Source of the DNA: an uncultured Nitrososphaeraceae archaeon
GTDB lineage: Archaea > Thermoproteota > Nitrososphaeria > Nitrososphaerales > Nitrososphaeraceae
Reading direction: 5' to 3'
NCBI GenBank assembly: GCA_963825865.1
Contig: CAWGVG010000014.1
Coordinates: forward strand, 32,001 to 96,000
Length of the DNA stretch: 64,000 bases
The notes under the pieces were generated by a model. The model searched no databases. It was not told where the DNA came from and saw only the letters and a program-made list of their open reading frames with translations. Each line of letters begins with the position of its first letter. Position 1 is the first letter of the stretch. This document shows, one piece after another, positions 1 to 64,000 of the stretch. The position numbers and the translations under genes were made by a program.

Positions 1-12
1 ATAAAGTGATAA

Positions 13-1020
13 ATGTCAACACCTAACACTAAGCCTAAGAAAAACAAACTGACACCAGTTGGTTTCAGAGTTAATGACGAAGCATATGATTATGTAAAGA
101 AATTTGTCTGGTTGATTCAGAAGCATATGATTATGTAAAGAAATTTGTCTGGTTGATGATTCATACATGGAATGAAGATGATGGAGCAGAAAAGGTTGCC
201 GCCGTACTGAATGATGGAGTAAAATCAAGATTAGACCATATCACAATTCCAGAAGTTGAAGCACTAAGACCTCTAGTGAAAAAGTATGGTAGGTATGAAG
301 TTGTAGAGCCTGACAAGAAATTCAAGGCTGAAAAACTACCACAAAAGCAAGACGTTAAAAATAATGAAACTGTAACTCCGCAGATGAGTGCTCCAGATTT
401 TACTAATCAGCCAATTCCAACATTTGGACAAACTAATGCATGCCAAAACAGCCCGCAGTAATGGGTAATCCAGTAGATAGCATTTTAGCTTGGGTTCTAG
501 ACAAAATGCCGAAAATTCACTATTCAAAGATTGAATCATTCTTACTTCTATTCCAAGCATCGCAGAATTATTTCATGGGTAATTCTATGGTTCTGAATAC
601 AATGATTAGAGATTATTTTGGAGATCAGAATGGTCAGATTGCTTTTGATACGTTCTCACAGATGGTAAAACAAAATCTTCCTCCAAATCAACAGTTAGGA
701 GGTACCTGAATATTAAACAGGATGAGGTAACAATGGTAACATGTATGGTGGAGGTTCCATGATGGGCGGCGCCATGGGAATGCAAAATCCATACTTACAA
801 AACAATCAGTATGTACAGATGGGTATCTTACCTCCAGGAATTGATCCTTCATCTCCATATGATCTGATTTTTACAAAAAAAAGCAAAGACAGCAAAAGAT
901 GAAGAATTTGAAGCCAGAATGCGTCGTGTCATGAACATGAAGATGATGGACGTAATGGGTACCAATGGAGGCAATAGTGCTAATGGAAGACTTAAGGTAA
1001 GTATGTTTTTAGGTAAGATT
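13..1020 (+). CDS. Frameshifted hypothetical protein with N-terminal RHH-like motif and Met/Gly/Gln/Asn-rich C-terminal part (possible mobile-element gene)
   Basis: ATG at 13 directly follows TGA TAA and reads MSTPNTKPKKNKLTPVGFRVNDEAYDYVKKFVWL. A 41-bp tandem duplication breaks the frame, which continues as ORFs 153-461 and 440-709, then GNNGNMYGGGSMMGGAMGMQNPY...EARMRRVMNMKMMDVMG to about 1000. Confidence 0.45.
79..157 (+). repeat. Perfect 38-bp direct repeat with 41-bp period
   Basis: GAAGCATATGATTATGTAAAGAAATTTGTCTGGTTGAT at 79-116 and 120-157. Confidence 0.95.
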
Positions 1021-1022
1021 AA

Positions 1023-1538
1023 TTAATTGCTTATTTCTTGAATTAACATCTTTACTGTATTGATGTCAAGATCGAGCTGATCGGCTATCATGTCCTCAGC
1101 AATACCAGAGTCATGAAGATTTCTTACTATTTCTTTCTTTTCTTTGTTTATTATATTTGATGGCGGATATAGTAAAAGCTCTGATTCAACAGTTTGAATA
1201 TATTGTGAGACCTTTTCTACTAGATCTTCTGAATTGGCAACTTCATCGGCTGAAAATACAAGCACATGTTCTTTTACTGGCATACTTAACATTTTTACTT
1301 TATCATAAGTATAAATAACATATCTTAAATTTCCCAATTCTGTTGTAAACATTTTTCTTAAGTCTACGATATAGGCAGATTGGGCCAAACTTAACTCGGG
1401 ATTTTTTCCCTTGAGATGTTCTTCAATGCCAGTCCTCACACTCCCAGCGTACAAGCGGCCAGATTTTTCAACTATTCCGGCAAACCTGATGTTAGAGTCG
1501 AGATTCAAAATATTTTTAGAAAATTGTTCCGATTTCAT
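1023..1538 (-). CDS. Thaumarchaeal roadblock/profilin-like (DUF6659-type) protein with C-terminal HTH-like tail
   Basis: ILNLDSNIRFAGIVEKSGRLYAG...ELGNLRYVIYTYDKVKML motif; tail IAEDMIADQLDLDINTVKML looks like an HTH. Confidence 0.6.
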   Translation of the reverse strand: MKSEQFSKNILNLDSNIRFAGIVEKSGRLYAGSVRTGIEEHLKGKNPELSLAQSAYIVDLRKMFTTELGNLRYVIYTYDKVKMLSMPVKEHVLVFSADEVANSEDLVEKVSQYIQTVESELLLYPPSNIINKEKKEIVRNLHDSGIAEDMIADQLDLDINTVKMLIQEISN

Positions 1539-1883
1539 ATAATGTAATCTGTTAAAATTAATAGATCATATAGTCTTTTTGCATAAAGGCGAATGTTTTG
1601 CTAAATGATTCGTTTTTTGAGAATACAAAATAGCATAAATCATTTCTCACAACATAGGAAGTTTATATTCTATTTGATAATAAATATAATAGCATTACAT
1701 TTGATTGTATTCATGTTAATTGTATTAGCACCTTTTGATTATCTGCTTGATGTCAAATGAATATATTTATCCCCTCGTCAGTCTATCTCTGCATTTTCCT
1801 ATAGATATTATTTCGTTACATGTTTAGTCACTTATGACTCGTATCCTGATAAACAATCGAGCTTTACTATCACATTAATAGTG

Positions 1884-2465
1884 CTATACTGTACTATTCT
1901 TCTTTTCGTACTCAGTAATTTGGTGCTCTAATTGCAAGGTAAATCCTATATCATCCAGACCTTCAATCAATGTCTTTTTTCTGCATTCGTCTATTTCAAA
2001 GTGTATGATTTTAGAACCCGCAATTACCATCTGTTTAGATAAATCAACCTCAATCTCTATATCATCAGCGTTTCTGAACAAATAATCAACTTTTTCATGG
2101 CTCAAACTAATTGGTAAAATTGCATTTTTGAAACAGTTACTGTAGAAAATATCTGCAAACGACTGTGCAATTATTGTCTTGAATCCATAGTCTCTGATAG
2201 CCCAAACAGCATGCTCTCTTGAACTTCCACTACCGAAATTATCACGTGTAAGCAATATTTGTCGCGCTCTATATTTTGGATCATTTAATACAAAACTTCC
2301 TTTTGGTTTTCCTTCTCTGTCAAACCTCCAATCGTAAAACAGATACTTGCCAAAACCAGTTCGCTGAACTAGTTTGAGAAACTGTTTTGGAATTATTTGA
2401 TCTGTATCTATGTTTGCCATGTCAAGAGGAGTCATTTTGCTTTTGATAACCCTAAAAGTTTCCAA
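1884..2465 (-). CDS. leuD: 3-isopropylmalate dehydratase small subunit
   Basis: NIDTDQIIPKQFL, NFGSGSSREHAVWAI and SFADIFYSNC motifs. Confidence 0.97.
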   Translation of the reverse strand: METFRVIKSKMTPLDMANIDTDQIIPKQFLKLVQRTGFGKYLFYDWRFDREGKPKGSFVLNDPKYRARQILLTRDNFGSGSSREHAVWAIRDYGFKTIIAQSFADIFYSNCFKNAILPISLSHEKVDYLFRNADDIEIEVDLSKQMVIAGSKIIHFEIDECRKKTLIEGLDDIGFTLQLEHQITEYEKKNSTV

Positions 2466-2487
2466 TTCTTTTTTCTCCTTCTCCTTC

Positions 2488-3914
<1,427 letters not shown>

Positions 3915-4012
3915 ACTATCGCTTCTTTCAATTAATATGGAACCGAAATATAAAATCATATGCTAATAAACCAGAACTATAGACAATACTTAAATCTGGT
4001 ATTGATTCTGGT

Positions 4013-4676
4013 ATGCGTAGTATGCATCGTGAAGATAACAGGTATATTGAATATGTCACAGAGCAGATCAAGAAAGGAACTACTACATGTGCATTGACTT
4101 GCAAGGATGGCGTAGTACTAGCCGCTGATACACGTGCAAGCGCTGGTCTATTTATTGCTGATAGACATGTAATGAAAATCCAGAAAGTTGATAGGCACCT
4201 TGGGATGACAATGGCAGGAGGAGTAGCTGATGCCCAGAATGTTGTCGACATTATGCGTTACAATGCAAACATCTATCGACTTTCAAATAAGGAATTAATG
4301 CCAGTGAAGTCGGCATCAAGACTATGCTCTAATGTACTATTCAACCAACGATACTTTCCTTATTACGTTCAGATTATTGTTGCAGGATATGATAAGGAAG
4401 GGGGACAGATTTACAATATTGACTTGTTTGGTTCAATTACAAGCGAAAAATTCATCTCTACTGGCAGCGGTTCTCCAGTAGCTTATGGTTATCTTGGATC
4501 TGAGTTCAAGGAAGGATTGAGTGTAAATGACGCTTACAAGGTAGCGATACGTGCGATTGGCAGCAGCTATTCGAAGAAACGCAGGTACTGGTGACGGTAT
4601 CAATGTTGTTATCATAGACAAAGACGGCTATCGCGAGTTACCAAAAGAAGTCAAAGAGTCTGTTAGCGTAGTCTAA
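4013..4676 (+). CDS. psmB: Proteasome subunit beta (frameshift near 4560)
   Basis: Propeptide followed by G/TTT, GVVLAADTRAS and TGSGSPVAYG; the shifted frame gives RNAGTGDGINVVIIDKDG. Confidence 0.96.
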
Positions 4677-5199
4677 GAACCATTGGTTTTATATGATTTA
4701 TAAATATCGTTTTTTTTGGAATTATATTGGAGAGATTTGTTAACAATAAATTCTGCTCATGGATAAACTAGCTTGGTATTTCCTTCGTAAGAGAAATAGT
4801 TTCTTGCTGTTAAGGTCTACAAATATTCTTTGTACTTCAAAGTCGAGCAAACCATCTTCTATTAAAAGAGGACACGAACAACGCTGATCTAAATCAAATC
4901 CTATTGTTTTTGCAATATTATTTTAGTAAAATAGGAAGTTTTAATCTATAAATGGATGTTTTGCACAAAAATCATCATTCATTGTATCGCTACCAAAAAA
5001 CATAGTGGATAAATCTTAGTATATTGTGAGGATCACATAAATTGATGACTCATAAACCCATCACAAAAGATTCCTGTATATGATTCAAGCAAGAACCTTC
5101 AGTCACAAATATAAAAAAGGAACGTTATACAAAAAGAAAGAATTTCAAAAGCCGCCTAAACTAACTAAGAAATCGAGACAATATGCTACTTTTCGATTT

Positions 5200-5821
5200 T
5201 TAAACGACCCTGGCGTATCTTCCCCGCTGTTCAATTTCTGAGACATTTTCTAAAACCTTGTGTGTTCTATTTTTGCTTGCTATTGTTGAATAACCTTTTA
5301 TAAAGCTGTTGTATGCATCTTTATATATGGATACATGTGCGCTACTAAAGGCTTCCTTTATTAATCTAATATCTACTGCTCGGTCTTCCATGCGTGTGGA
5401 ATAATATGATAGACCATAATCAAGCAAGACCAGTCTTTTGCCACTAATAAAATTTGAAGTTGTAAGATCGCCATGTATGATATTATTTGAATGAAGCAAA
5501 GCAGTATACATTCCAATTTCAGAGCATAATTGTGGTGTTATTACTTCCTTAACATTATTTCCTTCTACAAACTCCATTATGATCTCAGCATGCAAAGGAT
5601 CTATGAAATGTATGAATGGAGATGGAATGCCTGCTATTTTTGCGGACAGAAATCATTTTCGCTTCGTGAATCGTTCGATATTTGCGAATTTTATTATCTA
5701 AAGATTTATGACGATACGGTTTAGATGTTCTGATCTTTGAAATGACTTTCTTACCGTCCCAGCCTGTTAGGTAAATATCGGCTTCTGCGCCCTTTTTAAT
5801 TAATATTTTTCGATGCTGCAA
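5200..5821 (-). CDS. bud32: KEOPS kinase Bud32 (frameshifted)
   Basis: KGAEADIY, IIHGDLTTSN, LLDYGL, EDRAVDIRL and IEQRGRY motifs split over two ORFs. Confidence 0.95.
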
Positions 5822-5853
5822 TCGTATATATCTTCGAGCAAGATCATAAAAAT

Positions 5854-6178
5854 ATGACTTCCGTTAAACCAAGGCCTGGAGAGAAGAAGATTCTGCAAGA
5901 AGATTGTGCAGAAGATAAATTAAAAAACGGCATACTTACTCTGACGAATCAGCGAATGCTCTTTGAGGAGACTGAGGGAAGCATAGCAACTTTGTCAAAA
6001 AAGACTGGAGCAGTAGTATTAGACATTTCGCTTGATAAAATATACATCCGTAAAATCTGAAGGGTTTCTTGTAAAGAAGGTTGTAATTGTTTCAGATGAC
6101 AAGCGATACAAGTTTGGCGTCTTTAGCACTGGGAAATGGGCAAAAGCAATCGAGGAACAGATAAATGCAAAAAAATGA
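5854..6178 (+). CDS. Small PH-like domain protein (frameshift near 6050)
   Basis: GILTLTNQRMLF motif typical of bacterial/archaeal PH-like domains; continues KSEGFLVKKVVIV...KWAKAIEEQINAKK*. Confidence 0.55.
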
Positions 6179-6183
6179 GATAG

Positions 6184-7195
6184 TTATGTACGCCAGCTAA
6201 CGTCTACCGTATCCAATCGCCAAGACTGGCGCACAAAGGATTCTTCTATGCTTATTTCCATTTTGGTTGTCATAAAATGAAGGATTCCAGTCCAAGCAAT
6301 TTGTGCTCCATTATCTCCTGCAAATTGAATGGGGCAGACATACAAAAATGCATTCTGCCTATTACAAGCAGTTTCAAGCATTTGTCCCAGCCTCTTGTTT
6401 GCTGCGACACCCCCTACGATCATAATTTCCTTTTTGTCGGTAAATGAAACTGCCCGCTCTATTGTCTCTGTGACCATTGCAAATGCAGTTTCTTGCAACG
6501 AATAACATATATCTTTCAACGCATTATTTTTATTTGAAGCGAGTCTTATAGCAGACGTCAGTAAACCAGACAGTGAGACATCGTTTCCTTTTACAATATA
6601 TGGTAATTGCAGATAATTACCAGATGACTGCGATGCGAGTTGTTCTATTCTATCTCCACAAGGTGACGCAAAACCCATCATTCTTCCAAACTGATCAAGC
6701 AGCTGCCCAATTGTAATATCCAGAGTTTCACCAAATACTCTCCACCTATTATGGGAAAAAGCTAGTATCATGGTATGGCCACCAGATACTAGCGAGCACC
6801 AAGGGATCAGAGGCACCTGTAAGCATTGCTCCAAGTTCGATATGGCCTAACGCATGATTAACAGGGATAAGGGGTTTCTTATGAAATGTCGCAAGAGTCC
6901 TTGCAACTACAGCTCCTACGCGTAAGCAAGGTCCTAGTCCAGGACCAGCAGAATAGGCAATGATATCCACATCTTTGATTAAGATGTTTGCTTCTTTTAA
7001 CGAGCGCTTCAAAACAGACGAGGACGTTTCAGAATGATGTCTTGATGCTTCGCGAGGATGAATTCCTGACCCTCCAAGTGATTTATAATGATCACGTATA
7101 TCCGAAAGGATTTTCCCTCCCTTCTTATTTGAAGAATATTGTATGACAGAGCATCCAAATGTATGAGCAGTGCTTTCTATCCCAAGGCATAGCAT
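6184..7195 (-). CDS. kae1: KEOPS t6A synthase Kae1 (frameshifted)
   Basis: LGIESTAHTFG, GIHPREASRHH, VNHALGHIE, VSGGHT, GETLDITIG and GDNGAQIAW motifs. Confidence 0.97.
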
Positions 7196-7203
7196 TTCGT
7201 TTA

Positions 7204-8407
7204 TTATCTCCTGCTCGTAGCGGAAACTATTTTGATAACATCATTGTTCTTGAGCTATATTCACCCCCAAGTCTTTGCTTGCTCCGAATATCGATTGCAT
7301 ACAAGAAGCCAATTCCTAGATCGGCATGAATTTTGTTTGCTAGATCTTTTGCAGTTGAGCCTCTGGATAGCAAACGTGCATCTGGTAGAATGTTCCCGTT
7401 TTTATCCATCAATTTTATATCGTCTTCAACAGGATAAACAACAATTAGATTTAACAGCTTGAAACATACTAGGTTAATGACTTCTTGTACCGCTGGTTGA
7501 TCCATATTTCGCAATTGGCCATCTCACAATATCAAGTGCTTTCTTTTGTCCTTCATTTAACGAAACACCTACTTTGAGGTTAAATGAATTGTCACCTGGT
7601 AAATAATTCAAGAGTCTCTTCTTTGTTGCCCGTCTAAGCAAAGCCTCTGCCTCACATACACATGGAACTACTTCTAGACCAGTATTTCTGATCTTTGTAA
7701 TATTGTCATCTGCGGGCGTCAAATCGGCTTTATTTGGCAGCAATAACGATTGGTTTTGATTCTACTCTAATTTTTTTACATAATTCAAATATGTCTCCTT
7801 CTGTCCAGTTAGCTGGTTTTTTGTTGTATAGCCCCATTTCATTTAGGGCTTTGATGATGTAGGACTCTCCAATATCAAGACCAGATAAGCGTTTAGCGAG
7901 TATCAATTCCAGTTTTTGTTCCTGACGTTCTACTTCTCTTCCAATCTTGTTCCAATCTCTGCTAACAATGGAAGCAAGCCAAAGATCAAATTCCCTCTCT
8001 ACGAATTTGATATCAAATAAAGGGTCTCCTGTACCGATAGGAATCGGTTTACCTTCGCTATCTGTAGAACCAGATGCATCTACTATATGAATTAACGCCT
8101 CAGCCTGCCTTGCGTCATCGAGAAACTTATTTCCAAGGCCTTTACCTTGATGGGCTCCTGGAACAAGACCAGCTACATCAATTAATTTTATTGGGATGAA
8201 TCGATTACCGTCAACACACATCGAATGAATAGGATTATCTTGAACTCCAAATTCTCTACATACGCATTTTACTCTTGTAAAGGTAACTCCAAAGTTAGGA
8301 TTGACCGTTGTAAATGGATAATTAGCAGTCTGTAGAGAGAGGTCGGTGGCTGCATTAAAAAAAGTGGATTTACCGACATTGGCTTTACCTATAAGACCAA
8401 TGAGCAT
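7204..8407 (-). CDS. ychF: YchF/Obg-family translation-associated GTPase/ATPase with TGS domain (several frameshifts)
   Basis: GKANVGKST, ANYPFTT, DVAGLVPGAHQGKGLGNKFL and NKAD motifs; C-terminal STAKDLANKIHADL. Confidence 0.93.
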
Positions 8408-8654
8408 ATTATATCGAAGGCCTAGTCCCTGCATTAATGTCTTTCAAATTTTGTTTTTTATTGTATTCAAAAAAATTCTTTTGTCTATCGCTAAGAGGGA
8501 AAGATATAGTTCTGCTATTTCATAACTGTCATACGGTCAGCTTGTTAATTTGAACACAATCATTGAGCCTTCGCTATCGTATCTGTTATATATGGATATA
8601 TAAATTTGGACAAGATTTTTATCTTAATCGGGAAAGAAAACGGTTGGAAAAGAA

Positions 8655-10032
8655 GTGGCTGGAATTGTTGCTATTTATAATCTAGGTGAAGAAAAAGACA
8701 GTAGCGTAATTTACTATCTTGCACATTCAATGTTAATGCTCCAACATAGAGGGAAAGCGTATTGGCAGATGGCGGTAGGAAATGGAATGGCGGGAAGAGA
8801 AGGATCATTTCCATCAGACGAAAATCTTTTAAAAATAGTCCAACAAGAGAAATTATATGGCACTAATGGAATAGGGTATCTTTCAAAGAGATCTCCACAA
8901 TTCCCTAGCATGAATGCAATACGTATTGCACTCGACGGCTTTTTTGTAGATACAGAGAAATTACATTTACATCCTTATATCGGACCAGCCAAGAACTCAG
9001 ATTCACTTTTTAAAATTTATTATATTTTTAAGCAATTATTAATTAAGAGACAAAATGCAGAACGAGCAGGCTGAATTCTTAGACAGACACTTACGAGGAA
9101 ACCTGATTATAAAGCTGGAGGATGACATTTATGCTTATAGAAATAGCAGCGGTTTCAAACCCCTTGTTAATGCAAAAAACAAAAGCAAGACATGGAATAT
9201 TATAGCATCAGAAAATTCGCTACGTACTTCATTAATCGATATGGAATTTAATGATGTTAATGCAGGTCAATTGATAAAGTTAGGCAAGAAGAATGGATTG
9301 GAAATTTTGGCAAGTTTGCCACATGCAAGAATCATGATGGATCCGTTTGAATTTATCCGAGAATCACATGTGGCAACAGTATTCAACGGAAAAAGTATTT
9401 ATGCAATAAGGAAAAGCATTGGTAAAGAGCAAGCAAATGTCCTTGCAAAGGATATAAGTATTGACTCGGCATACGCAGAACCTGATTACACGCGACCGAT
9501 GACATTAGGGTTTAGCACTGAGTATCAGAGATATTCCAAAACTTTTCAGATTTCTGAGGGAATAATCAAGGACAGATATGACGATTCAGACCATATGATT
9601 GATTTCTCTGAACAAGTCAGCAAAAACAAATTACTTACAACAGGAAAGTCGCTGAAATTTGTCATTCAAAAGTTAGTCGAAGATAAAAAAATAGGGACAA
9701 TTCAAGGAACTATTCAGACCGGCAGTACCGCAAGAGAAACGATCTATTACTTACGCAAAGCAGGTGCGAAATGCATAGAAGTCATTGTGAGCTATGTTCC
9801 TACTGTAGACGGTAGGCAAGTTGGACTGTACACGCAAAACAGAGATCTGATTGCAAATAAATATGTGGGTCTAGTATCCTCTATTGATGAACTTAATGAG
9901 AAAGTTACAAAAGAGGTAGGAGCAGATACTTTATATTACAATTCCCCTGAAATACTTGCACACGGCATAGGCGTATGTGAAGATAACCTTTGGTTTCCCG
10001 AATGGGTAAGATTTCTAGATTATAGACGATGA
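8655..10032 (+). CDS. Amidophosphoribosyltransferase (PurF)-like protein with degenerate catalytic motifs (frameshift near 9060)
   Basis: Ntn + PRTase layout: AGIVAI, LQHRG, RNSSGFKPL, ASEN, PFEFI, RKSIGKE, GADTLYY. Lacks the N-terminal Cys and the VDDS PRPP motif. Confidence 0.8.
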
Positions 10033-10355
10033 GCAAAAAAAGCGATATGGACCTAAAACGAATTCAGAATAATCCATATAAATCTATAATTCTTTTAACA
10101 GACGGTAAGAATGAGAATCAAGGATTTATTATAGAGCATATCGAGCTTCGTCAGTATATTGAAAAGAGAGATCCTGCCTTAGGAAATTATTCATTAATAA
10201 CCGCGCTTATTCAAACAAACAAAGGTACAGTAGAGATGAAGTATGATGAAGGTTTCAGAGGGAATGATGCAATTGAATCTCCACTACCATTCTAAGGCGA
10301 GCACCTTGGTTTTGCAGCTTTAATTAATCGTGCATTAATAGAACTACAAAGTTAA
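10029..10355 (+). CDS. Conserved hypothetical protein, translationally coupled to the PurF-like gene (frameshift near 10280)
   Basis: ATGA overlap; the shifted frame continues HLGFAALINRALIELQS*. Confidence 0.65.
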
Positions 10356-10885
10356 TAGCATGAATACACAAAAAACTCAATTGTTGTGGTTGGTGGCGCT
10401 ATCTTCTCAATCTGGCCGGTTATCAGACGAAGAAAAATGGATTTGTAACCAATGAACTTGACGTAGACAATATCAAATAATAAACTCTTGCCTTCAGTCA
10501 AGTATTGTGCTCGAAATTAAGAAAGGATTAGGGTCTTTCGATAAAGCATTGTTAATCCCAGCATCATACTATGGTATTATGGAATGAAGAATAGATGAGT
10601 TGTTGGTGATAATAGGATGGAGAGAATGGCGAATGTAATAGCAAATGCAGAAGAAGCGGTAATAAATTTACATAATATGTTGATGAGGGATTTGTAGATA
10701 TTGTTATAGCAAATTCGAACCCTTGCATAAAGATAATGTGAAACTATTTGTACTATAAATCGCTCGGGTTTAATGATGTTAGCAAGAAACTGGGATCCAA
10801 AACAAACTAACTTATCTTAATGCGTAATTTTTTTTATGCAATGTTGTTAGTCTAAACATACTGAGGTGTCTCAAGCTATGGACTA

Positions 10886-11692
10886 TTATATTCTAATAAT
10901 TATACCATTTTTCTTTAGATAATTTTTGACTTTATCGATAGTCGACTTCTCGTAATGAAAAATGGATGCAGCCAAAGCTGCATCAACGTCTGTCTTTTTA
11001 AAAATATCCAGCATATGCTCTGGTCTTCCGCAGCCTCCAGAGGCTATAACTGGTATACGAGCTGTTAAACAAATAGCTTTATTCAAATTAGTATCATATC
11101 CGTTTTCAGTTCCATCTGTGTCAATGCTAGTTAGGAGAATTTCTCCAGCACCAAGAGATTCTACTTCCTTTGCCCATTGTATTGCATCGATTTCCGTCCC
11201 CTTTTTGCCACCATAAATTATGACTTCAAACCAATACTTCTTTTTTCCATCTTCACTATTAAAAAAAATCTTACCCCCTTTTCCATAGTTTCTTTTTGCA
11301 TCTATTGCAACTACTATGCACTGCTTACCAAAAATTGACATTAATCTACTAATTAAGTCTGGGTCTTTTACAGCCGCGGTATTTATAGAGACTTTGTCAG
11401 CCCCACTAAGCAAAATATCTCGTGCATCATCTAAATTCTTTATTCCGCCTCCAACGGTAAAGGGAATATCAATAACACTTGCCACATTTCGAACAACATT
11501 CTTCATAGTCTCTCTTCCTTGTTCGGAGGCGGTAATGTCAAGAAAAACAAGTTCATCGGCACCTTGTTGACTATATTTATCAGCAAATTCCACAGGATCA
11601 CCTGCATCTTTTACTTTAGCAAAATTCACTCCTTTAACAACGCGACCATTATCAACATCCAAACAAGGAATAATTCTCTTTGCTAATGGCGT
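10886..11692 (-). CDS. hisF: Imidazole glycerol phosphate synthase cyclase subunit
   Basis: (M)[46 protein letters not shown] and AALAASIFH motifs. The start codon reads ACG. Confidence 0.97.
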
Positions 11693-11694
11693 TT

Positions 11695-12406
11695 TTATGC
11701 CATCACCCCTACTTTTTCCATACTGACCTTGCCATCATACAGTGCCTTACCAAGAATGACAGAAGTGCATCCAGCACTCCTGACCCTGATGATGTCTTCA
11801 AGACTTGAAATTCCGCCACTTGCTATTATTCTTGCGCCCGGGAAACTACATGCATGAGCTAAGGTTGTGGTATCCGGTCCAGTCAATGTTCCATCTTTAT
11901 CTATACTTGTTAGCAAAAATTCTTTTATGCCCATTGCCAAAAATAGTTTTAGTGCATCATCAACCCCAGACCCACTGGACTCTTTCCATCCATCTATCAT
12001 GACCTTGCCGTTATACTGGTCAATTGAGATTATAATTTTATCAGCTTTTTTTCTGGCAAGCCATCTTATTGAACTAGGTTCCTTATAAGCCATAGTGCCG
12101 AGTACAACTTTAGCAGCATTTCTGCTAAACATTTCATTTACTGCATCGGTTGAACGAATACCGCCTGCTACTTCAACAGGAATATTTACCTCCTTAATTA
12201 ACTTTGTAATAATTTCAATATTGTTCTTACCTGTACGCAAAGTTGCGTCAAGATCTACTACATGCAACATATCAGCACCTGCTGCCTTTCCATTTCATTG
12301 CGATTTCAATAGCGTTGTTGCTGTATACTATCTTATTAGCAGGGTTGCCTTTGACGAGTCTTACTACATTACCACACATAATGTCGATTGCTGGTATTAC
12401 TTTCAT
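11695..12406 (-). CDS. hisA: ProFAR isomerase (frameshift near 12290)
   Basis: [33 protein letters not shown] and IIASGGI motifs. Confidence 0.96.
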
Positions 12407-13026
12407 TTCTTTTTAGCACACACTTTGAGAAAATTTTTAATCATAGCTGAACCTGCCTTGCCAGATTTTTCAGGATGGAATTGAGTTCCGAAGAGGTTGT
12501 CTTTCTCGATTACTGCTGGTATGTTAATCCCATATTCGGAACTCGCAGCAACTATACTTTTACTTTGTGAAGATATATGATAAGAATGGACAAAGTATAC
12601 CCATGAATTATTTGTAATGCCTTCTAACAACTTACTTTCTTTCTTGGTTATTTCAAGATTATTCCAACCCATGTGAGGAACTTTGACTTTTTGCTTTGGC
12701 AGCATTACTACGTCTCCATCTAGCATTTTAAGACCCTCTAGTATCCCTTCTTCACTCCTGTCGAATAATATCTCCATACCAAGACAAATGCAAAGCATCG
12801 GCATATAATCATCAACAATAGCTTTTACAAACAATTCTTTACTGGGTTCAATTGATTTTATTGCAGGGTCGAAATTGCCTACGCCGGGCAAAACCAATCC
12901 ATCAAAGTTGTTGAGGCTCTTCATGTCTCGTATTATCAGGACTTTGTGAGCACCATTTCTCTCCAAAGCCACCTTTAAGCTGAAAAGGTTCCCCGCCCCA
13001 TAGTCAAATATTGCTACCTTGTTCAC
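12403..13026 (-). CDS. hisH: Imidazole glycerol phosphate synthase glutaminase subunit
   Basis: DYGAGNL, LPGVG, CICLGME, VPHMGWN, YFVHSY and QFHPEKS motifs. Confidence 0.97.
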   Translation of the reverse strand: MNKVAIFDYGAGNLFSLKVALERNGAHKVLIIRDMKSLNNFDGLVLPGVGNFDPAIKSIEPSKELFVKAIVDDYMPMLCICLGMEILFDRSEEGILEGLKMLDGDVVMLPKQKVKVPHMGWNNLEITKKESKLLEGITNNSWVYFVHSYHISSQSKSIVAASSEYGINIPAVIEKDNLFGTQFHPEKSGKAGSAMIKNFLKVCAKKK

Positions 13027-13589
13027 TACATTGCACCTTTTGTGCTTGGTACCCCTTCCCTTTGCTTGTCAATGCTAGTGGCCATTCGAAGAGCTACCGC
13101 AAATGCTTTTATTGCGGATTCAATTTTATGATGGTCGTTAACTCCGTATTTTACTTTTATATGTATACAGGCATTCAAATTTTGTGCAAGGGATCTTAGG
13201 AAATGTTCAAGGTCTTCTCTTAGAATTCCTTCTACATCTCTATTCAATTTTAATTGTACGTTGCAGAATTGGCGTTTCACAAGGTCTATCGACACATATG
13301 CTAGAGATTCATCCATTGGAATTATTGCATATCCAAATCTAGTAATTTTGGATCTATCACATAACGCTTTGTCTATAGTTTGTGAAAGTGTAATCGAAAC
13401 ATCTTCTACTAAGTGATGTACAATACCATCATTGGATTTTGCAGTCAGAATAATGTCTATCATGCTATGCTTACCAATAGTGGTGATAAGGTGATCTATA
13501 AAGGGAAGACTTGTTTTGACAGTTGTCTTGCCAGTACCCTCAATCTTCACCTCCGCCATGATTGATGTCTCTTTAGTTATTCTTTCCAT
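13026..13589 (-). CDS. hisB: Imidazoleglycerol-phosphate dehydratase (true start probably a few codons upstream)
   Basis: RITKET, HHLVED, PMDESL, NDHHKIE and VPSTKG motifs. Confidence 0.96.
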
Positions 13590-13631
13590 TTTTGCAGTTC
13601 TATCGACAGGCAGCAGATGTAGCCAAGATGA

Positions 13632-14633
13632 TCACATTTTTGCCGACACATTATTTAATATATATGGTAGCTGATTGATGCTTTCAATGATTGCATCTGC
13701 GCCATTCTCTCTAAATTGCCTGACAGTACCTGCAGGCTCTTTACTACAACCATAAATACCAACAAATGCGATTTTAACACCCGTTTCCTTTTCCATTCGA
13801 CGGGCCATTAGTAAGTCCTCAATTGAATCGCCGGCACAAATAGCGGTATTTGCGTCCATAACTCTCATTGCTCTTTTAAGCGCATATGGATTAGGCTTGC
13901 CGTATTCTCGTTTTTCATCCTCCAGATACACACAGGCTCTTTGATTAAAAGTATCAAGTATCGGTTTTAGTGAATACTCTGCCGCGAATTTGCTTCTACC
14001 AGAAACTACTGCAATATTGTCATTAAACCTCTTTAAGAGAGCTTCAGTTGTTGTTCTGGTAACCATAAGTCTGTCATTTTCAATTAAGGGTTTTCCAAAA
14101 TAATATTTTGGCTCAAACTTATGCTTTTTCTTGAACAATTTTGGTCCATAAAATAATTCATCGAAAACTGTCGCCAACATACTTAGACCGACTGGTCCAG
14201 GATAATACAACATTTTTTTTAGTTTCTGAACGTCATACGAGCAAGAAGATAAGAACTTTTCAACAGAAATGATACCAGTTTCATCTGCATTTTTAGCCAC
14301 CGAAGAAAGGAACTTCCTTGCCTGTGTAGCGGTCTTTTGGCGATTAGCCAATACTGCGAGAGTTATTGCATAACTCGTATCGGTATCATTGTTAAAGCCT
14401 CCTGTTCGCCTCAATTTTAGAATTACCTCTTCCGTAACCAGACCCTTCAAGTTAGAGTTTCGTGTAAAATATTCGAGGATGAACTCTACAGTTTTTTTAA
14501 TAGCAGAATTATATGATCTTCTTGTATCTAATATAACTCCATCGACATCAAAAACAGCGCAATCGAGCTGGAAAAGACTTGAGTTTTGGACCTATATACG
14601 CCCTTTTGCCTATTGTTTTATAAGTTTTTATTT
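13632..14633 (-). CDS. HAD-superfamily hydrolase, probable histidinol-phosphate phosphatase
   Basis: The in-frame extension upstream of the called ORF gives AVFDVDGVILDTRRSY (HAD motif I); also GGFNNDTD, VVSGRS, KPNP and GDSIED. Lies between hisC and hisB; start uncertain. Confidence 0.8.
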
Positions 14634-15701
14634 CTAAACTGCCTCTTCTATAGATTTCAGAAATTTATCGTTCATTTCTTTAGTACCTATTGTAGCTCGG
14701 ATGCATCCTTTGCGACCGTCAATATCGCCGAATGTTTTGATAATTAATCTTTCCTTTTTCAATGACTTTAGGATTGCTTCATATTTTTCGTAAGATTCAA
14801 GAAAAATGAAATTGGCATTCGATTTATGCGCTTTAATTCCATTTATTTTAGCAAGCTGGTCTAGTACTCTTTTTCTTTCATTTTTAACCATTTCGATAGT
14901 CTTTCTGACATAATTGGATTGGGATAGGACTATACTTGCTATTGTTAATGACAGCGTGTTAAGAGGATAAGGAGACTGGATGGAAGATCTAAATATTTGT
15001 GCAAATCTCTCATTTGCTATAAAGTAACCTACTCTAGCTCCTGCTAGTCCGAATGCTTTGGAAAGCGTACGCAATACAATGACATTATCATATTTTGAAG
15101 CAACTGACGCCAATGAATAATCGGCAAATTCGACATAAGCCTCATCAACTAAAATTAATTTATCATCAAGTGAGTCTATTATTTCTAAGATTGACTGCTT
15201 GTCAAATTGGTTGCCTGTGGGATTATTTGGAGAGCAAATATATGCTATATTGGATTGTTTTGCACTCTGTAAAAATTGAATTTTGTGCAGGGTATTGTCT
15301 TCTTTATTCAATGGCACCTTATCTACTGTCACTTCATGCAATTCGCAACGATTTATAAAATATGAAAATGTCGGACTAAAAATGGTAGCCCGCCGACCTT
15401 TACCAATAGTTGACAAAATTAATTCAATTATCTGATCGGATCCATTTCCAATTGCAAGATATTTTTTATTAATATCTGTGTACGTGGAAAGCTCTCTGTA
15501 AAGCTCTTCAAATTGTTCTAATGGATATTCTCTTAGATCCACATATTTTGCTACCTGTAAAGCAATTTCTGCAATGAATTTTTTGTCCAGAGCAAGGTTT
15601 TCATTTGAGTCTAATTTGATGGTGTCTTTAATCCGTTCTGGTCTGTTGTAACTATCAATTTTAGATATTTTATCTAATCTCTCAGAGAACCAATTTTTCA
15701 T
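14634..15701 (-). CDS. hisC: Histidinol-phosphate aminotransferase
   Basis: LDSNEN, GNGSDQII, CSPNNPTG, VDEAY and RTLSKAFGLAGARVGY motifs. Confidence 0.97.
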   Translation of the reverse strand: MKNWFSERLDKISKIDSYNRPERIKDTIKLDSNENLALDKKFIAEIALQVAKYVDLREYPLEQFEELYRELSTYTDINKKYLAIGNGSDQIIELILSTIGKGRRATIFSPTFSYFINRCELHEVTVDKVPLNKEDNTLHKIQFLQSAKQSNIAYICSPNNPTGNQFDKQSILEIIDSLDDKLILVDEAYVEFADYSLASVASKYDNVIVLRTLSKAFGLAGARVGYFIANERFAQIFRSSIQSPYPLNTLSLTIASIVLSQSNYVRKTIEMVKNERKRVLDQLAKINGIKAHKSNANFIFLESYEKYEAILKSLKKERLIIKTFGDIDGRKGCIRATIGTKEMNDKFLKSIEEAV

Positions 15702-16988
15702 TTTTTCAACCTTTGTCTGACAGCTTCATAATGATTCATCAATCCTTCAGCCACGGCGAGCTCTTTAACTGCTGATTGGACTCTTTTCAAACCTGACTTG
15801 GTTGATTGAACAGTATTTACAATCTTTATAAAGTCTAGGACGGAAAGTGATCCCCTGGATTTTCCGAATCCCATTGTGGGCAGAACATGATTAGTACCAA
15901 GGCAATAATCACTAGCTGAAGATGGAGTGTATTTTCCAATCAATACAAGTCCTGCTGACGTTATTTTCTTTGAAATGAATCTAGCATTCTCTGCAATTAT
16001 TTCTAGGTGTTCTGGTGCTACTTCATTTACAAATTCTATCGCAGTAGATTCATTTTTACAGATCGCAATAAATCCGTTTTCTTGCAGGCTTTTCTTGACT
16101 ATTTCTGCACGCGTGATAATGTTTTTTTCGAGGATGGACTCGATATTATTTGTTACTTGTACTGCTAATTCTTTATAATTTGTTACTAAACCACAGAATG
16201 TATCATAACTGTGTTCTGCTTGCGAAATTAAATCCAAAGCGACAAGTTTTGGATCAGCATTTGAATCTGCATAAACTAATAATTCCGTTGGACCAGCAAT
16301 CATATCTACTGAAACTCTGCTAGAGGCAAGAATTTTTGCAATAGTGACAAACATTCCTCCTGGGCCGACAATTTTGCTAACCTTGTTGATAGTTGAAGTC
16401 CCAAAAGTCAAAGCGGCAATTCCTTGAGCACCACCGGCCTTGTAAAACTCATCAACACCACAAATATCTGCGGCTACAAGGGTCAGAGGATCTACAGTTC
16501 CATCTTTGAGCGGAGGTGAAATTGCTACTATTCTTTCCACTCCAGCAACTTTGGCAGGGATTGCGCACATTACTGCGGTGCTAGGATACCGTGCTTTTCC
16601 ACCAGGTATATAACATCCAACACTGGGAATTGGTTGAACAAACCGTTGGATTCTTACTCCTTCTGACGAAATTGCAATTCCTTGCAAACGTCTTAGGAGC
16701 ACCATCTCATTCCTCAACAATCGCTCTTTCATCATCTTGATGGATTGAATCTGTTTCTTGGTAACCTTGTTATAAGCTTGCAGAATTTCTTCCTCTGTAA
16801 CTTTTAATGAACTTAATTGAACGCCGTCAAGCTTTTCAGTATAGGCGATAACTGCAGAATCACCATATTTTTCTACATCATCCATTATCGATTTTGTTTT
16901 TTGGATCAAGTCCTCTGAAATACAAGTAAAATTGCGTAATTTTGCTGCCAGTAGATTTTGCATTAGTAACAACTATTGTCTTTATCAA
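15698..16988 (-). CDS. hisD: Histidinol dehydrogenase (N-terminal frameshift; TTG start overlaps hisG stop)
   Basis: VGCYIPGG, GGAQGIAAL, GPTEL, SQAEH, APEHLE and GTNHVLPT motifs. Confidence 0.97.
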
Positions 16989-17962
16989 GAATTCTCATCT
17001 ACATTTATCTCATCCAGGGGTAGAATCTGTCTTGTCTCCATTACAACAAGACCTTGTGCGATCTTCCTCATTATTGGAACTATTTTGATAAATTCGTTCT
17101 TGTCAATAATTGTGTTAATTCCATACCATCCTTCCTGACTTAACGGACTAATTGTCGGTTTTTTTAATGCAGGCATATTTTTGAGCAATTTGTCGAGATT
17201 TTCTTTCTTCACATTGACAAAAATATGGAGTTTTTTGCGGCCTTCAACTGCCCCCTTTAATAATGCGATCATATCTGCAATCTTTTCTCTCTTTTTAGGA
17301 TCTTTGAGAGCATTTTTGTTTGCTACAAGGACAGCGGTAGATTCCATTACTGTATCAATTATTTTCAAATTATTTTGTGCCAAGGTAGTTCCAGTTTCGG
17401 TTATATCAAAAATTGCATCGACGTCTTCTGGAGGCTTCGCTTCTGTAGCTCCAAAGGAAAGAAATATCTGAACATTTTTGTTTTTTCCAAATCTCAACCA
17501 TGGAGTGATGATCAATGGGTCATCATCTCCAAAATACTTTTGATAAGCATGATTTGATTTAATATGAGAAGCTCCCGTAGTAAGATACTCTGAAGAGAAT
17601 CTCAGGGGTTTATTTTTCTTTGCATATTCTGTAATTAAACCTGTCAAGTCTTTGACCTCATAATTTTCTGGAATTGCTATTACCTGTCTTACTCGTCCAT
17701 ACTCTAAATCAAGCAATGTCTTAACATCTGCTTTGGCTTCTCTAATCCAGTCCTTGCCTGTTATTCCAACATCATAGAATCCTTCTTGCACATAAGTTGG
17801 AATTTCCTGAGGTCTTAAGACTTTGACTTCTATTTCAGGATCACTGAGTCTAATTCTATATGTGCGTCCGCGGCCACTAAGGGAGTGCCATGCCTGTTCG
17901 AGAATTTTGAATGTGGCATCCTCAATGCTGCCCTTTGGAACTGCAAATTTCACCGTAGGCAT
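16985..17962 (-). CDS. hisG: ATP phosphoribosyltransferase (long form)
   Basis: FAVPKGS, RPQEIP, DVGITGKD, GATEAKP and DITETGTTL motifs plus the C-terminal regulatory domain. Confidence 0.97.
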   Translation of the reverse strand: MPTVKFAVPKGSIEDATFKILEQAWHSLSGRGRTYRIRLSDPEIEVKVLRPQEIPTYVQEGFYDVGITGKDWIREAKADVKTLLDLEYGRVRQVIAIPENYEVKDLTGLITEYAKKNKPLRFSSEYLTTGASHIKSNHAYQKYFGDDDPLIITPWLRFGKNKNVQIFLSFGATEAKPPEDVDAIFDITETGTTLAQNNLKIIDTVMESTAVLVANKNALKDPKKREKIADMIALLKGAVEGRKKLHIFVNVKKENLDKLLKNMPALKKPTISPLSQEGWYGINTIIDKNEFIKIVPIMRKIAQGLVVMETRQILPLDEINVDENS

Positions 17963-18129
17963 GATAACAATTGAGCAAACCATATTATCGGATATATATT
18001 TATAGAGCCGTCAAAGGCGGATCATGTTGCTTCTGCTCGTATGAACTTAACCGTTATGAGTATTCTCATCTTTAATACTGCTATTGTAAATGTTAGAATA
18101 TCTAGGATGTAGGCAGGTACTTTCAAAAT

Positions 18130-19414
18130 TTAATTAGTAGACCTGCTTCTACCCGTACTCTGCAACATTACAAGAATTTCCTTTGCCCTGTCTACAGTAA
18201 TATTGCCCTCGTCAGCCATTCTCTTGGCAATCACATCAATCAGTCCTCCTTTAGCTCCTGCCAACGAAGCAATATTTTTAGCGTGGAGTCTCATGTGGCC
18301 TTTTTGGATACCTTCTGAAGCTAAAGCTCTGATGGCAGACAAATTTTGAGCGAGACCAATTGAAGCTATTATCATTGCAAGTTCTCTGGCAGTTTTAACA
18401 CCTAGAATTTTTAATGCCATTTTAGCCATCGGATGAATCGACACAATACCGCCCACAATTCCAACAGCCATTGGTAATTCTATTTCCCCTGCTAAATTGC
18501 CTTCTTTAGTTTTATGCCATGTAGTTAGTGATCGATAAGTTCCATTTCTAGAGGCATACGCGTGAGCTCCTGCTTCAATTGCACGAAAGTCCTGTCCTGT
18601 AGCCAAGGCAACCGCATCAATGCCATTCATTATTCCTTTATTATGAGTTACAGCTCGATATATATCAGAATATGCAAACGCATATGCATATAATATTCGC
18701 TCCACAGTGCCCTCACCTCCCAGCTCCTTTTTATCAAAAATAGCATTGCATTTTACAAGCCTTCTGGTTGCATAGTTTGAAAGGATTTTCACGATAACAG
18801 ACCCTCCTGTTAACTCCTCTACTTTTGGGGCTATTGCTTCGCACATCGTATTTATTATATTAGCACCCATTGCATCCTTAGTATCAATAATTAATTCTAC
18901 CAGCAGCATATCTCCCATTCTGTTTTTACTTTCGTCTTGTAATTTTCTGATTTGCAGATCTTTTGCAATTACATATCTGCTCTTTGAATTTGCTATCATA
19001 AGTAACCCTGTTTTATTCATTAAAATCCTCTGTTTTGCTGACTCGATAGATATGGGTAATGAAATTACCTGCACTTGACCTATCATTAATGATTCGGTTG
19101 CCTGTGCTGTAAAACCACCGGTTGATTTTGCGATCTTGGCTGCTTTGCTTGCAGGCAGCAATCACTGAGGGTTCTTCTATAGCCATTGGAATAATGTACT
19201 CTTTGCCATTAATCACGAAATTTGTTGCTATACCAAGAGGAACAACTAGCATTCCGATTGCATTTTCTATCATTCGATTGGCATCATCAAAGGTAAAACC
19301 TGATAATGGATCCCTTAGTACATCAATATCTCGCACCGATAGGCCTACTGCTTTTTTTAGATACTGTAAACGTTCGTGCCTATCCATTTCATGCAGCTTT
19401 CTTCCTGTTATCAA
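18130..19414 (-). CDS. hmgA: Class II (bacterial-type) hydroxymethylglutaryl-CoA reductase (frameshift near 19150)
   Basis: MIENAIG, PMAIEEPSVIAA, DAMGANIIN, THNKGIMNG, GQDFRAIEAG and GIQKGHMRLH motifs. Confidence 0.95.
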
Positions 19415-19603
19415 GACAATATACCATTACATACGTTGTAAAAATAAGGATTTAAAATCTTGTATTACCGAAGTCAAAATACTGTTCATTTACTGTTATG
19501 AGCAGGGAATCCTGTTAATTTTATTAGTTGACTTACAGATCGTCAATCAAATTAATGTTGCTATAGTATGAACACACCCTTGAAAAGACATCTATTGAAA
19601 TTG

Positions 19604-19804
19604 TCAACGGTTAAGGGAACTTTTAAAGCCTGAATTATTATTAGTATGTAAATACTTACTATTAGTATCACTGTTGTTATTACTGCTAGAAGTATTACCA
19701 GGTTTAGGTATGGGTATAGTAGTATCGGATCGTGTCACGAAAATTGTCGCAATACCAGCCACAATTAACGCGATAGCTATAATGACCAACGTTTGATTCA
19801 TCAT
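19604..19804 (-). CDS. Small single-pass membrane protein
   Basis: Hydrophobic N-terminus followed by an Asn/Ser-rich tail. Confidence 0.5.
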   Translation of the reverse strand: MMNQTLVIIAIALIVAGIATIFVTRSDTTIPIPKPGNTSSSNNNSDTNSKYLHTNNNSGFKSSLNR

Positions 19805-19872
19805 TATCTACCGATCAATAGATATGGGAAGGTTTTTAATGTAACCCCGCATCCTCTGATAGTAGTATTATT

Positions 19873-20968
19873 ATGAAAGTTTCTGAGATTATGGCAGACA
19901 AAGTTCTGAGCCTAAATTCAGAAGATACAGTTGCAAAAGCGTTAAGCCTGATGCATGAAAATAACATTAACCAGATACCAACAGTTGATGATAATGGAAA
20001 GTATCTAGGAATGATATATGCTAAGGAATTCCTTGGCATAAACACTAATCCTACTTCGAAATTGAAAAGTTTTCTTACCAAAACGCCAATTTTGAGTCCA
20101 GAAGAGAACATTGAAAGATGCACTCATCTAATTGTGATAACCGGAAATCATGCATTACCAGTTGTTGAGAACGGAAAATTCAGCAGTATCGTTTCAGATC
20201 AGGATGTAATATTGACAGCAGATTTCGGTCATGCCATAGTGGATGAAGTTATGTCTGGCGCAATAGTAATTGAAGAGGATACTACACTAAGCAACGCACT
20301 GTCAAAGATGAGGCGATACAATATTTCTCGACTTCCAGTAATTAATCCGAATGGTGTTCTTACAGGTATAATTAATTCTTTAGATGTATCTAAAATCATT
20401 GCTACCCCAAGAGAAAGAGCTAGTAAATCTCCTGGTGTTGGCACTTTGGCTGCGAGAAGGGATGTTAAAGTCAAAGATATTATGAGAAGAGCAATATCGG
20501 TTGAAAGAGGAACCAAGCTTAATAGCATAGTCGAAAGTTTTAGGAGGAATGAGGAAATTATTGTTGTTGGGAACAGAAGACCGATTGGTATAGTTACTAT
20601 CAAAGATGCATTAGAATTAATACTACCAAAGCGAACCGAGACTATAATCCATGTCGCACATCTTGATAATGAGGAAGCACGCCAAGAAATTGAAGAATAC
20701 ATGACCAAATTTTTAAAGAAAATTCAAGGTAAACTGGAAAACGTGCAGCATGTAATCATTTATGCAGACAAGCATAAGACGCGAAAGTATTCTGTTAGAG
20801 CGAGAGTGATTACTGGCAAAGGCATAATTGATGCAAAAGCTGTGGGTTATGATGTACTTAAGCGCCTGTAAAGAATTAGTTTCCAGGCTCGACAGGCAAA
20901 TCAAGTCTAAACACAGCCAAAAAATAAGAGATAGGCAGCATAGGCAATCTCCTAGGACGACTGCCTGA
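19873..20968 (+). CDS. Four-CBS-domain protein fused to a C-terminal HPF/RaiA-like domain (putative archaeal ribosome hibernation factor; frameshift near 20860)
   Basis: Two CBS pairs (INQIPTVD, HALPVVE, ISRLPVIN, PIGIVT). C-terminal IEEYMTKFLKKI...YSVRARVITGKGIIDAKAVGYDVL/SACKELVSRLDRQIKSKH matches the HPF pattern. Confidence 0.82.
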
Positions 20969-20992
20969 GGGGCAATAATAATAACATAAATG

Positions 20993-21127
20993 TGGCGCAG
21001 ATGAGGAGATTTGAACTCCTGATCGCCCGAGGGCGAATCGGCTTGCTTTCAGTCATTGGACTCAAGGCCGACGCAATAATGCGTTCTCATATTCTTTAGA
21101 TAGAGAAGACCACTCTGCCACATCTGC
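20993..21127 (-). tRNA. tRNA-Ser(UGA) with two introns and encoded CCA
   Basis: Acceptor GCAGATG/CATCTGC, discriminator G then CCA, T-arm AGGAGTTCAAATCTCCT, long variable arm TCGCCC-TC-GGGCGA, anticodon stem TCGGC/GCCGA with CT-TGA-G. Inserts of 31 nt (D-loop, 21078-21108) and 17 nt (37/38, 21044-21060); spliced length 87 nt. Confidence 0.9.
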
Positions 21128-21431
21128 TTGCTCATTACGTCACCCCTACTTATTATTATATGTTAATTGTTAGTATGGATGATAATAATAATAATAATGA
21201 TCAGCCTGGAATCACCACAACATACACCCTTCATCTCTGGCTCAAAACTAAGCAAAGTTAAAGCAATATATCTCCATCTAATTTGCCATGGTATTGTGTT
21301 GTTGAGGACAAATTGTGTAATTTACATGTGTGGAAAAATGTAGATGAGCAATATTTATCATTATAAATGGGTTATGAAGTTGTAGTAACATGTGTCGACT
21401 AGTTTTGGTCAATGGTGTGTGCTGATAGAAT

Positions 21432-22571
21432 ATGTCTTCAAACAATCTTAGAACTATGATTTCAATAAACAAGCCTTCGATAGGTGAAGAAGAAAGAAAT
21501 GAAATAAGGAGTGTTTTAGATGAAAATGCCTTAACCTCCTCAGCTAAAGATGGTGGAAAAAGAGTTCGCGATTTTGAATCCCTTTTAAGGGATTACCTAA
21601 AGGCGAAACATGTAATAGCTGTTAATTCTGGAACTGCGTCGTTGTATGCAGCATTACTTGCAGCAGATGTCAAACAAGGCGATGAGGTTTTACTTCCATC
21701 ATTTACATTTGTTGCTACCGCAAACTCTGTAGTGGCAGCTGGTGCAAAACCCATCTTTGTAGATATCAATGTGCAAGATTATACTGTTGATGTCTCAGAT
21801 TTAAAGGCAAAAATTACAAGCAAGTCTAAAGCCATTATACCTGTCCACCTGTATGGTCATCCTTCAGAGATGGATGAAATTATCGAACTCGCTGAAAAAC
21901 ATTCACTACATATAATTGAAGATGCTTGCCAGTCACTTGGCTCTATATACAAAAAGAAACTTACTGGAACTTTAGGTATGATGGGCTGCTTTAGTCTATA
22001 TGCAAGCAAAGTATTGACGTGCGGTGAAGGTGGAGCGGTTGCGACAAATAATGATAATCTTGCAGACAAGCTAAAGATGATTAGAAATCATGGTATGGTT
22101 GAAGGATACGATACCCGAATTTTGGGTCTTAACCTCAGGTTGCCAGAACTGAGCGCTGCTATTGCCAAGGCTCAAATGAGCAAGCTGCAAAAAATGTTAG
22201 ATTCAAGGAGAAAAAATGCAGAACTGCTGACAAAATTACTCTTTCCTATTGTTGATAAAAGTAAAATAAGGCTCCCTGAAGAAACTGATGAAAAAAAATT
22301 CAATTGGTATCTATATACCGTCGCCTTTCAAAATAACGGTCAAAGAGACCAAGTCAAAGAGAGAATGATAAACGATAAAATTGGTGTTACCGTATACTAT
22401 GACCCTCCAGTTCACAAGACCCCATATTATGAAACTCTACCTCCATTAACGAAAAATAACCTATCTAAAACTAACTGGGCCAGTGAACACGTTCTATCTC
22501 TTCCTGTTCATCCATTTGTAACAGAGCAAGATATTGAACGTATAGCACAAAGTATTAGAGAAAACACGTAA
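21432..22571 (+). CDS. DegT/DnrJ/EryC1/StrS PLP-dependent sugar aminotransferase
   Basis: NSGTASL, PSFTFVAT, PVHLYG, EDACQSLG, FSLYASKVLTCGEGG and LSLPVHP motifs. Confidence 0.95.
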   Translation: MSSNNLRTMISINKPSIGEEERNEIRSVLDENALTSSAKDGGKRVRDFESLLRDYLKAKHVIAVNSGTASLYAALLAADVKQGDEVLLPSFTFVATANSVVAAGAKPIFVDINVQDYTVDVSDLKAKITSKSKAIIPVHLYGHPSEMDEIIELAEKHSLHIIEDACQSLGSIYKKKLTGTLGMMGCFSLYASKVLTCGEGGAVATNNDNLADKLKMIRNHGMVEGYDTRILGLNLRLPELSAAIAKAQMSKLQKMLDSRRKNAELLTKLLFPIVDKSKIRLPEETDEKKFNWYLYTVAFQNNGQRDQVKERMINDKIGVTVYYDPPVHKTPYYETLPPLTKNNLSKTNWASEHVLSLPVHPFVTEQDIERIAQSIRENT

Positions 22572-23005
22572 GCACACACTACGACAAAATAACGTAAATG
22601 ATTAATTTTAGTTCTATAGACTTATTTTCTATTCAATCTCATTGGTAAATAGATAATAGTATACTTTTTCTACATATATCAATAGCAAAGAATGACAAGT
22701 TATGTAAAAGGTTAATGTCGAATAAGTAGGTTATTATTATTATTGACTATACTAATACTCATCTTCTGCTTCTGTATTAATGCACAATAGCAGGAATATC
22801 TGTAGCACCCAGTTAATTATAATTTCAAAACTAACCATTGTTGTGAAGATATGCAGGAATAAATGGCGTTGAATGATCAAAAAGAAGTGGAAATATTATG
22901 TAATGCAAGACAGGACATGCTAGCTAGCTGGCTAACAAGCAAGTCTTCTCCTTACTTTCCGATTTATAAAATCTTTTTAATAATGTATTTATAATTTGTT
23001 TCGGA

Positions 23006-24187
23006 GTGAGGCTAATAATATACACAGGCAAGGGCGGGACCGGAAAGACCGTAACTTCATGTTCTACTGCAATTAAACTTGCCGAACATAATTATAAAAC
23101 ATTGGTGATTTCTGCTGATCCCGCTCATACTTTAGGCGATGCTTTTATGATACAAGATATCGGCAACGAGCCAAAAGAAGTTCTTTCGAATTTGTATGCA
23201 TTACAAATAGACCCTGTAACCGAAATGAACAAACAATATGCTACAATTTTATCTTATGTCGCATCAATATTTTCTGCAAAGGGTATAGATGAAACGCTTG
23301 CATATGAAATTGCTATGTTGCCTGGAATGACCCAGCTATTTTCATTGTTAAAAATTGACGAAGTTGTGCGAACAAAAATATTTGATTCAGTAGTTCTCGA
23401 TATGCCTGCATCTGGCGAGGCTTTACGATACCTGTACTTTCCAAAATTAGTTGGAAGTATTGGAAGAAAATTCACTGGAATGTTTGGAATGTTTAGCGGA
23501 GTTGCCAGAATGTTCCAGCCTTTGTCAAAAATTCCAACTCCTTCGAGAAACGTTTTACAAAGCGAAGTAGAATTATTGGATAGGCTTGAAGCGCTGTCAG
23601 AAATTATAAGAATGCATGATATAACAAGTTTAAGGCTGGTTGCGAATCCTGATACATTCAGTATAGAGAATGCGAAGCGAGCATTTGTTTCAGCCTCACT
23701 TTATGGTATAAACGTTGACCTTGCTGTAATTAATAAAATCATGCCAAGTGGGAGTTCTGACGAGTATTATGCGTCATGGTCTGATTTTCAAAGATCAAAA
23801 CTAGAAGAAGCAAAGGCAAATTTCTACCCACTTCCGATAAAGGAAATCAAGCTTCATGGTAGTGAATTACGTGGGGTTGAAATGCTACAAATGAATGGGG
23901 AATTGATGTTTGGGAACGAGGATCCAGCCAAGATATTTTACCGAGGAAAGGCATTTGTATTCACAACTGAGGACTCTGAGTTGCATATGATAGTCAAGGT
24001 TCCATTTACTGAAAAGGACGACTTTGATATAGAAAGATATGGAGACCAACTTACAATAAAGGTAAAAAATCCTGTTGGAAACCTCGTTAATGTTATACCT
24101 TTGCCCTCTGCTACAATAGGGATGAAACTTGTCAAAGCAAAACTTCAAGGGGATGAACTAGATATACTGTTTAAAAAAGGTGTTTGA
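23006..24187 (+). CDS. ArsA/Get3-family ATPase with C-terminal HSP20-like domain
   Basis: GKGGTGKT, SADPAHTL, LDMPASG and VINK motifs; C-terminal VPFTEKDDFDIERYGDQLTIKV...AKLQGDELDILF. Confidence 0.9.
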   Translation: MRLIIYTGKGGTGKTVTSCSTAIKLAEHNYKTLVISADPAHTLGDAFMIQDIGNEPKEVLSNLYALQIDPVTEMNKQYATILSYVASIFSAKGIDETLAYEIAMLPGMTQLFSLLKIDEVVRTKIFDSVVLDMPASGEALRYLYFPKLVGSIGRKFTGMFGMFSGVARMFQPLSKIPTPSRNVLQSEVELLDRLEALSEIIRMHDITSLRLVANPDTFSIENAKRAFVSASLYGINVDLAVINKIMPSGSSDEYYASWSDFQRSKLEEAKANFYPLPIKEIKLHGSELRGVEMLQMNGELMFGNEDPAKIFYRGKAFVFTTEDSELHMIVKVPFTEKDDFDIERYGDQLTIKVKNPVGNLVNVIPLPSATIGMKLVKAKLQGDELDILFKKGV

Positions 24188-24296
24188 TATGGGGATTTTT
24201 TCTAGACACGTCTGTCACGTTGTATACAAATTAGCCATAGGCGGTTTTCTCACGTATCGTTTAAATATTATGTAACTTGATTATTCTCAGATAAAT

Positions 24297-24834
24297 ATGC
24301 CTATAGATCCAGACTTTCCCAGAAATCATCAAGTAATAGGTAAGCATACGCTTTCTGATGGTGAACACTACCATTATGTTTGGGGCCCAGGAAAATTAGC
24401 CGAGGCTGCGGAAAATGAAGAGGTAAAATCAGCTTATTCTGCCAGGGGAGAAGAAGTTGCTCCGCTAGGAGTACATGGTACTATGGTCGCAGTTGACTGG
24501 GATTCTTGTGTAGCTGACGGTGCTTGTATTGAAGCCTGTCCGGTACAAGTCTTTAAGTGGTATCGAACGGAACAAGATGTTCCCGCTACAGAGGTAAACA
24601 CTACTACGAGCGCTGGAACTGGTAGCACCGTTAAAGAAGAGAGAAAGGACTACACAGATAAAGCTGATCCAATTAGAGAACACGATTGTATTTGGTGTAT
24701 GGCTTGTGTTTCGGTATGCCCACCTCAGGCAGTCAAGGTTGATCAGTCTAAGCTTGGAATTTCATGAGAAGGCAGCCGGAACATTCAACGAGGCTCTCTC
24801 TAAAGGCAGTGCACCGCCACCTCACGCGCATTAA
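24297..24834 (+). CDS. Zinc-containing-type 7Fe ferredoxin (frameshift near 24755)
   Basis: His-rich N-terminal extension and VWGPG; CVADGACIEACP and CIWCMACVSVCP cluster motifs. Confidence 0.92.
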
Positions 24835-25043
24835 AAGCTACCTTTTTACTTTATTTTTTCCTCGTAAATGTTTTTTTGCTCTTTGTAATTATTAAACGAC
24901 GCCATTAAAAAAAGCTCTCCAATCTGGTATAATGATGTAGAGAATTAAATACGGGCCCTCTTTTCACACTTCTTACAAAATGTTATATATATTTTATATG
25001 AAACGTCTTATAACCATGACGAGCAATTCTGTATGAAAAAGTT

Positions 25044-25220
25044 TTGAGCACAGTAGGAACAATGGGTTCTATAATTGTAGGGGTAATAGTGTTGATCGTG
25101 ATAATTGCAATTATCGTGTTTCTGATAAAGTTGCTTGCACCGATCATTGTAGGTCTTGTAATTTTAGCGATAATAGTTGGTGTAGGATTTTGGATATATG
25201 GGAGGATAAAAGCGAGATAG
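25044..25220 (+). CDS. Small two-TM membrane protein (58 aa; absent from the ORF track)
   Basis: TTG start: MSTVGTMGSIIVGVIVLIVIIAIIVFLIKLLAPIIVGLVILAIIVGVGFWIYGRIKAR*. Confidence 0.7.
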   Translation: MSTVGTMGSIIVGVIVLIVIIAIIVFLIKLLAPIIVGLVILAIIVGVGFWIYGRIKAR

Positions 25221-25439
25221 CTTTCTACTGCTCCTTCTGCTGTAATGCGATAAGAAAACACAGAATATTCTTTGGTTGACAAAGACAAACACAGAATATT
25301 TACAAGGGCGATTGTTGATAGCTGGCAAACTGCCGGCTTTGGTTATCTAAACTCTCCGTAAACTATATTACGGCTATAATAGATGATTGACATTCCTTGT
25401 TAAACGTTAAATCAGGGTTAACTTATCGATAACTCGGCT

Positions 25440-26039
25440 ATGGTGGTAGTAGCGGATTCTTATATGGGCATGTTCTTACCCTTGAATATCTCTCATAGAA
25501 TTTCGGAGTTTATTGCCGATGATGCCATAGAATTTCCATTCATAAAGAAAGATGAGATAATGGCAACATTCTACCTATTTGGAAAAGACTGTGGAGTAAA
25601 CGGAGAAACGGAAATACTGGTTGCAACTGATTTAGCAAAAAGAACTATTGAGCTAATAACTAGAGATGTAAGAGTATTTCATACCATGCCAAATAAAATT
25701 CGGCCTGATTTTATACGTGAAAATTACATTAGAAGGGCTTTGCAAATTTCTATCGAACTACAGAATACTCATTTGTTTGATTTGTCTGAAACAAACAAAC
25801 GCATTGCTAATGATCCAACCATTCTGTCGACCTGCTTTGCACAACATATTGCATACTATAAACAAGATTACTTTTTTGAGTTATTCCAGCCATTCAAAGA
25901 AAAGGAGCTCCCTCTATCCATAAGAAAGAAACTTCAAGGAAGGATGTTATTGCTCGGATTCAATGTAAAAGATTCCAGATTATTACCATTTGAAAATACA
26001 CTTACTCCTTTCATAAGGTGGATGATAAAGACCAGCTAA
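25440..26039 (+). CDS. Conserved hypothetical protein
   Basis: 199-aa ORF with normal composition; no family recognised. Confidence 0.7.
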   Translation: MVVVADSYMGMFLPLNISHRISEFIADDAIEFPFIKKDEIMATFYLFGKDCGVNGETEILVATDLAKRTIELITRDVRVFHTMPNKIRPDFIRENYIRRALQISIELQNTHLFDLSETNKRIANDPTILSTCFAQHIAYYKQDYFFELFQPFKEKELPLSIRKKLQGRMLLLGFNVKDSRLLPFENTLTPFIRWMIKTS

Positions 26040-26192
26040 TAAAAAAGCTCATTTTGGATTAAAGTTTTGGCATTAGTCTGATATAATTTTTTTAAATGAG
26101 GTGCCCAATACTGTGTGTTATCTTTGACACAATTTGCGTAACCGAAAAATATAAAATAACACAATATGGTTTGTTATCGATTCACAAGATCA

Positions 26193-26708
26193 TCAAAAGT
26201 TTGAAGAATAGTCAATAACTCTTACCATGTTTTTGACGTCAAAAACCATCACTTCTTTTGGAAGATTGATAGTCAATACACGCTCATCAGGAGGATTGTA
26301 TTTTAGAACATGCACCAAAATATCTGTTCCCAGCCTTTTCACACTTCGTTTTTCGATTATAATCTCTGGATCAAATAGCGCGTCGAAGGTGAAAAAGTAT
26401 GTTCCACCCCACACATTTATAGAATATTCTACCTTGTAGTACGGAATTGACATTCTAGGAAACCTCAGGTTAGTTGATCCATGAATGTTTTCAGATTTAT
26501 CATACATCCTTGCATGAAAGTCATCAATAAATGGAACTTTTGAGAAAACACTTGATTTTAAAGATTTTCTCATACATATTATTGTATACCTCTTAAATTC
26601 CTCATTTGGCAAGGTTGCTGGACCATATTTTGCATCATCATGCAAAGAAATTCGACGATTAACAAGGAATTTTTCGGAAGTTTCAATCAACCTACGAATA
26701 TTTTCCAC
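26193..26708 (-). CDS. Conserved hypothetical protein
   Basis: 171-aa ORF; no family recognised. Confidence 0.7.
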   Translation of the reverse strand: MENIRRLIETSEKFLVNRRISLHDDAKYGPATLPNEEFKRYTIICMRKSLKSSVFSKVPFIDDFHARMYDKSENIHGSTNLRFPRMSIPYYKVEYSINVWGGTYFFTFDALFDPEIIIEKRSVKRLGTDILVHVLKYNPPDERVLTINLPKEVMVFDVKNMVRVIDYSSNF

Positions 26709-26741
26709 GAACTGCTGCCTCGTTACACTCGTAAAGAGGCA

Positions 26742-27011
26742 CTAATTTTTCGCTCCATTTATAACTTTTGAAACGGTGTTCTTAAATCCACAAATTGTAA
26801 TGATCGGATCTTTTGGATAAGCATCGCCAATTTCTTCGGAGACACTAATCTTTTCCTCACTCTTAACGTAGAGCATCTTTTTCCAAAATTTACCATCTGC
26901 GACAATTGTAGAAGAACCATCCAGTAGAAAGCCGATTTCTGCAAGTTTAGATTCTATTTTCTCTAATGGTACAAGTACAGAAATCGATTTTAATTTCTGC
27001 TTATTTCGCAT
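26742..27011 (-). CDS. Hypothetical protein
   Basis: 89-aa ORF co-oriented with 26193-26708. Confidence 0.55.
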   Translation of the reverse strand: MRNKQKLKSISVLVPLEKIESKLAEIGFLLDGSSTIVADGKFWKKMLYVKSEEKISVSEEIGDAYPKDPIITICGFKNTVSKVINGAKN

Positions 27012-27567
27012 AAGTTTCTAACAAACTCCAGATATAAAAATTTCATCCATACGTCGTTTTTGTTGACACATTATCAAAACAATTTAATGCAAAAGTATAA
27101 AATATATAATGATGCACTCGATGAATGAATATATCTGTTTCATATATATATATATATAGAGTAGAGTTGGAGTTTCTGTTTAACTAAGCAATAATTTAGG
27201 TTTATCAACGCTAATTATTTTGAAAGTGGAACTTCGTTGAACAATGACATTAAATTAGTTTATGTATTATTTATTCAAGGGCAACGCATAAACGATGCTA
27301 GTCAAGTTATTATTGCTCGAGAAAGCGATTAAACTAGTATGATCAAAGTATCCGTGTAAAGTAAAAGATAATTAGAATAAATATGATATATGATTTTAAT
27401 ATTAATAATAAAAGAGTACATGTGTCATACTTTGTGTAGCGTTTTAAAATATGTGGTACTTGGTCCTTTAAAAGTCATAATGCATAGTTATATAATCTCT
27501 TTTTTTAAACAACTAAGTCGGTCAGCCATAACACACATTAAACACAGCACTACTTTTAGATGACTAT

Positions 27568-28002
27568 ATGAGTACTCAGACAGAATCAGATTACGAAACT
27601 TTATTAAGGAATATACAAGGTAAACTGGGTAATACTTCTCGAAAGTCCATATCAAGAAGACTCGAAGTCCCAGTCCCTAAAGTTATCTGGGTTGGTCAAC
27701 GGACCATTTTTAGAAACTTTATGGAGTTTCCAAAAGCGTTGAGGAGGAATCCGGAGAAGATCCTACTTTATCTTAATAAGGAACTTGCTTCCGCAGGTTT
27801 TATTGTCGGTGATCGAGTTATATTCATAGGGCGTAAACAACCGTCCTCTTTTGGAGCATTAATTGATAGGTATATCAAAGACTATGTTATTTGTCCTGTC
27901 TGCGGAAGTCCTGACACTAGAACCGAGAAGAACAAGAAGCTTGGATTTCTGTTATGCGATGCATGTGGTGCACGATCCTCCATCAAAGGCAACTATGCCT
28001 AA
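27568..28002 (+). CDS. eif2b: Translation initiation factor 2 subunit beta (aIF-2beta)
   Basis: RTIFRNF, KELAS and YVICPVCGSPDT...LLCDACGA zinc ribbon. Confidence 0.96.
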   Translation: MSTQTESDYETLLRNIQGKLGNTSRKSISRRLEVPVPKVIWVGQRTIFRNFMEFPKALRRNPEKILLYLNKELASAGFIVGDRVIFIGRKQPSSFGALIDRYIKDYVICPVCGSPDTRTEKNKKLGFLLCDACGARSSIKGNYA

Positions 28003-28149
28003 GAAAAAATGTTATCCTTAATCATTTTTTAACGTTTAGAGGAGCCTGCTAAAAGAGTATAATAATAATTAAGTTGATATGTATTTATCTATGTGAGCTA
28101 ACATTTTCCTCAACTTTTATAAAGCAAAGAAGACCGCAGATATCTTAAT

Positions 28150-30644
28150 ATGAAAAGTTATATTAAAATAAGATGTAAGGAAATATCCCTACTGTTTACT
28201 ATAGGTTTGCTTCTTTGCGCTATTTCAAGCAGTACTGCTCGTGCTCAACAGGTGCTGCCAGGTGCCACAGCAGTACCACCAAAAGCTCCAACCACTCCAG
28301 TGCCAGCAAAAATTCATGCTGTAAAAATCATTTCCCCTACTAAAGGTCAGCAAGTTCCTATCGGAAATAGCCTTCTGGTCACAGGAGCATCTTCAGCTAA
28401 TGCTAATTCTAATTGTCAGGTTTCCGTTATTGCAAATGGCATAAAACCATATCAACCAGCTCTAGCGTCTGGACCTGGTGGAACACACGATTATTCTAAA
28501 TGGAGTTTTACACTTAGCCCTAAATATACCGCTATTAAAGAAGGAGAAAATAAAATAACTGCCAAATACACTTGCAGCGATAATCCAACTGCAGCATCAT
28601 ATTATAGTGTAAATGTCACAGGGGTCGCAGCTGTAAAACAATCTGCTACATCAACACCACCAACATCATCATCAACAACAAGCCATGCCATTACCCCATC
28701 AACACCACCAACATCATCATCAACAACAAGCCATGCCATTACCCCATCAACACCACGACCACCACCACCAACATCATCATCAACAACAAGCCATGCCATT
28801 ACCCCATCAACACCACCAACATCATCATCAACAACAAGCCATGCCATTACCCCATCAACACCACCAACATCATCATCAACAACAAGCCATGCCATTACCC
28901 CATCAACACCACGACCACCACCACCAACATCATCATCAACAACAAGCCATGCCATTACCCCATCAACACCACCAACATCAACAACAACATCAACAACAAG
29001 CCATGCCGTTACCCCATCGGTAAGTCATCCTACTACTCCTAATTCAACTGCTGTGAAAATTGCTGGTTTAAAAATCACTTCTCCTACTAAAGATCAACAA
29101 GTTCCTATTGGCAATAGCCTTCTGGTCTCAGGAGCATCTTCTGCTAATGCTAACTCTAATTGTCCGGTTTCAGTTAATTTAAACCATGTAAAACCAAACC
29201 AACCAGCTCTAGCATCTGGGCCTGGTGGACCAAATGATTATTCTCAATGGACTGTCACGCTTCCTGCTGGCTATGGTCCTATTAATGCGGGAGAGAATAA
29301 AATAACTGCCAAATCCTCTTGTAGTAATGATCCTACTCTAACCGAGTTTGATAGTGTAAATGTCACAGGGGTCGCAGCAGTAAAACAATCTGCCACGTCA
29401 TTATCAACAAGCACCGTCAGTAACAGCGGATATAATACCAGTGGTTATGGCGGCGTCGGAGGCATCAGCGGTATGCCAGGTACTGGCGGCGTCGGAGGCA
29501 TCAGCGGTATGCCAGGTACTGGCGACGTCGGAGGCAATGACCCAGGTACCGTTAGCAGCAGCAGCAGGCAGCAGCAGCGATGGCGGCAGCAGCAGCCATC
29601 ACAGCCATCACAGCAGCAGCAGCAGCGAGCAGCAGCGATGGCGGCAGCAGCAGCCATCACAGCAGCGAGCAGCGGTGGAGGCGATGGTGGCGGCAGCGGC
29701 GATGGCGGCAGCAGGAGCGGCGGAGGCGGTAAAGGTGGAGGCGATGGTGGCGGCGGCAGCAGCGGCGGAGGCGGTAAAGGTGGAGGTGGAGGCGATGGTG
29801 GCGGGGCGGCGAGCGGAGGCGGTAAAGGTGGAGGCGATGGTGGCGGCGGAGGCGGTGATGGTGGCGGCGAGGCAGCGGCGGAGGGGCGGTAAAGGTGGAG
29901 GTGGAGGCGATGGCGGCGGCAGGAGCGGCGGAGGCGGTAAAGGTGGAGGCATGGCGGCGAGCGAGCGGTGGAGGTGGCGGCGATGGCGGCGGCAGGCAGC
30001 GGCGGAGGTGGCGAGACGGGGCGGAGGTGGCGGCGAGACGGCGGAGGCGGTAAAGGTGGAGGTGGCGGCGATGGTGGAGGTGGCGGCGATGGTGGCGGCA
30101 AAGGTGGAGGCGGTGGCGGAGCAGCGGCGGAGGCGGTAAAGGTGGAGGTGGCGGCGGAAAGGCGGCGGCGGCGGCAAAGGCGGAGGTGGCGGCGGCGATG
30201 GTGGCGGCAAAGGCGGAGGCGGAGGTGGCGGCGGAGGCGGTGGAGGCGGCAAAGGCGGAGGCGGAGGCGGCGGACGCGTCGTACTATTCCTACAATGGAG
30301 ACATTGAACTCGCCTTACTCTATGACAGCAACCATCCTTTTAGTAATACTGACGCCGGAGGAGTAGCTTCGTACAATCCTTACAATGCTGACATTGAACT
30401 CATTTCCCTCTCAGATGGCAGCAGTCATGCTTCAAACGACAAAAAACAGCATTCCTCTTCATCTAACAGCGTCGATACTTCCAGTGATAGTGGCAGCGAC
30501 AAAAAACAGCATTCCTCTTCATCTAACAGCGTCGATACTTCCAGTGATAGTGGCAGCGACAAAAAACAGCATTCCTCTTCATCTGACGGCAAGTCAAGCG
30601 ATACTCAAGGTTTCGACTTCAAATTTCCAGTTCCTTTCCCATGA
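28150..30644 (+). CDS. Secreted protein: signal peptide, two Cys-containing Ig-like domains, Ser/Thr/Pro linker, very long Gly-rich tract, Ser/Asp repeats (frameshifted in the GC-rich tract)
   Basis: Signal peptide ending ARA/QQ; duplicated KIxSPTKxQQVPIGNSLLVxGASSANANSNC...GENKITAKxxC domain; GGGGKGGGDGGG repeats; C-terminal GFDFKFPVPFP*. Confidence 0.8.
28654..29010 (+). repeat. 48/60-bp coding tandem repeat (TPPTSSSTTSHAITPS) x7 with A-A-B higher-order periodicity
   Basis: Unit ACACCACCAACATCATCATCAACAACAAGCCATGCCATTACCCCATCA; every third unit carries 12 extra bp. Confidence 0.95.
29451..29535 (+). repeat. 36-bp coding repeat (GGVGGISGMPGT) x2 plus a partial copy
   Basis: GGCGGCGTCGGAGGCATCAGCGGTATGCCAGGTACT repeated. 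Confidence 0.9.
29552..30272 (+). repeat. GC-rich glycine-codon low-complexity tract
   Basis: GGCGGAGGCGGTAAAGGTGGAGGCGATGGTGGC-type units in an otherwise AT-rich background. Confidence 0.95.
30438..30584 (+). repeat. 60-bp coding repeat (DKKQHSSSSNSVDTSSDSGS) x2.5
   Basis: GACAAAAAACAGCATTCCTCTTCATCT recurs at 60-bp spacing. Confidence 0.93.
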
Positions 30645-31185
30645 GAATAATATCATGGATTAAAATTGGAGCAATTAACTATGACAGATGTCTGCATTTT
30701 TTGTAATGCTGATGGTGTGAATAACATCGTCGCGGTAATGACATATGCTTAAGAACCTCCCACACGCAAACTTGTAAATTAACACACCAATCGGGCTATT
30801 CACTAATCATACATTTACGTTTGTATTTGCCAAAGTTATTTTACGAATATACTATATATCTATGGCTTTTGATCCACAAGTTATACTTGTGAATCATATT
30901 GTTGGTTGGTTGGTTGATCGTCAGTTTTGAAAAAAGTAACCTTCACATTCAAAGGTAAATGGTGTTGGCCTGTTTTTAGTCTATAATCAATTTAGCAGAA
31001 AATTGTCTTGCTCAAAATGCAATTCCTCGTTATTTCTAGCACGTCAAACTAAATATGCATAAAAATAAGTTAATTTAAAAAATTCTTTTCTGGATTTTTA
31101 TTTGGTATTAACTGTTTTTAGCATAAAATTAGATAAAATTGACTATGGATTCTAAGTATGAATTACCTGTCTGTCTCAAATAGAT

Positions 31186-31413
31186 ATGACAGCAATAAAA
31201 TCACTTCATCAAGAAGCGATCATAGAACACACAAATAACAACTTCACAGCCGGTCAAAGTTGGGGTGCTCTAAGAAAAGCGTGGAAAGGTTACAGAATTG
31301 CCAAAGTCCAGAGCGACGATGCCAAAATGAGAGAGTACGCCACAAAAATTAGAAAGATCCAAACAGAGCTTAGAATAAGCATATCGTCATTTCCGCAATT
31401 GGACATCGCTTAG
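31186..31413 (+). CDS. Small conserved hypothetical protein
   Basis: 75 aa with QSWGALRKAWKGYRIAK...YATKIRKIQ. Confidence 0.65.
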   Translation: MTAIKSLHQEAIIEHTNNNFTAGQSWGALRKAWKGYRIAKVQSDDAKMREYATKIRKIQTELRISISSFPQLDIA

Positions 31414-31885
31414 GGTCTAATGCGATTTTCTTTTTTCTTCTCTTCCGCCTTAATATATTTGGTAATTAATAACGCACGCAATCCTGCTACATCTTTATCT
31501 AATATCAAAAAACAGATATAATTCTAACAGATGATAGAAATTTAATTCTAATATATATATTCCAACCTTGGCTTGTAGTGAATATCCTATAGCAATTTTT
31601 CACCTTAATATCGATAGTTAGCAAGAGCATTCTAAAGGAATCTTTGAAAGCCCTTGAAAGGAGAAATCGCACAAACTATACTCTGTTATTATATTATATG
31701 ACGACATTGAGAATCAGCTGACAAGAAGAAATATTATACAGATCTAGCGTCTCCGACTAACTATGAAATATTTTTTTTATCTAAGAAATCTATTATATGC
31801 TCATGTTAACTAAAAACCGAATCATTGTATGAACGATATGTAATTATTATCTAAACTTTGTTATTTTAGTAGTTGATGTTCGGTT

Positions 31886-32503
31886 TTGGAAAAAGAAGAA
31901 GATGAGATTAAAGAAATTAAAGAATCTAAAGATGATGATGAGGTTTCAACTTCAGAAGAGGAGATGATAAAGCTTAGAGAAGAATTAGTTTCGGTGCAAG
32001 AAGAATTACGCAAGGCTAGGGAAGATTCGGTAAAGAATCTGACTAAATTAAAGTATGTGATGGCTGACTTTGATAATTATCGTAAACAGCTCGAAAAACA
32101 ATTGGCTTCAAAAATTGAGTCAAACAAAGCTGAACTTCTCTTAAAATTTCTAAATATTCGTGACGACTATTTAAGAGGCTTTGAGATGGCAAAGCAGAGC
32201 AAATATGAAGCTGTCGTAATTGAAGGCTTGGAAGTGATTCTGAAAAACCTCGACGCACTCCTTAAATACGAGGGCGTTATGGAAATTGAAACAACTGGCA
32301 CACCTTTTGATCCAAACATACATGATGCTATTACTTTCTCATACAAAGATGATGTACCAGAAAATACCGTTACAGACGAGATTCGAAAAGGATACATGCT
32401 TAACAATAAAGTTTTAAGACCTAGCCTTGTCGAAATATCTAAAAAGATAGTTAAAAATACCGTTAATGATACAGAAAAAATAGAAAAGGAGACTGAAAAT
32501 TAA
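31886..32503 (+). CDS. grpE: Nucleotide exchange factor GrpE
   Basis: ADFDNYRK, FDPNIHDA and KGYMLNNKVLRPSLV motifs. Confidence 0.96.
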   Translation: MEKEEDEIKEIKESKDDDEVSTSEEEMIKLREELVSVQEELRKAREDSVKNLTKLKYVMADFDNYRKQLEKQLASKIESNKAELLLKFLNIRDDYLRGFEMAKQSKYEAVVIEGLEVILKNLDALLKYEGVMEIETTGTPFDPNIHDAITFSYKDDVPENTVTDEIRKGYMLNNKVLRPSLVEISKKIVKNTVNDTEKIEKETEN

Positions 32504-32505
32504 GT

Positions 32506-34444
32506 ATGAGCAAAATTATAGGAATTGATCTTGGAACAAGTAACTCTGCTCCGCAGCACATTGATAGGCGGCAAGCCTACAATTATACAGGCTGCCGAAG
32601 GTACTTCCGTTGGAGGAAAAGCTTTTCCTTCTGTCGTAGCTTTTACCCGTGATGGCCAACTAATTGTAGGTGAACCTGCAAGGCGACAAATGATATCTAA
32701 TCCCGAAGGCACCGTCCTTGCTGCAAAGCGGAAAATGGGAACTGATTTCAAATTCAATGTATTTGGTAAAGAGTATACTCCACAGCAGATATCTTCATTC
32801 ATCTTGCAAAAGATAAAGAGGGATGCCGAGGCTTTTCTTGGAGAAACCGTGGATAAAGCAGTAATTACAGTACCTGCGTACTTTAATGATAACCAAAGGC
32901 AGGCAACGAAAGATTCAGGTGAAATTGCAGGACTGCAGGTAGTACGGATTATCAACGAGCCGACAGCTCCATCACTGGCCTATGGATTAGATAAGGTTCA
33001 AAAAGATCTTAAAATCATGGTCTATGATTTTGGGGGAGGAACACTGGATGTTACAATAATGGAGATGGGAGGAGGAGTCTTCCAAGTTAAAAGCACTTCG
33101 GGTGATACTCAACTTGGCGGAACCGATATGGATAATGCCCTTGTTGATTATGTTTTACAGGAATTCAGAAAGCAATCAGGATTAGATGTTAAAAACGACA
33201 AAGCCGCAATGATGAGGATAAGAGAGGCAGTGGAGAAGGCGAAAATCGAATTATCAAATATCGTCACTACTGAAATCAATCTACCGTTTCTCGCCTATGA
33301 TGCTACGACAGGTCCAAAGAACCTCATACTGACTTTGACAAGGGCAAAACTCGAAGAGCTACTAAGACCAATAGTCGAAAGATGTAGAACACCAATGATG
33401 CAGGCACTTCAGGATTCCAAAATAACGCCATCTGAGGTTGATAAAATCATATTGATCGGTGGACCTACAAGGATGCCAATTGTAAGGCAATTCGTCGCAT
33501 CAGTCATGGGTAAGGAGCCAGAGCGTGGTGTAGATCCAATGGAAGCTGTCGCAATGGGAGCGGCTGTTCAAGGAGCTATTATTTCTGGTGATGTATCGAC
33601 AGATATACTGTTGGTAGACGTTACACCACTTACTCTGGGTGTAGAAGTTCTAGGTGGCTTAAAAGAGCCTCTAATAGAACGCAATACTACTATTCCTTCA
33701 AAAAAGAGCAAAGTATTCACAACTGCAGCAGATTACCAGACTGCAGTTACAATTCACGTAGTACAAGGCGAAAGACCTATGGCCTCAGATTGTGTTTCTC
33801 TAGGAATTTTTAACTTATCGGGAATTCCTCCAGCTCCAAGAGGTGTACCACAGATCGAAGTTACGTTCGATATAGATGCAAACGGAATCCTCAATGTTAC
33901 AGCCAAAGACTTGGCTACGTCAAAAGAAGCAAAGATCACAATAACTGCAAACACTAAATTATCCAAATCAGAGATCGATAGGCTGAAAAAAGAATCCGAT
34001 CAATTCTCAGAGGCTGATAAAAAGAAGAAGGAGGAAGCAGAGGTCAAAAACGAAGCTGATAATTTGATTTATGCAGCCGAAAAACTGGTAAAGCAAGATT
34101 TGAAGGACAAGATCAAGCCAGAACACGCAGAAAAAATCAACAAATCTAGTCAAGAACTGAGGGATGCAATCGCTAGCAACAATATGGATAATATTAAAAC
34201 AAAAACACAGGAATTGAAAAATGTTCTTGGTGAGGTTAGCACAGAGGCATATAAAGCTGCAGGAGCTGCCTCTGCATCTGCTACTACCGGTGCTGCAGGA
34301 GAGACGGCAGGTGGTGCGGCCACCGCCGGAACTGGAACTTCATCTGAAGGATTTGACAGCGGCGCTGGTAGTAGCGGCAATAGTGGTGCAGCATCACCAT
34401 CAGATGCAACACAGCAACAACAAGAACAGCCACCGCGTTCATAA
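32506..34444 (+). CDS. dnaK: Molecular chaperone DnaK (frameshift near 32550)
   Basis: [14 protein letters not shown] in an upstream frame; [16 protein letters not shown] and DIDANGIL motifs; Ala/Gly/Gln-rich tail. Confidence 0.98.
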
Positions 34445-34509
34445 TCTTTGCCTATGCTGATTGCGATATATTTTATTTGTATGGTGGGTCATAGGAATGG
34501 GAAAAAAGT

Positions 34510-35664
34510 ATGAGCACTAACAAAAGGGACTATTACGACGTGCTTAGTGTTCAGAAGAATTCAAGCAAGGAAGAAATCAAGAATGCGTTTAGAAAGTTAG
34601 CATTACAGTATCATCCTGACAGGAATAAGGCAGCTGAAGCAGAAGAAAAGTTCAAACAAATTTCGGAAGCGTATGCTGTTTTGTCCGATGATGAAAAGAG
34701 GAAAAAGTATGATACTTATGGTCATGTTGGAACAGAAGATGTATTCAGGGGTTCTGAAGCAAACTTTGATGAAATCTTTAAAGATATGGGCTTCGGTGGT
34801 TTTGGAAACATCTTCGAACAGATATTTGGAGGGCGTGGCGGTAGTGGAGGCGGCGCGGCAGCAACATAGGAGGTCGTGGTGGTAATGATCCGTTTGGTTT
34901 TGGTTTTAGCTTCGGTGGCGGTAGAGCAAAGGGACAGGATCTTCTTTATGATATGGAACTATCTCTAGAAGAGGTTCTCAAGGGAAGGAAGGATGAAATA
35001 GAATTACCAAAACTTGATAAATGTAATAACTGTGGTGGAACCGGCGCTGCGCCTGGAACCCGACCAAGGAAATGTAGTGTTTGTAACGGCCAAGGGCAAA
35101 CGAGGCGCGTCTATAGCCAAAATAGATTTTCCACTTTTGTGTCGTTGGAGCCATGCAGAACATGTCAGGGTCAAGGTGAAATCATTGATAAACCTTGCAA
35201 TATCTGTAATGGTCACTGGCAAAGTCAGAAAAAACAAGAAAATAGAGTTAGAAATTCCTCCTGGCGTCGAAGATGGGATGACATTGCAATTGCGTGGCGA
35301 AGGGGAACCATCGGACGGCGGAGCTTCTGGGGACTTACTAATAAGAATCCACATTAGGCCACATCCGCTATTTGAAAGGTTACAAGACGGTCATTTGCTT
35401 TACAACCTTGATCTTAAATTTACTGACGTTGCACTTGGGACTGAGGTTCGAGTGCCAACTCTCAACGGTCAAGAAAAATTAAAAATCCCTCAGGGCACTC
35501 AACCAAATGCTATTTTTAAGATTAAAGGTAAAGGATTGCCTCGCTATGGTGGTTACGGCAAAGGTGACCTAGTGGCTAGAATCAACGTAAAAATTCCAGC
35601 CAAATTAAATGATAAACAAAAGTCATTACTAAAAGAATTGGATATGGAATTTCAAAAGGAGTAG
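34510..35664 (+). CDS. dnaJ: Molecular chaperone DnaJ (two frameshifts)
   Basis: J domain with HPD, G/F region, four CxxCxGxG repeats and the C-terminal domain. Confidence 0.97.
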
Positions 35665-35731
35665 GAGTAGTAGTAGTTTAAAGAAATAGCATGGGTGATG
35701 AACAGTCCAAAGAAAGGAATGAATAGCGTGA

Positions 35732-36070
35732 ATGTTATATCGCTATTACAGCACATTAAAATTCATGAAGGTAAGAGTCTATTTCTGCAAGGAACCCGAT
35801 GCTCAAACTGTTCTAAGAAGAAGAATCGACAAGATTGGTAAGCAGGCATTAGATACTATCTATGATCTGGTATGGGAAGTGGAGTTTAAGAATATTCTGA
35901 ATGTAGGCAGAATTTGGCTCAAGTTTAAAGAAGAGGAACGGCCATTTGGAATATCTTTGAGCAATAGGAGAAGCCATGATAAAATATCACCAGGTGATAT
36001 CATTCAAATCGCCAATGATTTTTATATGGTCAATCAAATCGGAGCAACGAAAGTAAAAGCTATTGATTAG
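35732..36070 (+). CDS. Hypothetical protein (start may be ATG 35765)
   Basis: ORF downstream of dnaJ; no family recognised. Confidence 0.55.
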   Translation: MLYRYYSTLKFMKVRVYFCKEPDAQTVLRRRIDKIGKQALDTIYDLVWEVEFKNILNVGRIWLKFKEEERPFGISLSNRRSHDKISPGDIIQIANDFYMVNQIGATKVKAID

Positions 36071-36131
36071 AACAGACTTGCATTAAACTACTTATTACTT
36101 TGTCCTTGATACATGTATAATAAAATAGTAC

Positions 36132-36505
36132 TTACCATCCCAAAACCTTCGCAGACTTTGCTGCAGCAGTGTCCAATGCTTGCTTGGGCTCTTTTAATCC
36201 ATAATAAACATCATTAAGTGCCTGGTGAATATCTTCAGATATCTGAGGATACTCTGGTATGCTAGGCCTGGCGTGGGCGATTTTGAGCATAGAGATCAAT
36301 TTATCATAGTATGGAATTGTTTGGTTCAAGCTTGCTCCATAAGGACCTTCTCCTATAGGTATCTGTGTTGGAAGATTTGAATGTGCTGTCAGATATGGGG
36401 CAAGTATTTTGGGCTCTACCATTATTGTAAGTAATTCCCATGTAAGGTCCTTTTGCGTTGATGTCTTGGGAATGCTTAATTCCCAACCTCCCATTAAAGT
36501 CGCAC
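36132..36505 (-). pseudogene. C-terminal fragment of an ABC-type sugar-binding protein
   Basis: ATLMGGWELSIPKTS...ARPSIPEYPQISEDIHQALNDV...PKQALDTAA. The N-terminal majority is missing next to the IS5 element. Confidence 0.8.
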
Positions 36506-36577
36506 TATGATAGCTTGAGTCTGAGTACAGGAAACATTGGCAGGAAGCTTTGAATCTCCTAGTTCTGAGGTATTTTT

Positions 36578-37577
36578 TGCTCTGTTGCATAATTCATTAG
36601 GATTTTAGGTTATGCAAACCGTTAGCTAGGTCATTCGATTGAACATGTTATACAGAGCTACCTTTAGGAGGAATCTCTTTTACCATGTGAGGAAACTTTC
36701 TAGCTGTTACATGTTCACCAAATGTTCTTTTAATGGAAGAGAATGCTGTTTCTGCTATCCACCTGTACCCATAGCTCACGCTACGCTTCCATTTTTTGAG
36801 GTTTGTCTGTTGTCTTACTACAGACATATTCCTAGCATGACAGTTAGTTGACTTGACCTTGGAATTACTTCTTGTCTTTATACCAGGCTTAATGTGGTTC
36901 TTTGATAGGTATCTAAAATTGTTATTGCTGTCGTACATACCATCTGCTAATATACCCTTCAGATTATTATTTTCAGAAGCATTGTCTACTAACTTCTTTA
37001 GCATCTTACCATCATGTACCTCTTCACTTGTTACCTCCAGAGATACAATTCTTTTCTTCTCGATATCAACTGCTATGTGTATCTTTAGATATCCTTTTCT
37101 GACATGCCATTTGTGGTGCATCCATTCCCCTCGATTCACTACCTTAATGCCGGTGCTGTCTAAAGCAATGACAATATCATTTCCTAATTTTTCATCGATT
37201 TTAATCTCTAGCCTGTTTATACGTCTATTAATGGTACTATAATGTGGTGTGTTTGATACTTCTTTACTTGCATGAGCTATGACTACACCCTGTGTTTGTC
37301 TATATGGTAGATGGAAATATGCTCTCATGTAACCTAGAAGCTGAATAAATGAATTTGGGTAGCAGTAGGGCTCACCAACCTTACCAAGGTTCATTTGACA
37401 TAATTCGTAATCCCATCCATCAAGTACATCAAAATCCAAGAGTACTTGACCACGCCTAACTAGTGATTCATTATAGCAAGGCCAGTCAACCATACCAGAA
37501 TAATTAATACTAGCAAGCTAAATGGTGAGTGGTCAAATAAGTATCACTTACAAGATAATTAATCATGCAACAAAGCA
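36578..37577 (-). mobile_element. IS5-family (IS903-group-like) insertion sequence
   Basis: TIRs GCTCTGTTGCATAATT (36579) and rc GCTTTGTTGCATGATT (37561-37576) enclose a transposase. No target duplication seen. Confidence 0.88.
36648..37493 (-). CDS. IS5-family DDE transposase
   Basis: YNESLVRRG, ALDSTGIKV, YLKIHIAVD, LADGMYD and RWIAETAFSSIKRTFG motifs. Confidence 0.93.
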   Translation of the reverse strand: MVDWPCYNESLVRRGQVLLDFDVLDGWDYELCQMNLGKVGEPYCYPNSFIQLLGYMRAYFHLPYRQTQGVVIAHASKEVSNTPHYSTINRRINRLEIKIDEKLGNDIVIALDSTGIKVVNRGEWMHHKWHVRKGYLKIHIAVDIEKKRIVSLEVTSEEVHDGKMLKKLVDNASENNNLKGILADGMYDSNNNFRYLSKNHIKPGIKTRSNSKVKSTNCHARNMSVVRQQTNLKKWKRSVSYGYRWIAETAFSSIKRTFGEHVTARKFPHMVKEIPPKGSSV

Positions 37578-37790
37578 AATTGTTCTACTGATATGCTTTT
37601 ACAAGACTAGATTATTACCTGTCCTAGTTTAGATTCATAGAAAACTATCAATTGCAGCGTGTCGCTGGAAGTATAGCTGTATATTTCTTCGATACTGGAC
37701 ACACTCACTCAAAACCCCTTCGGTGTATGCTCAAATTATACAGTTTATGGTCATCATATCCAAAATCAACTGCTCCATGTAACATACTCC
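37578..37790 (-). pseudogene. Decayed DDE transposase remnant
   Basis: Interrupted translation DFGYDDHKLYNL..RGFE*VCPV...LQLIVFYESKLGQVI..KSISVEQ resembles the second-D/E region of archaeal IS4/IS5-like transposases. Confidence 0.55.
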
Positions 37791-38168
37791 TTATGGAAGG
37801 GAATATTTTCAAACCTTTCTGTCATATGGATATAATTCATAGCAAGAAAATCATGTAATGCTCGATTGGAATCCAATCTTAGCTATATCCTTAATATAAA
37901 ATATCCTCTTTTCTTCTTCTGGCACTTCTGGCACAAGGCTACTAACATTAGTATCTTATATATTCCTGCTCAAATACTTGTTAGACACTGCGACATTCTT
38001 TTTACTTCTAAATTATAATTACAAGTAGCATTTGCATGTGCCTCTAAAGTAAGATTCATTTATCTTGGTCAAATATTTTAAAATCTCCATCGGTATTTGA
38101 ATCTATATCGTTCTATATTGTTATACACAAAAAAATAACATAACTGAATTTGCCTATCGCTATAGTGT

Positions 38169-39335
38169 CTATAAAGTTATGGATCTTATGATAGTTAATA
38201 ATGTATTTTCCATAAGAAACCAGTTGTACCTAGATACAAATGCCTTTCTGCCATTGTTTCCAAGCTCGTTTGCAAGGGTAGGATTATCCCTTAATTTAGT
38301 TATTGCAGTTCTAATCATTTCAACATTTTTAGACTCTATGACAAGACCACAATTTTCTTCTGTCACTATTTTACTCAGATAGGTTCCTTTAATAGCTATT
38401 ATTGGTTTTCCACACATCATGGCCTCGAACAATTTATTGGGTGATGCATAAATGAAGTTTCGTATAATTGGAGCATATAATATTGCTATACAATTACTTA
38501 GATAAGTTAATTCAAGGATTTTAGCATGTTCTACTTTACCAATATATAATATATTTTCTTTGTCTCGAATATGGTTTTTGAATTCTTTTTCCATGGCACC
38601 AAAACCCGCAACCAGCAATCTTATATCAGACATTCCATCTACTGCCCCTACTAAATGATACAAACCTCTGTCGGGTCCTATTCCACCTCCATAAAATATG
38701 GTAAATTTGTCATTTACAAATTTCGATATACGCTTATCATAAACAGCATTTTGGGATAGGTGTTCATAACTATCATAATTTGTATTGTAAATAACAAATA
38801 CCTTTCTCTTATCTACATCACCTAACTGTTCTAATATATAGGAAGGATTTGGTATTATAACGGCATTAACTCTTTTAATCAGGAATCTTTCTATATCAGC
38901 AACTATTCGCCTTAATGTCCGAAAGTTGTTTGGGATATATGCATCAGCATAAAAATCAGCTATATCATAAATAATTTTTTCTCTCTTCAATTTTGCTATT
39001 GTCCATATAGGTAATAATGTATCTAGATTCTCGGGAACGATAACATTAAATTTGTTTGTCACACAAAAAATAATTATATAAATTATCCAGATAGGGAGCT
39101 TGAGAATCAAATTTATTCCATATGGTGCTTTAAACTTGAATCGATGTATTTCTATACCAGCAGATAATTCTTGTTTGGACAACACCGACTCTCTATCCCA
39201 CTCTAAAATCATAACATTATATTTTGTTGCATATGTCTTGGCCATTCGATGAACGCGAGGAATTCCGGCAATAGTTGAGAGCATCAGCATCCTAGGTTTT
39301 GTTATCGTTGTTTTTTTAGACTGCATATATATCAT
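38169..39335 (-). CDS. Glycosyltransferase family 4 (GT-B)
   Basis: IFYGGGIGPDRGL and ASPNKLFEAMMCGKPII motifs. Confidence 0.93.
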   Translation of the reverse strand: MIYMQSKKTTITKPRMLMLSTIAGIPRVHRMAKTYATKYNVMILEWDRESVLSKQELSAGIEIHRFKFKAPYGINLILKLPIWIIYIIIFCVTNKFNVIVPENLDTLLPIWTIAKLKREKIIYDIADFYADAYIPNNFRTLRRIVADIERFLIKRVNAVIIPNPSYILEQLGDVDKRKVFVIYNTNYDSYEHLSQNAVYDKRISKFVNDKFTIFYGGGIGPDRGLYHLVGAVDGMSDIRLLVAGFGAMEKEFKNHIRDKENILYIGKVEHAKILELTYLSNCIAILYAPIIRNFIYASPNKLFEAMMCGKPIIAIKGTYLSKIVTEENCGLVIESKNVEMIRTAITKLRDNPTLANELGNNGRKAFVSRYNWFLMENTLLTIIRSITL

Positions 39336-39568
39336 TATTAATAAAAACTGAAGCTAAATTACTTTTCGGAAAGGCGTTTAGAAGAAATTGCGATAATTTA
39401 TTGTCATAAACGTAATGTAACATCATTCTTCTCAATAGTGATATTTTTATCTATAAATACTGTGAAAAGAGCTAGTCACATATTTCGTTAGTAAACTTAA
39501 AATAATAATATGCGTTTTGTCAATTGTAGATCTAACATCATCTTGGTGGGAGAATAGGGATTGGAACA

Positions 39569-40673
39569 ATGAATAAAGACAGCGCAATTGCGCTAATAAT
39601 GGCAATTACAATATTATCTCTGATAGCCGGATTGGAATTGCATTTTTACGGCCCTAGTCCTAGTCAGGGGTCGTCGCCGGAACAATCACCAGAACGATCG
39701 GTAGGAAAATCCACTTCGGAAAAAGCAACACAATATGTTCCAAAGACAATAAATATAGGTATTGTCAAACCGACGTTTACTGCTGCCTGCATATAATAAG
39801 GCTTTCTATCAATTTTATCAAAAACATGACAATTCAACGATCTATACAAATTCGACATTTGGTAAAAATATTACAACCGATCTTCAACTACTCACTGCTA
39901 AAATTCCAAAACATAATCCAAGTGCCTATGGATACGAGGTACCTGGCATAGTAAATGATGTCACGCGTTTGCTGCCTAATGCCAATGTAACAATTCTAAC
40001 AGACGGTGATATACACGAAGGCAAGATATTTAAAACAAATGGTACGCACTTACTCTCCCCTCCGATGGCACCTGATTCAGGAAGAGCTTATGGTATACTA
40101 ATACTAGGCCATCAGGAGTATGTGACACAGAAAGAATATGATAACTTGAAGAATTTTGTGGCAAATGGTGGTACAATAATCTTTATTGATGCAAATACAT
40201 TCTATGCAGAAGTAAGCTATGACAAGGGAGCACAAACAGTAACCTTGATCAAAGGCCATGGTTATGCATTTAACGGCAAGACAGCTTGGAAAAGTCTCAA
40301 TGAACGATGGGAAAATGAAACTTCACAGTGGGTTGGAAGCAATTTTTATTATTGGGGGGGAAATAATTATGATATAAAATTTAAAACCAATCCCTTTAAC
40401 TATACGCACTTTGAGGAGCAGTATATTACAAATCCCAACGTGAAAGTAATACTAGACTATTATGCAGATGCTCCTAATATTGCAGACTTCGGTTATCCTA
40501 AACCTGAAATTGCAATCTATGAAATGGAATATCTTAAAGGGAAGGTAATAATGTTTAGTATTTTCTCCTATTATCTTATAGATGAAGGTTATTTTATAGG
40601 CAATGTGAAAGGTCATGAGAATTTTATGAAATTCTTTAATACGTTGCTATTGAGGAATATTCCTAATGGATAA
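39569..40673 (+). CDS. Membrane-anchored protein with N,N-dimethylformamidase-beta-like (class I GATase-like) domain (frameshift near 39790)
   Basis: N-terminal TM; VKPTFTAA(A)Y and ILILGHQEYVTQKEYDNLKNFVANGGTIIFIDANTFYAEV motifs. Confidence 0.7.
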
Positions 40674-40826
40674 ATGCTAAAAGGATCAAGGAAGTCATAT
40701 GCTAACTGAAGAAATATAAATAAATTAATGGCGATATTATTTATTATACATACAAAAGTTCTTATAATTAAAGTGCAATAAATATGACGTTTTGGATAGT
40801 TGAATTATTGTCACTAGGGGTTGGAA

Positions 40827-42972
40827 TTAGCCCCTAGTGACACTATTAACATGGTCGTTTCCATTTAGTGCAAATACAAAGGTATTTGTGGATTTATATT
40901 CTAATTTGAAGTATTTTTTATTAAAGAAATTATCAAAACCCCCAAAGCCTTGAAATTTGTCTATCGGAAACATTACAAAATAAGTATCAGGATTTATTTT
41001 TAAATTAAGATTATTGGTTTTGAGCCATTCAGTGGTTCTAGGAGTTATTATGATAATTATCTTCTTTCCAAAATTTGAAACAATTTTATCATAAGCATTA
41101 GAAGCATCTTCAGCTGTCATAGCAGATTTGACTAATTTTGCAACTGTAATATTCCATCCAATAGCCGGTATGTTTTGCCTAAATGCCAATCCTTTCATCT
41201 CGATAACTGTAAATGGATCAGAGAATACCAGATAGTCCCTGGGAGTATTTTTTTCAATCCATTTGGCAGCATTTAGTTCGTCCCCGGTAAAATTAATAAA
41301 TGTATCTCCATGTTGTGCATATCCGCTAATATATAATTCATAAGGTTTCATCAACACAGGGAATAACAAAATACTAGCAATTGTGATGTATATTGTGCTC
41401 CACTTAGTTATATTTCTAGATAAAGTTACGAGCTCCAGCCAATAAGGCTTGAATTTTGAATTATGGTTATGCGAACCGTACAACATTTTTGACTCTGATT
41501 TCTGTTTCGTTCCATAGGAATGGTTTTTTTGAGATCTATGAAAATAGGGTCTTTTTAATAGATGGAAAGTTGGTATCATGATCAATACTGCCGCCGCAAA
41601 TGATAGCAAAGGTCTTTCTAAAGTCATAATACGCTGAATAACACTAATTTGCTGAAAATAAACAAAAAACAAAATAGATGTAATAAAACTTAAGATAACA
41701 GCCCTTCTCTCTACAGATATGGAGAGAGTAATTAAACCTAGAATGGATAAAGATGCAGTAAGCAGAGTATACCACTGATCGAGATGGATGATCTTAGTAG
41801 CTGTATTATACAAGTAGCTATAATCAATCATATGAGATTGGTTAAAAATATTTTGTAATTGCAGTTGGAAAGTAATATATCCCCACAAGTACCAAGAAAA
41901 GAATAACCGCAATAGAGATTGTAGCTATTCGTATCAAAAAAAAGAAGAAATCATTTTTCGATATATAGGACAAAGATACCAAATATAATGATAATACAAA
42001 AGCCGTTGCAAGTCCTAACTCATAGTGAATTAACACTAACCCCGAAAAAACAACAAGCGTTAAAATAATTGGTAATTTTTTGTTTGTATTTGATCTTTTC
42101 CATATGACATCAACAACAAGGAAAGTTATAGGAAAGATGCTCATTACAAACGAACTAGGAACAAAAACCTGTATATTTGGAGACATCCCCATTTCAGTAA
42201 TGGCTAACCCAATAAAAGATCCAACGAAAGCAATCATATGATTTCTACTAACCCAATATGATATAGCATATAGCGATACAGCAAAAAGAGAGGAAAGTAT
42301 TATTGAAGCTGTCCAGAAAATCTCTATTACATCTGCATTAAAAGTAGCAGAACCTAAAGCAACAAGCAAGTGAAAGGTTGGAAGGTAAACTACTGTATTA
42401 GTATCAACGGATCCATTCAAAAAACTTTTGATGACATACATATGAGAAAAAGTATCAAAACCTGGAGTTAGCGGGTATGGCGAGAAAAAACGAATAAAGG
42501 TACCAAATGGGATTCCCAATATTAAAGAAAATACTAGAATTTTAATTATTATTTGTTTATCAACTTTTTTTACTTCTGTTTTTTTATTCAGTGATAGTAC
42601 GAAATTTAAAGGTATAGCCATTAGCAATAATATTGGACCAAGAATATTTGCTGTAAATAAGTGACTAATTGATGCAGGAAATGCAAATAATATAATCAAT
42701 AAGAGACCTATGAACCATTTAATTAAAACATCAAAAACCCCTACGCCATTGATGTAATTTGATAAACTTTTAATTGGTTTTATTGGTATGGCGACAAAAA
42801 GATCTCCTATGCTAAAAGGGATATAAAGAATCCACAATAGTGCTAAAATTGTTAATATAAATCCTGGAAGCGTAACTGTTTCAGATAATATAAAAAGTAG
42901 GAAAAGAATTATGCCGGTTAACCTGAAAAGAGACATATGTCTGAAGGATTGGGTTAACGATTGTATCATCAC
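40827..42972 (-). CDS. Polytopic membrane protein with GT-C/AglB-like layout (frameshift near 41880)
   Basis: About 13 TM segments, loop motif PGFDTFSH, and a soluble C-terminal domain ELNAAKWIEKNTPRDYLVFSDP. Confidence 0.65.
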
Positions 42973-43160
42973 TATGCTTGTATCATCAAAATCCTCATAG
43001 ACAAACTAAAATGTCCCTCTAAAATAATACAACAACGAAGGCGTTATGAGGTACAATCAAAAATAACCAGTCCTTAGATGTCAAAGTAATAATTGACCGA
43101 TATATATCCAGATTAAAAATTACCGTTGGTGATAATAATTCTGGGAATGTAACCTGTCGT

Positions 43161-44234
43161 TCAGTCTTTTAGCAATATATTTGTCAAATTTGTTTTATTA
43201 TCCTTCCATTTATAAATACTTGTCACGTCCCAACCATTTTCTACGAGTTTATTATTGTCTGGTACCGATGAAAACTCCAGTTCCACTAGTCTACTTATTC
43301 CTAAATTATGAAGTATAGTTCGAGAATATCCCACGATGGTGTTGTAATGAGAGCGAATATCTCCAACTACAAAGTATGAATTACCTCCAGGAAGTACTAC
43401 CGGAGGATTCTCAGTAGTTCTATCCAAATCGATTCTAAATTCTAATGAATTGAGTATTGAATTATTTTGCATGACTAAGTCTATTTTTCTAAGATACAAG
43501 TTATCATCCGCAATCAAATCATGTAGGCTAATTAACCTAGATGAATACGCATTAATTTTTTCATAATAATGGTTACCTATCCACCCTCTTGGATAAACAG
43601 TACCACGAACAAAGGTTAGAATATAGTTCCCATGGTTACCCTCTATAGTGAATGTAAAACTTATTTGATAATCTATAGCAGACGTTTTAGCCGATTTGCC
43701 TATAACCAGCGAAATATAGTTGCCTCTATAATCAAGATCTTTCAACTCAAAACCGGCATAATCCTTGCCAGTACTTCCGGACATTATAAATAAGGGTGGA
43801 GTGCCATTTTTATCATCAATTGTTAAGTTATTTTTTTCGGTTTGTCCCCATGGTTCAAAATCCAGCTCCCCCTGAACCAATTGATTGGCATTACGTAAGA
43901 GTATCATACCACTGTGAACCAAATTAGTCTCATTAAGCAACGAGGATATATTATGCGCCATATATGGAATATCAACGTTGATATAATTAGTAAATTTTGA
44001 CTTATTAGTGAAACTTGAATTGTTTGTATTTGCATTAAAATCTGTTCTTCTTCCTTTAGCATTATCTGCTGCAAGTGTGTCTCTGGGATAAGACGAAATT
44101 GCAGAGCACATATTTAATATAACTGGGATATATAAAACAACCACAACCGCTAAAATACTAAATATTATTATTTTCAAATTATTAATCATCGGCGTTGCAT
44201 TTTTCTCAAAAACAACATGGATCCCGCCTTGCAA
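43161..44234 (-). CDS. Membrane-anchored hypothetical protein
   Basis: N-terminal TM and an Asn-rich extracellular region. Confidence 0.65.
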   Translation of the reverse strand: MQGGIHVVFEKNATPMINNLKIIIFSILAVVVVLYIPVILNMCSAISSYPRDTLAADNAKGRRTDFNANTNNSSFTNKSKFTNYINVDIPYMAHNISSLLNETNLVHSGMILLRNANQLVQGELDFEPWGQTEKNNLTIDDKNGTPPLFIMSGSTGKDYAGFELKDLDYRGNYISLVIGKSAKTSAIDYQISFTFTIEGNHGNYILTFVRGTVYPRGWIGNHYYEKINAYSSRLISLHDLIADDNLYLRKIDLVMQNNSILNSLEFRIDLDRTTENPPVVLPGGNSYFVVGDIRSHYNTIVGYSRTILHNLGISRLVELEFSSVPDNNKLVENGWDVTSIYKWKDNKTNLTNILLKD

Positions 44235-44431
44235 TATAAAAATTTATCGTAGGGAAGTCCTCAAAAGACATTTTCACTATAAAAGAGCCAAGTTAGTAGA
44301 TTGTTTTGTCAAATATATATCAAAACACAATTTTTTCCAGTAAAAAGACGAAGAGAGAAGAGAGGATGGCGAAAATGATCCTTTAAATAGAGAAATATAA
44401 TTCTTAAGCATCGATGTAATTCTATACCTGT

Positions 44432-45945
44432 TCATTGTCTAAACTTATTTAATTTCACACAAACTATATTCCATAGATTGAGTATGGGATTGGCAACACT
44501 GTAAGGCACAATTGCCAAAAAATCTTGTATATCAATTTTAGTTATGATGTGCAGCCTTAGCAATAGCAAATATGATATAGCAAGTGTAATGGAAATACCT
44601 ATCACATAATTTACTTGAAAATAACTTAAAAGAAATCCAAATCCTGTTGGTAAAGCTAGTATAAAAGCAATGTCCTTCCAAAATATCTGCATTTCAATTT
44701 TTTTGGCGATAACGATTGATACAACGAATCCAATGACGGATCCGAAAGTGTAGCTTATAGCTGCCTCCCACACTATTGTCATAAATTGGAATAAAGATAA
44801 GATAAAGTATAGCAGTAGGGATATTAGTTGCAACACCAATTGCCAAAACTTGCCGATAATTGCCATATGCATTCACTAATGTATTGATTCCTGTCATTAC
44901 TACAATCGGAAGCATTGATAACAATAGAATTTGTAGGGAAGAAGCACCTACAGCATAATCTTGACCAAACAACTGCATAATCTGCTTTGAATAAAAAATG
45001 ACTGAATAGGATAAAGGCAATGACATAATTAAACTCATTTTTGTCACTCGCCACGCAAATTTTTTTCGACCTTCCTGCATAGCGCTAAGTACAGGATATG
45101 CAATTGTAAACAAAACCGACATAAATGCCGCTATTGCAGTAAATAGAGAATATGCTATAAAATAAACCCCGGCTTGGCTTGCGCCAATAGATCCAAATAC
45201 TAATAATGGTCCTAGGTACAATGCCGCTGTATGAATTACATACGGAATCCAGCTTGCTCCACCTGAAACCAAGATATTTTTAAAAGACTCTCCAAAGCTT
45301 ACTTCTGCTTTATCATTAGGTAATGACTTGAAAATCATTACTATTGAGATGGTTAAGAGAATTGATGACAAAATTGGATAAAAAGTAAAACTAATAGCAA
45401 TACCTAACGCACCAACACCAATCAAAATTAGAATAACTCCTAGAACAATCTTAGCAATTGCAGAAAGGATCATTATTATAGGCAATGTCTTTGTCTTTAA
45501 AGACGCAATAACTATTGAGCGAAGCAGAGTTGTAATGGCAGTAGAACCTATCAGTGAAATGGTTACGATAATTAAACTAAAATCAATTCTAAAAGTATCA
45601 TGAATCCAATTATAAGTAATTAAAATTAGCGCACCGCATGCAACTATTCCAATAGCGGTAAGAAGTAAAGAAGTTTTTACATATACTTTAGCATCACTTA
45701 GTTTTCGTTCAGAAAAGCTCTTTCCTAGGAAACGTTGAACACCTATAGGGATACCAATATTTGCGACAGTTGCAAAAATAGCGCCAAGAGAAACGACCGT
45801 AGATGATACGCCAATTACCTGGGGTGTGGTAATTTTAGACATGATAAGCCAAAAAATATATCCAAAGAGCATCGTAGCAAATGTCTCAATATATATATAT
45901 ATAATACCCTTTCCGACTACATTTTTGCTTAATTTCTCTCACCAT
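44432..45945 (-). CDS. Oligosaccharide flippase (Wzx/MOP family; frameshifted)
   Basis: 12-14 TM segments; GIPIGVQRFLG, AGVYFIAY and LFGQDYAVGASSLQIL motifs. Confidence 0.9.
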
Positions 45946-46922
45946 CTTTTTCTATTAACTATCCAAAAGGCATAGTTTTATATTGATTTCTATAGGACTA
46001 GGCTTTGGTTGAAAGTAATGCGACCTAACGGTAGCATACACTCAATGATATCTCAGACGGACCTGTTAGTATCCAAGTATTATTTACATCTTTTCCACGC
46101 ATACATTTTTTCAAATTGTTCTTATGCATGTGGTAATATAGTTAATAAATGACTCCTTTGAACTTTACATAATCAGATATCTTTTTAACCCTTTGGCGTT
46201 AGGTCATAAGGTTAACCTAACCAGCAGATCACATTGATATTTCTGAATTTGTGGACCCACTACATAATCTTATTCAGCGAATGTTTCGGCTACTGATAAT
46301 TGAGAGTGACGTTCTAACAATTGGCCTCTTACAACATTCTTTCTGGTATGTGAATAAGCTGGAAGTCTTTTTACATATACAACTCCTATTATTGCATATT
46401 CTTTTTTGGGAATAACATACTTTTATGTACTCTCTAAATAGATTTTTTTTGGACCTTTATGATATGCATCATGTTGCGCATGTACGTCAAATATTGATTT
46501 GCCATCTGTCATTTATTTCGATAAAGATTTGCAGAAAAGTAAGCAGAGCAAATACCACAGTATTCAGATCATTGCAGAATTATGTCTGTATAAATATAGT
46601 CACGAGCATTGTTGAATTTTTGCAGATAGTTAAAAATTGACTATATTCATTAGCCAGTAGCCTGGCATATGAATGTGTGTTTTATAGTTGAGACAAAAAG
46701 CATTATGATGCAACCCATCTATAATAATTGAGATACTCCAGTTAGCAAATCTGTTAGTTTGTGTTATTATTTAAAATAATTCAATTCCTCTACAGATACT
46801 TTAGATTTTGTTTATATAAATAGTTCTTTTTGTCTCGTAGAGGGTTAAAAGTAAAGGATAAATTAAAAGGTTAACTTTTGCTTTTCGTATTTTTATATAA
46901 TGTAATTGTATGACAGCTTAAT

Positions 46923-48185
46923 ATGGCAGATACTAAAGAAAAAGATAATATTTCAAGGGGAAAGTTTCTAAAGATGTTATGTGCTGGAGCCTTTATTTTG
47001 GCAACTGGAGGACTAGCCGGGCTCGGTCAGTCAATAAAAAACAAACGATCTATGGCTCAAGAACCTTCCGTTCAGGGATCTAGCCCCACTTCGATCCAAG
47101 TAAATATGCAAGTTGCCTGTAATTATATTATTTACTGGACTGGTTCTATAAATAATCCTACATATTGGGCCCAGAGAACTTCTGATGGCAAACAGCTACT
47201 AAATAACGGTTCACACTTGGCGGAAGTTGTAATCCAGGCTGGACTAGATCAATGGTTCCATGACGAGCCAAGGTCCAGGATAGGACCAGGGCACATCTAC
47301 ATAAAAAGTGGAGATTATAGATTATCTAAGACCTTTAAAGGATTTAACATCAAATCATTTACTAGGTTAACATTAGATCCGACAGCTGGACTTATTGTTC
47401 CTGATGGATATGATGGATATGTATTCAGATTACATAGTGATGACGAGTCAGGCAATATTACTGACTGCATAATAGACGGGGGATCCATTAGAGAAGGTAT
47501 ACCTCAAAGGCGTTGGACCGCAATACAGCTTCAGGGTTCTGCAAATGCACAGGATATTGGAGTCGTATCTAATAAAATTATGAATACAACTATATATGAT
47601 GCAGGAATTGGAATAAAACTCCTTGTGGATGGAACAAAAGGATTTGTTAACGGTAACTCATTTCAGTTCTTGAAGATGTATACAAATAATATATTCATTG
47701 ATTTTGGAATGGATCCACTTCTGGAGTCAAAATTTGTGCTAGGAAGCAAAGAATCTGGAATACATGGAAACTATTTCCAAAATTTGCAATGTCAGTGCGG
47801 TTACAATACAATACACGGAATAAAGGATATCAGACATGATGGCAATACTTTCATCGATGTCAAGGTCTGGGATATACAAAGTGGAGCTATATCATCTAAT
47901 ACCCACGAGCATGCAACAGGTACCATAATAATAGGAGGTGTGATGACGAATCAACTTTTCACAGATCAAGGGAAATATACAAAGATATTTGATGAATGGC
48001 AAGGATTCAAACTTGGGGTTGACAGTCTTGATATTCCATCAGCAGCAATACAAATAGGAACATTCGGATCACAGAAGCTTGGATTTTTTGGAGCAAGTCC
48101 TGTAGGAAAACAACCATTTGATGCCAAGCTATCTAAATTGGAGAACATCTACAATGCGCTAAAGGCATACGGATTATTGAGCTAA
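46923..48185 (+). CDS. Exported right-handed beta-helix (pectin-lyase-like) protein
   Basis: Tat-like SRGKFLK plus hydrophobic stretch; VIQAGLD..GHIYIKSGDY beta-helix cap; NxF/GIxL strand repeats. Confidence 0.7.
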   Translation: MADTKEKDNISRGKFLKMLCAGAFILATGGLAGLGQSIKNKRSMAQEPSVQGSSPTSIQVNMQVACNYIIYWTGSINNPTYWAQRTSDGKQLLNNGSHLAEVVIQAGLDQWFHDEPRSRIGPGHIYIKSGDYRLSKTFKGFNIKSFTRLTLDPTAGLIVPDGYDGYVFRLHSDDESGNITDCIIDGGSIREGIPQRRWTAIQLQGSANAQDIGVVSNKIMNTTIYDAGIGIKLLVDGTKGFVNGNSFQFLKMYTNNIFIDFGMDPLLESKFVLGSKESGIHGNYFQNLQCQCGYNTIHGIKDIRHDGNTFIDVKVWDIQSGAISSNTHEHATGTIIIGGVMTNQLFTDQGKYTKIFDEWQGFKLGVDSLDIPSAAIQIGTFGSQKLGFFGASPVGKQPFDAKLSKLENIYNALKAYGLLS

Positions 48186-48303
48186 TAATTTATATGCAAT
48201 GCTCTTAGTGAAGCGCCATTTGCTACCAGAGCTGACTTTAAATGCAGGTTATATTCTCATGAAAGACTTTCATTAGCTATCTAAATCTAGGCTATAGCGT
48301 ATA

Positions 48304-48576
48304 GGCTCTGTTCATTTAGCAGTTTTCATTTTTTCGATAACTTCTTTATTGTAAATATATGTACGAATAGAAGCAACCACTTCATTACATGTTCTAGTTT
48401 GCATCTCTCTTCTTTTCTACAAGGAAAACAGTCATCAATAAAACATTCAGTTCTATCTTTAACGTACTGGATTGTACGGTCAATAATGCTTTTCCCATAA
48501 GATGAATATGTAAATGATATATGTTCTATCTTCAAGAATTTACATGCTTGAGGATACCAAGTACCACTATCTGTAG
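48304..48576 (-). mobile_element. Truncated IS6-family element (right end)
   Basis: TIR GGCTCTGTTCATTTA; STDSGTWYPQACKFLK...RTIQYVKDRTECF is nearly identical to 53780-54040. Confidence 0.9.
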
Positions 48577-49641
48577 ACGACCTGTAGTCAGATTTCTGTC
48601 AGAAATGGTTATTATTTGTGGTGATGATCATGATGATTGTGTGGAACTACAGTGCTGATGCTAAATGATGCATCTTGGTATCCTTTTGCTTATACTGTAA
48701 AGCTGGCGCTGGCAACTCCAATTGGAGGGTTACTTCCTATTGTCCAGCATGCAGATGAATGGCCTGGATCGGGAAGATTAATTAGAGGAAATGAAGGATC
48801 ACAGGAAGAGAGAGATAGCTACTTGAGGGAACTGGTTATACATGTGACACTTTGCAATTTATCAACTGATTTTACACATGGCCTGTAAGAGCAATACAAA
48901 GAAATTTTGTGTTTATAAGTAAAGGATTGAGTAAGATCCGATTAAAGCAAAGATTGGAGGCCTTTGAATACGTACAGATTTGCAAACTATACTCCCCCCT
49001 ACAGGTAGAGAACAGGTACGCAGGAATTAAAAAATGAAAGGATCAAAAGCGGCTGTAACAATTTCCGCTCTTCTTAGGCTATTTTATTTAATAAGATATA
49101 ATCATATTATCAATAGAAGCCAACAAGCAATGGCATGTTTTTGCTGTTTAGGTATCTGCTTTTTACATAATTCCTTATATTTGTAGAATGTTATTCTTAT
49201 TCATTATTTCGGCCAATTATATTTAGATTTACTTTATGTGCTAGTGTAACTAGGAAATACGCCTATCCAGGAAAAAAGTATTTTAAATCACCACGTAAAT
49301 TTTAATAGTTTTTTTTGTCTTCGTTATCTATGTATGTACAGCATAATGAGCAGAATAACACTGCTGATTTATACATGACATCAAAAATTAATATTCCCGA
49401 GTATGATAAAGAATCTGCTATACATCAAACCTTATATATTTTAAAACAACAGAGCGAACTTGTTAAAGTCACAATAGTTAATGATTTTTTAAAAAGAAGG
49501 CCAAAAAAGCATTATGAACAATTTATTTTGTCTGCAGTACTTTTTACAGCTTTTGCAATCATCATACTCACAGAACTCTCAGGCATGTTACAAATAATTC
49601 ATCTAGAAAAATCCATCACGCCTATTGGGGGAAGAACTTGA

Positions 49642-50631
49642 ATGAGAAAAGTTTCAAAGGCATTAGTTACTGGAGGCGCAGGTTTCATTGGAAGCCATAT
49701 AGTCGATGAATTACTCAAAAGAGGGATTGAAACTTACCTCATCGATGATTCAAGTACAGGTTCAATGAGGAACGTTGTTCAGCATGAAAATAACAAATTA
49801 TTGCACATCTGTATTGGAAATATAAAACAAGTGGATGAAATATTACATGGGATTGATATAGATATTGTTTTTCATGAAGCAGCTATTGTGAGTGTATCAC
49901 AATCGGTAAGTCATCCATTGTTAGTGCATGATACTAATGTAAAGGCAACTCTTGAGTTAATGAATTTTTGCATAAAGAACAATGTAAGGAGATTCGTTTT
50001 TGCTTCCTCTGCTGCAGTATATGGTTCGGTGCCGTACAAATATCTATCCGAAAGTCATTTATGTATGCCATCATCCCCTTACGGAGCATCAAAACTCTCG
50101 ATTGAAAACTATTTACGTGCTTATAGTGTAACATATGGTTTAGAAACAGTCGTACTAAGATACTTCAATGTTTTTGGTCCCAGACAAAAATATGACAGCA
50201 GCTATAGCGGAGTAATTACGGTATTTATAAACAATTTGCTAAATAGAGAAACTCCGATAATCTTTGGAGATGGGAATCAAGTACGCGATTTCGTCCATGT
50301 CAAAGATGTTGTACAAGCCAACATTCTAGCAATGGACTCTGAGCATGTTGCTGGAGAAATATTCAACATATCATCAGGATATGCTACTAGCATTCTTGAG
50401 TTACTTCAAATGCTGAAGGTATTGACAGGAGCGCAGAACGTTCAGCATCAGTTCACATCACAAAGGCCAGGCGACATTATGTCCAGTCTTGGTCTTAATG
50501 ACAAAGCTCGGGCTGACCTAAAATATAATCCTAGAATTTCTATCATGGAAGGATTAGCAGAAACTATAGAGTATGTTGGTAGGGAAAAGCAAAATATTGT
50601 TACTATAAATGATTTAAAAGTGAGAGTATAA
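49642..50631 (+). CDS. NAD-dependent nucleotide-sugar epimerase/dehydratase (GalE-like)
   Basis: TGGAGFIGSH, ASSAAVYG, PYGASK, LRYFNVFGPRQ and RDFVHV motifs. Confidence 0.95.
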   Translation: MRKVSKALVTGGAGFIGSHIVDELLKRGIETYLIDDSSTGSMRNVVQHENNKLLHICIGNIKQVDEILHGIDIDIVFHEAAIVSVSQSVSHPLLVHDTNVKATLELMNFCIKNNVRRFVFASSAAVYGSVPYKYLSESHLCMPSSPYGASKLSIENYLRAYSVTYGLETVVLRYFNVFGPRQKYDSSYSGVITVFINNLLNRETPIIFGDGNQVRDFVHVKDVVQANILAMDSEHVAGEIFNISSGYATSILELLQMLKVLTGAQNVQHQFTSQRPGDIMSSLGLNDKARADLKYNPRISIMEGLAETIEYVGREKQNIVTINDLKVRV

Positions 50632-50804
50632 CAGCAACCGCAGTAGCAGTTCTAATGAATGGAGGATTTCAATAATATCTAAAATATAGATTTTAAAGAC
50701 CCATATACATTCTAACTGAACTAACTGAATTGAGTGAACATTAATCAAACCAGCGTGGCAATAAAGAATCCTGACTATTCATTATCTCCACCCCATTCCT
50801 AAAC

Positions 50805-51146
50805 TGATTGTAGGACATTAATAGAAAAAGAAGGTCTATTTCTTCTAGACGATATCATGGCATTATATAGGGCTGACAAATTAGGAGTTGTAGACCTTTT
50901 AATCAAAGCATGATAAAGCAATCGTGCTGCAATAAGACTTATTTGTCCATTAGCTGCAGAAAATTCAGAAATTGTCAAAGAATATCCGAAAGCGCACCAA
51001 ATATACGAATTCTCGATGGTGGATGTTCTCACTCTGTATTATTGATAGTTGACAATAAAAAGTTTCTGAGATTTGAGCTCCAACATCCGAAGGCTGAAAA
51101 TTTTTCACAGGCAATTGGCTTTGTAGTATATTCGAATAATAACTAA
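50805..51146 (+). pseudogene. Remnant of the N-terminal sensory domain of a Nitrososphaera-type histidine kinase
   Basis: Interrupted translation EKEGLFLL..ALYRADKLGVVDLLIKA**...IRLICPLAAENSEIVKRISESAPNIRILDG..VLLIVDNKKFLRFEL..FSQAIGFVVYSN. Confidence 0.55.
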
Positions 51147-51259
51147 ACTTTGGCAAATTTAATTTTACCATTTTGTCGATGAGATGTTATTGTAACTGAT
51201 TTAGCTTTTGATCATATCTCGATAGCTCATGATACCGATAGTCGAGTATCCTTCAGTGG

Positions 51260-51710
51260 TAGGTTCTTCCCTACCAATATTTAGAACTGTTTTCAGCAAT
51301 CCGCGAATGAAGAACTTCCACATACATAACAGGACTCATGGTGTCGACAAACCACACCATATCATTTATGAATAATCTTTTCTATGCACATAATGATCAG
51401 AGTGCATTGAACCATTTCATCACAGACTCTAGATGGAGTGATGATGAACTGGACAAGAAAAGATACGAGCTCATAATAGATGGACTCAAAGATGCTGATG
51501 AAGGTGATGGTATTCTGGAGTTTGACGATACGTTAGCTCACAAGAGTGGAAAACACATGGAGTTTGTAGGCAAGTTCTTTGACCACACGGATGGTACATA
51601 CACGCTGGCTCATAACATAGTTTCAACACATATTGTAAAATGAAGACTTTCAATTCCATTAGATTTTGAAATATATCTGAAGGAAGGATACATACCAAAA
51701 GAGAAGTTCA
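51260..51710 (+). mobile_element. IS701-family transposase fragment
   Basis: QSALNHFITDSRWS and GILEFDDTLAHKSGKHMEFVG motifs; truncated. Confidence 0.85.
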
Positions 51711-51804
51711 GAGGGTTAATTCCTCTTGGAGATTCAGGTCTTCGCTTCAGTGATTTTGACATATTCGTACTAGAAGAAAGAAGATGGGAAAGAAAAAAGA
51801 GTTA

Positions 51805-52494
51805 TTATTTGATATTCTTTCCAAGTTCGCTTATGCTGGTATCATCCTTGAAACTGCCAGATCCAAGAGATTGGTCATTTGATCTATCTATTCCATGTTG
51901 GACCATAAAGTCAATATCGTGGCTATTGTGAGTAAGTATGACTTCACAATTATCTGCATGAGTATCTCCTTGTGTGGGGTTAAAGTCTATTACTGTATCT
52001 TGTCCATCTCCGCAATCAAAGAAATCAGCTCCTGGTCCTCCGATTAATACATCATCGCCTGCCCCCCCATACAATTCATCATTACCTGTTCCTCCTACCA
52101 AAAGATCGCCATCTTCTCCTCCTTGAAGTACATCATCTCCCGGTCCTCCATATAATGTATCGTCACCAGCCCCACCTGTAATAGCATCGGCTCCTTCATC
52201 ACCATAAAGATGATCCGGTGCATTTGAGCCTTGAAGTACATCATTTCCTTCTAGACCGCGTAAGGTATCGCCAAAACCGCAAACAGTGCCAGTAGTCCCT
52301 GGGGTTATGCTAGGACATGCTATAATAGTGTCGTCGTGGGAAGTACCTTTAGTATAGCTGCGAGTGCCAAAAATTACATTCATTCCATCTGCTTTTACAG
52401 TCTGATGTAATGGAACAGTAGCCATTACTAAAAGAACGAGAACTGCTATAGTTAACTTCGTAAATAAGCTATTGCTCCAGCCCGTATTCTGCAT
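51805..52494 (-). CDS. Secreted RTX-type (hemolysin-type) calcium-binding repeat protein
   Basis: Signal peptide ending VKA/DG; about 8 GGxGxDxLx nonapeptides; DFFDCGDGQDTVIDFN..GD...NCE tail. Confidence 0.9.
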   Translation of the reverse strand: MQNTGWSNSLFTKLTIAVLVLLVMATVPLHQTVKADGMNVIFGTRSYTKGTSHDDTIIACPSITPGTTGTVCGFGDTLRGLEGNDVLQGSNAPDHLYGDEGADAITGGAGDDTLYGGPGDDVLQGGEDGDLLVGGTGNDELYGGAGDDVLIGGPGADFFDCGDGQDTVIDFNPTQGDTHADNCEVILTHNSHDIDFMVQHGIDRSNDQSLGSGSFKDDTSISELGKNIK

Positions 52495-52750
52495 ATATAT
52501 TGTTCCTTATAGATACTAAAAAAGCTTTAATTATGCACTTAAGATAAAAACATCTAGATTAGTATTATATATTAAATTTATGTTTTCTCTTATTTTTGAT
52601 ATTACTCGAACATTATCTAAGGAATGTTATCTGCAAACTGCTTATATTTAATACTTCTCTTATATCATACGGCTCTGTTCACTTAACGATAAATGTATAG
52701 CTAAAGAAGTCGCTACTTCCTTTAATGGTTAGATTCAAAAGAAGCAGAAC

Positions 52751-53422
52751 GGCTCTGTAAAGTTAAGGAAAAAGCTATAGGTTTCTTTCTCGTTTTTTAT
52801 ATATGATATACCAAGTAAGAAAAAGAACCGAACCTGAAGACATAGTATATGCTTTGCATCTTTATTTTAATGGTCTTTCGTTAAGAAATACTTCTAAGGC
52901 CATATCCAAATTTGTTACAAGAAGCCATACTGCTATAAGAGATTGGATTCAAAAGTATAATCCTAAAAGATTGTTCTATAGGAAGACCAAGATATTCGAA
53001 TTCATACTCGACGAAACCCAAATCAAAGTTGGTTCTGAGTTAATTTGGCTTTGGGTTGCCATAGAGCCTGAAAGTAAAGAGGTTCTAAGATTGAATATAT
53101 CAAAAGAGAGAAATATGTTTGTGGCAGAGCGATTTCTATCGAGCGTTATAAAAGAATATATGGAGAACATCCGGTTTCTACCGATGGCGGTACCTGGTAT
53201 CCACAAGCCTGTCAATTCTTGAAACTAAATCATCACATCCATTCTTCATATGAGAAAAGTATCATAGAAAGGACGATACAGTACATAAAGGATAGAACTG
53301 AATGTTTTGACGATTATTTTCCATGTAGAAAGAAAAATTGCAAGGTGAAGCACGTACAAAAATGGTTAAATCTATTTGCATATTATTATAACAAGGAGAA
53401 AATATCTTAACTTTACAGAGCT
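52751..53422 (+). mobile_element. Inner IS6-family element
   Basis: TIRs GGCTCTGTAAAGTTAAG and rc AGCTCTGTAAAGTTAAG; 8-bp TSD AGCAGAAC at 52743-52750 and 53423-53430. Confidence 0.95.
52803..53410 (+). CDS. IS6-family transposase (frameshift near 53160)
   Basis: GLSLRNTS, ILDETQIKV, WLWVAIEP, STDGGTWYP and IIERTIQYIKDRTE motifs. Confidence 0.92.
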
Positions 53423-53430
53423 AGCAGAAC

Positions 53431-54032
53431 GTCTTCAAAGTATATTTACTATGCATTACAATTATACTTTTCAGGCTTATCACTTAGAAAAACATCAGAA
53501 AGACTGTACTACGTTCATCAGAAGAAACCATGTTTCTATTTGGAACTGGATTCAACGATATAAACCAAAGAGGATATTTCAAAAGAAATCCAAAGTATCC
53601 GAATTCATCATTGATGAAACACTGATTAAAGCTGGTAATGAATACGTATGGTTATGGATTGCTGTTGAGCCAACAGATAAGATAATTCTTGGTATTCGTA
53701 TTTCTATAGAAAGAACCATACTAGTAGCAGAACAATTTATACAATCATTGGTTAGAAGATATGGCAAACAGAAGATATCTACAGATGGTGGTGGTACTTG
53801 GTATCCTCAAGCATGTAAATTCTTGAAGATAGAACATCATTTACATTCGTCTTATGGGAAAAGCATCATTGAGCGCACAATCCAGTACGTTAAAGATAGA
53901 ACTGAATGTTTTGATGACTATTTTCCTTGCAGAAAAGAGAGATGCAAACTAAAACATGTAATGAAGTGGTTGCTTCTATTCGTACATATGTACAATAAAG
54001 AAGTTATCGAAAAAGTGAAGACTGGTAAATGA
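53431..54032 (+). pseudogene. IS6-family transposase of the outer element, split by the inner insertion
   Basis: IIDETLIK, WLWIAVEP, STDGGGTWYP and IIERTIQYVKDRTE motifs. Confidence 0.9.
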
Positions 54033-54125
54033 ACAGAGCCTATCATACATAAAAAGATTATAGTGCAGTAAGGATAGAATAACATATTAATTAGTATTTG
54101 CTGATTCTGAGTATATAGATAGATA

Positions 54126-54701
54126 ATGTTGAGCCAAAAAGTGAGATTGTATTACATGTTTTTTGTTCTTGCTATAATGTTGTTGTCTATAGTCGTATAC
54201 TCAAATTGTTTTCTAGGAAGGGAAGCATTGGCACAAGCTGACGATTTTTTAACATATGAAAATCCAGCTTTTGGAATAAAAATGCTATATCCTCATGACT
54301 GGCACAGAGCTGACTTTGCAACCACGCCCGGTGGCAATGGCACAATAGCTGAATTTCTTGGACTGGAGCCCCCCGCGCCTTATGTAAACATATTTGTTTA
54401 TCATTCTTCAGGTAGCTTCCCGTTGTCAGCTTTAATTAATGACACATTAAGCCAATTAGAAGCTGTTCATAGGGATCCGACAACTACCCTGAAGTTACAG
54501 AATGGCACTACAGCATACCAAACCGGTTATCAGATCTCAACAATACATAATACATTTGAAAAGATGCAGACTTTTATAATGAAAAATGGGCTGATTTATG
54601 TAATCACATTTACTGCTACACCAGATAAATATTCGTTGAATTTACCTACTGTAAAGCGCATGATTGATTCAATAACAATATCTAATCCAATAAGCAGATA
54701 G
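54126..54701 (+). CDS. Secreted PsbP-like (Mog1/PsbP fold) protein
   Basis: Signal peptide; FLTYENPAFGIKMLYPHDW...YVITFTATPDKY..NLPTVKRMIDS. Confidence 0.8.
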   Translation: MLSQKVRLYYMFFVLAIMLLSIVVYSNCFLGREALAQADDFLTYENPAFGIKMLYPHDWHRADFATTPGGNGTIAEFLGLEPPAPYVNIFVYHSSGSFPLSALINDTLSQLEAVHRDPTTTLKLQNGTTAYQTGYQISTIHNTFEKMQTFIMKNGLIYVITFTATPDKYSLNLPTVKRMIDSITISNPISR

Positions 54702-55189
54702 CATTTTAGCAGTCGATATTTAATTTGTTGCGAAGATTGGAATAAAGTGATTACGGTCAAAAAATTTGCATTCCTGACGTATTGTTTTCCTCCTGACAGC
54801 GTAAGAACTCAGAGCAAAACTATATAGATCTATTATAGTGGCTTCACTCGGCTAGCATAGTTGTATTAGGATATATACACTGATACCAAGGTATTTTAAT
54901 TTAATTTCGAAATAGAGCAGTAAGATGGGCTTGGAAGATATGATCATGCTTCTGACATTGTTTCAGGACTGGTAAATTTCAGAATAATGATGCGAACTAA
55001 TGGTGTTATGTTACTCTAAAAAAAGAGCAAGACTAACCATCGTAAAGAGATTTTCTTTCGTAATTACGCAATAGATCTACTGACCAAGGCCGATTGGAAT
55101 CTGAAGCATCTGGTTGTTACCGGACGAGGCAGTTTAAGCACCAATTCTACTTCAAATAATCCAATGGGTTTCAATTCCGTAATGGTTTT

Positions 55190-55475
55190 CATCTCTTGAC
55201 ATTTCAAACGAGTCAATCGCCTTGAGTTTCCAGTAGTTGTTAACCGCATGTTGAAGCGATATAGAAAAATTATAGGTGACTTTTCCAAGACAATATTAGA
55301 TAATATTTACCACTTTGGCTTTTTATCAAACCAGCCTTCATTAATACAGATATCCGTGAATAGTATTGTTTGGGGCTCAGTTTTAGTTTTGATATTAGCT
55401 CTTCACTACCATTTTTTTGCATAGCAATACTATTAAAAAGTTCTAACGATTTATCTTCAGAAATTGAATTTAACT
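55190..55475 (-). pseudogene. Decayed copy of the winged-helix regulator (paralogue of 59309-59707)
   Basis: NSISEDKSLELFNSIAMQK...LSPKQYYSRISVLMKAGLIK...AVNNYWKLKAIDSFEMS, with a stop and frameshifts. DNA visibly similar to 59400-59690. Confidence 0.85.
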
Positions 55476-55579
55476 GACTGTTTGCGTTTTTCCGAATAAA
55501 CCGTGTCTATCTCTTTTTACATACTGGTTCAATTCTTATGATAATATCAACTGTAAGAAAGTGATGTTTTTTACTACGT

Positions 55580-55807
55580 ATGGCTCTGGTCGTACCCCTT
55601 CCTGAACGTTTTGGTCATATTCTGGGTAAGTTCAAAGATGTTTTATCAAAGTCTCAATTTAAGAATTTTCAGAGCGTGATGTTTGGGTTGATTGTATCCC
55701 ATTGTAAAGAACACGATGTGAAGAGTATAAGGGATGCTATATCTGAGACGAAGTGTCAGAGCAGCATTAATAGATTTTTTACTTCTCCATCTTGGAGCCA
55801 AGCCTAG
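55580..55807 (+). mobile_element. IS701-like transposase N-terminal fragment
   Basis: FKDVLSKSQFKNF...GLIV...QSSINRFFTSPSWS, then abrupt end. Confidence 0.7.
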
Positions 55808-56019
55808 AACACGAGGATTTTACCTTCAGCACCCCATCCACGTTTACTATTATTAGTAAATATACTAGATAATCATATCGTGCCTGGTAGCATTCAACTT
55901 TCCATATAATTTCTATTGCACGATTTATACCTCACATTAATAGAAAGACAGTTCTTTTACTGTCGTCTGAACGTGTTAATCAGACTCTTTAATAAAAATA
56001 ATCGGATCATTTTTCTGGG

Positions 56020-56940
56020 ATGAGTTTAAGAGCAATACTACTGTTAACAATATTTTACATAATTACAATAATAAGTTATATCATTATTTTAGATAGCCGT
56101 CGGTGCTCCTACCGCAGCTGCAGCAAAGTCTGTATCATCAAAAAATTTAGACATGGCTACATATTCATATGATGAAATCCACGATGAGGCGATCTCTCGA
56201 GGAGCGCACTTAGGAGAAAGAAAACACCAAGACTTAGGCATTGATACCGAAAGTGGTGGTATAGTTACACAATCATCTGAAAATGCAGTTAGTCAGTCAG
56301 GTAACGATTCACACATCTCGCAAAGGGTTTTCAATACGCTACCTTTGCCATCAGGAGTAACAGGAGGAAGAGGAGCAGATACCTGGAATTAAAGATACAA
56401 CACTACTGATTACACTTCTAAGCGATGTTAATTCTGCTGCTGGATCATCACCCAGGAAACACAAAGTGTATAATTAGTGTTCTAAACATAACAATAAAAG
56501 GTAATCTTATAATTGGAACTGACTGCGATGATATAATTCCTGGAAATGATACGAATGACATTATATTTACCCTCGCAGGAAACAACGAAGCATACGGTGG
56601 TAGTGGTAATGATATAATTTATGCAGGCTCAGGTGAAGATAGATTGTATGGTGATAAGGGAAATGATATATTGGACGGTGGGCCTGGAACTGATTTACTT
56701 GATGGCGGCCTGGAGATGATATAATTGTAGGAGCACTCGATAACGATTTCTTGGTAGGAGGAACAGGTAATGATGTAGCTGTATGGAGGTCCAGGTGATG
56801 ATGTATTAATTGGAGGATCGGGATCTGATTACTTTGATTGTGGAGACGGATCAGACGTAGTAGTAGACTTTAATCCTAAACAAGGAGATACTTATGCAAA
56901 TAATTGTGAAATTATACTTACTCAAAATACTCTATTATGA
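56020..56940 (+). CDS. Second secreted RTX-type calcium-binding repeat protein (multiple frameshifts; may be a pseudogene)
   Basis: Signal-like MSLRAILLLTIFYIITII at 56020, then ORFs 56153-56392 and 56425-56724, GGxGxD repeats, and the tail DYFDCGDGSDVVVDFNPKQGDTYANNCEII. Confidence 0.7.
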
Positions 56941-57034
56941 TAAAATTTTAATGTATATCCAATTTTGGCGAATCTCAATGATTTTTGGAAAAGAATTTTA
57001 TGATACATTTTAATCTTGGATATCAACTACAAGA

Positions 57035-57195
57035 CTTCCCTATATTCAGCAGTTTCCTTCTAATGGCTGTTGGATTATTTTGGCATAACAGGTTTTTATT
57101 TTCGATGAAAAAAAGAGCAAAATAGATAATCGGTAGATTGTTTTGCAGAGCAGTGGAAATTTAAGATACCAATTGCTACTGGGATATAGATAGAT
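57035..57195 (+). pseudogene. Orphan 3' end plus downstream flank of the multi-TM sensor gene (copy of about 63780-63950)
   Basis: ATGGCTGTTGGATTATTTTGGCATAA...AATCGGTAGATTGTT...TAAGATACC...GATATAGAT is shared with the end of 63054-63896. Confidence 0.85.
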
Positions 57196-57440
57196 CTAAT
57201 GGTTCAATGAAAAGAAATATTATGTAAAGCATTTTATATTATTTTTGCTCCTAATTTTTATCTACTGGTCTCAATGTGATTCCTTTTCGATCCTTTGGCT
57301 ATAAATAGAAACAGATGGTAAAAATTCCTCGCATATATCTATTGGACTAATAGTATATACCGACCCGGGCCTTCTTTGCTAGTTCTTGTGCTACAAAATG
57401 AACCGTATCGGACTATTATAATATTATTTATTAATGAACA

Positions 57441-58048
57441 ATGATGGAAAGACAAGAAAAGATGACAACAATAACGAATACAACAACACTGTCAAATCCA
57501 ATACTATATGTTCCAAAAATAATGTTTTTGACTAAAGGCAAAGGCTTACATAAAGACTATCTTACAAGCTTCGAATTGGCCTTACGTGACGCAGAAATAG
57601 CTGATCTTAATTTAGTTTCTGTCTCCAGCATAAAACCACCCCACTGTAAGATAATTTCTCTACAAGAAGGCAGAAAGCATCTAATGTCAGGACAAATTGT
57701 TTTTACTGTTTTAGCTCGTTCCTCTACTAACGAACCAAATAGACTGATTGCTGCATCTGTAGGTCTTGCTAGACCTGCAGACAATACACAGTATGGGTAT
57801 CTATCTGAGCACCATTCAACTGGAGAAACAGCACAAAAGCTGGAGATTATGCCGAGGATATGGCTATGGAAATGCTTGCTATAACATTAGGCTTATCAAA
57901 CGATCCGAGACTTAATTGGGATCAAAGAGCAGAACAATGGAAAGTTTCAGGAAAGATTTACAAAACTCAAAATATTACTCAGTCTGCAGAAGGAAACAAG
58001 GATGGCTTGTGGACAACTGTGGTAGGTTCAACTATTCTGATATTATAG
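57441..58048 (+). CDS. pdaD: Pyruvoyl-dependent arginine decarboxylase (frameshift near 57840)
   Basis: [22 protein letters not shown] self-cleavage motif, YGYLSEHH and GLWTTVV. Confidence 0.92.
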
Positions 58049-58419
58049 GCTATATATGTCGAGCCTAAAAATGGATGTATAATCCATATTTGCCTACATT
58101 CTGTATTTGTTAGCATTCTATTAATTCTCTTTTTGATTACAGTGGTAGCAGGACAATTCTGCTAAATTCGTTTAAATTATATTGATTTGACTTGCCAAGG
58201 CACATTAAGTAAATCAAAATACAAATGCAAAACGCCAAACTAACAGTAGTGAATAACGCTTATAATCTGAATGAGTACATTTGCGTCTTAGCCTTCACCT
58301 TTATTACCACTAGCATCAATACGTACGATTATTATCCTCAGAATATACTTTAGATCTTCCAATAGCTCTCTCTACAGTTAGTATTTCCGATTCTTGTCTT
58401 CTGATTCAGGTATCTAATA

Positions 58420-58890
58420 TCATATCCCTGGTGCTCCATACACTATGAAAGGTTCTTCAAGAATAACATAGCCATGGGTAGCAATCATTGCGTCGATTGT
58501 TCCATCATTATTATCAATCTTTTTGTTATTGTCCTCTGAAATATCATATCCGCAAAGAACAGATAAATTATCTTGTAGACATTTGTCTATTGTTTTTCAA
58601 AGCCCATATAATGACGAGCAAAACCATTTCTCACCCACCATGTTATATCATTGCTTGCAATTCTGGTTTCATTGTTATTGGTATCAATTAGTCGTAACTT
58701 ATTTAATGAAAGCAATTTGGCTACCCAATTGGATAACTTCTCTGCTACTACTACTTCGTCCTCTTGAGATTCCTGTAAAAGCTCTTCATATAATATACTA
58801 TCGTCAACATATCTAAGAATGTAACTACGATCAACACTTGGTTTTTTAGATAATAAAAGACCCTTTTTACCCTTTGTACCAAAGAATGCA
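58420..58890 (-). pseudogene. Truncated, frameshifted paralogue of the MEDS-domain gene 62095-63057
   Basis: Manual translation: KGLLLSK/PSVDRSYILRYVDDSILYEELL..EKLSNWVAKLLSLNK..ETRIASNDITWWVRNG..MGFEK/..DNLSVLCGYDIS..AMIATHGYVILEEPFIVY. Confidence 0.8.
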
Positions 58891-59308
58891 GTTAAACTGA
58901 AGATTGTCGAATTTCTGACACAAAACCTAATGCAATATAAACTTACCTATGAGTTGCTTGGTAATATGCCCCATAATCAATAAAAAATAAAATTTTATCT
59001 TGAATACACTAATTTGTTGATGCAATACCCAATTTCTGAAATTTGATTTGCAACTGAAACCTGCATACCAGTAGCCTGCCATCTAGCTTGCAGGTAGATT
59101 GTCATGTTAGTTAGAGGAAATAAAGAATCAATAGAGTAAATAAATAAATGTCGAACTGGTAAAAAAATTTGATCTTTATGGATCATTGGATGCTATAGAT
59201 TGTTGTAAAAAGAATATACAGAAGTGAACCATCGCGGAAATGATTTATTACCATAGGTAGTGACATCTTGCAGGGATGGATAATCCACATACAAAAGCAA
59301 AAAGCTGG

Positions 59309-59707
59309 TCAGGAAATATCAAAAAGAATTGTTTTAATTTTATCGTCATTACCTATTAGAGCATTTATCAAGTCGACACGTTCGTCTTTTGAAATATTGT
59401 CACTCGACATTTCAAACGAATCAATTGCCGCGAGTTTCCAGTAGTTGTCAACGGCGTGTTGAATCGATGTATAAGAATTATAGGTTATTTTTCCAAGGCA
59501 AGTTAGGTAATATTTACTCCTTTGTCTTTTTATCAGGCCGGCCTTCATTAATGCATATATTCTTGAATAGTATTGTTTGGGGCTCAGTTGTAGTTCTGTT
59601 ATGAGATCTTCACTATCTTTTTTTTGCATGGCAATACTACTAAAAAGTGCTAACGATTTTTCTTCAGAAATTGCATTTATAATATCTGTAGCAGAAGTTT
59701 TGGACAT
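59309..59707 (-). CDS. Winged-helix (ArsR-like) DNA-binding protein
   Basis: LQLSPKQYYSRIYALMKAGLIKRQRSKYYLTCLGK...YWKLAAIDS. Confidence 0.85.
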   Translation of the reverse strand: MSKTSATDIINAISEEKSLALFSSIAMQKKDSEDLITELQLSPKQYYSRIYALMKAGLIKRQRSKYYLTCLGKITYNSYTSIQHAVDNYWKLAAIDSFEMSSDNISKDERVDLINALIGNDDKIKTILFDIS

Positions 59708-60143
59708 AGTTTACCTAAAGAGAAAATTCATAAAAATATTAGAGGACATTCCGCTATTAAGTTTCCAATTAAAGTAACAGCAACACTACTTTAACATATT
59801 AACTGATTTACTTACTAGATAGCAAACCGAAGAAAAAATATGGATTGCTAACCTTAAGATGCGTCTTTTCATCATCCATAACGATATTCCTACTGTAACC
59901 TAGTCTCGGCGTGCTATCCTCCGAAGATTGCAACCCCTTAGTACTAAATGATGTCATGTGAAAAAATCATTATTGTCGGAAAATTATAACTAAGAGCAAG
60001 CCTATCACAATACTGCATTGAGGATATAATTTTGTTTTATATCCATTTTATGGTATAATGGGAAAGAAATTTGTAGTATATTTTTCTTATAGATTATTCT
60101 ATAAGATCTCAGACAATACTAATTTAGGGCCTTCTATAATAGT

Positions 60144-61184
60144 ATGATTAACTTGTTAAACGGCTCATCAATAGTATTTATACATGCAGGGATTCTCTCT
60201 TTAGAATCAATAATAGCGGAATTATTGCATTCAAGTCTCAACATTCCTTCCTTAGCTATTGCAGCTATTAGCATTCCTATAGCTGGAGCAACATTATTAT
60301 CCTCTTTCATATTAACGACTAAGAAAAAGAGTAACAAATTTACAGTTTTCAAACTATGGAAAGTTTTAATTCCTGCCTCGATCTTTCTTGCAATTGGAAT
60401 TTTTACATGGTATGATTCAGTCAGCAGGATAGGTGCTTCAAAGGATGGCCTACTTGCCGGTCCGCTAGAAACGGTTACAATTTTATTCCTTGCAAGATTT
60501 TTTTTAGGCGATAGACTAAGTAAGTCGCAGAGCCTTGGAGTAATACTTGCATTAGTAGGTTTTTTTGTGACTCTCGAAAATGGAAGCATGTTTTCACAAT
60601 TAAAATCATCTGTATTTACTATCGGAGATATTGAAGCAATAATATCGTCTATTACGTTTGCAACTGGCTATGTTTTTACAACTAAATTGGTTAGAACGTG
60701 TTCCACTATTGAGGTAACAGGTTCTTGCCTCTTGTTTTCAGGCTTGATTTTAATCGCAATATTTTCTATGTCCGTTGTGAGTGATGGTAGATTTTCATTT
60801 CCTTCTTTTAATTTAACTTGGATATCACTACAAAATTGTACATTACTGATGCTATTTTCGTTGGTCCCTCTATCTTCAGCTTTATTTTACAATATGGGTT
60901 TAAATAAAATTGGAGCTTCGCTTACATCTACTATCGCATCGTCGACTATATTGCTAACAATAATCTTCCAAGTTTCCTTGTATGAGCTTGGAATTAACAG
61001 CATATTGCCACTCGATATTCCAATAGCAATCACAGGAGCCATTTTAGGAATTTTTGGCATATGTATAGTTCACATGAACAATATTGTATTATTTATTAGA
61101 TTTTGGCATATGTGCAAAACACCTTTTAAAAAGCTAATTGCTGTGGAAAACGTATCAGCTACTGCAATAAAAATGAGATCATAA
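60144..61184 (+). CDS. DMT/EamA-family transporter
   Basis: About 10 TM segments in two repeats; SRIGASKDGLLAGPLE, LGDRLS, GDIEAII and GLNKIGAS motifs. Confidence 0.88.
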   Translation: MINLLNGSSIVFIHAGILSLESIIAELLHSSLNIPSLAIAAISIPIAGATLLSSFILTTKKKSNKFTVFKLWKVLIPASIFLAIGIFTWYDSVSRIGASKDGLLAGPLETVTILFLARFFLGDRLSKSQSLGVILALVGFFVTLENGSMFSQLKSSVFTIGDIEAIISSITFATGYVFTTKLVRTCSTIEVTGSCLLFSGLILIAIFSMSVVSDGRFSFPSFNLTWISLQNCTLLMLFSLVPLSSALFYNMGLNKIGASLTSTIASSTILLTIIFQVSLYELGINSILPLDIPIAITGAILGIFGICIVHMNNIVLFIRFWHMCKTPFKKLIAVENVSATAIKMRS

Positions 61185-61622
61185 ACTTATCGAGGAGATA
61201 ATACAAAATAATATCGAAAACATTATCTGAAGGAAAAAGTGCCAAGTACAATATACATATTGCTAATATATATAGATTTAAAAGCCAAACAGCAACTTGT
61301 ATAGCAAATAAACCATTTTTCCAAATAACACACGTCTCGGTATCTTTGGTTCACTTTTCAAACTTAATAGGTACACCTTTATAGTTCGTTCTTATTTTTT
61401 TGACCCTTTCCTTTGAAACTTTCCAATATACTTTTTTAGTGTGTGTTTTCCCGCGCCTAACTGTTATATTTCGTACCATTTGCGTATACATTTATCAGTT
61501 ATCAACCTGAGGCATTACATTACCTAATCCGGATAAAATTTCACATTATGTCTAATTTTTAACAAATCACCTAAAACAATATCAGATATATTTTTATATT
61601 ATACCCTTCTACGGAGATTTAA

Positions 61623-62117
61623 ATGGTTTCTTACCAGGAGGTTATACTTGTATTATCTGATAGTAGAACAATGAATCTATTCAGAGGTATTGCCCATACA
61701 AATCATATTGGCGATATAACAAATCTAAGACTTACTCGCAAGCAGTATTACTCAAGGCTGTCTGAGTTGATAAAGTCTGGTTTGATACATAGAAAAAAAG
61801 GCAAATATTTCCTTACAACATTTGGAAAAATAGTTTTTGATGCTCTAACGCATGTTCAACAGAAAATTGAATATGCAATAACTAATATTTGGAAACTTAA
61901 GGCAATCGACTCTCTAGAAGCATATCAGGAGCCATCTAAAGAAGAGCTTGAGACAATTATTGACGCCTTATTAGGCAACAACAATAACGACATAAAGAGG
62001 ATAATAATAAAAGAAGAGAATTCATCATCACATAATATAATTGCAGAAGGAATGCAAGGGGTTAACAACAATACGGAGATGGCCAAAAAAAATAATGTCT
62101 ACAAAAATGAATTCTGA
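61623..62117 (+). CDS. Winged-helix (ArsR-like) DNA-binding protein
   Basis: LRLTRKQYYSRLSELIKSGLIHRKKGKYFLTTFGK...WKLKAIDS. Confidence 0.85.
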   Translation: MVSYQEVILVLSDSRTMNLFRGIAHTNHIGDITNLRLTRKQYYSRLSELIKSGLIHRKKGKYFLTTFGKIVFDALTHVQQKIEYAITNIWKLKAIDSLEAYQEPSKEELETIIDALLGNNNNDIKRIIIKEENSSSHNIIAEGMQGVNNNTEMAKKNNVYKNEF

Positions 62118-63057
62118 ATGTCTGTCTATCCTAGAGGAGCTAGAATATATTTCTGTAGCTCCCAGGTCTGATCAAATTATTTCCGACATCATAATAAAAT
62201 GTCTTGAACAAATTGGAAAATCATATTCTAAAGCCATATTGTATAATATATGTTCACTCAACAATCTATCAGAATACGAGTTATTAACAAACTATGATTT
62301 ATTTGAAAAATCATTGAACAGTGCATTAGGTAAGGCAGGAAATGCAATTCTTAATATTATTAAAAAGGAAATTCTAACATATGCTGTAATGTCAGAGTCA
62401 GGTATTACAGTAGGGGAAATTCTAAATCCGTCTCTTAAAATTAGTGATGTTGTAAAATTTATCCACGAGGCAGAGATATTTGATTTTGTGAGGAACATGG
62501 GATCTCATCATCATACCATATTGTTATACTCAAAAGAAAATTTCAGAAATAAAATATCGGAGCAGTTCTTGAATTCTAGAAAATCCGGATTTAGCGCTTA
62601 TCATCCAAAGGCTGGTCTTTTATCTAATCAAACCATAAAGAAGAATATCAACCCTAGTATAGTTAACAGTTTGTCATTTGAGAAACTATTTCAGCCGACA
62701 ATAAATAAGACATCAATACAGAAATTATTGTACTGGATAGCCAAATCGCATTCATTAAATAAATCACAAGAAGATGTAGATTATAAATCAACAACAAGAG
62801 TTGTAGGAGATGGTACTTGGTGGTTAGAAAACAGCAACGTTGAGTGGCTAGTATCTTTTGAAAAGTTAATTAATAAATACAAAGCTGCCAATAATATGTC
62901 TATGTTATGCGCATTTGATATTTCAAAGATATCCGTATCAAATATGAGCACGACAATGAAACAAATAATTTCATACCACGATAGTGTGATTACAGATAAC
63001 CCATTTGCCATCTATAATAGTAGAACACCAAAAACGAAAATTAGGGCGAGACATTGA
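62095..63057 (+). CDS. Protein with N-terminal helical (DUF3227/NitrOD-like) domain and C-terminal MEDS-like sensory domain
   Basis: CLEQIGKSYSKAILYNI...FEKSLNSALG; MEDS-like HHHTILLY, TRVVGD..WW, SFEKLIN, SMLCAFD and IISYHDSVI. Overlaps both neighbouring genes. Confidence 0.7.
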   Translation: MSTKMNSECLSILEELEYISVAPRSDQIISDIIIKCLEQIGKSYSKAILYNICSLNNLSEYELLTNYDLFEKSLNSALGKAGNAILNIIKKEILTYAVMSESGITVGEILNPSLKISDVVKFIHEAEIFDFVRNMGSHHHTILLYSKENFRNKISEQFLNSRKSGFSAYHPKAGLLSNQTIKKNINPSIVNSLSFEKLFQPTINKTSIQKLLYWIAKSHSLNKSQEDVDYKSTTRVVGDGTWWLENSNVEWLVSFEKLINKYKAANNMSMLCAFDISKISVSNMSTTMKQIISYHDSVITDNPFAIYNSRTPKTKIRARH

Positions 63058-63896
63058 AAACACAACAGGAATTAAATGTAAAGACAGTTCGTAGGAAGCT
63101 TGTTTTTGCATTGATTGTGTGTATTATAGTAACTGACTCTCTCATTGCATTTACACCACAAGAAAACAGGCTTGTTGTTGGTGATATTGTAGTTCCAACC
63201 TCTATAATTATTGCAACAGCTCTTTCACTAATAGTAGTGTACAGACAAAAGATGGATGGCTTAATTGGAAAGGCTTATGCTTTTCTTGCATTAGGATTAA
63301 CGTTATGGTGTATTGCTGAGATCCTTTGGAGCATTACTGAGCTTGTGCTCGGACAGAAAAGGCCATTTCCATCTGTTTCAGACGGTTTATGGTTAGTAGC
63401 GTACGGACCTCTAATATATTATGCTTTTCGCATGTATAATGCCTTTCATAAAAGTTCTTCGAGCAAATTTAGTATCGTTTTGGTATCCATAGGCGTTGCA
63501 GCCTATCTATTATATACAATACCATTGACTGCTTCTACATTTGAACTTTCTAAACAAGATGATTTCTATTTATTCTTAATCAGCATATCATATTCAATTT
63601 TAGATATGGTCTTCATTTTTCCTGCGTCATTGATAATTCTGAATGCTCCAAAGAGAGGAATAGGAGGAGATTTAACATCCATTCCATGGATATTTTTAGC
63701 CATGGTTGTTATTGCTGTTGCCGATATCGTTTTTGGATTTACTTCTGTTGCCGGTTTGGATAGATTAGAGTGGACATCTACTCCAATCTACTCAGCGGGT
63801 TACCTTCTGATGGCTGTTGGATTATTTTGGCATAATAGATTTTTTATATTCGACGAAAAGAAAGTAAATGAAAATTGGCAGAAAGAAAATCGGTAG
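63054..63896 (+). CDS. Stand-alone multi-TM membrane sensor-like protein (7-8 TM, no cytoplasmic output domain)
   Basis: GLTLWCIAEILW, PFPSVSDGLWLVAY, SYSILD and VADIVF match membrane modules usually fused to His kinases or diguanylate cyclases; TTGA overlap with the upstream gene. Confidence 0.75.
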   Translation: MKTQQELNVKTVRRKLVFALIVCIIVTDSLIAFTPQENRLVVGDIVVPTSIIIATALSLIVVYRQKMDGLIGKAYAFLALGLTLWCIAEILWSITELVLGQKRPFPSVSDGLWLVAYGPLIYYAFRMYNAFHKSSSSKFSIVLVSIGVAAYLLYTIPLTASTFELSKQDDFYLFLISISYSILDMVFIFPASLIILNAPKRGIGGDLTSIPWIFLAMVVIAVADIVFGFTSVAGLDRLEWTSTPIYSAGYLLMAVGLFWHNRFFIFDEKKVNENWQKENR

Positions 63897-64000
63897 ATTG
63901 TTCCCGTGTGTAATGGAGATTAAAGATACCGATCGCCAGAGATATAGATTGAATAGCATAACGAAAAAAAAGATTTACCATTATTTTCATATTTTTAATT

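What the first reader, a model, noticed from the sequence alone, without database searches (positions are those of the whole stretch)
61623..63896. Kinase-less three-gene signalling operon: winged-helix regulator, helical+MEDS protein, stand-alone multi-TM sensor
Seen: three co-oriented genes with overlapping ends (62095 starts inside the wHTH gene; TTGA overlap at 63054). Established: MEDS domains and W-x-x-A-E / P-F-P-S-x-x-D-type membrane modules are normally input domains fused to histidine kinases or other output domains. Here neither carries an output domain, and the only candidate output is the upstream wHTH. Inference: a phosphorylation-independent membrane-to-DNA relay (sensor, MEDS adaptor, wHTH) that I do not recognise as a described system. 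A partner gene beyond the window edge cannot be excluded.
Basis: partly seen in the sequence, partly recalled or inferred. Interest (0 to 1): 0.8.

Follow-up and report, generated by a model that had tools for sequence, protein, structure and literature searches.

The report
Kinase-free membrane sensor–adaptor–regulator operon
Soil ammonia-oxidising archaea carry a conserved three-gene operon in which an eight-helix membrane protein is predicted to dock a two-domain adaptor (small helical domain plus dead KaiC-type domain) encoded beside a DNA-binding protein, a likely signalling route that needs no kinase of its own.

Summary
The three co-oriented, overlapping genes are real (wHTH 61623-62117; helical+MEDS protein 62095-63057; 8-TM protein 63054-63896). 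Beyond the window edge there is no kinase, only an IS transposase and an inverted, older duplicate of EamA-wHTH-MEDS. The middle protein's C-domain folds as a RecA/KaiC-like domain without a Walker A motif (MEDS/"iKaiC"). Its N-domain is homologous to small helical proteins that precede the nearest 8-TM homologues in other genera. The 8-TM protein belongs to a sensor-module family that is also found fused to GGDEF-EAL, histidine-kinase or periplasmic-binding domains, but is mostly stand-alone. A first small survey suggested the triplet was not conserved. A survey of 201 family genomes overturned that: MEDS→TM adjacency in 14 of 30 loci (four genera), 13 of them with the wHTH gene, none with a kinase or receiver gene nearby. 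The MEDS-linked TM proteins form one clade. A controlled complex prediction docks the helical domain on the cytoplasmic loops of the TM protein (0.72 against 0.01), at loops conserved only in adaptor-linked clades. Soil metatranscriptome contigs bridge both gene junctions. The reading as a sensor-adaptor-regulator module is partly supported. Independence from phosphorylation and the wHTH link remain inferred. The kind (KaiC/iKaiC hub cassettes) was predicted before, so this is a new variant.

The parts
60144..61184 (+). EamA/DMT-family transporter gene, a recurrent neighbour and candidate regulated target
   Evidence: Pfam EamA 3e-17. Adjacent to the wHTH gene here, in the inverted duplicate (truncated), in sister contig L054, and divergently in five g13 loci (L117-L120, L124). 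Not found in g5 loci.
61591..61603 (+). TATA-like box about 26 nt before the wHTH ATG (inferred promoter of a leaderless or short-leader transcript)
   Evidence: Sequence read. The block TTTATATTATA-CCC is conserved in the window copy, sister contig L054 and the diverged duplicate. Its function is inferred.
61623..62117 (+). Short winged-helix (wHTH) protein, 164 aa, member of a paralogue-rich Nitrososphaeraceae family
   Evidence: ORF. Pfam HVO_A0261_N 4.4e-5 and HTH_45 3.8e-3, both below cut-off. 15 of 17 family members hit HVO_A0261_N. Weak profile matches to ArsR/HlyU/Lrs14-type solved wHTH proteins, E 0.007-0.3. Up to 14 matches per genome in relatives.
62095..63057 (+). Two-domain adaptor protein (helical domain + MEDS/inactivated-KaiC domain), 320 aa
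   Evidence: ORF and start. Family of 30 near-length relatives. 305 cluster representatives at E<=1e-3 by profile. Model pLDDT 80.1.
62095..62499 (+). N-terminal helical adaptor domain (aa 1-135)
   Evidence: hhalign to the small helical proteins that precede TM homologues: probability 91%, E 1.1e-6, 69 columns. The small-protein HMM hits the N-domain of a MEDS-family gene in G015, E 0.003. Weak NitrOD2 hit, E 0.064. VIA match to PH0832 (2p9x), Z 10.3, rmsd 2.2 over 91 residues. Predicted to dock on the TM protein.
62464..63036 (+). C-terminal MEDS / inactivated KaiC-like domain (aa 124-314)
   Evidence: Pfam MEDS 1.7e-6, 28.4 bits against cut-off 29.8. 9 of 30 close relatives carry precomputed PF14417. 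VIA-align Z 13.3 (rmsd 3.3, 164 aligned) to KaiC-like PH0250, then Elp456, FlaH and KaiC-CI. Foldseek BcsE/Elp456/Rho/RAD51, E 1e-4 to 1e-3. 0 of 20 family sequences have a Walker A motif.
63054..63896 (+). Stand-alone 8-TM sensor-type membrane protein, 280 aa
   Evidence: Model pLDDT 82.7 with eight long helices plus a C-terminal helix. 145 near-length homologues. Profile hits to GGDEF+EAL (5), HisKA+HATPase (2) and PAS/GAF/HD (1) fusion proteins. Paralogous clade fused to ANF_receptor/Peripla_BP_6 (7 of 7 scanned). No Pfam family at E<=1.

Best explanation
This is a conserved signalling operon of Nitrososphaeraceae.

The 8-TM protein is a stand-alone version of a membrane sensor module. Its membrane core carries acidic and aromatic motifs conserved across the family, which I take to be the ligand- or ion-sensing part.

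The protein encoded by the translationally coupled upstream gene docks onto the cytoplasmic face of the 8-TM protein through its N-terminal helical adaptor domain. It contacts the TM2-3 loop, the TM4-5 and TM6-7 loops and the C-terminal juxtamembrane segment.

The adaptor's C-terminal MEDS domain is a KaiC/RecA-like fold that has lost its P-loop, so it acts as a binding or switch module, not as an ATPase.

The co-transcribed short wHTH protein has no effector domain of its own and is the output. The state of the membrane sensor would be passed through the adaptor-MEDS protein to the wHTH, for example by holding it at or releasing it from the membrane complex. This would change transcription of the operon and probably of the neighbouring EamA transporter gene.

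Shown here: gene order and overlaps, their conservation, the folds, the homology of the adaptor domain, and the monophyly of the MEDS-linked TM proteins.

Supported by a model only: the adaptor-TM contact.

Inferred: the ligand, the MEDS-wHTH contact, DNA binding, the target genes, and independence from phosphorylation.
For: Anatomy: overlaps at both junctions.

Conservation:
- 4 of 4 sister-species metagenome contigs have MEDS then TM with a 4-nt overlap. 2 of the 2 that reach far enough upstream have the wHTH gene, and 1 has EamA.
- In the family survey, 38 of 201 genomes hold the MEDS-family protein (10 of 18 genera).
- Of the 30 loci read, 14 have MEDS then TM. 13 of those also have the wHTH gene (12 upstream and co-oriented, 1 convergent). 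5 more have wHTH with MEDS but no TM.
- 4- or 8-nt MEDS/TM overlaps recur in g5 and g13.
- TM identities to the window protein are 35-48%. MEDS identities are 28-36% over full-length alignments, higher over partial ones. The operon is therefore old.

Tree: 9 of 9 MEDS-linked TM proteins form one clade (support 99/98). Their nearest neighbours are the TM proteins preceded by small helical proteins. The PBP-fused clade is separate (100/99).

Adaptor homology.

Complex prediction:
- ipSAE 0.72 (three runs: 0.71, 0.73, 0.72); best of 3 controls 0.01.
- That mark was reached by 58 of 80 solved complexes and 2 of 110 mismatched pairs. These counts hold only roughly because my own alignments were used.
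- The runs agree in at least 95% of contacts; partner pLDDT is at least 67.
- All TM interface residues (3-6, 9, 64-72, 130-135, 197, 203-208, 263-266, 271) lie on the predicted cytoplasmic side.
- They coincide with invariant or near-invariant columns (Q65, K66, D68, G69, G72, L207, T208, F263, F264).
- These loops are conserved only in the adaptor-linked clades, whereas the membrane-core motifs are conserved in all clades.
- No homologous complex is solved: 0 PDB sequence hits for the adaptor family and no significant Foldseek hit for the TM model. The pass is therefore unlikely to come from memory.

Fold and dead ATPase.

Sensor nature of the TM module: fusions.

Expression: contigs of three soil metatranscriptome runs from three studies cover all three genes at 90-99% identity. 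They bridge the wHTH/MEDS junction (X14 record 18, 61877-62837; X5 record 26; X10 record 11) and the MEDS/TM junction (X10 record 14, 62936-63346; X5 record 28).

Short wHTH forms lack the C-terminal PLD-like domain that long paralogues carry. This fits a need for a separate sensory partner.
Against:
- The wHTH family is large (up to 14 matches per genome) and most members are not next to MEDS genes.
- The TM gene is dispensable in some lineages. The window genome's own inverted duplicate has no TM gene or remnant, and 5 of 30 loci have wHTH and MEDS without TM. In G157 the MEDS gene looks decayed while the wHTH and TM genes remain.
- Relatives of both adaptor domains are tied to two-component systems. 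All 3 'small helical + TM' loci have an HK or REC gene within about 2 kb. MEDS-family genes of G013 and G064 sit by kinases and that of G042 by a receiver. Rare fusions MEDS-HisKA-HATPase and PAS-module exist. A link in trans to a kinase therefore cannot be excluded.
- Local absence of kinases is weak evidence. The genome has HK homologues in 33-81 bins, so the stretches examined would hold few by chance.
- The Pfam MEDS score is under the cut-off, and hhalign to one canonical MEDS protein gives only 30% probability (E 5.5e-4).
- Contigs from RNA libraries cannot prove a single transcript, and RNA libraries can hold DNA.
- The complex score is a model's confidence, not a measurement.
Confidence: 0.5

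Rival explanations
1. The adaptor-MEDS protein and the 8-TM protein form an accessory input module of a two-component system encoded elsewhere. The membrane complex would modulate a histidine kinase or a stand-alone receiver in trans, and the wHTH would only autoregulate the operon.
For: Homologous 'small helical protein + 8-TM' pairs lie beside HK/REC genes in 3 of 3 loci (G027 twice, G014). MEDS-family genes sit beside HK or REC in G013 (two loci), G064 and G042. MEDS-REC and NitrOD-REC fusions are listed for Nitrososphaera (PMC5847659, passages read). Fusions with HisKA-HATPase exist. The genome is rich in HK/REC genes.
Against: No HK/REC gene lies within 1.5 kb in 0 of 19 wHTH-context loci. 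None of 11 extended loci has an HK. The HK/REC context and the wHTH/TM context do not overlap among the 30 loci. The wHTH gene overlaps the MEDS gene, as expected of a working partner.
Confidence: 0.22
2. The 8-TM protein is not a sensor but a transporter, an enzyme or a plain membrane anchor. The adaptor-MEDS protein would be its regulatory subunit, and the wHTH an ordinary local repressor with no protein-level link to them.
For: The fold search gives no significant match (Foldseek best E 0.037; VIA Z at most 11.9, below the level trusted for helical bundles). Invariant acidic residues inside the bundle would also suit an ion or substrate path. A DMT transporter gene is a frequent neighbour.
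Against: Homologous modules form the N-terminus of GGDEF-EAL, histidine-kinase and PAS/GAF/HD proteins. They also precede extracytoplasmic ligand-binding domains (7 of 7). These are the architectures of sensor modules, not of transporters.
Confidence: 0.15
3. The arrangement in this window is a relic of duplication and IS activity without present function.
For: The region is IS-rich. It holds an inverted duplicate and at least two decayed copies.
Against: All three ORFs are intact here. Orthologous operons exist in other genera at 28-48% identity with conserved overlaps. Soil RNA libraries hold contigs of all three genes.
Confidence: 0.03

Closest known systems
Archaeal KaiC / inactivated-KaiC 'signal transduction hub' cassettes with Death-like helical adaptors (Makarova, Galperin & Koonin 2017, mBio; recalled). 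The paper is not held. I saw only its citation and its description in PMC5847659.
   Same: A KaiC-superfamily domain, here inactivated, is joined to a small helical adaptor and encoded with a wHTH protein and a polytopic membrane protein. Signalling is by protein-protein contacts. Earlier finding e1-2600915 reports such a four-gene operon (small adaptor, wHTH, KaiC ATPase, membrane sensor) in Nitrososphaera viennensis.
   Different: Here the adaptor and the dead KaiC-like (MEDS) domain are one polypeptide and there is no active ATPase. The membrane partner is an 8-TM module homologous to GGDEF/HK N-terminal sensors. Whether the 2017 paper lists this exact neighbourhood could not be checked.
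HalOD1-iKaiC proteins of haloarchaea (PMC5847659; Table 3 and Fig. 3 legend passages, supplement file 1)
   Same: A small lineage-specific helical 'output' domain is fused N-terminally to an inactivated KaiC-like domain, with no REC domain.
   Different: HalOD1 is a different domain family, and no sequence link was tested or seen here. No coupled 8-TM partner or wHTH is described in the passages I read.
MEDS domain (PF14417) sensors: DcmR, MEDS-histidine kinases, RsbA-type anti-sigma factors; stand-alone MEDS and MEDS-REC of Nitrososphaera (PMC5847659)
   Same: The C-domain matches the MEDS profile at its C-terminal half and RsbA_anti_sig weakly (E 0.0023). It has the RecA/KaiC-like fold without a P-loop. 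Distant family members are fused to HisKA-HATPase.
   Different: The score is below the Pfam cut-off. There is a low-complexity insert and an extra N-terminal helical domain. The partners are a wHTH and a membrane protein, not a kinase.
Membrane-associated sensor modules (MASE3/MASE4, HisKA_7TM) at the N-terminus of GGDEF/EAL proteins and histidine kinases
   Same: The module is a polytopic helical bundle found N-terminal to GGDEF-EAL, HisKA-HATPase and PAS/GAF/HD domains. The language-model search lists MASE3, HisKA_7TM and MASE4 clusters at score 0.79-0.80, which is a lead only.
   Different: No Pfam MASE or HisKA_7TM hit at E<=1. The protein stands alone. The coupling surface is predicted to bind a separate adaptor rather than pass into a fused output.
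'Small helical protein + 8-TM protein' gene pairs beside histidine kinases in G027 and G014
   Same: The TM proteins are the nearest relatives outside the MEDS-linked clade (39-43% identity; tree). The upstream gene overlaps the TM gene. The small protein is homologous to the adaptor N-domain.
   Different: The small proteins have no MEDS domain. HK/REC genes, not a wHTH gene, are the neighbours.
Membrane sequestration of transcription regulators (such as Mlc held by the glucose transporter PtsG) and anti-sigma/ECF sigma pairs (recalled from general knowledge)
   Same: These work in a similar way: a membrane protein's state controls a DNA-binding protein through protein contacts, without a dedicated kinase-receiver pair.
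   Different: There is no sequence or fold relation, and here the relay has a separate adaptor. This is a resemblance of logic only.

Membership tests
MEDS (PF14417) | Match to the Pfam profile at or above the gathering score, over the whole domain | tested here: not met
   28.4 bits against a cut-off of 29.8, covering profile positions 100-151 of 161 only. 9 of 30 close relatives carry a precomputed PF14417 label. hhalign to one canonical MEDS protein: 155 columns, E 5.5e-4, probability 30%. I therefore call it MEDS-like/divergent.
MEDS / inactivated KaiC (iKaiC) | RecA/KaiC-like alpha/beta fold | tested here: met
   VIA-align Z 13.3 (rmsd 3.3, 164 aligned) to PH0250, Z 13.2 to Elp456, 13.0 to FlaH, 11.8 to KaiC-CI, over model residues 124-315. 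Foldseek E 1.3e-4 to BcsE.
MEDS / inactivated KaiC (iKaiC) | Loss of the Walker A (P-loop) motif | tested here: met
   0 of 20 family sequences contain [AG]xxxxGK[ST].
Active KaiC-like ATPase | Walker A motif after the first strand | tested here: not met
   The segment after strand 139-145 carries no glycine-rich loop.
NitrOD2 (PF18550) / NitrOD5 (PF11537), 'Death-like' archaeal adaptor domains | Match to the Pfam profile at the gathering score | tested here: not met
   N-domain against NitrOD2: E 0.064, 13.9 bits against cut-off 25. 1 of 8 small helical homologues hits NitrOD5 at E 0.0021. This is a lead to relatedness, not membership.
   hhalign probability 91%, E 1.1e-6, 69 columns. HMM hit E 0.003 on the N-domain of a MEDS-family gene.
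MASE3/MASE4/HisKA_7TM membrane sensor domains | Match to a Pfam profile | tested here: not met
   No Pfam family at E<=1. Only language-model neighbours at 0.79-0.80.
Membrane sensor module (functional class) | Homologues occur N-terminal to signalling output domains | tested here: met
   Of 10 longer proteins found: 5 with GGDEF+EAL, 2 with HisKA+HATPase, 1 with PAS/GAF/HD, 2 without Pfam labels. 7 of 7 long Nitrososphaeraceae ORFs carry ANF_receptor/Peripla_BP_6.
7-TM receptor (GPCR-like) fold | Significant structural match | tested here: inconclusive
   VIA Z 9-11.9 (rmsd 4-5.6, 183-223 aligned) to many GPCRs over residues 33-277, below the level of about 13 advised for helical bundles. Foldseek best E 0.037.
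Two-component system | HisKA/HATPase or REC gene in or beside the operon | tested here: not met
   None in C14:74001-116000. 0 of 19 wHTH-context loci. Of 11 extended loci, 0 have an HK and 1 has a REC about 6.5 kb away.
ArsR/TrmB-type wHTH regulators | Profile match above threshold | tested here: inconclusive
   HVO_A0261_N 4.4e-5 (23.7 against 35 bits) and HTH_45. TrmB in 2 of 17 members. PDB profile hits to HlyU/ArsR at E 0.007-0.02.

The most novel reading that the evidence does not exclude
The operon is a self-contained, phosphorylation-independent receptor-adaptor-regulator pathway of archaea. A GPCR-like helical-bundle receptor would pass its state through its cytoplasmic loops to a docked Death-like adaptor domain. 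The adaptor's dead KaiC domain would then gate a winged-helix transcription factor. That would make it an archaeal counterpart, in logic, of eukaryotic receptor-adaptor signalling. It would have arisen when an adaptor of a kinase-linked sensor pair fused with an iKaiC domain and swapped the kinase for a DNA binder.
Probability: 0.3. Interest if true: 0.8.

Novelty: new variant of a known kind. Interest (0 to 1): 0.6.

Why it matters
Archaeal signalling is poorly understood. The census I read (PMC5847659) concludes that it runs mostly through protein-protein contacts whose partners are unknown. This operon offers a concrete, testable three-protein case in soil ammonia oxidisers, organisms that matter for nitrogen loss and N2O emission.

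It comes with:
- a predicted interface defined at residue level;
- a clear evolutionary series, from adaptor + sensor beside kinases to an adaptor-iKaiC fusion + sensor + wHTH;
- evidence of expression in soils.

It also shows how a 'sensor module' usually seen fused to outputs can work as a separate subunit.

Tried and rejected
(1) My first survey gave the wrong answer. In 40 relatives, MEDS matches were found in 6 of 41 genomes. None of the 29 TM loci with 1.5-kb flanks had a wHTH or MEDS gene. I provisionally read the TM gene as a lineage-specific addition. The 201-genome survey overturned this, because the small sample had drawn g5 and g13 genomes that lack the operon.

(2) The search for related loci in genome contigs with the family alignment returned only 4 loci. 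Two of them (L055, L056) show wHTH then MEDS without a visible TM gene. They may overlap genomes and are not counted twice.

(3) TM fold: Foldseek found nothing at E<=0.001. The GPCR-like VIA matches are below the advised level.

(4) N-domain: no language-model hit and no PDB sequence hit. Literature searches for PH0832 and 2P9X gave nothing useful.

(5) PADLOC returned only a generic wHTH match, E 8e-4, and nothing for the other two proteins, so a defence-system reading was dropped.

(6) RNA cover: the three RNA runs have no contig over 61279-61540, upstream of the wHTH gene, while DNA run X1 covers it. RNA contigs begin at 61635 (X10) and 61698 (X14). This fits a transcript start near the ATG, but a hole in contigs proves nothing.

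(7) No direct or inverted repeat stood out as an operator in 61185-61640.

(8) The Makarova 2017 paper could not be read. The citing papers held only the reference.

(9) A search for a TM remnant beside the inverted duplicate found none.

(10) Earlier-findings look-ups by place and by sequence returned nothing.
Full report
OBSERVATION

Reading the junctions gives two overlaps. The ATG at 62095 lies 23 nt inside the wHTH gene, whose stop is at 62115-62117. The TTG at 63054 overlaps the TGA at 63055-63057 (TTGA). Sister-species contigs begin the middle protein at the Met aligned with 62095, so I take 62095-63057 (320 aa) as the gene.

A TATA-like block at 61591-61603 lies about 26 nt before the wHTH ATG. 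It is conserved in three diverged copies of the locus, which suggests a leaderless or short-leader transcript (inference).

Pfam:
- wHTH: only sub-threshold winged-helix hits.
- Middle protein: MEDS at 1.7e-6, but 28.4 bits against a cut-off of 29.8 and only over its last third.
- TM protein: nothing at E<=1.
- Upstream gene 60144-61184: EamA, 3e-17.

BEYOND THE WINDOW EDGE

The window is G000:C14:32001-96000. Downstream of the TM gene lie, in order:
- a DDE_Tnp_4 transposase on the other strand;
- an inverted older copy of the MEDS gene (75% identity), the wHTH gene (67%) and a truncated EamA gene;
- a second DDE transposase.

The duplicate has no TM gene or remnant. No HK, REC, roadblock-like or small-MEDS homologue lies in C14:74001-116000. 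The genome as a whole has HK homologues in 33-81 and REC homologues in 14-55 1.5-kb bins, depending on the query. The organism is thus rich in two-component genes, and the local absence alone is not statistically meaningful.

THE MIDDLE PROTEIN

It has only 30 near-length relatives in the 5.8-billion-protein collection. A profile of 20 of them finds 305 cluster representatives at E<=1e-3 and 176 at E<=1e-10, mostly 260-330 aa with the same two-domain build.

Of the 12 representatives scanned, three carried signalling fusions: a PAS domain before the whole module, and HisKA-HATPase before or after the MEDS part.

The AlphaFold model (pLDDT 80.1) has two parts.
- A helical N-domain. It matches a small uncharacterised Pyrococcus protein, PH0832 (Z 10.3, rmsd 2.2 over 91 of 98 residues). 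This is under the level advised for helical proteins, and I found nothing written about that protein.
- An alpha/beta C-domain (124-314). It matches KaiC-like and RecA-like proteins. VIA gives Z 13.3 to PH0250, 13.2 to Elp456, 13.0 to FlaH and 11.8 to KaiC-CI. Foldseek gives BcsE, Elp456, Rho and RAD51 at 1e-4 to 1e-3.

None of the 20 family sequences has a Walker A motif. This is what Galperin et al. call MEDS (iKaiC), which they list as stand-alone MEDS, MEDS-REC and REC-MEDS in Nitrososphaera and Nitrosocosmicus (PMC5847659, passages read).

THE TM PROTEIN

The model (pLDDT 82.7) has eight long helices and a short C-terminal helix. The positive-inside rule puts both ends in the cytoplasm (read from the sequence). 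This fits the paralogues that add a ninth helix before an extracytoplasmic binding domain.

Homologues:
- 145 near-length relatives, some labelled 'diguanylate cyclase' by one source.
- A profile search among longer proteins found 10: five with GGDEF+EAL, two with HisKA+HATPase, one with PAS/GAF/HD, and two unlabelled.
- In Nitrososphaeraceae a sister clade is fused to ANF_receptor/Peripla_BP_6 (7 of 7 long ORFs scanned).

But stand-alone forms are the majority found.

No solved structure matches convincingly. The Foldseek best hit is E 0.037. VIA gives Z 9-11.9 to many GPCRs. Language-model neighbours (MASE3, HisKA_7TM, MASE4, at 0.79-0.80) are leads only.

IS THE TRIPLET CONSERVED?

First pass. 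My first look said no. Among 40 relatives, the MEDS family was in 5 of 24 same-family genomes and the TM family in 20 of 24. None of the 29 TM loci had a MEDS or wHTH gene within 1.5 kb. MEDS-family genes of G013 sat beside kinases, a receiver and a canonical MEDS protein.

Sister species. Four metagenome contigs at about 80% identity all showed MEDS then TM with the 4-nt overlap. One carried the full EamA-wHTH-MEDS-TM order. One showed an M1-aminopeptidase-like gene downstream rather than a kinase.

Wide survey. This changed the picture. The family profile hits 38 of 201 Nitrososphaeraceae genomes, in 10 of 18 genera. The 30 loci returned fall into three groups.
- 14 have a MEDS-family gene directly followed by a TM-family gene: genera g1, g5, g12 and g13, or 13 of 29 without the unpublished G176. 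In 13 of these a wHTH-family gene is adjacent (12 upstream and co-oriented, 1 convergent).
- 5 more have wHTH and MEDS without TM.
- 11 have neither. The only HK or REC neighbours, three loci, are in this last group.

Extended flanks of 11 loci (up to 7 kb on each side) hold no HK homologue and one REC about 6.5 kb away. The MEDS/TM overlap is 4 nt in g13 and 8 nt in g5. EamA is adjacent in g1 (co-oriented) and in five g13 loci (divergent), but not in g5.

Some copies are damaged:
- the TM gene is split in G148;
- the MEDS gene is apparently decayed in G157;
- the MEDS gene is split in G176.

WHERE THE ADAPTOR CAME FROM

The nearest TM relatives outside this set (G027 twice, G014; 39-43% identity) are each preceded, with overlap, by a 108-118-aa helical protein.

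These small proteins are homologous to the N-domain of the middle protein. With eight of them, hhalign gives probability 91%, E 1.1e-6, over 69 columns. With three it gave 45%, E 2.2e-4. Their HMM independently hits the N-domain of a MEDS-family gene in G015 (E 0.003).

One small protein hits NitrOD5 (E 0.0021), and the window N-domain hits NitrOD2 weakly (E 0.064). PMC5847659 assigns these domains to an archaeal 'Death domain-like' family and lists them as receiver-linked or stand-alone modules.

Those small-protein/TM pairs lie among HK, REC and TackOD1 genes. In G037 a small homologue precedes what reads as a KaiC-like ATPase with an intact Walker A motif (read from the translation; no Pfam scan).

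In a maximum-likelihood tree of 25 TM modules (midpoint root for drawing only):
- the 9 MEDS-linked ones form one clade (99/98);
- the three small-protein-linked ones and one lone gene are their nearest neighbours;
- the PBP-fused or PBP-adjacent ones form a separate clade (100/99).

The simplest reading is an ancestral adaptor + sensor pair working with kinases. One lineage then fused an iKaiC/MEDS domain to the adaptor and became linked to a wHTH gene (inference).

DO THE ADAPTOR AND THE SENSOR TOUCH?

Result:
- ipSAE 0.71, 0.73 and 0.72; best of three controls 0.01.
- The mark was reached by 58 of 80 solved complexes and 2 of 110 mismatched pairs. These counts hold only roughly because my own alignments were used.
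- The runs agree in at least 95% of contacts; partner pLDDT is at least 67.

The verdict is that the model supports binding but does not show it. Three further points add weight.

First, every TM residue in the interface (3-6, 9, 64-66, 68-72, 130-135, 197, 203-208, 263-266, 271) lies on the side that topology puts in the cytoplasm.

Second, these residues include invariant or near-invariant columns of the family (Q65, K66, D68, G69, G72, L207, T208, F263, F264). The adaptor side (39-57, 75-87) covers the two Leu-Gly-centred helices, which are the only blocks shared with the small helical proteins.

Third, the loops Y-R-Q-K-x-D-G-x-x-G-K, G-x-L-T-x-x-P-W and W-H-N-x-F-F-I are conserved in the MEDS-linked and small-protein-linked clades. 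They are replaced by other sequences in the PBP clade. The membrane-core motifs (W-x-x-A-[ED], P-x-P-S-x-x-D, Y-P-x-L-D, and the Asp of helix 7) are kept in all clades.

No related complex is solved, so a pass from memory is unlikely.

EXPRESSION

Contigs of three soil metatranscriptome runs from three studies lie on all three genes at 90-99% identity, so they come from close relatives. Single contigs bridge both junctions:
- wHTH/MEDS junction: X14 record 18 (61877-62837), X5 record 26, X10 record 11;
- MEDS/TM junction: X10 record 14 (62936-63346), X5 record 28.

This is compatible with co-transcription. It does not prove it, since RNA libraries can hold DNA and a contig is not a transcript.

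HOW IT MOST LIKELY WORKS

My confidence in this reading is 0.5.

The 8-TM protein senses something through its conserved, acidic membrane core. The adaptor domain sits on its cytoplasmic loops. The attached dead-KaiC domain acts as a switch or binding platform. The short wHTH, which lacks the PLD-like effector domain of its long paralogues, is the output, with the operon itself and EamA as likely targets.

What is shown: gene order, conservation, folds, homologies and the single origin of the clade. What is supported only by a model: the adaptor-sensor contact. What is inferred: the signal, the MEDS-wHTH contact, DNA binding, and the absence of phosphotransfer.

The main rival (0.22) is that the membrane complex feeds a kinase or receiver encoded elsewhere. 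All relatives of its parts have such ties, and the genome is full of them. A second rival (0.15) is that the TM protein is a transporter or enzyme with a regulatory subunit. A decaying relic is unlikely (0.03).

COMPARISON AND NOVELTY

The parts are known kinds. MEDS/iKaiC, Death-like NitrOD adaptors and wHTH proteins are all listed as elements of thaumarchaeal signalling in PMC5847659. That paper also shows HalOD1-iKaiC fusions in haloarchaea.

The idea that KaiC-like and inactivated KaiC proteins, with helical adaptors, form signalling hubs comes from Makarova, Galperin and Koonin 2017. I recall that paper but could not read it.

An earlier finding of this scan (e1-2600915) reports a small-adaptor / wHTH / KaiC / membrane-sensor operon in Nitrososphaera viennensis. 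Others report iKaiC or KaiC cassettes with membrane proteins in Asgard archaea and Chloroflexota. I did not test these.

My literature searches found no description of this fused adaptor-MEDS + 8-TM + wHTH operon. The 2017 paper's neighbourhood tables and supplement file 2 of PMC5847659 were out of reach and may bear on this.

I therefore file it as a new variant of a known, so far only predicted, kind. What is new here:
- the conserved operon itself;
- the evolutionary series that links it to kinase-associated sensor pairs;
- a residue-level predicted docking of a Death-like adaptor on a sensor module's cytoplasmic loops.

LIMITS

- Only one locus per genome was read for most genomes.
- G176 is unpublished and contributes one locus to the counts.

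Noticed in passing
G000:C14:96273-105076 (just beyond the window end; L001 8273-13076): There is an inverted, older segmental duplicate of EamA(truncated)-wHTH-MEDS (67-75% protein identity). A DDE_Tnp_4 transposase lies at its inner end and a DDE_Tnp_1 transposase at its outer end. The duplicate lacks a TM gene.
   Followed up: partly
window 55167-59707: This stretch is a graveyard of further copies. It holds an intact paralogous wHTH gene (59309-59707, -) followed by a decayed MEDS remnant with stop codons (58432-58892, -). It also holds a 27-residue remnant of the TM C-terminus (57039-57113, +) and a decayed wHTH (55167-55494, -).
   Followed up: partly
L025, L026, L028, L033, L037, L040, L042; own genome C8:58536-60543: In Nitrososphaeraceae a sister clade of the 8-TM module is fused, through a ninth helix, to an extracytoplasmic ANF_receptor/Peripla_BP_6 domain (708-800-aa ORFs). 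These are the building blocks of class C receptors in reversed order. In the window's own genome the two parts are separate overlapping ORFs.
   Followed up: partly
L017 7146-7529; L056 4032-4421; L104; L112: Roadblock-like DUF6659 genes (E 0.002-0.016, below cut-off) lie next to MEDS-family genes in several genomes that lack the TM partner. PMC5847659 relates NitrOD3 to Roadblock/LC7.
   Followed up: no
window 61510-61545 and the aligned blocks in L054 and L001: A second conserved block lies about 80-110 nt upstream of the wHTH start and is shared by three diverged copies of the locus. It is a candidate operator.
   Followed up: no
L073, L074, L077, L098: A recurrent cluster joins a long wHTH paralogue (~300 aa, wHTH plus PLD-like C-domain) with a short wHTH paralogue, and in three of the four loci (L073, L074, L098) a UbiA-type prenyltransferase gene. 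In G015:C304 it lies about 1.6 kb from a TM-PBP fusion gene.
   Followed up: no
G000:C26:247671-253002; L016 4748-6610: Histidine kinases with an N-terminal PLD-like domain lie near MEDS-family paralogues. In the window's genome there are two tandem copies, one of them split.
   Followed up: no
L093 (G037:C1:128163-131366): A 126-aa member of the small helical adaptor family lies directly upstream of a two-domain KaiC-like ATPase that appears to keep its Walker A motif (read from the translation; no Pfam scan). This is the unfused, active counterpart of the adaptor-iKaiC protein.
   Followed up: no
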